Made by a program: the position numbers and the translations under genes. This document shows, in pieces, positions 1 through 15,455 of a stretch of DNA of 15,455 nucleotides. Where the stretch lies: NCBI GenBank assembly GCA_016840855.1, contig JAEORO010000215.1, positions 1 to 15,455 of the forward strand, in the 5' to 3' direction. This DNA comes from Candidatus Thorarchaeota archaeon (GTDB lineage: Archaea; Asgardarchaeota; Thorarchaeia; Thorarchaeales; Thorarchaeaceae). How positions within the stretch are numbered: position 1 is the first letter of the stretch; the number at the start of each line of letters is the position of its first letter. The notes below the pieces were generated by a model. It saw only the letters and a list, made by a program, of their open reading frames with translations, ran no database searches and was not told the DNA's origin.

Positions 1-673
1 AAATGTTGTTCATGATTGTGATATTAGGACACCAGTTGACTTGTAGAACTGCTGTGTCAAAGAAACAGTCATTCACAACTGCATTTTCACATGCTTGAAG
101 AGAAACTCTCATTGGAAACGTGGTTGCCTCACTTTCAAAAAAACTACATCCCGTAACATTACAAAAAGTTGAATCTACGAACTCAGCTGCTGCCCAATCA
201 TAGACAGTCACATAAGATTCCATCATGGCTATCTCATTACATTTATCGATTCTAATCCCTCGATATTCACTGTAAATTTCGCAATTGTCAATTGTCCCAT
301 TATCACAAGAAAGTAGTTTGATTGTGTAATTCAAGGCTGTTGGTTGAAGATGACAGCCTTTGACAGTAAAATGGACATCTACATTTCGGATTTCGATGCA
401 TATCTGTGAACTAGTGATGTTCAATCCTTCAATCATATAGGGGTTGATTTCTGAGCCGTTGCCTGGCCAGCCTTGGTCAATAAAGTCTTGATTGCTGCTG
501 ATGAAAATAGGTCCATGCGAAGTATAAGATGATTCAAAGTTCCTGGCTTCGTTCAACACTGTGAAGTATTGATTAGAAAATTTAGCATCAACTACTATGC
601 TATTTAAAATCAGCAATAGTGTGATGGATAGTAGACATAACCTTGTAGAATTTGGAGTCTTTCTTATCCCCAA
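1..673 (-). CDS. Secreted right-handed parallel beta-helix (NosD / pectin-lyase-like) protein, 5' part, runs off the left edge
   Basis: Not in the ORF track; hand-translated open frame from TTG at 673-671 to the window edge: MGIRKTPNSTRLCLLSITLLLILNSIVV (signal/TM)...HGPIFISSNQDFIDQGWPGNGSEINPYMIEGLNIT...IEIRNVDVHFTVKGC...NGTIDNCEI...NVTGCSF...NITIMNNI. The H-x-PI-x-I...GWPGNG-x3-PY-x-I motif and PbH1-like repeats are typical of archaeal NosD-like proteins. SD-like GGTGG at 687-683. Confidence 0.85.
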   Translation of the reverse strand, partial: MGIRKTPNSTRLCLLSITLLLILNSIVVDAKFSNQYFTVLNEARNFESSYTSHGPIFISSNQDFIDQGWPGNGSEINPYMIEGLNITSSQICIEIRNVDVHFTVKGCHLQPTALNYTIKLLSCDNGTIDNCEIYSEYRGIRIDKCNEIAMMESYVTVYDWAAAEFVDSTFCNVTGCSFFESEATTFPMRVSLQACENAVVNDCFFDTAVLQVNWCPNITIMNNI

Positions 674-715
674 TATGGAATCCCACCGCGTTCACAGAAT
701 AAGCAACATTCAGCT

Positions 716-730
716 CTCTTAAACTTCGTG
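716..730 (-). promoter_or_regulatory. BRE/TATA promoter for the beta-helix gene
   Basis: Minus strand reads CACGAAG-TTTAAGAG, about 45 nt upstream of the TTG at 673. Confidence 0.5.
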
Positions 731-753
731 TCATGATTTTATATCTAGCAGAT

Positions 754-767
754 GAGAGAAAACGAAA
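754..767 (-). terminator. Oligo-pyrimidine (U-rich) archaeal terminator-like tract
   Basis: Minus strand TTTCGTTTTCTCTC follows 3 nt after the closing 9-bp helix of the putative RNA. Confidence 0.4.
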
Positions 768-1017
768 GGTGGGCGTAGCTCTGTGCGAGCAACGCGGTGC
801 ATTGCCGCGCCACCACCTAATGTTTTGTGCGCCGCGTTCCGAAGAACCCATTTTGAAGTTAATCGCGAGATAAGCTCCGCACGCCAAAGAGCTTTATCGA
901 CCCGCACATTGAATATGCTACGCCCTTGTTTGGTAAAGAGATGGGAGCAATCGCAGTTAACCCTTACGGTTGGCGAAACTCCAGCGTGACTCTTGACCGT
1001 GCTATAGGTGATAGGAC
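768..1017 (-). ncRNA. Putative ~250-nt structured ncRNA, family not recognised; minus strand favoured but not certain
   Basis: About 54% GC over 771-1000 by hand count, against AT-rich flanks. Perfect 9-bp inverted repeat GGGCGTAGC 771-779 / GCTACGCCC 917-925. Nested helices 782-790/900-908, 791-801/828-838 and 869-877/889-898. GUUC-UUCG-GAAC tetraloop hairpin on minus (847-836). Second domain closed by 932-940/990-998. TATA at 1047-1040 and a U-rich tail. Confidence 0.65.
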
Positions 1018-1039
1018 ATATTATACTATCACATACTTG

Positions 1040-1072
1040 TATAAAAAGTCTGTTTGCTTGTCCGTTTTTAAG
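1040..1072. promoter_or_regulatory. Back-to-back TATA boxes: minus strand for the putative ncRNA, plus strand for the small membrane ORF
   Basis: Minus AAACAGAC-TTTTTATA (TATA 1047-1040, predicted start near G1017). Plus TTTTTAAG at 1065-1072, about 45 nt before TTG 1118. Confidence 0.45.
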
Positions 1073-1117
1073 GGAAGTAGTAACATTCAGTATTGTAGCA
1101 AAATGGTGTGACAACTG

Positions 1118-1348
1118 TTGTCTATAGTTGCTGAAAAGAATAAGATGACATCTATCAAAAAAAAGATGCCTGGTTATATGGGTAGAATTATGGTGATTCT
1201 TTCAATAATTGCATTAACAAACATGTTGACTTTCATCACTATCGATTATATCGATTATTATTCAAGATTCTTCGATCTAATTATATGGATAGGAATTGGA
1301 ATCCTTGGGTACATCTTAATATATTATGAAAATAGGAAAGTGGAATGA
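1118..1348 (+). CDS. Small hypothetical membrane protein (2 TM)
   Basis: 76 aa with a Lys-rich N-terminus and two hydrophobic segments (IMVILSIIALTNMLTFITI; FFDLIIWIGIGILGYILIYY). GGTGTGA SD-like at 1105-1111. Start could instead be ATG 1145. Very AT-rich. Confidence 0.55.
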   Translation: MSIVAEKNKMTSIKKKMPGYMGRIMVILSIIALTNMLTFITIDYIDYYSRFFDLIIWIGIGILGYILIYYENRKVE

Positions 1349-1382
1349 AAATTGGTTCTGAAATCCAAGTTCATGCCGAATC

Positions 1383-1394
1383 GCAACCTTTAAT
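1383..1394 (+). promoter_or_regulatory. BRE/TATA promoter
   Basis: GCAACC-TTTAAT; the same GCAAC-then-TATA pattern recurs at 6802-6814. Predicted start about 1417-1420, at the first base of the hairpin RNA. Confidence 0.55.
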
Positions 1395-1419
1395 CGACGT
1401 TTGTCATTTTCAAGAGTAA

Positions 1420-1505
1420 GGCCAACGTAGAGAGAGAAAGACCTTAATGTGGGACTGGATGCGAAAGTCCTCTCTAAACCGGGTTTATGTTTCAAACCTT
1501 GGCCA
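1420..1505 (+). ncRNA. Putative ~86-nt structured RNA or 5' leader with tRNA-like junction geometry
   Basis: GGCCAA 1420-1425 / TTGGCC 1499-1504; TAGAGA 1428-1433 / TCTCTA 1471-1476; GGACT 1452-1456 / AGTCC 1466-1470; GGTTT 1482-1486 / AAACC 1494-1498 with a 7-nt loop. All four helices are Watson-Crick and mutually compatible. Confidence 0.6.
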
Positions 1506-1535
1506 GATCATCAGTATTATTGGAGACATGACTAT

Positions 1536-3356
1536 ATGCGTGTATATCTAGACGCGAACTTCTTCATATCGGGCTTTTCAGAGCGGCCTAAAGATGTGAC
1601 TATTGTGAAAAAGGCCGCAGACAACGCAGGTATGGAATTATGGATTACCCGACAGGTATTCCAAGAATTACGTTGGTACCTAAGGAGAGAGGCTGAGAAT
1701 ATTGTCCAGATTGATGAAACACTTTCAAAGGATATTAAATCCTTCATGGATAGCATCACTCGACCAGAAACCTCACTACCTCAACCAAACGATATGTCTC
1801 TAATTTTGGGTGCAATGCGAAACAAGAATTCGAAAATTGTCACGAGTGATATGAAATTACTAAACACAATTCAGGACTTGAAGGTTCCAGTTGAGGGAAT
1901 TGTTGGTTCAGCATTTGTTTTGGAATTGATGGAATCAGTCGAGGACGAGAAATTACAGAAAGACTTGTCAATTATTAGAGATCGTATTTACTCAGAAGAG
2001 GTCAGATATAGTATTGCTCGACAAGAGTCTTATGACCCAGTCACCAGGATACGCATTATAGAGGATCATGCACTTCGAGTTCTAAGAACAGTGAAGAGAC
2101 CGGCTGAAGGTCTCGATAGAAAACTGTCTAAGGGGCAACCACTTTTTGTGTTGGATTTTCTAGAGGATATCAAAGCTGATATCCCAAATATGTTCGATGA
2201 CTTCAGGGAAGGGAAGTATGACAGCCTTGCGCATGAAATTGAAGCAGTCCAGAATGAGATTGAGCGCTTATTGATAGTGTCAACACTAACAGAGGATAGC
2301 GAAACACATGGTCAGCTTGTCAGGCATGCATCAGACTTGACATTGTTCCTCTATTACCTTGAAGCAATTTGCCACTTATATCGTGGAACTCGACAGGGCA
2401 TTGAAGATGCTCTCACAATCAGTGATGAAGCATTTAGATTGCTAATGTTTGCAGAGGTGACTAACGATGAACTAAAAGCCACGGTATTCTTTGTCAGAAT
2501 TGTCCTTGCACTCATTAGAGAAGATTATGAAGAAATTGACTACTATTATAGCCTCTATGATAGTATGATAAATAGGATAGGACTCACAGATATGCTAGAG
2601 ACCTCAGAAGGCCTGTATATCACTATGCAAATCTTGAGGAAGTTCATGGGTGGTTTCAGTCTTACAAAGAACAAATTGCAGCATCCAGATGTAACAATGT
2701 CAATGCTTAATGACATAGCTAAATATTCAATCCAATTTGATGACCACGATAATGCTTGGCAATTAGCTGTAACAGCTTACAAGATAGGTGTTGCATATAA
2801 TAAAGAAGAAGGAGCACTCGGTTCCTTTTTGATGCTTTACAAGGTATCTTCTTCTTCTCACGATCGGTTCAAGCCAGCTCTTGAAAAAATTGCAGAACAT
2901 GCATTGAAGGCATTTGTAAAGAAGGGATGGAATACATCGCAAATCACACCAATACTAAATGAAATACAAGGGCAGTTTCCATCTATTGAAGGCATGGCAA
3001 CAAACGGTCCAGTGGATCAGGATAAGCTAAGGAAAGAACTGACAGGATGGATGGATGTTCTCTCAGTTGAAACCATTGATAATGTTGAGATGCTTGTGGT
3101 CAGGAATGACAAGTTACAGACTCGTATTGCAATTGCAGTTGGCAATCATCCAGATCTGGGTACACTCAAGACTGGTCACAAGGTAGCACTAACAAATGGT
3201 AGCTATGAAGTAACGGATGCAAATCCTGAAGTAGTCAAAAAGTATTCTGTAGTATTGATGATTACTCCAAGCGAAAGTGCAGAGATATCATTTGAAGGCG
3301 AATATGGATTTAGCTGTTTGAAGTTAGCTGAACCAGCTGCAGAAGCAAAATCATAG
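1536..3356 (+). CDS. PIN-domain ribonuclease fused to an alpha-helical (TPR-like) region and a C-terminal beta-rich (OB-like) domain
   Basis: Start re-called at ATG 1536 (GGAGA SD at 1522-1526). PIN motifs with all four acidic residues: RVYLDANFF, ITRQVFQEL, PNDMSLI, IVTSDMKL. Middle region is amphipathic helices (LYYLEAICHLYRG...IEDALTISDEAFRL; DNAWQLAVTAYKIG). Last ~110 aa are beta-strand-like (LKTGHKVALTNGSYEV). PIN is well supported; TPR and OB calls are inference. Confidence 0.8.
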   Translation: MRVYLDANFFISGFSERPKDVTIVKKAADNAGMELWITRQVFQELRWYLRREAENIVQIDETLSKDIKSFMDSITRPETSLPQPNDMSLILGAMRNKNSKIVTSDMKLLNTIQDLKVPVEGIVGSAFVLELMESVEDEKLQKDLSIIRDRIYSEEVRYSIARQESYDPVTRIRIIEDHALRVLRTVKRPAEGLDRKLSKGQPLFVLDFLEDIKADIPNMFDDFREGKYDSLAHEIEAVQNEIERLLIVSTLTEDSETHGQLVRHASDLTLFLYYLEAICHLYRGTRQGIEDALTISDEAFRLLMFAEVTNDELKATVFFVRIVLALIREDYEEIDYYYSLYDSMINRIGLTDMLETSEGLYITMQILRKFMGGFSLTKNKLQHPDVTMSMLNDIAKYSIQFDDHDNAWQLAVTAYKIGVAYNKEEGALGSFLMLYKVSSSSHDRFKPALEKIAEHALKAFVKKGWNTSQITPILNEIQGQFPSIEGMATNGPVDQDKLRKELTGWMDVLSVETIDNVEMLVVRNDKLQTRIAIAVGNHPDLGTLKTGHKVALTNGSYEVTDANPEVVKKYSVVLMITPSESAEISFEGEYGFSCLKLAEPAAEAKS

Positions 3357-3373
3357 TAACGGATGGGCAAAAA

Positions 3374-3805
3374 TTGGATATACTGAGTTGGGCGATCTTA
3401 GTGATCGCTGTACTACTAGCTGCGGCGTTTAATTATTACTTAAATCTCGCACCAGGATCTGATCCCGAGGATTTTCAAGTTGGCCCTCCTCAACTTGGAA
3501 TAACATGCGACTGCCCTCTAAATATCTTGATTATTGGAGGAATCATTGCTCTGGCTCTTAGCTCAGTTTCTGGATTTTTTGATTCGAGAACAGAACTTGT
3601 TATTGTTGGAATTGCATCATTTAGTATAATCACTATCGCAGGATATATTGGTAGACGTCGAAGGCACCGAGAATGGAAAGAACTGCACAAAGCTATTGAG
3701 CGGTCCGTCCCGAGCACAGCTCTTGTAGGTTATGAAAGGACTCCAATGGATATTACATTCGAAGATGATGATGAAGACTTTGATGAGCACTTTGACGATT
3801 ACTAA
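3374..3805 (+). CDS. Hypothetical membrane protein (3 TM) with basic juxtamembrane patch and acidic tail
   Basis: TTG start 17 nt after the PIN gene stop; three hydrophobic segments, a CDCP motif, RRRRHR after TM3, C-terminal EDDDEDFDEHFDDY. Confidence 0.7.
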   Translation: MDILSWAILVIAVLLAAAFNYYLNLAPGSDPEDFQVGPPQLGITCDCPLNILIIGGIIALALSSVSGFFDSRTELVIVGIASFSIITIAGYIGRRRRHREWKELHKAIERSVPSTALVGYERTPMDITFEDDDEDFDEHFDDY

Positions 3806-4197
3806 TCAGCACTTCCCTTTGCTGGTATAACTTTATCATCCTTAATGTTTGGAAATTTCAGAGCAATGATTCGACCTAACTTGTCATTTCTTGTTTGAAA
3901 TGAATGGAACTCACCTGGTTCTACAATGACTACATCGCCTTCGTTCAATTCATAACAAGTATCATCAATGTACAGCTGAATATCTGTCACAGCTATGAAG
4001 ACCTCCTCCAATAAACGATGAGAGTGAGGTGAACTTCTAGCATCAGTCGCAATGTCTACGATTATCACTCCGCAACTATTCAAAGATTGCTTGAAAGTGA
4101 GATCAGCTACATATTTTGCATCATAGCCAGATCTAGCTACCTTTTCTGAATCTGTATCTCTGTAAATACGAACCATTATTCTCAGGACATCATTCAT
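3802..4197 (-). CDS. Cupin-2 domain protein
   Basis: Cupin motif 1 SSPHSHRLLEEVF (H-x-H-x4-E) and motif 2 LNEGDVVIVEPGEFH. Confidence 0.9.
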   Translation of the reverse strand: MNDVLRIMVRIYRDTDSEKVARSGYDAKYVADLTFKQSLNSCGVIIVDIATDARSSPHSHRLLEEVFIAVTDIQLYIDDTCYELNEGDVVIVEPGEFHSFQTRNDKLGRIIALKFPNIKDDKVIPAKGSAD

Positions 4198-4222
4198 TTA
4201 ACTACAACAAATATCTTACTTC

Positions 4223-4264
4223 TATTATATAATGGGAGAATACTGTGACCCATAGGTATTATAT
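4223..4264. promoter_or_regulatory. Divergent TATA boxes, probably leaderless transcripts
   Basis: Minus ATTATATAAT (~4233-4224) about 27 nt upstream of ATG 4197. Plus TATTATAT (4257-4264) about 27 nt upstream of ATG 4291. Confidence 0.55.
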
Positions 4265-4290
4265 CGTTTTTACCTAATTAGTCATTGAGA

Positions 4291-5406
4291 ATGACAACTC
4301 CAAATATCACTGAAGGAAGGATGATTTTCAAGGTCCTTGTGGTAGGCAATGACTTACCACTGCAAACAGGGTTTCTAAGTAGAGCATCTGGAGACCGTGT
4401 TTCCGCCCAATTGTATAATACGATTGGTTTGACTTTAGGAGTAGTGAAACTTGACTATCCAAAGAACCTAAGTGTCATTCTCCAACTATGGTCAATACCT
4501 TTCTCTGATAGATTGGAAGGACTATCTCGTTCTTTTACTAAAGGACATCGTGCAATCATCCTAATTCTAAAGCCAAATGAAATCGATGATGTACCTGAGA
4601 TGTTCAATCGCCTTTCTCTGAGTCAAGATACCTCCCTAATGGTGGTATTTATTGGATCTGTGAGAGAAGCAGAAGCAGCCGCATATCAATTAGATGCGTT
4701 CATCAAAGCTCAAATGCCTGTTCACGCGGTCCAAGACATTGAAGAAATAATCAGATATGTCGCAGATAGCCTATGTTCTAATAGCTCCTCGAAAAGTCCA
4801 CTTCCTATGATAGTTGCTCTTGACGAGCATGTTTGCCCTGTCTTTGAACCTGTTATTCCCGAACCACTAACTCCACCAAACTCAATTGAAGAAATCGATG
4901 AAATTCGGTCTATAGCAAATGAACTGGGACTTCGAATTGTCAATGAATCATGTGCAATTGAGCTAGATGAGGGAGTTTTATGGGTGTGCATGAAAACCAG
5001 TGCTATTCGGATGGAACCAGAGATTTGTCGACTTTGTTCACATAGATGTAAGAGACAGTCTAACATCTGTATTGTTGGAACTGATACAGGCTGGTCTTCA
5101 ACCAATCTTGGATCGCGAGCTTTGCTTACTGTGGCAAAGATCTATGCGCTTGCAGCAAGGATGTTGCCTTCTCATGTAAAGAAGCAAATTCAAAGAGCAA
5201 CAATCTGCACACGATTTGATCCAAATCCAGCAATACCAATCGAAGATATCCCAGATGAGATTCTTCTTGGTTTCAAGGAAATGGATTCAGGGAAGTCACT
5301 TCTCGAAGCAGCAAGAGCACGAGTTAATGATGGCAGACTTTCGAATGATGTTTTCAATATGCTAAAAAAGAAATTACATAACATTGATTCCTCCGTCAGT
5401 CATTGA
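4291..5406 (+). CDS. Degenerate Rab/Ras-like small-GTPase fold (pseudo-GTPase) with a C-terminal Cys-rich domain
   Basis: FKVLVVG, YNTIG, VILQLW, DRLEGLSRSFTKGHRAIILIL align by eye to Rab FKxxxxG, YxxTIG, xxLQIWDTAGQERF, xxSYYRGAxGIILV. P-loop GK[ST], DxxG and NKxD are absent. CRLCSHRC-x6-C in the C-terminal half. ATG 4291 preferred over TTG 4285. Confidence 0.7.
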   Translation: MTTPNITEGRMIFKVLVVGNDLPLQTGFLSRASGDRVSAQLYNTIGLTLGVVKLDYPKNLSVILQLWSIPFSDRLEGLSRSFTKGHRAIILILKPNEIDDVPEMFNRLSLSQDTSLMVVFIGSVREAEAAAYQLDAFIKAQMPVHAVQDIEEIIRYVADSLCSNSSSKSPLPMIVALDEHVCPVFEPVIPEPLTPPNSIEEIDEIRSIANELGLRIVNESCAIELDEGVLWVCMKTSAIRMEPEICRLCSHRCKRQSNICIVGTDTGWSSTNLGSRALLTVAKIYALAARMLPSHVKKQIQRATICTRFDPNPAIPIEDIPDEILLGFKEMDSGKSLLEAARARVNDGRLSNDVFNMLKKKLHNIDSSVSH

Positions 5407-5422
5407 AATAGAGAGATGTACT

Positions 5423-5926
5423 ATGCCAGCAAGAGTAATTTCTGTTATTGGAGGTTCGAATAGCACACCAGAAAATCTTGAGCTAGCACAACGTGTTGGA
5501 GCTGAGATAGCAAAAAGAGGTGTGGTATTAGCGTGTGGTGGTCTGGGAGGAGTGATGGAAGCTGCTTGTAGAGGAGCAAAAAATGAAGGTGGACAGACAC
5601 TTGGCATCCTACCTACCGATGTGAAAGAACATGCAAACAAATTTGTTGACATCATAATCCCAACAGGCTTGGGGTATGCAAGGAATTTCCTTGTAGCAAA
5701 AACTGGAGACGCTATCATAGCGATTGATGGATCAGCAGGCACCTTAAGCGAGATGGCTATTGCGTGGTTTTCAGATAAGCCTGTAATATCTTTGGTCCCA
5801 ACAGGGGGATGGGCTGCAAAGCTTGCAGGGCAAAGAATAGATGAAAGACGTGAAGACACCGTATATGCCGCTAGTACTCCAGAACAGGCTGTTGAAATGG
5901 TTTTCCAAGCAATGAATTGGAAATAG
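5423..5926 (+). CDS. TIGR00725 family protein (LOG/SLOG superfamily, Rossmann-like nucleotide-binding)
   Basis: ISVIGGS, LACGGLGGVMEAACRGAK, TLGILP, PTGLGYARNFLV, IDGSAGTLSEMAIA. Start re-called to ATG 5423. Confidence 0.92.
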   Translation: MPARVISVIGGSNSTPENLELAQRVGAEIAKRGVVLACGGLGGVMEAACRGAKNEGGQTLGILPTDVKEHANKFVDIIIPTGLGYARNFLVAKTGDAIIAIDGSAGTLSEMAIAWFSDKPVISLVPTGGWAAKLAGQRIDERREDTVYAASTPEQAVEMVFQAMNWK

Positions 5927-5942
5927 GTTGTGAATTCATAAA

Positions 5943-6782
5943 GTGTCAATTGTTCAGACCATTTTGAAGGGAAACCATGATATAACTCCAGAAGATATTG
6001 AGCAAATTACTGGAATGGTTACAGACCTCTATCGAAACCAACCCAATGTCGTCGATTTACCAAATCGAAATGTCATCTTCGTTGGAGACCTCCACGGAGA
6101 GCTAGATTCGATTCTGAGTGTACAAAATCTGTATTTGAAATATCAGAATCATTATTTTGTTTTTCTTGGCGACTATGTAGACAGAGGCCCTGCACAAACT
6201 AGAACTTTCAATTTAGCTATGGCTCTAGCATTAAGTGATCCTAGACGCGTTCATTTACTTCGAGGAAATCATGAATCAGATGAAGTTGCTAGGCGCTATG
6301 GCTTTTATAATGAAGTTACTCGGAAATTTTCAATTGAAGTCTACAACAACTATTTGAAAGTGTTTCAAGTTCTCCCAATGGCTGCAATTAGTCCAAATAC
6401 ATTATTTGCTTGCCATGGTGGAGTACCAGAGGGAGTTGAATCCATTGATGATCTTCAGAAATGCAACAGATTCTATCCAGACTACGAAGATGATGTTTTG
6501 TTGCAGCTTGCATGGAATGACCCAAAAGACGCAGACTTTAGATTTGCAGCTAATTCACGAGGAGCCCGAGTAAAGGCATTTGGTAGAATCGCATTTAATG
6601 AATTTGTGAAAAACCTTGACATTCAAATAATGTTCAGAGCACATGAAGTATTTCCTGAGGGCTTTAAGAGGTTCTTTGATGAAAGATTGTTCAGTGTCTT
6701 TAGTGCATCATATCATGGTGCTGCTATGCCTAAGGTCTTGAGGTTAGGCGGAGATTTGAATGTAGAACCAATAGGTCTCTAG
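5943..6782 (+). CDS. PPP-family serine/threonine protein phosphatase (PP1/PP2A-like)
   Basis: GDLHG, GDYVDRG, LRGNHE, CHGG, LAWNDP, FRAHE, SVFSASY. GTG start. Confidence 0.95.
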   Translation: MSIVQTILKGNHDITPEDIEQITGMVTDLYRNQPNVVDLPNRNVIFVGDLHGELDSILSVQNLYLKYQNHYFVFLGDYVDRGPAQTRTFNLAMALALSDPRRVHLLRGNHESDEVARRYGFYNEVTRKFSIEVYNNYLKVFQVLPMAAISPNTLFACHGGVPEGVESIDDLQKCNRFYPDYEDDVLLQLAWNDPKDADFRFAANSRGARVKAFGRIAFNEFVKNLDIQIMFRAHEVFPEGFKRFFDERLFSVFSASYHGAAMPKVLRLGGDLNVEPIGL

Positions 6783-6801
6783 TGCATCTTCTACCATTGA
6801 G

Positions 6802-6814
6802 GCAACTTATTAAG
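6802..6814 (+). promoter_or_regulatory. BRE/TATA promoter for the DUF362 operon
   Basis: GCAAC-TTATTAAG about 60 nt upstream of ATG 6873. Confidence 0.5.
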
Positions 6815-6872
6815 AACAACGATTGCCAACAACGTCAAATATGGGGACCATTTTAGAGAGAGATGAAGTAAC

Positions 6873-7952
6873 ATGCCAAAAGTAGCTGTTATCAAAACTT
6901 CACCAAAGACAATCTTTGAAGATATTGCTAGAGTAATGGACTTAGCAGATTATGACAAGTTTGTATCCAAAGATGTCGCTACCACTATCAAGCTTAATCT
7001 GTCTTGGAGTAAATTATACCCTGCTTGTTCAACTAATCCGTACATATTCGATGGTCTACTTAGAAAACTAATTTCAGATGGTTTCGATAACAGAAAGATA
7101 CAAGCTGTTGAGAATGAAACAGTTGTCACAAACATCTATGCAGGTGTTAAGAACAACAATTGGTACCCCGTTATTAAGAAACATGGAATCAAGTTTCTAC
7201 CACTCATTAAAGCAACATACGTCAATGTTGACCTTCCCCAAGAAACTCTTGTAATGGAAGATATCTTTAGAGAAACTATCGCCCCGAAGGAAATCTTTGG
7301 GACAAACATAATTCATCTACCAACAATAAAGACACATGGTCACACGCAGATGACTGGAGCACTCAAAGATTCCTTTGGTCTCTATCTTACAAAGAATAGA
7401 CATTTAGCGCATTTGAAAATTCATGAGATTCTTGTAGACCTTTTGCTTATGCAACAAACAATCTCACACTCCGAGTTCGTATTAACAGATGGAACAGTAA
7501 TGGGCGACGGAGCTGGTCCTAGAACAATGATCCCCAAGATAGGCAATATACTCATAGCAACATCTGACATGGTTGCTGCAGACACAGTTCAAACAAGGCT
7601 TATGGGAATTGATCAACAGTATGTTCACAAGCTTCAGATTGCAAAGAGCTTGGGCTTAGGAGAGTCAGATCCTGAAAAAATTGAGCTTGTGGGTGATTTT
7701 GAAGCATGGAAGGATCTTCCAAACTTCAATATGAGCCCAGGCAAGAGCCCGGTTATCGCTTTTAATCGAGGATTTCTCAAGTTTCCTGGAATGGAAACAT
7801 TCTTGTTCAGGTCTCCATTGATGTGGCTTCCTACGCAGCTTTCTGGCCTATATCATGATGGAATCTGGCTTCCGCTGAAGGGCAAGAAATGGGTAAAGTG
7901 GTTCCTTGAAGAAACTGAATGGGGTAAACTTTGGAATTCATATTCAGAATGA
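6873..7952 (+). CDS. DUF362 domain protein
   Basis: TIKLNL, STNP, IIHLPTIKTHGHTQMTGALKDSFG, DGTVMGDGAGP, ATSDMVAAD-x5-LMG match the DUF362 pattern. No C-terminal ferredoxin CxxCxxC. Confidence 0.85.
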   Translation: MPKVAVIKTSPKTIFEDIARVMDLADYDKFVSKDVATTIKLNLSWSKLYPACSTNPYIFDGLLRKLISDGFDNRKIQAVENETVVTNIYAGVKNNNWYPVIKKHGIKFLPLIKATYVNVDLPQETLVMEDIFRETIAPKEIFGTNIIHLPTIKTHGHTQMTGALKDSFGLYLTKNRHLAHLKIHEILVDLLLMQQTISHSEFVLTDGTVMGDGAGPRTMIPKIGNILIATSDMVAADTVQTRLMGIDQQYVHKLQIAKSLGLGESDPEKIELVGDFEAWKDLPNFNMSPGKSPVIAFNRGFLKFPGMETFLFRSPLMWLPTQLSGLYHDGIWLPLKGKKWVKWFLEETEWGKLWNSYSE

Positions 7953-7974
7953 ATAGCTTAAGGAGAATGCGAGG

Positions 7975-8928
7975 ATGGGATACTACGAATATCTTAAACT
8001 AATGCGGCCGCACCAATGGTACAAGAACATACTCATTTTTCTACCGGTGGTGTTCGGGAGAGTACAGAATTTTGAAGAATGGTTTGATTTTGTCCTAAGA
8101 AGCATGCCTGAGCTTCTATTCGGATTTGGAATTCTCTGTGCAGTTTCAAGTGCAGGATATATTTTCAATGACATTGTTGATCTCGAAAAAGATGCCGCTC
8201 ATCCTGAGAAAAGACAGCGACCCTTACCTTCTGGTCGAGCTTCAAGATCAACTGCTAGAGCACTAGCAGCAGTGCTGCTAGTTGGGGGTCTTATACTGTC
8301 ATGGGCTCAACACGCAGGATTCTTTTTGATGGTCGTACTATACATTTTCAATAGCCAATTGTATAACTGGAAATTACGTAATTTCGCAATCATTGATGTC
8401 TGTGTGATAGCTGTTGGATTCATCATAAGAGCAATTGCTGGCACATTTTTAATAAATCAACCATTCACTTCTTGGCTTATTATTGGAGTATTTTTCGTTG
8501 CTCTTGTTCTTGGATTCGGAAAACGTGTGAATGAGCTTCAATTGCTTGGCGAAGATGCAGCAGCGCACAAACCAGTCTTTACTCAATATACTGAAACAAT
8601 GTTGAATCATGGAATATCTATGTCAGCAACTTGGGTAGTCCTGTTCTACGCTATATACTGCTATGCTAACTATCAAACGGTATTGGACACACAACCAGTC
8701 ATCATTACGGTACCAATAGTTGCAGGTATAGTGTTGAGATACGTGTTTCTGGTCTACTCTGAAAGTGATGTCGGCAGGAAACCTCACTTAGCGTTTAAAG
8801 ATAGAGGAATTCTAATTGGCAGTATTCTATTCTTCATTGCACTACTCGTTACATTGTTCTTCTACGTTGGAATTCACGATTTCCTGCTTGAGCTCTTCCC
8901 ACCGCTTTTCCCACCAATCATTCCATGA
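7975..8928 (+). CDS. UbiA-family polyprenyl-phosphate phosphoribosyltransferase (DPPR synthase-like)
   Basis: LMRPHQWYKN, SSAGYIFNDIVDLEKDAAHPEKRQRPLPSG, IDV-x2-IAVGFIIRAIAG, FGKRVNEL are hallmarks of the Rv3806c-like subfamily. Multi-pass membrane protein. GGAGA SD. Confidence 0.9.
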   Translation: MGYYEYLKLMRPHQWYKNILIFLPVVFGRVQNFEEWFDFVLRSMPELLFGFGILCAVSSAGYIFNDIVDLEKDAAHPEKRQRPLPSGRASRSTARALAAVLLVGGLILSWAQHAGFFLMVVLYIFNSQLYNWKLRNFAIIDVCVIAVGFIIRAIAGTFLINQPFTSWLIIGVFFVALVLGFGKRVNELQLLGEDAAAHKPVFTQYTETMLNHGISMSATWVVLFYAIYCYANYQTVLDTQPVIITVPIVAGIVLRYVFLVYSESDVGRKPHLAFKDRGILIGSILFFIALLVTLFFYVGIHDFLLELFPPLFPPIIP

Positions 8929-8941
8929 TAAGGTGAATATC

Positions 8942-9622
8942 TTGAGTTCAAGACTATCTGCCTTTGACTTACATATGCATACATTTCACTCTATAGATGG
9001 AATGCAGAATCCATATTCGCTCTTTAAACTCATGAAGAAAAAAAGACTTAGAGGGGTTGCACCAACTGAACATTGGCGAGCAGCGACACTTAGAGTAATT
9101 AAACGAGATGATAAATTCATTATTCCCGCCTGTGAATACAAAACAACAGATTATGGTGAAGTAATAGGGTTGTTTGTTTCTGAACACATTGAGAATAGAA
9201 CCTTTGCAGAGATTGCAGAGGATATCCATGATTGCAATGGTCTTGTTGTACTACCGCACCCAAGAGACCCCTTACGTAAGTACACTGCAATTAGACGTGG
9301 ATTGCCAGATGAGATCATCACAAAACACGTCGACTTGATTGAAGGTATCAATTCCAGGTGCATTATTGACCTGTTCAATAAAAAGGCACAGAAACTAGCC
9401 AAGCGATTGAAAAAACCAATGACTGCTGGAAGTGATGGACACACCTATTTAGAGATTGGACACGCAAAGACTTGGTTACAGGATATCGAAACATCAGAAG
9501 ATATCTATGTGGAGCTGAAACGTGGACGGACACAAATAACCGGACATCCGTCGTTCTTCTTGTTACATGTACCAACGATGCTATGGCAAAGAGTGAGGAA
9601 GATCGCATATGACAGCTGGTGA
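8942..9622 (+). CDS. PHP-family metal-dependent phosphoesterase
   Basis: FDLHMHT-x2-S-x-DG, PTEH, ACE, LPHP, IEGINSR, TAGSDGH-x3-EIG. Start re-called at in-frame TTG 8942 after the AGGTGA SD (8931-8936). Confidence 0.9.
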   Translation: MSSRLSAFDLHMHTFHSIDGMQNPYSLFKLMKKKRLRGVAPTEHWRAATLRVIKRDDKFIIPACEYKTTDYGEVIGLFVSEHIENRTFAEIAEDIHDCNGLVVLPHPRDPLRKYTAIRRGLPDEIITKHVDLIEGINSRCIIDLFNKKAQKLAKRLKKPMTAGSDGHTYLEIGHAKTWLQDIETSEDIYVELKRGRTQITGHPSFFLLHVPTMLWQRVRKIAYDSW

Positions 9623-10658
9623 AGAAATATCGAAGACCAATGAGCAGTCAATGATTAGTGCTCAGAAAGTGATTGCATTTGTGATTGTCAGTGTTATTGT
9701 TTTTGCTGCTGTCGGGCTTTATGGGCAGCTTGATGCAGTAGCATCTGCATTGGCTTCAATCCCATGGTGGTGGGTTTTACCTGCCATGATGATATTATCC
9801 TTTCTCAACTATATTATCCGATATGTGAAATGGCAATACTTCCTTCAAAGGATTCTTGTTCATCTCCCTCACAAAGATAGTTTTAGTGTATTTCTCGCAG
9901 GGTTTACATTGACAACTACACCTGGCAAGATTGGTGAAGCAATCAAGGGATATTTCATTCGTGATATTAATGGCACACCAATAGCAAAGACCGTACCAGT
10001 TGTTGTTTCTGAACGCGTGACTGACCTGCTGGCTCTTGTCCTTTTAGCTATGATAGGATTTGGAATTGGAGTTAATACAGGAGACCAGCTCTTGACAGTA
10101 CTTTTGTTAGGTGGGGCTGTTTTCATAGCGGCAATTATCTTAAGCCAAGGGACCTTCTATCAGAAAATCCTCAAGCGGTTCACATCAATCGGGCCCTTGA
10201 AACGTTTTCAGAACAGCATTGATGATGTCGAAAACACAATGAAACAAACTCTAAGCCCAAAACCACTGGTTCTAAGCACAATTGTAAGTATCCCTGGTTG
10301 GTTTATGGAGTGCTTAGAACTTTGGTTATTGCTTAGTTTGCTATCTGAATCGGTACTTCCATCACTTGAACCGGCATCACTCATCTTGCTTCTCCAAGCC
10401 ACCTTTGTTCATTCTACAGCCTCAATAATTGGAGCAGTATCCTTCCTACCGGGTGGAGTAGGAACATATGAGATTACTTCAGTCGCTCTGATTACATTCC
10501 TATTGGGACTTCCTGCTGCGCAAGCAAGCGCTGCTACTATTCTGATCCGTGTGGTGACTTTGTGGTTCAGCGTGATTGTAGGATTCATAGCTCTTGGTAT
10601 TGTAACTAGAAGAACTCGGAAAAGCTCGGTGATTAACGAGTCACCTGATAACTCTTGA
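9609..10658 (+). CDS. Lysylphosphatidylglycerol-synthase TM domain / flippase-like membrane protein (UPF0104-like)
   Basis: NYIIRYVKW, TTTPGKIGEAIKG, VVSERVTDL, SFLPGGVGTYE, ATILIRVVTLW; about 8 TM segments; overlaps the PHP gene end by 14 nt. Confidence 0.9.
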   Translation: MTAGEEISKTNEQSMISAQKVIAFVIVSVIVFAAVGLYGQLDAVASALASIPWWWVLPAMMILSFLNYIIRYVKWQYFLQRILVHLPHKDSFSVFLAGFTLTTTPGKIGEAIKGYFIRDINGTPIAKTVPVVVSERVTDLLALVLLAMIGFGIGVNTGDQLLTVLLLGGAVFIAAIILSQGTFYQKILKRFTSIGPLKRFQNSIDDVENTMKQTLSPKPLVLSTIVSIPGWFMECLELWLLLSLLSESVLPSLEPASLILLLQATFVHSTASIIGAVSFLPGGVGTYEITSVALITFLLGLPAAQASAATILIRVVTLWFSVIVGFIALGIVTRRTRKSSVINESPDNS

Positions 10659-11721
10659 CAAGCTCATGTAATTCTCTTGCGCTTTTCTTCTTCTCAAAAT
10701 GGTCGCGCAGCGGTTTCACCATTTTGTCTATATATAATACCATAGCGTTCTTCAAATCTAGTGGATGAAGTTCTCCAGCCATATAGCTCTTCTCCAACGT
10801 TTTGTAGTTCTTAAACTCTATATCTCCACCAAATTTTGGTTTGCGTTCTACTTTCATTGATTCAAATGATCTGAATACTAGGTGTTTAGCATAATCAAGT
10901 AATGGATTGCCCTTGAACTCCTCCGGAGGACAGTAAGCAGCCATTATCTTCGATTTTATCTCTTCTTCAGAGTCATGAATAAAGATGCTTGAAGACGGTT
11001 TGCTCTTGCTCATTTTTGTATCAATCATGTGCAAGTCACGTCCCACTTCATCAAGTCCTTCAGGTTCTATCGATCCCTCAAGATTGATCAACATATGATG
11101 ACTGATAACAACAGGTTTCCAAAGACCTAGTTTTGGTCCTACCTCTCTTGCCAACATATTTGCTCGTCGCTGGTCCAAGCCTAGTTGTGTTATATCAGCC
11201 TCCAGATGAAATATGTCTGAAACTTGCATCACTGGATAGAAATATTGAGCTACTTCTGACATTTCTCCTTCGCGTCGTCCCATAATTGTTAGAGCTCGAG
11301 TTGCTCGAGCTACTGTTGTAACTTTCGCAATTCTAACCACGCGTTCCCAATATTCGATGGAATCCATGACATCAGATGCAAAGAGATACTCTACTTTTTC
11401 GCTCGGAACTCCCGCTGCTTTCCAGACCTCAATGAAGTATTCTCCTGTTGTTTTTATTTTCTCGAGGTCCCCACCCATCTTGTTGTTGATCCATGCAAAC
11501 CAATCCGCAAGCCAAATCTTGAACTTAATTCCAGCTTTTATTAAATCCTTAAGAAGAAGTGGTCTAAACACTCCAAACGCAAGATGAGCTAATCCGGAAG
11601 GCTCAAACCCATCATATGCAATAGGATTGGATTTCTCCTCCAAGAGCTTTCTAAGCTCAGGCATTGTTACAACTTCTTCTCCAACACCGGCAACTAGTTT
11701 TATTCGTTCATTAAGGTCCAT
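10633..11721 (-). CDS. tyrS: Tyrosine--tRNA ligase (archaeal type)
   Basis: AYDGFEPSGLAHLA (HIGH-like), LADWFA, YPVMQVSDIF, LGLDQRRAN, KMSKS, LHPLDLK. Start re-called to ATG 11721 (MDLNERIKLV), with GAACAGTTAAG about 26 nt upstream suggesting a leaderless transcript. Confidence 0.97.
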   Translation of the reverse strand: MDLNERIKLVAGVGEEVVTMPELRKLLEEKSNPIAYDGFEPSGLAHLAFGVFRPLLLKDLIKAGIKFKIWLADWFAWINNKMGGDLEKIKTTGEYFIEVWKAAGVPSEKVEYLFASDVMDSIEYWERVVRIAKVTTVARATRALTIMGRREGEMSEVAQYFYPVMQVSDIFHLEADITQLGLDQRRANMLAREVGPKLGLWKPVVISHHMLINLEGSIEPEGLDEVGRDLHMIDTKMSKSKPSSSIFIHDSEEEIKSKIMAAYCPPEEFKGNPLLDYAKHLVFRSFESMKVERKPKFGGDIEFKNYKTLEKSYMAGELHPLDLKNAMVLYIDKMVKPLRDHFEKKKSARELHELVKSYQVTR

Positions 11722-11823
11722 GACATTTTCAAAATCAAGATACTCACTTAACTGTTCTCCAACATGATATACAATATGATAGGAACCAACTGGTAAATTA
11801 CCAGCAGGTTCCAATTCTAGTGG

Positions 11824-14800
11824 CTAATCAAGATCAATGCCGAGGCTGCTCAGAAGAGCATCAAGATCAGCCTTTGAAAGACTCTTTGCTTCTTCTAAAA
11901 TGACATCAATCTCATCTACAGCCATTCCCTTCTTGATAAGTCTCTGGCGTAAATCCTCTAGCTCCTCAGGTCGTTGTGCAAGAGGAACTTCCTCAGGTGG
12001 AAGCTCGCGTGTCGGTGGTTTAGCCAGTACATCTGCACGACGGGCTCTCTCTTGATTGATGACCTCTTTGAGAAAGCCTGGACGTTCACTAGCTTTCATT
12101 CTAGCAAGATCAGCTCTAAATGCATCAATTTCAGAAGCGCCAAGACCTGTGATAGCAGCTAGCTCCTCAAGCAATTCATTGACTTCTGGAACTGTTGTTA
12201 TAATCGGATACTCTGCAACTTCACTCGGCTCTTTATTGAGTTTCATCGAATGAATTTCTTCATTCACTATCGCCATTGTTATATTCTGTCTACCTGCAAC
12301 ATGTGGAGGTCTTGGAATGCGGCCCTTAGCAAGAGCTCGAATCATTTTATTCATTTGTCTGATTTGCTTTGGTACACTCCATACTTTCACATAGGCGACG
12401 ATGAGTAAAGCGATGAGAATCAGAGCGGACCCGCCGCCAATTGTCAATAATTGTTGGAACTGCTGCTCTGCTGATATGTCAGACTTGATTATCAACACAA
12501 ATTGACGGGTTTCATAATCTTCCATCTGGAAGAATATGGTGACAGTGAAAGTCCTCCCAGTTTCTGCTCGAAACCACAGGGTGTATGTACCATCTTCATC
12601 AAGGGTTTGAGTTTCTAAGTAGGTTATGTTTTCATAGCTATATGATACAGAAATGTTTGCGTTGGAAATGCCAACTTGATGATCAAGATCGTAATATGTG
12701 ATAACAACAGGGAACGTTTCACCTGGAGAGGTATACACGGTATTGTTAGAATATAGCAGTATTGTATGTATTTGCCGGACTATGACGTCAAGATGAAGTG
12801 GTGCAATGGTATACTTCGTTGTTTCAAATGCAATATCAAAGCTATATGTCCCATATGGTAAATCTCCAGCTAAATTGAGTGAGTATGAGCCATTCACCAA
12901 AAGCTGAAGCTCAATGTCACCTAGTTGCGTTGAATATGCGGTTCCAATCACATCAATTATCGATGAGTTGTCTAAGAGGCTAATGACGTTGTAGATGATG
13001 CTAGTTTGATCATTAATTGGAATTGAATATTCAGTTGGACCTCGAATTTCTGCGGGAGTTGCATACACTTCTATTTTGGCTGTAACAGTTCTAGATGTGT
13101 AATTCGTTAGTGAAAATCTGACAACCAAGTCGTAAAGCCCAGGATTTTCGACATCAATTAGTACAGCAACCTCATATGATCCATTTGGATGAGAGGTGAC
13201 ATCAACTTCACTACCTTCCCAACTAGCAATTATATTGGCTCCAGTAACTAGAGAATTATGTTGAGTATCATTGTAATAGAACAAGTATGAAACTGTATCA
13301 CCGTAGTAGCCACTCTGGAGGATAGGTGTAGCAAATGCCTGTGTGGGAATGGGTAGAATAGTAATAACTATTGATTTGAGTGCAGTTGAGTACCCTGCTT
13401 TCACCGCAGTCATCCTTAGATAGATTGATTGAGAAGCTAGTGTACTTACATCAATCGTAACACTATAAGATCCATTTAATTCATCGATGAATGATCCACT
13501 GAGACTACCAATTGTATATGTGACATTGGCTCCAATGACCAGAACACCATGGAATGTATCATTATAGACAGCTCGTAACCATAATGTATCTCCAAAGAAG
13601 ACATAGCGGATAGACGTGCCATCAATCAATGCGACAGTGGTTGGAATTGGGACTATGTTAATATCAATTTCAGTTTCAATGAACTGGAGATTAGTAATAA
13701 CAGCTCTGATAATTACAGGATAATGACCAACTGCAAAACCTGTAACATCCACAGATCCTGAATACCAACCTGGAACGCCCGTAGGTGTCATGCTGAAAAC
13801 GGATCCATTCCACTCCAGTGTGGTAGTAGCACCAATAACTGGAGCATTTGTAATTGTGTTATTCAAATAAACTTCGAAATCGATTACATTGTTGATCACA
13901 GCTGTATATGTCGATTGATAAGGAATAATTTGGCCTGGAGCTTTTGAAACCACCATTGTGAATGATTTCTGTCTAGTCTGATAGAATTCACGCGATGCTG
14001 TGATTTGTGGACTGTAAATACCAAAATCTGAATCAGATGTGTCGAGAAGTAGGTAATAGAATCCATTACCAGCGTCAATGAAGGAATAGATCTCTCCATT
14101 CCATAGAAGAGTTGAGGTGAATCCGTCAACAAATGTCATGTAAAAGGGTTCTTGAATCCAGAAACTAATGTTGAGAATTTCACCCCAGTCAGCATAATAG
14201 GTTGATTTGGTGAGGACAATCTGGACAAGTTGTGCACCAGGCTGAACAGTAACTAAAGCTTGAGCGGTTTGGAAGAAGGGCTTTACAGCAGTAACTGTGA
14301 AAATATATTGTTGAGCAAGTAGACCGATTGTTTCCAGTGTGAGCGAGTAAGTCCCATCGCCAGTTTCATTCCAGTCAAATGAGTTCCCGGTTATATCAGT
14401 CCAATCAGAATCAATTATAGCTCCCTCGAGAGAAACATCATGATCAAAATCAATCAATGTTAGAACAACGATAATGTCAACGCCGATAGCTGTTGATCCA
14501 GCTGGTGGAGCCTCCGCGATTAATGATGTTTGAACCTGTCGTATCTGAGCTCGAATATTCAGTGCATCTCTATTTGAGTAGAATGGCACACCACTCCAAG
14601 AGAATGAGATATTGAAATACACTGAGCCGGTTGACCCAAACACAGTAGTATTCACAAGTAATTGATAGGCACCATTCCCTAGTCTGACTACTTGATACAT
14701 GGGACTCGACCAGTTGGTTGAGGACAATGTAACCATTGCTCCATCTATTCCAGCCCCTGAGAGGTAGTCTTTGAACTGAAGATTAATGGTGATGTTATCA

Positions 14801-15455
14801 AAGTAGGGAGTTTCTTCTACGAGTGGGAATAGAATAACCGTTGAGCGATAGGTAGTAGCTGCTGAGGTTGTTGTGTTTCTATCAGCATAATAAGGAGATC
14901 CAGAATTCCAATCAATGGATAATTGGATTTCATGACTTGAAACGAGATTGAGAGCATCAAGGACAGTTGAGTTGAAACTGATCTGGTAGTATGATCCAAA
15001 GTTAACAAGACGATACCAGCCAGAAGTAATCAGAGTGTGGGAAGATCCATGACTAAGTGTAATTTGACTCTTCCCAATAGTAATGAACGACTTGGTCAAA
15101 AAGTCTTCAAAGACAAAACTGAATGTAACATTTTCAAGGAAGGGAGTGTTACCTGGCGTCTTGATTATCCGTATCTGCGTAGGACGCTCAACAACGTTTG
15201 CTGAGATTGTTCTTAAAGAAGAACGATAATAAGGCGCTCCACTAAATGAAACAGATACATTGAGTTGATAGGTATCCGGAGGACCGAGAGCCGATGTATC
15301 GACTTCAATCAGGTATTCACCAAGCCCATTATCCGTAACCCAATAATCAGCTCCAAGCACTAGAGTGAGTGGATCACTACTAACTTGTACTGTTGCTCCA
15401 GAGATTCCTGTTCCGGTTGTGTCATCGCTGTAAGTAATTGTAAATGTTAGAATAG
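11824..15455 (-). CDS. Giant cell-surface protein with tandem ~100-aa Ig-like beta-sandwich repeats, one C-terminal TM and a ~185-aa cytoplasmic tail; 5' end outside the window
   Basis: Frame stays open from 15360 to the right edge (ILTFTITYSDDTTGTGISGATVQV...). Recurrent Y-x-D...I-x-GA-x-V...[DG]NG-x-Y-x-L...G-x-Y units; many N-x-S/T sequons; TM LLTIGGGSALILIALLIVAYVKVW at about 12450-12379. Confidence 0.88.
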   Translation of the reverse strand, partial: ILTFTITYSDDTTGTGISGATVQVSSDPLTLVLGADYWVTDNGLGEYLIEVDTSALGPPDTYQLNVSVSFSGAPYYRSSLRTISANVVERPTQIRIIKTPGNTPFLENVTFSFVFEDFLTKSFITIGKSQITLSHGSSHTLITSGWYRLVNFGSYYQISFNSTVLDALNLVSSHEIQLSIDWNSGSPYYADRNTTTSAATTYRSTVILFPLVEETPYFDNITINLQFKDYLSGAGIDGAMVTLSSTNWSSPMYQVVRLGNGAYQLLVNTTVFGSTGSVYFNISFSWSGVPFYSNRDALNIRAQIRQVQTSLIAEAPPAGSTAIGVDIIVVLTLIDFDHDVSLEGAIIDSDWTDITGNSFDWNETGDGTYSLTLETIGLLAQQYIFTVTAVKPFFQTAQALVTVQPGAQLVQIVLTKSTYYADWGEILNISFWIQEPFYMTFVDGFTSTLLWNGEIYSFIDAGNGFYYLLLDTSDSDFGIYSPQITASREFYQTRQKSFTMVVSKAPGQIIPYQSTYTAVINNVIDFEVYLNNTITNAPVIGATTTLEWNGSVFSMTPTGVPGWYSGSVDVTGFAVGHYPVIIRAVITNLQFIETEIDINIVPIPTTVALIDGTSIRYVFFGDTLWLRAVYNDTFHGVLVIGANVTYTIGSLSGSFIDELNGSYSVTIDVSTLASQSIYLRMTAVKAGYSTALKSIVITILPIPTQAFATPILQSGYYGDTVSYLFYYNDTQHNSLVTGANIIASWEGSEVDVTSHPNGSYEVAVLIDVENPGLYDLVVRFSLTNYTSRTVTAKIEVYATPAEIRGPTEYSIPINDQTSIIYNVISLLDNSSIIDVIGTAYSTQLGDIELQLLVNGSYSLNLAGDLPYGTYSFDIAFETTKYTIAPLHLDVIVRQIHTILLYSNNTVYTSPGETFPVVITYYDLDHQVGISNANISVSYSYENITYLETQTLDEDGTYTLWFRAETGRTFTVTIFFQMEDYETRQFVLIIKSDISAEQQFQQLLTIGGGSALILIALLIVAYVKVWSVPKQIRQMNKMIRALAKGRIPRPPHVAGRQNITMAIVNEEIHSMKLNKEPSEVAEYPIITTVPEVNELLEELAAITGLGASEIDAFRADLARMKASERPGFLKEVINQERARRADVLAKPPTRELPPEEVPLAQRPEELEDLRQRLIKKGMAVDEIDVILEEAKSLSKADLDALLSSLGIDLD

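Follow-up and report, generated by a model that had tools for sequence, protein, structure and literature searches.

A single-copy, highly structured non-coding RNA gene specific to one family of Thorarchaeota

The large orphan structured non-coding RNAs OLE, GOLLD, ROOL and raiA are bacterial, and all of them are represented in Rfam. T-box leaders are likewise bacterial and contain UGGN tetrads that pair with the NCCA 3' ends of tRNAs. The genes for tRNA and tmRNA encode an acceptor end and serve as integration targets. Among known organisms, Asgard archaea are the nearest relatives of eukaryotes and, to our knowledge, almost nothing is known about their non-coding RNAs.

The window analyzed here is a stretch of 15,455 nucleotides from a Thorarchaeota genome (contig JAEORO010000215.1, assembly GCA_016840855.1). 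Its minus strand, from about position 1017 to 755, is a stand-alone gene for a highly structured non-coding RNA of ~250 nt that is single-copy, vertically inherited and specific to one Thorarchaeota family. A full-text literature search found no published description of this RNA, and it represents a new RNA family; novelty is claimed for the family, not for a mechanism. An initial annotation made from the sequence had proposed an unannotated, multi-domain structured RNA of ~250 nt at this position, a proposal that is borne out by conservation, covariation, a strand test, the TATA box and RNA-library contigs. The GC island that it had described (~54% over 771-1000) measures 53.5%, with a GC content of 55% in positions 768-927 and of 37.9% (1-700) and 33.1% (1050-1448) in the flanks. 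The 160-nt 3' part of the RNA (window 768-927) is referred to as the core and was the basis of the covariance model. The features of the gene, in the order of transcription, are:

1040..1047, minus strand: TATA-like box TTTTTATA, putative promoter
999..1017, minus strand: predicted AU-rich 5' leader, in which the conserved element UAAUAU is present
932..998, minus strand: 5' domain, one long irregular hairpin (minimum free energy fold and 12-sequence genus consensus)
926..931, minus strand: A-rich linker AAACAA, joining the 5' domain to the core
917..925, minus strand: 5' strand of P1, GGGCGUAGC, first three G invariant, pairs with 779-771
900..907, minus strand: 5' strand of P2, GUGCGGGU, after a 9-nt internal loop, pairs with 790-783
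869..898, minus strand: hairpin P3 with an 11-nt loop (888-878), UUUGGCGUGCG
840..865, minus strand: hairpin P4 (865-863/842-840 and 860-856/849-845) with the loop CAAAAU (855-850)
791..838, minus strand: P5 (838-832/797-791) and P6 (830-829/800-799), capped by a 26-nt loop
783..790, minus strand: 3' strand of P2, GCUCGCAC, pairs with 907-900
771..779, minus strand: 3' strand of P1, GCUACGCCC, GCCC invariant
755..770, minus strand: ACC tail (770-768) followed by a U/C-rich tract (767-755), putative terminator

Like OLE, GOLLD, ROOL and raiA, the RNA is long and multi-helical, has strong covariation and invariant loops, is lineage-restricted and was found from sequence alone; unlike them it is archaeal (Asgard), is confined to one family and has no match to their Rfam models. 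With the bacterial Y RNAs (YrlA) it appears to share the character of a stable non-coding RNA with paired ends and a tRNA-like element, but it is much larger, is without T-arm mimicry and has no Ro/TROVE gene beside its locus. The resemblance to tRNA and tmRNA genes consists of a G-C-rich closing stem (GGGC.../...GCCC) with an unpaired ACC after it, in the place of the ACCA of a tRNA, a four-armed junction, the organization as a single gene with its own putative promoter, and the duplication of the 3' end on both sides of inserted foreign genes, which is also seen where tRNA and tmRNA genes serve for integration. However, the core is 160 nt long, the closing stem has 9 bp, there is no T-, D- or anticodon loop and no tag frame, a structured domain of 70-130 nt lies 5' of the stem, and no integrase was seen in the inserts.

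The covariance model identified a full-length copy in 24 out of 26 genomes sampled from the window's family, belonging to 13 genera, and in none of 124 genomes of 26 other Asgard families. A further genus (g9) carries the RNA with a score of 110.9 bits, and blastn detected it in 24 of 36 genomes from the family and in 0 of 24 others. Two family genomes lack it, G035 (97% complete) and G036 (93% complete), as does the sister family f2. The own genome of the window contains one match, and a full copy is present once per genome in all 25 positive genomes, the own genome included; the sole exception to single copy is a second, partial match at a contig end in G013. A repeat or miniature mobile element, which the initial annotation had linked to many dispersed copies, was discarded on these counts. 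The similarity of the RNA falls from genus to family in step with that of a neighboring protein, as expected of vertical descent. Searches beyond the family gave no supported homologue: a gapped pattern of the two conserved loops matched 23 viral and at least 80 metagenome loci, chance matches with no model match among those listed; an exact 17-mer matched 10 viral loci, none of which matched the covariance model; a 17-mer match in one genome outside the family (G137) is due to chance, lies in AT-rich, coding-like sequence and has no model match; and three bacterial 19-mer matches (L034, L044 and L053) have no nhmmer match.

Covariation was assessed in an alignment of 37 core sequences, from which three of the 40 non-redundant rows (L012, L020 and L059) were left out as they are cut by contig ends, and was compared with 500 shuffles and with slid partners. 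Compensatory double changes occur in 30 out of 45 predicted pairs, a number reached by none of the 500 shuffles, and 97.4% of cells are paired compared with 84.0% in the shuffles and 32-45% with slid partners. The helices are thus conserved across homologues far beyond chance, and the compensatory changes whose absence had been named as evidence against a functional RNA are strong. Among 1454 cells, 169 are G.U and 4 are A.C, which fixes the minus strand and settles an earlier suspicion that some wobbles favor the plus strand. The single-sequence folding test that had been suggested as a check gave a modest signal on both strands, with z-scores of -2.76 on the minus strand (3 of 200 shuffles fold equally well) and -1.89 on the plus strand (8 of 200).

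Helices P2, P3, P4 and P5/P6 meet in a four-way junction that makes up the core and is closed by the 9-bp G-C-rich helix P1. The perfect 9-bp closing helix described initially is present as 925-917 with 779-771, with double compensatory changes in five of nine pairs and 98.8% of cells paired. The second helix, described with two G.U pairs on the minus strand, corresponds to P2, of which RNAalifold keeps six pairs (double changes in three of these six modelled pairs, 97.7% of cells paired). The bulged hairpin at 898-869 is kept in the consensus as P3 (double changes in 8 of 10 pairs), and the helix drawn at 838-828/801-791 stands as seven plus two supported pairs with one mismatch (P5/P6, double changes in 8 of 9 pairs). 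P4 shows double changes in six of seven pairs, and its two helices have 100% and 95.1% of cells paired. A cUUCGg hairpin proposed at 847-836 can be drawn in this sequence but did not hold up in the alignment: UUCG is not conserved, and the bases involved covary elsewhere (849-845/860-856, 842-840/865-863 and 838-832/797-791).

The two G-rich loops, UUUGGCGUGCG in P3 and UUAGGUGGUGGCGCGGCAA in P5/P6, are invariant in the alignment and have a UGGCG...GCGG motif in common. Within the P3 loop, UGGCGUGC is identical in 37 out of 37 sequences, as is UUAGGUGGUGGCGCGGCAA (820-802) within the large loop, where the preceding residue A821 is only nearly invariant. Two genera found later carry variants of the large loop, UUAUGGUGGUGG in one and UAGGUGGC---GCGGCGA in the other. 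The latter has only three GG runs, so the G-quadruplex pattern that can be read in the loop (GG-U-GG-U-GG-CGC-GG) is not conserved and was rejected. A small helix drawn inside the 26-nt loop never varies and is therefore unsupported. Two tertiary contacts were also dismissed: between UUUG of the P3 loop and CAAA of the P4 loop, where the variants do not covary by eye, and between CGCCAA of the 5' domain and UUGGCG of the P3 loop, where the 5'-domain side is not conserved. The base of P1 (GGG/CCC) and the 3' overhang ACC never change among the 37 sequences, CCCACC being identical, and followed by U residues, in all of them. The U-rich tract noted after the RNA follows position 768, and conservation drops abruptly after it. 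Termination at U-tracts is established archaeal biology, and by this analogy transcription probably ends within the tract.

Upstream of the core, the AAACAA linker noted initially is found at 931-926 and is A-rich among homologues while varying in sequence. The 5' domain had been described as a three-way junction, but both the minimum free energy fold and the consensus of 12 genus sequences give a single long irregular hairpin (998-997/933-932, 994-989/941-936, 982-978/948-944 and 976-973/954-951) with the apical motif AACCGUAAGGGUUAAC at about 972-957. Pair 981/945 alternates between G-C (6) and A-U (5) among the 12 genus sequences, and the motif RACC-NNAA-GNU-WUAAC was present in most of the 20 lineages that were read. 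The length of the domain differs between genera through large insertions. The small 5' hairpin drawn at 1017-999 is not conserved in close relatives. A sequence ~24 nt upstream had also been noted; it is the TATA-like box TTTTTATA at 1047-1040 on the minus strand. The box is conserved across genera; in most lineages a TTTWTAT-type box precedes the first 5'-domain helix by 35-43 nt, and in one clade by 22-25 nt. Because of the usual archaeal TATA spacing, transcription would be expected to start near 1017 (± about 5), ~24 nt after the box. The proposal that the RNA has its own promoter and a U-tract terminator thus finds support, at the level of sequence, in the cross-genus TATA box and the sharp edges of conservation. 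Contigs from RNA libraries (four runs, three studies) cover only 779-982 of window 600-1500, and one of them (806-982) bridges the 5' domain and the core; the runs were chosen for sharing words with this stretch, and the contigs show neither strand, ends nor level.

Overall, the best explanation, to which we give about an even chance, is a family-specific non-coding RNA gene whose product acts in trans as a scaffold for RNA and protein and has a tRNA-like end. The chance that the region is instead an accidental GC island, a gene for a small protein or a miniature mobile element is next to negligible, and the data refute this alternative. ORFs of 68-127 aa can be drawn over the RNA in the window and the folding z-score is only -2.76, but the covariation is overwhelming, there is one copy per genome with no dispersed copies, and no frame is open across all sequences, with stops in all six frames in 8 out of 37 cores. 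The earlier statement that the region contains no credible ORF agrees with this absence of a conserved reading frame. Gap runs in the core alignment are mostly 1-2 nt long. A small ORF after an SD-like motif was set aside, its AUG being confined to the window's genus (CAAGCG in other genera). It is also extremely unlikely that the RNA is a very divergent member of the SRP, RNase P/MRP, tRNA/tmRNA-like, H/ACA or C/D guide classes, even though a length of ~250 nt, single-copy housekeeping-like conservation, a closing stem near the ends and an ACC tail would suit such a class. The Rfam search that had been proposed gave no significant match on the RNA: Rfam 15 (4227 models) had no match at the gathering score in the whole window and none even at E <= 10 in window 600-1200, and six weak matches in 12 homologous loci do not overlap the RNA. 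ARAGORN found no tRNA or tmRNA gene in the window, and the RNase P RNA (C183:32492-32832, 163.9 bits, RF00373) and the SRP RNA (C216:1871-2179, full length, 87.7 bits, E = 4e-20, RF01857) of the same genome are located elsewhere, consistent with the initial failure to match the RNA to tRNA, SRP or RNase P by eye. Inspection of the homologues by eye revealed no C/D boxes and no conserved ACA box in the linker, and there is no T-loop motif beside the 3' strand of the closing stem and no D-loop or anticodon-like loop in the RNA.

The role of the downstream genes and of the inserted genes bears on three further alternatives. The neighbors of the RNA include a beta-helix protein, a PIN-domain protein and an FtsX-like permease, among others. 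The suggestion that the RNA is a long leader of the beta-helix gene was abandoned, as few genomes have that gene after the RNA; it is preceded by a TATA-like box of its own, ATATAAAA (744-737, minus strand), which is read as its putative promoter. A cis-acting, riboswitch- or T-box-like leader of an operon encoding a ~190-aa membrane-anchored protein and, after it, an FtsX-like permease, in which formation of P1 beside the U-tract would choose between termination and read-through, is the main, though unlikely, rival. The ~190-aa gene lies on the same strand within 350 nt downstream of the RNA in 14 genomes and 1.3-6.2 kb downstream, with inserts between, in seven more. The distributions match, with the protein encoded in 23 and the RNA in 24 of the 26 family genomes and neither in any of the 124 others; position and distribution together are what a cis-regulatory leader would also show. 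G035 and G036 lack both, a same-strand ORF starts within 450 nt after the RNA in 40 out of 47 non-redundant loci (which are related, not independent), and P1 encloses the whole core with the U-tract directly after it, like an aptamer and its expression platform. However, a promoter-like conserved motif, GAGCGAGCTAATTAAGG, stands between the RNA and the ~190-aa ORF, 25-35 nt before the ATG, which fits an independent leaderless mRNA; the RNA is 86-98% identical where unrelated genes are inserted directly after it, the window's own genome (beta-helix) included; G029 has the RNA and no ~190-aa match; the downstream gene is convergent at three loci; and the RNA-library contigs end inside the RNA, a weak point. 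A related proposal, that the RNA mimics a tRNA end while its UGGC/UGGU loops capture the NCCA ends of uncharged tRNAs and couple translation status to the adjacent operon, is by analogy conceivable and very unlikely. In that case RNase P, RNase Z and the CCA-adding enzyme would mature the GGGC...GCCC-ACC stem, and the operon controlled would be the co-inherited membrane-protein and FtsX-permease genes. As in T-box leaders, the invariant loops hold UGGN tetrads (UGGC twice, UGGU once) and the RNA has a transporter-type operon downstream on the same strand, but it has no recognizable specifier loop, Stem I platform or antiterminator/terminator switch and no Rfam T-box match, and the gene downstream appears to have its own promoter. 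Quite improbable, too, is that the RNA is part or a dedicated target of a site-specific gene-capture system and perhaps guides recombination in the manner of an IS110 bridge or omega RNA. Four genomes of one genus contain a 33-35-nt copy of the RNA 3' end and U-tract 1.5-2.6 kb downstream of the intact gene; in each, the partial copy and the intact 3' end bracket unrelated cargo at exactly the same insertion point (a Zn-ribbon and a 312-aa protein; an M3 peptidase; two LRR proteins; a Ras-like GTPase and two others), and all cargo genes are oriented like the RNA. This arrangement and the two invariant loops would suit a capture system, but integration at any conserved small-RNA gene usually leaves such partial copies beside the insert and needs no role of the RNA. 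The hallmarks of mobile-element guide RNAs (omega, bridge, retron) were not found: no integrase, transposase, IscB/TnpB or reverse transcriptase was found in the inserts or beside the RNA, which is single-copy with a similarity pattern of vertical descent, and none of the 23 plus 10 candidate viral loci matched the model. We infer that foreign genes are inserted by recombination at the gene's 3' end, as they are at tRNA and tmRNA genes.

Under the preferred reading, the RNA would act in trans as a stable scaffold, probably within an RNA-protein particle. A protein or a short C-rich single strand would make contact with the two invariant loops and the GGG/CCC-ACC end, whereas the helices would need only to keep their shape and therefore covary. 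The closing stem with ACC would correspond to a tRNA acceptor end minus the last A, and such an end may be processed by the enzymes that mature tRNAs (RNase P, RNase Z and the CCA-adding enzyme). It is from the closing stem and the ACC alone that the RNA may be read as tRNA-like, and the combination of this end with a trans-acting scaffold is our best guess at its role.

Tests of neighbors, own-genome complements and 16S rRNA identified no partner protein or target. The 635-aa PIN-domain neighbor was rejected as a partner, as its occurrence in 78 of 151 Asgard genomes greatly exceeds the range of the RNA and as it is not adjacent to the RNA in many genera of the family. In the own genome (92% complete, without 16S and 23S rRNA), probes of 10-15 nt with 0-2 mismatches allowed revealed, besides the gene itself, no long stretch complementary to one or the other invariant loop. 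Pairing with 16S rRNA, or Shine-Dalgarno mimicry, was rejected as well, since the duplexes of the loops with 16S rRNA of the family are no better than those of shuffled loops: the large loop was matched or beaten by 9-10 of 50 shuffles and the small loop by 19 and 48 of 50. A complete Thorarchaeota chromosome gave no 16S match and a 23S fragment only. AGGUGGU could pair with AUCACCU at the 3' end of 16S rRNA, although this is not the best site.

A large and elaborate RNA is present in environmental RNA libraries, and at least 13 genera have kept its loops nearly unchanged. RNAs conserved to this degree usually operate together with core cell machinery or with a dedicated protein partner. The RNA is a marker gene for its Thorarchaeota family, and, as a natural hot spot of insertion, it illustrates the way in which these genomes gain genes. 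It provides a concrete target for RNA-centered pull-downs and structural work in Thorarchaeota.

The structured RNA on the minus strand of the window (~755–1017) comprises a 3′ core of 160 nt, with helices P1–P6, and a variable 5′ domain. The following features were identified in and beside it:

998–932, minus strand: 5′ domain upstream of P1, a single long irregular hairpin in the MFE prediction as well as in the consensus from 12 sequences of the genus
931–926, minus strand: A-rich linker upstream of P1
925–917 / 779–771, minus strand: helix P1, 9 bp, with invariant GGG/CCC
between P1 and P2, minus strand: internal loop, 9 nt on the 5′ side
907–900 / 790–783, minus strand: helix P2
898–869, minus strand: hairpin P3 with an 11-nt loop, UUUGGCGUGCG
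865–840, minus strand: hairpin P4 with the loop CAAAAU
838–829 / 800–791, minus strand: P5/P6 with a 26-nt loop
820–802, minus strand: segment UUAGGUGGUGGCGCGGCAA of the P5/P6 loop, identical in 37/37 sequences
770–768, minus strand: ACC tail, invariant and unpaired
767–755, minus strand: U/C-rich tract, beyond which similarity ceases entirely
737–744, minus strand: TATA-like box ATATAAAA, located 25–30 nt past the U-tract, with the start of the beta-helix ORF (673) about 65 nt further on

Helices P2, P3, P4 and P5/P6 meet in a four-way junction, and a UGGCG...GCGG motif is common to the loops of P3 and P5/P6. The 5′ domain differs in length among genera and keeps the motif RACC-NNAA-GNU-WUAAC; one pair in the genus consensus is clearly compensating (G-C in six sequences, A-U in five). 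Its single irregular hairpin replaces the three-way junction drawn in the initial annotation, and the cUUCGg hairpin proposed there is unsupported.

The G+C content of the core (55% at 768–927) is high compared with 38% at 1–700 and 33% at 1050–1448. The folding test against shuffled sequences that had been proposed earlier gave z = −2.76 for the minus strand (3 out of 200 shuffles equally stable) and z = −1.89 for the plus strand (8 out of 200). This advantage of the single sequence is only moderate, and the case therefore rests on the comparison among relatives. A total of 40 non-redundant homologues were gathered, of which three cut by contig ends were left out and 37 were aligned with MAFFT blind to structure. 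RNAalifold predicted 45 pairs, and in 30 of these both sides have changed in some sequences with the pair retained, which are the compensatory changes that the initial annotation had proposed to look for. Standard pairs occupy 97.4% of 1598 cells in the alignment of homologues (A2), compared with 84.0% after column shuffling (the observed value was reached in 0/500 shuffles) and 32–45% when partners were slid by 1–3 columns, and the covariation score in the A2 test was 0.504 versus 0.245. Compensatory changes were found in all helices except one; a small helix inside the invariant loop is unsupported, as it never varies. Among 1454 cells there are 169 G.U compared with 4 A.C, and the share of paired cells is 97.1% for minus and 85.8% for plus; therefore the RNA is encoded on the minus strand of the window, which settles the earlier reservation about the strand in favor of minus.

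No Rfam family matched the 15,455 bases of the window at gathering scores or window 600–1200 at E ≤ 10, none overlapped the RNA at 12 homologous loci, and no tRNA was found in the window, in agreement with the earlier judgment by eye that no known class fits. RNase P RNA and SRP RNA were rejected since the window's own genome encodes both at other places. A coding gene was also rejected: every one of the six frames is interrupted by stops in 8 of the 37 cores, none stays open across all sequences, and most gaps span 1–2 nt. With homologues throughout the family, covariation and the G.U test, this bears out the main reading of the initial annotation, a structured RNA gene on the minus strand. 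A full-text literature search found no published description of the RNA; supplementary files could contain unnamed candidate lists.

The assembly that contains the window comprises 259 contigs (3.36 Mb, 92% complete) and carries the element once. Its set of RNA genes is incomplete: a search for 16S and 23S rRNA motifs gave none, and ARAGORN without intron search gave only 24 tRNAs. Blastn identified the element in 24/36 genomes of the same family (Thorarchaeaceae) compared with 0/24 genomes from 17 other families. When the 3′ core was searched for with a covariance model (R1), 24 out of 26 sampled family genomes within 13 genera gave one full-length copy each, and 124 genomes from 26 further Asgard families gave none, stricter filters being in force there. 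The remaining two genomes, G035 (97% complete) and G036 (93% complete), remained without a model match (E ≤ 10) when five genomes were searched under untightened filters, and a second genome from the genus of G035 carries the RNA (110.9 bits). The single copy per genome rules out a repeat or a mobile element, which answers the earlier concern about many dispersed copies (a MITE). A 17-mer from the large loop (≤1 mismatch) occurs in 55/85 family genomes compared with 1/314 others, the single outside match being attributed to chance (AT-rich coding-like sequence without a model match). The invariant 19-mer is common to 42 loci, 39 archaeal and three bacterial; the bacterial loci lack any profile match and were rejected as chance matches, and the archaeal loci are mostly labelled Candidatus Thorarchaeota, with a few Promethearchaeota, Hermodarchaeota or "uncultured archaeon". 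None of the viral contigs searched carries the RNA.

A TTTWTAT-type box (TTTTTATA, 1047–1040) is conserved across genera 35–43 nt ahead of the first helix of the 5′ domain (22–25 nt in one clade). Based on the usual archaeal promoter spacing, the RNA would start near 1017 and have a length of about 250 nt. Five RNA libraries contain a minor fraction of the words from window 600–1500, and contigs from four of them (three studies) cover 779–982 only, leaving the flanking genes uncovered. The 5′ domain and the core are bridged by one contig (806–982, two differences), and contigs of relatives continue into their respective 5′ domains. These contigs, which carry no strand, end or level information and come from runs selected by words from the same stretch, are supporting evidence for expression, not proof.

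The ancestral downstream neighbor of the RNA is a same-strand gene for a protein of ~190 aa without Pfam matches; by eye, its sequence begins like a signal peptide and contains a hydrophobic stretch at the C-terminal end. The gene of an FtsX-like permease (about 900 aa) comes next. The profile of the ~190-aa protein was found in 23/26 family genomes compared with 0/124 others, the same distribution as that of the RNA. Its gene starts ≤350 nt past the RNA in 14 genomes and 1.3–6.2 kb past it in seven, and lies on another contig in two (C162:1652–2086 in the window's own genome) and 13 kb away on the opposite strand in one. This synteny and shared distribution favor the main rival explanation, that the RNA is a leader controlling the downstream operon in cis, which we nevertheless regard as unlikely, because a promoter-like motif intervenes and unrelated genes have been inserted after the RNA. 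The motif, TGCG..AA.GAGCGAGCTAATTAAGG, is conserved 25–35 nt ahead of the ~190-aa ATG in several genera (intergenic regions of loci L025, L015, L017, L018 and L003; about 1540–1570 on C162; the protein alignment A4 includes L025:4882–5439 and 14 other loci). It is probably a promoter plus regulator site, and the ~190-aa protein is probably expressed from a separate leaderless mRNA. Downstream of the RNA in the window, a beta-helix gene (2–673, minus strand) has intervened, and ATATAAAA is likely its promoter; this minus-strand box accounts for the plus-strand TTTTATAT noted earlier, and the option of a leader of the beta-helix gene is unsupported.

Upstream and divergent from the RNA in the window's genus lies the gene for a 635-aa protein (1449–3356, plus strand) with weak N-terminal PIN matches only, 68–95% identity within the family and 25–31% in many other Asgard families. 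It is present in 78/151 Asgard genomes and not adjacent to the RNA in many family genera; it is a conserved Asgard protein without an assigned role, and we read its position beside the RNA as local synteny. A 76-aa hydrophobic ORF (1118–1348, plus strand) between the RNA promoter and this gene was found in three close genomes only (G009, G005 and the window's own; tblastn 53–58% identity); the others have a shorter spacer without the ORF.

Four genomes of the window's genus carry a 33–35-nt copy of the RNA 3′ end and U-tract, from GCACCGCG to CCCACC with a few mutations, 1.5–2.6 kb past the intact gene. The inserts lie between the RNA copies; in the window, the equivalent place would fall to the left of position 1:

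L045:3191–4755, insert in a relative
L046:1822–3766, insert in a relative
L059:4255–6937, insert in a relative
L064:104–2305, insert in a relative

The cargo differs per genome (a Zn-ribbon and a 312-aa protein; an M3 peptidase; two LRR proteins; a Ras-like GTPase and two others), and all genes are oriented as the RNA. Roc/Ras-like small GTPases are typical Asgard eukaryote-like proteins, and such domains were found in the inserted cargo (L064:1709–2350) and in the window (4285–5406, plus strand, weak Roc match). Integration at tRNA and tmRNA genes leaves the same footprint of partial 3′-end copies around inserts, and the RNA 3′ end resembles the gene-capture hot spots known from tRNA genes. 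Two contigs terminate within the conserved core (G013:C20:62945–63021 and G021:C30:9591–9650); these are assembly breaks at the RNA gene, perhaps because strains differ at this hot spot for insertions. The inserts are the sole hint of a role of the RNA in recombination, which we consider very improbable, and no integrase was found among their cargo genes.

The results show a shape-constrained RNA, probably stable and independently transcribed, the helices of which covary and the two loops, stem base and ACC tail of which are frozen. The frozen parts would be contact surfaces for a partner, from which we infer, with about even confidence, an RNA–protein particle acting in trans or an RNA that binds a short C-rich strand. 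The search for a target gave none: no long complement to the loops was found in the window's own genome, and loop pairing to the 16S rRNA of the family was no better than that of shuffled loops. The tRNA-like end suggests that the RNA may be matured by tRNA enzymes. We conclude that the RNA represents a genuine RNA family of the Thorarchaeota that had not been described before.

What the first reader, a model, noticed from the sequence alone, without database searches (positions are those of the whole stretch)
754..3356. Candidate ribonucleoprotein system: PIN-helical-OB-like nuclease with two adjacent structured RNAs
Seen: a 606-aa protein with an apparently intact PIN acidic tetrad, a long helical region and a beta-rich C-terminus; no VapB-like antitoxin gene; two structured RNAs within about 800 nt upstream. 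Established: stand-alone VapC toxins are about 130 aa, whereas PIN/NYN domains joined to helical repeats or OB folds occur in eukaryotic RNA-processing factors (SMG5/SMG6, DIS3/Rrp44, PRORP). Inference: an Asgard RNA-processing or surveillance enzyme that may use one of these RNAs as scaffold, substrate or RNA antitoxin. Linkage to the larger RNA rests on proximity only.
Basis: inference. Interest (0 to 1): 0.75.

Follow-up and report, generated by a model that had tools for sequence, protein, structure and literature searches.

The report
PIN nuclease beside an unrelated RNA gene
A well-conserved archaeal RNA-cutting protein and a real but undescribed structured RNA sit side by side here, yet they look like independent neighbours and not a working pair.

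Summary
The protein is real. It is 606 aa (window 1536-3356, +): an N-terminal PIN domain with invariant D6/E44/D86/D105, a TPR-like helical solenoid and a C-terminal beta domain. It is conserved across Thorarchaeota (at least 67% identity in 63 loci), with distant full-length relatives, some named Heimdallarchaeota.

One upstream RNA is also real. It has a 165-nt core (762-927) plus a 5' hairpin (944-982), with 96.8% of cells paired and compensatory changes in 30 of 46 pairs. It matches no Rfam family. It lies on the opposite strand, with its own TATA-like box and U-rich end.

The RNP or RNA-antitoxin reading is not supported. The RNA lies near the gene in 23 of 60 informative loci. Three sister pairs differ, and L026 and L054 (90% identical) diverge 122 nt before the ATG. 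There are no tandem repeats and no defence-library hit.

The gene's constant partner is a small three-helix membrane protein just downstream (57 of 59 loci).

The segment just upstream of the gene (1411-1535), a possible second RNA, shows no covariation. It holds a gene-specific promoter-like motif.

The RNA's 3' end looks like an insertion hot spot for gene cassettes.

The functions of both the protein and the RNA remain inferred.

The parts
1536..3356 (+). Gene for the 606-aa PIN / TPR-like / beta-domain protein
   Evidence: ORF. Start fixed by conservation and an upstream GGAG. 145 homologues at E<=0.001, of which the 120 listed are at least 69% identical. 63 loci in genome contigs.
1536..1940 (+). 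PIN domain (aa 1-135) with D6, E44, D86 and D105
   Evidence: The four acidic residues are invariant in the 34-sequence alignment A2 and in the 19 distant relatives. Pfam PIN families are hit by 24 of 34 members. Foldseek matches NOB1 6zxf_y and HARP 8kda_E at probability 1.0, but with E of 0.05-0.06.
1947..2966 (+). Two long helices (aa 138-186) and a TPR-like alpha-solenoid (aa 201-477)
   Evidence: DSSP of the AF2 model. Foldseek matches TTC5, LGN, Rap/AimR and other TPR proteins, best E 2e-3. TPR_12 is hit by 1 of 34 members.
3051..3320 (+). C-terminal beta domain (aa 506-595); strand-strand-strand-helix-strand-strand order, OB-like
   Evidence: pLDDT is about 83-92 here. The OB assignment rests only on the order of elements and on the whole-chain TTC5 match. 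The ESM Atlas search of aa 485-606 gave nothing above 0.79.
3374..3805 (+). 143-aa membrane protein: three hydrophobic helices, a conserved loop with CDC, a basic RRRxxEW segment and an acidic/aromatic C-terminal tail. It is the constant downstream partner of the PIN gene.
   Evidence: Found in 57 of 63 loci, which is 57 of the 59 that extend past the PIN stop. For most loci the computed gap is 2-45 nt; where my automatic start choice gave an overlap the gap is not known. Alignment A9. No Pfam, NCBIfam or PADLOC family reached significance.
1436..1449 (+). GAAAGACCTTAATG: gene-specific BRE/TATA-like promoter motif about 87-100 nt before the ATG
   Evidence: The exact pattern GAAAGNNCTTWAWG occurs once per locus, and only at this position, in 36 of 63 loci. 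Near variants occur in most others. Reading it as BRE/TATA is my inference.
1385..1396 (+). AACCTTTAATCG: second conserved upstream motif (AAC[CG]TTTTTCC in other clades), about 45 nt upstream of the first
   Evidence: Seen by eye in the unaligned upstream sequences of most loci. Not counted formally.
1522..1525 (+). GGAG ribosome-binding site
   Evidence: Conserved in nearly all 63 loci.
762..927 (-). Core of the conserved structured RNA. P1 pairs 917-925 with 771-779. It has a four-way junction (P2-P5).
   Evidence: Covariance model R1: 183.7 bits in the window, 131-191 bits in 23 loci. Pair counts. No Rfam family at the gathering score or at E<=10.
804..817 (-). Invariant P5 loop segment GGUGGUGGCGCGGC
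   Evidence: Exact match in all 23 RNA-bearing loci and in no other locus.
877..885 (-). Invariant P3 loop segment GGCGUGCGG
   Evidence: Alignment A5. The pattern is found at the RNA in all 23 loci.
944..982 (-). 5' hairpin domain with an apical GUAA loop
   Evidence: For my hand-drawn structure on 20 sequences, 85.5% of cells pair against 33-49% slid, and 5 of 11 pairs have two-sided changes. RNAalifold itself predicted no pairs. The domain is replaced by other sequence in L026, L056 and L041.
1039..1048 (-). CTTTTTATAC: TATA-like box of the RNA gene. The inferred start is near 1015-1022.
   Evidence: A similar T/A box at this spacing is visible in most RNA-bearing loci (by eye). The start site is inferred, not mapped.
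754..767 (-). U-rich tract (UUUCGUUUUCUCUC) directly after P1 and ACC; probable terminator
   Evidence: Pyrimidine-rich in all aligned sequences. Its terminator function is inferred.
1118..1348 (+). 76-aa hydrophobic ORF in an AT-rich insert between the two promoters; not part of either unit
   Evidence: GC 0.31. tblastn finds it only in L002 and L005. In most other RNA-bearing loci the RNA core ends about 330-440 nt before the ATG, against 609 nt here.
2..673 (-). NosD/beta-helix protein gene; probably one of the variable cassettes inserted behind the RNA's 3' end
   Evidence: Pfam Beta_helix. In L004 its homologue lies between the RNA and a partial copy of the RNA's 3' end.

Best explanation
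The interval holds two separate transcription units that are neighbours by descent. They do not form one system.

UNIT 1 (plus strand)
- A vertically inherited two-gene unit with its own gene-specific promoter-like motif.
- The first gene is a 606-aa PIN / TPR-like / beta-barrel protein. The second is a 143-aa three-helix membrane protein.
- Most likely mechanism (inferred): the PIN site (D6, E44, D86, D105) holds Mg2+/Mn2+ and cuts single-stranded RNA.
- The beta domain and the helical solenoid would choose the substrate or an adaptor.
- The solenoid may dock the acidic/aromatic C-terminal tail of the co-encoded membrane protein. That would place a housekeeping RNA-processing or decay endonuclease at the membrane.

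UNIT 2 (minus strand)
- An independently transcribed RNA of roughly 260 nt: a 5' hairpin plus a 165-nt four-way-junction core.
- It belongs to no described family and acts in trans on an unknown partner.
- Its 3' end serves as an attachment site where gene cassettes pile up.

SHOWN: the protein architecture, residue conservation, gene order, RNA structure and strand, and decay of adjacency.
INFERRED: nuclease activity, membrane tethering, the RNA's ends, and the functions of both.
For: PROTEIN
- Invariant acidic residues; model pLDDT 83.6; PIN and TPR structural matches.
- 63 loci, one match each; two of them (L050, L063) are contigs of the same MAG.
- Identity to the window's protein is 67-95% across loci. 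In the same loci the neighbours are looser: Roc 28-74%, cupin 41-82%, metallophosphatase 42-70%.
- No PADLOC hit.

PARTNER GENE
- The membrane protein follows in 57 of the 59 loci that extend past the stop.

OWN PROMOTER
- GAAAGNNCTTWAWG occurs once per locus, always 85-115 nt before the ATG, in 36 of 63 loci.

RNA IS REAL AND ON THE MINUS STRAND
-. By my sum of the per-pair table, 156 of 1077 paired cells are G-U or U-G. These would be A-C mismatches on the plus strand.
- TATA-like box upstream and U-tract downstream.

INDEPENDENCE
- The RNA is present in 23 of 63 loci, and 37 of the 40 without it have more than 1.2 kb upstream.
- The tree needs at least 5 changes. Sister pairs L026/L054, L056/L033 and L041/L043 differ.
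- Homology between L026 and L054 breaks 122 nt before the ATG.

INSERTION SITE
- Direct partial copies (25-49 nt) of the RNA's 3' end lie 1.4-3.4 kb behind it in 6 loci.
- The cargo differs between them: M3 peptidase, MFS transporter, Ras-like GTPase, NosD beta-helix, LRR protein.
- Window 304-802 is colinear with L001 1-500. L001 then carries a 1.5-kb insert followed by the intact RNA.
- A 200-aa surface-type protein is the older downstream neighbour in 16 RNA-bearing loci.
Against: - Within a well-supported clade of 21 rows, the RNA always sits 326-609 nt from the gene. It also appears near the gene in three distant places on the tree. Adjacency is therefore probably ancestral, and a looser functional tie cannot be excluded.
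- Whether the RNA and the gene co-occur genome-wide was not tested.
- No enzymatic, expression or binding data exist.
- The window protein's own Pfam scores are below the cut-offs.
- All Foldseek E-values exceed 0.001 and TM-scores are low (0.13-0.26 on the query).
- The membrane-tether idea rests on gene order and the look of the tail alone.
- No recombinase was found in the inserted cassettes, so the insertion mechanism is unknown.
Confidence: 0.68

Rival explanations
1. One reading: the PIN protein and the neighbouring RNA form a dedicated ribonucleoprotein. The RNA would be scaffold, guide, substrate or RNA antitoxin.
For: - Divergent neighbours 326-609 nt apart in 21 of the 23 RNA-bearing loci, plus the window.
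- Adjacency is probably ancestral, since it recurs in three distant branches.
- The protein has plausible RNA-binding parts.
- The P5 loop UGGUGGCGCGG is complementary, on paper, to a tRNA-type 3' end. The PIN domain has weak HARP-like signals.
Against: - Opposite strand, with separate promoter-like boxes.
- Adjacency is lost in 37 of 60 informative loci and between near-identical sisters.
- No tandem repeats.
- The gene's constant partner is a membrane protein, not the RNA.
- The RNA gene behaves as an autonomous, conserved target for insertions.
Confidence: 0.08
2. A toxin-antitoxin or anti-virus defence module: a VapC-like PIN toxin with an unconventional antitoxin, either the downstream membrane protein or an RNA.
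For: - The PIN domain belongs to the VapC structural group by its best Pfam matches (PIN_12/DUF4935, PIN; PMC5499597 passages).
- A SLOG-domain gene with weak PADLOC PsyrA/ShosA matches lies 2 kb downstream.
Against: - 606 aa, against about 130 aa for a stand-alone VapC.
- No upstream DNA-binding antitoxin gene.
- No PADLOC hit for the protein or its partner.
- One match per locus, in a gene block that is conserved across 63 loci.
- High sequence conservation, the opposite of the patchy, fast-evolving pattern usual for such modules (established knowledge, recalled).
Confidence: 0.04
3. The RNA is a cis-acting leader (riboswitch-like or attenuator) of the gene that follows it on the minus strand.
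For: The RNA ends in a U-rich tract and is followed by a same-strand gene in 18 of the 20 loci examined. One 200-aa protein family is the immediate follower in 8 of 20 and lies further down in 8 more.
Against: - The immediate follower belongs to at least 10 unrelated families.
- Cassettes insert between the RNA and the old follower while regenerating the RNA's 3' end. This fits a stand-alone RNA gene better than a leader.
- The structure closes on itself (P1), followed directly by the U-tract.
Confidence: 0.06
4. The protein is an enlarged relative of the minimal protein-only RNase P (HARP, PIN_5) and processes tRNA 5' ends.
For: - Foldseek matches HARP 8kda_E over 189 columns at probability 1.0 (E 0.058, TM on target 0.47).
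- 4 of 34 members hit PIN_5 (best E 7e-5).
- The distant member P0138 hits NCBIfam RNA_lig_partner/PRK04358 models at E 2e-5 to 7e-3, far below cut-offs.
- That these NCBIfam models cover the HARP family is my inference from the title of PMC12153264 (listing only).
- Two long helices follow the PIN core.
Against: - The window's own protein hits neither PIN_5 nor those NCBIfam models.
- A profile of the N-terminal 200 aa finds no solved HARP by sequence.
- In HARP the two spike helices are inserted within the PIN domain and the protein is about 23 kDa and forms dodecamers (PMC8266387 passages). Here the helices follow the domain and lead into 400 further residues.
- NOB1 matches about as well.
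Confidence: 0.1

Closest known systems
PIN-domain endoribonucleases of RNA maturation (Nob1, Fcf1/Utp24) and the VapC structural group of the PIN-like superfamily
   Same: - Predicted alpha/beta PIN fold with four conserved acidic residues.
- Conserved, vertically inherited gene.
- Some sources label homologues 'rRNA-processing protein FCF1'.
   Different: - No Nob1 zinc ribbon and no Fcf1 Pfam match.
- It carries about 470 further residues (TPR-like solenoid plus beta domain).
- It is paired with a membrane protein.
- Its best Pfam match is PIN_12/DUF4935, of unknown function (PMC5499597 passages).
HARP, the minimal protein-only RNase P (PIN_5)
   Same: A PIN core with two long helices. There are weak profile and fold signals.
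   Different: - Three times the length.
- The helices follow the PIN domain and are not inserted in it.
- No sequence match to solved HARPs.
- Activity untested.
TTC5/STRAP (TPR domain followed by an OB fold; binds ribosomes translating tubulin)
   Same: Best whole-chain Foldseek match (4abn, E 2e-3; 6t59, 8bpo). It covers 449-463 columns, so it is a helical repeat region followed by a beta domain. TTC5's domain make-up and role are recalled, apart from the PDB titles.
   Different: TM-scores are only 0.16-0.23 and identity 11-13%. TTC5 has no nuclease domain. This is likely a generic repeat-protein resemblance.
tRNA and tmRNA genes as attachment sites of integrative elements
   Same: Inserts sit at the 3' end of a conserved structured RNA gene. 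They regenerate that end and leave a displaced partial copy as a direct repeat.
   Different: - The RNA is not a tRNA or tmRNA.
- The inserts are only 1.4-3.4 kb.
- They carry ordinary cargo genes and no recognisable integrase.
Type III toxin-antitoxin systems (ToxIN-like: protein toxin with an upstream repeat-RNA antitoxin)
   Same: A nuclease gene with a structured RNA encoded just upstream.
   Different: - The RNA is on the opposite strand.
- It is a single copy, not a tandem repeat.
- It is not linked in most genomes.
- The protein is a PIN protein, not a ToxN-type endonuclease.

Membership tests
PIN-like nuclease superfamily | Three to five conserved acidic residues forming the metal site | tested here: met
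   D6, E44, D86 and D105 are invariant in 34 sequences and in the 19 distant ones alone.
PIN-like nuclease superfamily | Alpha/beta/alpha fold with a central parallel sheet | tested here: met
   Predicted only. The AF2 model has strands at 2-5, 34-38, 99-102 and 119-122 with intervening helices. Foldseek matches NOB1 and HARP at probability 1.0 but E 0.05-0.06.
PIN-like nuclease superfamily | Profile match above the curated cut-off | tested here: inconclusive
   The window protein scores PIN_12 27.4 bits (cut-off 32) and PIN 18.1 bits (cut-off 23.6). 24 of 34 members match PF01850 at E<=0.01.
PIN-like nuclease superfamily | Metal-dependent nuclease activity | not testable with these tools
   Needs an enzyme assay.
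VapBC type II toxin-antitoxin | Small stand-alone PIN toxin with an adjacent, usually upstream and overlapping, DNA-binding antitoxin gene | tested here: not met
   The protein is 606 aa. The upstream ORF 1118-1348 is hydrophobic and present in the window plus 2 of 63 loci. The downstream gene is a membrane protein.
Type III toxin-antitoxin (RNA antitoxin) | Tandem-repeat RNA encoded upstream on the same strand as the toxin | tested here: not met
   The only tandem repeat in 600-1600 is a 9-nt unit at 2.1 copies inside the small ORF. The RNA is on the opposite strand.
Known anti-phage defence systems (PADLOC) | Profile match of the protein or its partner | tested here: not met
   0 families for both at E<=0.01.
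HARP / PIN_5 protein-only RNase P | PIN_5 (PF08745) or RNA_lig_partner profile match | tested here: not met
   The window protein has no match. Only 4 of 34 relatives match PIN_5, and one relative matches weakly below cut-offs.
HARP / PIN_5 protein-only RNase P | About 23 kDa, with a spike-helix pair inserted in the PIN domain | tested here: not met
   The protein is 606 aa and helices 138-186 follow the last PIN strand. HARP features come from PMC8266387 passages.
   PIN is N-terminal. No RNB, S1, PPR or NYN Pfam hit. None of these proteins appears among the listed Foldseek matches.
TPR repeat proteins | Tandem helix-turn-helix repeats forming a solenoid, recognisable by profile or fold | tested here: inconclusive
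   Foldseek matches the LGN TPR domain at probability 1.00 with TM on target 0.37-0.40, and other TPR proteins. Pfam TPR_12 is hit by only 1 of 34 members. Atlas look-alike clusters carry TPR_12 in 17% of members.
Any described RNA family (Rfam 15, including archaeal RNase P RNA, SRP RNA, 5S rRNA, snoRNAs); tRNA/tmRNA | Covariance-model match, or ARAGORN detection | tested here: not met
   No match at gathering scores in the window. Only unrelated chance matches at E<=10 in the window, L026 and L017. ARAGORN finds 0 genes.

The most novel reading that the evidence does not exclude
The RNA is an unrecognised housekeeping RNA of Thorarchaeota that works on tRNA-like 3' ends.
- Its invariant loop UGGUGGCGCGG could pair with ...CCGCGCCACCA.
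- GGUGG could pair with its own ...CCACC tail.
- It was ancestrally encoded head-to-head with a HARP-like PIN enzyme because the two act in one pathway of RNA end processing or quality control.
- The pairing of genes would have decayed later in most lineages.

Separately, the serial cassettes behind the RNA would mark a new, recombinase-in-trans insertion system in Asgard archaea that targets this RNA gene.
Probability: 0.07. Interest if true: 0.85.

Novelty: new variant of a known kind. Interest (0 to 1): 0.45.

Why it matters
- The PIN / TPR-like / beta-domain protein with its membrane partner is among the most conserved genes of this block in Thorarchaeota. It reaches Heimdallarchaeia, and Atlas look-alike clusters hint at Thermoplasmatota. 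It has no assigned function.
- Archaea lack clear counterparts of the bacterial membrane-bound RNA decay initiators (recalled). A membrane-tethered endonuclease would therefore be worth testing.
- The RNA is a well-supported structured RNA absent from Rfam 15. Its use as an insertion site suggests it is a stable, probably important gene.
- For the scan, the lesson is negative. Proximity alone suggested an RNP, and comparative genomics does not support it.

Tried and rejected
IDEAS TESTED AND DROPPED
1. The conserved motif upstream of the gene as the loop of a leader hairpin. By eye several clades showed complementary flanks. A systematic test folded 22-nt flanks with the motif kept unpaired and compared 200 flank shuffles per sequence. 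Mean z was +0.30, and only 3 of 45 sequences had z < -1.5. Rejected; the motif is read as a promoter.
2. The gene-proximal segment 1411-1535 as a structured RNA. Only an invariant inverted repeat GGCCAA...TTGGCC exists in the close clade, with no covariation.
3. The RNA on the plus strand, as a 5' leader of the gene. Rejected by the alifold energies and the G-U counts.
4. Identity with RNase P RNA, SRP RNA, 5S rRNA, tRNA or H/ACA RNA. There is no model match. My motif comparisons by eye were from memory and found nothing convincing.
5. An integrase in the inserts. None was found in Pfam or PHROGs.

SEARCHES THAT GAVE NOTHING USEFUL
6. Sequence searches of the PDB with the whole-protein and N-terminal profiles found nothing relevant at E<=10.
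7. An ESM Atlas search of the C-terminal domain gave a best score of 0.79, which is uninformative.
8. Literature: 0 papers hold 'Asgard' + 'PIN domain' + 'TPR'. The listings showed nothing on this RNA or protein (listings only).

CALLS THAT FAILED OR WERE UNAVAILABLE
9. Complex prediction for the protein with the membrane protein was not available, so binding stayed untested.
10. The listing of cluster members for the taxa of the distant relatives could not be made. Names came instead.
11. The search for related loci with the deep alignment A2 failed because no stretch was conserved enough. A1 was used instead.
12. A batch fold failed on a length limit and a paper search on a short term. Neither was repeated.

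UNCHECKED
- Metagenome and viral contig collections, which were closed.
- Genome-wide distribution of the RNA.
- Gene context of the Heimdall and Thermoplasmatota-like relatives.

Full report
WHAT IS IN THE INTERVAL

The plus-strand ORF 1449-3356 starts in practice at the ATG at 1536.
- Homologues begin with MRVYLDANFF.
- A GGAG lies about 10 nt upstream in nearly all of 63 related loci.

Between the left edge and this gene lie three things.
- A minus-strand beta-helix (NosD-like) gene at 2-673.
- A G+C-rich stretch at about 750-1030 (GC 0.45-0.49 against about 0.38 around it).
- An AT-rich stretch with a 76-aa hydrophobic ORF at 1118-1348.

THE PROTEIN

Sequence evidence:
- The window protein's Pfam PIN matches are sub-threshold (PIN_12 E 5e-6, 27.4 bits against a cut-off of 32; PIN E 4e-3).
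- 24 of 34 family members match PF01850 at E<=0.01, and smaller numbers match PIN_12, PIN_3, PIN_8 and PIN_5.
- In an alignment of 34 members reaching 18% identity, D6, N8, I11, E44, P82, D86, D105, L108, S125 and I172 are invariant. The 19 distant members alone show the same. The acidic set is intact and under selection.

Structure prediction:
- With the shallow alignment the N-terminus folded poorly (mean pLDDT 70.8).
- With the deep alignment the model reached 83.6.
- The model has a PIN-type alpha/beta domain (aa 1-135) and two long helices (138-186).
- These are followed by about 14 further helices forming a solenoid (201-477) and a beta domain (506-595).
- The first elements of the beta domain run strand-strand-strand-helix-strand-strand, which is the OB order.

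Fold comparison:
- Foldseek against the PDB gave no match at E<=0.001.
- Best matches were TTC5 (TPR plus a beta domain, E 2e-3, TM 0.16-0.23) and many TPR proteins (LGN probability 1.00, TM on target 0.37-0.40).
- For the PIN part the matches were NOB1 (6zxf_y, 144 columns) and the minimal RNase P HARP (8kda_E, 189 columns), both at probability 1.0 and E about 0.05-0.06.
- Profile searches of PDB sequences found nothing.

'OB-like' stays plausible but unproven. The named eukaryotic analogues did not appear.

DISTRIBUTION OF THE PROTEIN

- 145 database proteins match at E<=0.001. The 120 listed are 69-100% identical and about 600 aa. Those that carry a source name are almost all called Thorarchaeota.
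- An exhaustive search of 50%-identity representatives found 45 proteins. They include full-length relatives at 21-47% identity.
- Some relatives retrieved with a profile of these are named Heimdallarchaeota.
- ESM Atlas look-alike clusters (score 0.94, 192-195 of 256 features shared) are from Promethearchaeota and Thermoplasmatota. This is a lead only, without an alignment.
- In one genome per species, 63 loci were found, all Thorarchaeota-type MAGs under various names. Two of them (L050, L063) are contigs of the same MAG.
- Identity to the window protein is 67-95%. That is tighter than most neighbouring genes in the same loci.
- PADLOC has no match.

This pattern fits a housekeeping gene. 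It does not fit a toxin or defence gene.

THE GENE'S REAL PARTNERS

- Downstream gene order is kept in almost every locus: membrane protein, cupin on the other strand, Roc GTPase, SLOG, metallophosphatase, DUF362.
- The 143-aa protein at 3374-3805 follows in 57 of the 59 loci that extend beyond the stop codon.
- For most loci the computed gap is 2-45 nt. The negative gaps come from my automatic choice of start codon.
- The protein has three hydrophobic helices and a conserved loop (N20, Y21, N24, A26, G28, P31, D33, C45-D46-C47 invariant).
- It also has a basic RRRxxEW segment and an acidic tail ending in aromatic residues.
- I infer co-transcription.
- More speculatively, I infer that the solenoid binds this tail, as TPR domains bind acidic C-terminal peptides in other systems (recalled). 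The complex predictor was not available.

Upstream, the motif GAAAGNNCTTWAWG occurs once per locus, always 85-115 nt before the ATG, in 36 of 63 loci. Near variants occur in most others.
- In the window it is no commoner than chance when mismatches are allowed, so it is gene-specific.
- I read it as a BRE/TATA-type promoter.
- A second motif (AACCTTTAATCG here) lies about 45 nt further up.

THE RNA

- blastn with 740-1030 found the region upstream of the gene in related loci. The alignment shows long invariant stretches separated by covarying stems.
- RNAalifold gives 27 pairs and -29.5 kcal/mol on the plus strand. On the minus strand it gives 42 pairs and -48.1 kcal/mol.
- A covariance model of the 165-nt core found it, always on the strand opposite to the gene, in the window (762-927, 183.7 bits) and in 23 of 63 loci (131-191 bits).
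- On those 24 sequences, 96.8% of 1077 cells form standard pairs (30-47% with partners slid by 1-3 columns). 30 of 46 pairs show changes on both sides (6-12 slid). No shuffle out of 500 reached any observed measure.
- By my sum of that table, 156 cells are G-U or U-G, which a plus-strand RNA could not tolerate.

Architecture of the fold:
- Terminal helix P1 (GGGCGUAGC/GCUACGCCC) and a stacked P2.
- A four-way junction with P3 (loop UUUGGCGUGCG), P4 (loop AAAAUGG) and P5.
- The large P5 loop holds the invariant GGUGGUGGCGCGGC (exact in all 23 loci and nowhere else in them).
- P1 is followed by ACC and a U-rich tract.
- Upstream on the same strand is a hairpin with a GUAA loop (944-982). Support is moderate: 85.5% paired against 33-49% slid, for a structure I drew myself. 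RNAalifold predicted none.
- Further up is a TATA-like CTTTTTATAC (1039-1048), seen in similar form in most loci.

I infer a transcript of roughly 260 nt. No Rfam family matches at gathering scores or at E<=10 in three divergent copies. ARAGORN finds nothing.

If the second was meant to be the segment next to the gene (about 1415-1505), it is not supported.

IS THE RNA LINKED TO THE GENE?

- In 21 of the 23 RNA-bearing loci the core ends 326-609 nt before the ATG. In L056 the distance is 1.1 kb and in L041 it is 2.3 kb.
- 40 loci lack the RNA within the fetched flank. 37 of these have 1.25-6 kb of upstream sequence.
- On a maximum-likelihood tree of 60 full-length proteins, one clade of 21 rows (support 100/99) has the RNA throughout (20 rows, 1 without flank).
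- Three further cases are scattered, each beside a sister without it (L026/L054, L056/L033, L041/L043). At least 5 changes are needed. Rows left out: L052, L058, L062 and L063, which have truncated genes.
- L026 and L054 are 90% identical from 122 nt upstream of the ATG through the gene and unrelated further up.

Adjacency is therefore probably ancestral but freely lost. The boundary of what travels with the gene lies between its promoter region and the RNA. With the opposite strand, separate promoter-like boxes and no tandem repeats, this argues against a dedicated RNP or RNA antitoxin. It cannot exclude a trans relationship, because genome-wide co-occurrence could not be tested.

WHAT HAPPENS BEHIND THE RNA

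- In six loci a direct partial copy (25-49 nt, 88-97% identical) of the RNA's 3' end lies 1.4-3.4 kb beyond it.
- The DNA between carries unrelated cargo: M3 peptidase, MFS transporter, Ras-like GTPase, NosD beta-helix protein, LRR protein, and ORFs of no family.
- Window 304-802 is colinear with L001 1-500, including a slightly decayed copy of the RNA end. L001 then has a 1.5-kb insert and only then the intact RNA.
- A 200-aa protein with terminal hydrophobic segments is the immediate same-strand follower in 8 of 20 loci examined. It lies beyond the inserts in 8 more.
- This is the pattern left by elements that integrate into the 3' end of tRNA genes. No integrase was found.
- It also argues against the RNA being a leader of a particular downstream gene.

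COMPARISON WITH WHAT IS KNOWN

- The protein is a PIN-like nuclease by residues and predicted fold. It fails the tests for VapBC, type III systems, HARP and the eukaryotic multi-domain PIN/NYN proteins (see the membership table).
- Its best Pfam family, PF16289, was DUF4935: a VapC-group PIN-like family of unknown function, mostly bacterial (PMC5499597, passages seen).
- HARP is a roughly 23-kDa PIN_5 protein with a spike-helix pair inserted in the domain, and it forms dodecamers (PMC8266387, abstract and passages seen). The resemblance here is a lead only.
- I found no paper on this architecture or this RNA. One search returned 0 papers, and searches were listings only.

VERDICT

What remains are two uncharacterised but ordinary-looking items.
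- A conserved PIN / TPR-like / beta-domain nuclease gene with a membrane-protein partner.
- An independent, well-supported structured RNA gene that serves as an insertion site.

Noticed in passing
window 2-802; L001 1-2189; L004 3192-5645; L005 1831-3936; L009 2058-5647; L040 4070-5645; L052 3204-5575: Variable gene cassettes sit behind the RNA's 3' end. They are flanked by a direct partial copy (25-49 nt) of that end. L001 has a 1.5-kb insert relative to the window. No recombinase was recognised.
   Followed up: partly
L002 4612-5196 (-) and homologues in 15 other RNA-bearing loci: A roughly 200-aa protein with N- and C-terminal hydrophobic segments and no Pfam family (one weak Ig-like hit). 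It is the older same-strand neighbour downstream of the RNA and is absent from all loci without the RNA.
   Followed up: partly
window 1419-1424 and 1498-1503: The invariant inverted repeat GGCCAA ... TTGGCC brackets the promoter-like motif of the PIN gene in the 14 closest sequences only. There is no covariation. It could be a DNA-level operator pair.
   Followed up: partly
window 5384-5926 (+): A SLOG cluster-4 domain protein (Pfam E 2e-45) with weak PADLOC matches to PsyrA and ShosA. It is part of the conserved gene block downstream of the PIN gene.
   Followed up: no
window 4285-5406 (+): A 373-aa protein with a weak N-terminal Roc/Ras-type GTPase match. It is conserved in place in most loci but diverges fast (28-74% identity).
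   Followed up: no
window 11824-15360 (-): An ORF of 1178 aa with no Pfam family at E<=0.01. It runs towards the right end of the window.
   Followed up: no
window 1118-1348 (+): An AT-rich (GC 0.31) insert with a 76-aa hydrophobic ORF. It is present only in the window, L002 and L005, and it widens the spacer between the RNA and the PIN gene from about 350 to about 600 nt.
   Followed up: partly
window 804-817 and 766-772 (-): On paper, the invariant loop GGUGGUGG could pair with the RNA's own 3' tail CCACC(U), or with a tRNA-type ...GCCACCA end. Both partners are invariant, so there is no covariation to test it.
   Followed up: no

Follow-up and report, generated by a model that had tools for sequence, protein, structure and literature searches.

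This locus raises the question of what is encoded between positions 1378 and 1535 of the window, the whole 15,455-nt stretch of Candidatus Thorarchaeota DNA that was analysed, directly in front of a gene for a PIN-like protein. The initial annotation had described here an 86-nt RNA with tRNA-like geometry and proposed that it is either a processed small RNA or an autoregulatory leader. Judged by comparison with orthologous loci, the region is a real, conserved and undescribed upstream element, though not for the reason given there. Its most conserved feature, a 17-nt sequence referred to as motif 2, lies inside an 18-nt "bulge" of the proposed fold and had been overlooked. Searches of the literature on Asgard transcription start sites and TATA and BRE elements, on Thorarchaeota PIN domains and on covariation in Asgard noncoding RNAs yielded nothing on either the element or the protein, and those passages of PMC12993045 that matched by term contained nothing on Asgard promoter motifs.

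The downstream gene and its start

The gene occupies positions 1536-3356 of the + strand and encodes a protein of 606 residues with an N-terminal PIN-like domain, a helical (TPR-like) repeat and a C-terminal beta-strand, possibly OB-like, domain. Its homologues come almost exclusively from Thorarchaeota (Asgard archaea), the best matches being 95% identical, and at least 120 clusters with 69% identity or more to the protein are found among the matches listed. The family is small, with 60 representatives at E ≤0.001 among 1.84 billion proteins, and the element accordingly precedes a narrowly distributed nuclease-like protein. Nearly all homologues are 602-606 residues long and begin with MRVYLDANFF, which identifies ATG 1536 as the gene start and GTG 1449 as an artefact; the few longer homologues carry unrelated extensions. 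The ORF listing does extend the coding sequence to GTG 1449, a start that the initial annotation rightly mistrusted. A protein extension from GTG 1449 is without conservation among the homologues and was rejected; the 29-residue extension named there as a point to check is not a conserved one, and the frame of the upstream AUG is interrupted in close relatives. Recognition of the element also corrects the start that ORF calling places at GTG 1449.

The PIN assignment is suggested by a match to Pfam PIN_12 (PF16289) over residues 3-88 (27.4 bits, E 5.3e-6), which is below the gathering cut-off of 32, and by a precomputed PF16289 label on many of the homologues. Asp6, Glu44, Asp86 and Asp105 are invariant among 18 aligned sequences, and we take them to be the putative PIN catalytic positions. 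The AlphaFold model (pLDDT 76.3, pTM 0.65, with pLDDT of 41-85 within the PIN-like domain) consists of three parts, an N-terminal alpha/beta domain, a helical repeat (approximately residues 138-477) and a C-terminal beta-strand domain (approximately 506-588). Foldseek comparison with the PDB returned matches that are all weak (E >0.01), to TTC5 (TPR-plus-OB), the TPR of LGN, the OB domain of RPA and the PIN structures SSO1118, VapC and HARP, the latter three with target-normalised TM-scores of 0.63, 0.55 and 0.50, respectively. A profile search of the PDB sequences with the 606-residue protein gave no matches and neither did NCBIfam, while the ESM Atlas contained only unnamed archaeal clusters, a few of them with TPR labels. 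On the same strand, a 143-residue ORF (3374-3805) begins 18 nt past the stop codon of the PIN gene and may be co-transcribed; the sole family signal in it is a weak match to the SLATT domain (13.5 bits where 41 are required, E 0.051).

Upstream layout and motif 2

A single scan of genome contigs yielded 61 loci, all from Thorarchaeota-type MAGs, and the 60 of them that contain the gene start make up, together with the window, 61 upstream regions; the window and 12 of the loci form a close clade of 13 sequences. The same order of elements is found across the upstream regions, namely motif 1, a variable spacer, a conserved block with motif 2 and a Shine-Dalgarno sequence, and the distances to the ATG are kept at about -152 for motif 1, -100 for motif 2 and -14 for the Shine-Dalgarno sequence. 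The proteins encoded downstream are 67-95% identical; the sequence between motif 1, motif 2 and the Shine-Dalgarno sequence diverges completely. The whole arrangement evidently belongs to the PIN gene, because either strand can carry the closest upstream ORF (+ in 27 loci and - in 29), which is separated by 65-1243 nt.

In the window, motif 1 is a promoter-like BRE/TATA element, GAATCGCAACCTTTAATCG, at 1378-1396 of the + strand (column identity 0.96 in the close clade), with TTTAAT at 1389-1394. It is followed by a poorly conserved spacer of about 20 nt at 1397-1417 (0.70), which corresponds to the expected TATA-to-start distance, by the conserved block at 1418-1507 (0.81-0.98), by a variable linker that leads from the structured block to the Shine-Dalgarno sequence (1508-1521; 0.64 over 1508-1520) and by the Shine-Dalgarno-like GGAGAC at 1522-1527, all on the + strand. 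Among the 13 close relatives column identity within the block is 0.93 for 1418-1435, 0.98 for motif 2, 0.82 for 1450-1473, 0.81 for 1474-1498 and again 0.98 for 1499-1507, and reaches 0.89 from the Shine-Dalgarno sequence to the ATG. The GGAG is invariant in these 13 sequences and is present about 14 nt before the ATG in almost all of the 61 upstream regions. The span of 1420-1505 delimited in the initial annotation thus coincides with a discrete conserved block. No terminator was found on the + strand between 1000 and 1800.

A strict pattern for motif 1 is matched in 50 of the 61 upstream regions, in 47 of these at 142-165 nt before the ATG, and variants of the motif occur in most of the regions that the strict pattern misses. 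The TTTAAT of the initial annotation is part of this promoter-like motif. Elements of the form AAC-C/G-TT-W-T-TC, which are like motif 1, also precede other genes of these loci at a distance of 40-50 nt, a comparison made by reading the upstream regions of those genes and qualitative only. Because of these similar elements, and because motif 1 is retained in all five upstream regions that are without motif 2, motif 1 appears to be the likelier universal promoter.

Several variations on this layout were seen. A box of the ACTCTTAAATC type recurs 45-50 nt before the ATG of a conserved upstream neighbour gene of 380-490 residues (in L037, L041, L046, L048, L053, L055, L057 and other loci) and provides a picture of ordinary Thorarchaeota promoters. 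In L013, L014, L032 and L039 motif 1 begins with GGAACC and 17-19 nt further on GGTTCC is found (GGCTCC in L032); the inverted repeat, which is absent in the clade of the window, spans the TATA-like box together with the expected start site and is a possible operator. L032 and L039 are without motif 2 and have motif 1 only 98 and 74 nt before the ATG, respectively, which makes for a shorter leader, and L045 and L049 have motif 1 at the usual distance and no recognisable motif 2. L050 and L061, both labelled as MAG isolate CSMAG_407, carry different copies of the gene (67% and 77% identical to the query), both preceded by an exact motif 2; the copies may be paralogues or stem from a mixed bin.

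Motif 2 (1433-1449, + strand) reads AGAGAAAGACCTTAATG in the window, has the consensus AGCGAAAGACCTTAATG and is conserved phylum-wide. Its 14-mer GAAAGACCTTAATG (1436-1449) always lies 85-116 nt before the ATG and, among the 61 upstream regions, is found without mismatches in 29, with one mismatch in 6, three in 10, four in 6 and five in 5, the motif being absent (six or more mismatches) in the remaining 5. At a constant position it is thus recognised with at most four mismatches in 51 of 61 regions and with at most five in 56. A degenerate pattern of the motif has exactly one match per locus in 27 loci and none elsewhere in their flanks of about 7 kb, and the window holds no second copy beyond chance, as the only other match has three mismatches. 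The motif is invariant at AA and TT-W-AT, varies freely at the three positions separating its halves and, in its T/A core, changes only by A/T exchanges (TTAAT, TTTAT, TATAT and TAAAT). The distance from motif 1 is nearly fixed, at about 40-42 nt in most lineages, and the two motifs resemble each other (ACCTTTAAT in motif 2 against ACCTTAAT in motif 1), as well as other promoter-like elements nearby (CTCTTAAATC and AACCTTATTC).

A leader peptide starting from the AUG at the end of motif 2 was considered and rejected. Relative to the gene its frame varies among 48 regions, with 22 in frame 2, 19 in frame 1 and 7 in frame 0; the upstream ORF spans 1-54 codons, is open for more than 80 codons in 2 regions, reaches the Shine-Dalgarno sequence in 16 of the 48 and in several of the closest relatives is no longer than 1-5 codons. 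In L040 the AUG of motif 2 shares the frame of the gene without an intervening stop, from which gene callers could derive a 29-residue N-terminal extension like that of the 635-residue entry P0004. Also in the window, positions 1461-1470, which form the loop and 3′ strand of a hairpin described below, read GCGAAAGTCC and resemble the 5′ half of the motif 2 consensus, AGCGAAAGACC, which is carried by other clades; in the clade of the window motif 2 begins with AGAGAAAG. The resemblance could be due to a partial duplicate of motif 2 or to chance.

Folding of the conserved block

The pairings listed in the initial annotation are all present in the window, with GGCCAA at 1420-1425 opposite TTGGCC at 1499-1504 followed by A1505, TAGAGA at 1428-1433 opposite TCTCTA at 1471-1476, GGACT at 1452-1456 opposite AGTCC at 1466-1470, and GGTTT at 1482-1486 opposite AAACC at 1494-1498 around the loop ATGTTTC. 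Its distances hold as well, G1420 lying 26 nt after TTTAAT and the GGAG at 1522-1525 beginning 16 nt past the end of the fold. The free energy of this structure is -20.6 kcal/mol versus -27.5 kcal/mol for the minimum free energy structure, and the sole robust helix of the ensemble is the terminal stem, or closing helix P1 (1420-1425/1499-1504), with pair probabilities of 0.94-1.00. The GGACT/AGTCC hairpin with its 9-nt loop, which makes up the inner arm (1452-1470), has a probability of about 0.21, and the extension of the long arm by TAGAGA/TCTCTA and the "T-arm" (1482-1498) have probabilities of about 0.00 and 0.00, respectively. For the span 1420-1506 the folding z-score is -2.58, a single one of 200 shuffles doing equally well; the antisense strand scores -1.04. 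It is -0.72, a value without significance, over the whole putative leader (1418-1540) and -0.09 over 1383-1535. The z-score, which the initial annotation had named among its possible refutations, thus depends on the chosen ends, and the low value holds only when these are matched to the terminal stem.

Nor was the fold as a whole confirmed as a conserved one. In the 13 close relatives 83.4% of the pairs of the fold are formed versus 83.2% in shuffles (220 of 500 reach the observed value), and covariation amounts to 0.047 versus 0.047 (258 of 500), so that the covariation proposed as a check does not rise above chance in this clade. P1 is paired in 97.4% of the cells with an almost invariant sequence, and the GGACT/AGTCC hairpin in 84.4%, without compensatory changes. 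The T-arm is paired in 70.3% of the cells, one of its pairs (67-81) forming in 2 of the 13 sequences, and is replaced by unrelated sequence in L007, L011 and every other lineage; RNAalifold applied to the close clade favours a different interior altogether. A covariance model built on the 13 relatives, which comprises the terminal stem, the long arm and the inner hairpin, recovers its source sequences (E up to 3e-16), but the next match, in L052, has E 0.39, and other clades are matched only at E 0.48-8.3 among matches at unrelated places, two of which score E 0.48 and 3.3 and mark the noise level. By this model, the fold sought upstream of orthologues is found in the 13 closest loci only, and the tRNA-like geometry is thus peculiar to this one sequence and does not represent a conserved design. 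The L052 sequence (2904-2979) is a shortened version of the element, which retains the closing helix (GGCC...GGCC) and inner hairpin, has a degenerate motif 2 and lacks the region of the T-arm.

The same data bear on the possibility of a tRNA-like RNA or tRNA relic composed of an acceptor-like stem, a variable-loop-like linker and a T-arm. The likeness exists in the named pairings and spacings of this one sequence, where a 6-bp terminal stem is followed by an unpaired A and a stem of 5 bp with a loop of 7 nt directly adjoins the 3′ strand. In contrast to tRNA, there are no D or anticodon arms, and the T-loop consensus is missing from the loop, as was conceded from the outset; the T-arm is not favoured thermodynamically, and its conservation fails even among the closest relatives. 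ARAGORN detected no tRNA or tmRNA genes in the window or in 60 orthologous loci, in agreement with the initial statement that the RNA is not a tRNA, and of the 4227 models of Rfam release 15 none was matched at or above its gathering threshold, either in the window or in 19 orthologous loci. The best sub-threshold match was leuA-Halobacteria, with 13.4 bits (E 3.4) where 47.9 are required; when E values of up to 10 were allowed there were four weak matches within 1200-1700, none of them near threshold, and nothing tRNA or tRNA-like in the window. As a conserved feature a tRNA-like RNA is already refuted, and the reading as a whole is highly improbable.

A modest structural signal is seen across the lineages. 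Segments spanning motif 2 have a mean z-score of -0.95 relative to dinucleotide shuffles (n=55, 16% below -2), compared to -0.10 for coding controls (n=106, 2% below -2) and 0.00 for what lies downstream of motif 2. The complementarity of the 20 nt preceding motif 2 to the stretch located 24-60 nt ahead of the ATG is higher within the same locus than between different loci, with permutation p-values of 0.010 by duplex energy (26 representatives) and 0.002 by an ungapped helix score (25 representatives), the representatives in both tests being not fully independent; helix scores of at least 5.5 were reached by 10 of 25 matched and 134 of 600 mismatched pairs. Duplex z-scores of single sequences against shuffles of the 3′ window are weak, mostly -0.3 to -2.5, and have been superseded by the matched versus mismatched comparison. 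Lineage-specific helices are found in similar places, GGCCAA/TTGGCC, TCCAAGT/ACTTGGG, AGTTCAAGG/CCTTGGATT, TGCTGAG/CTCAGCA, AGCAGAG/CTCTGCT and AAATAGTG/TGCTATTT among them, and several of these contain G-T pairs, which fits an RNA transcribed from the + strand and not a palindrome in DNA. Within one clade CAAGG/CCTTG corresponds to CTAAGG/CCTTAG, with both sides changed. The closing helix is missing or not clearly recognisable in 15 of the 25 lineage representatives. A secondary structure shared by all lineages was rejected, as RNAalifold run per clade gives a different partner of motif 2 in each clade and no partner sequence consistent between lineages was found. Nor is motif 2 preferentially unpaired in the predicted ensembles (0.46 versus 0.50, Wilcoxon p 0.08), and a conserved hairpin right after it was likewise rejected, with a mean z-score of -0.07 versus shuffles in 24 lineage representatives.

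Candidate functions of the element

With a probability of roughly one half, positions 1378-1535 would represent a conserved promoter and a cis-acting structured 5′ leader of the Thorarchaeota gene for the PIN/helical-repeat/beta-strand protein, with motif 2 as a sequence-specific recognition site. Transcription would start about 24-26 nt past the TATA-like box of motif 1, at a predicted site near 1417-1421, and the resulting leader of about 115 nt would fold into a domain closed by the short long-range helix 1420-1425/1499-1504, whose strands are complementary and whose function as a closure is presumed. This domain would carry motif 2 (1433-1449) near its 5′ side, where it would most likely be read as a sequence by a trans-acting factor, because no constant pairing partner accounts for its conservation. 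As the domain is followed by the variable linker and the Shine-Dalgarno sequence, the element would act in cis on translation or stability of the mRNA.

In favour of the leader are the layout, which is kept across the 61 upstream regions while the intervening sequence diverges, the fact that the element travels with the gene whichever strand the upstream ORF is on, the better than shuffled folding of segments spanning motif 2, the same-locus complementarity and the lack of a conserved upstream ORF. The reading is weakened by the lack of covariation in close relatives and the confinement of the covariance model to 13 loci, by the closing helix being unclear in 15 of 25 representatives, by the modest z-scores and missing signal for a hairpin after the motif, and by the likeness of motif 2 itself to a BRE/TATA element. 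The last point leads to the main, though less probable, alternative, in which motif 2 is a second core promoter (BRE-like CGAAAG with TATA-like CTTAAT/CTTTAT) or an adjacent operator, and transcription starts near 1470-1477. The RNA of the initial annotation would then be split and not be one molecule, and the block would consist of promoter architecture and factor-binding sites. Such a function would agree with the resemblance of motif 2 to motif 1 and to other promoter-like elements in these loci, with a core that, as in a TATA box, changes by A/T exchanges alone around invariant AA and TT-W-AT, with the free variation at the three positions between its halves, with the nearly fixed spacing of the two motifs, and with the lack of a constant RNA partner and modest RNA-level signals. 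However, the five upstream regions that lack motif 2 keep motif 1, which excludes motif 2 as the sole promoter, and its conservation over 17 nt far exceeds that of the other promoter-like elements here. Moreover, conservation is higher over the 24 nt following motif 2 (0.82) than over the spacer behind motif 1 (0.70), which is not expected of an untranscribed TATA-to-start spacer, and the same-locus complementarity, lineage-specific helices and G-T pairs require both sides to be in one RNA.

That motif 1 drives an independent or processed small RNA of about 86 nt (1420-1505), which would be freed from the leader and act in trans, is very unlikely. The sharp borders of the conserved block do coincide with the closing helix, and for exactly this span the sense z-score of -2.58 stands against -1.04 in antisense, but beyond this nothing was found in favour of a processed species: the element always accompanies the gene, being located only directly upstream of it and once per locus, its single additional match in the window is at chance level, no terminator-like T-run lies between 1505 and the Shine-Dalgarno sequence, and it is outside every Rfam family. 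Of the two proposals of the initial annotation, a leader of the downstream gene has therefore become the best-supported reading, while the separate small RNA is not supported. Feedback by the nuclease encoded by the gene itself would be one conjectural possibility for a leader. An autoregulatory RNA across Thorarchaeota, in which the downstream nuclease would bind or cut its own mRNA and motif 2, presented in the helix-closed domain, would be a recognition sequence or a mimic of the natural substrate, is rather improbable; if true, motif 2 would lead straight to what an uncharacterised nuclease family of narrow archaeal range targets in the cell.

A leader of this kind would be reminiscent of the protein-binding autoregulatory mRNA leaders, such as those of ribosomal proteins in bacteria and archaea, in that a structured element is fixed in the 5′ UTR of one gene before the Shine-Dalgarno sequence and a short, highly conserved sequence is presented by lineage-variable helices. 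It differs from the ribosomal-protein leaders in that the gene encodes an uncharacterised PIN-family protein and in that the element is known from sequence, with weak covariation support. Motifs 1 and 2 share with archaeal BRE/TATA core promoters a purine-rich stretch followed by a T/A-rich box, and the distance of 24-26 nt from motif 1 to the conserved block is as expected, whereas motif 2 is about 100 nt from the ATG and the boxes of other genes here are at 40-50 nt. If the leader exists as proposed, it would be a previously undescribed cis-regulatory element of Asgard archaea that is absent from Rfam 15; as a second promoter, motif 2 would form part of an unusually conserved tandem promoter/operator, of interest mainly for Asgard transcription. 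Motif 2 provides a concrete handle for binding, cleavage and promoter assays.

Elsewhere in the window, a 1178-residue ORF on the - strand (11824-15360) has no match in Pfam or NCBIfam, and a partial ORF at 2-673 (- strand) matches a beta-helix repeat. Upstream of a gene for 373 residues (4285-5406), the interval 4198-4284 contains the conserved motif CCCATAGGTATTA, here within GACCCATAGGTATTATATC, which is also present between these two divergent genes in many loci; a role as promoter or operator is probable.
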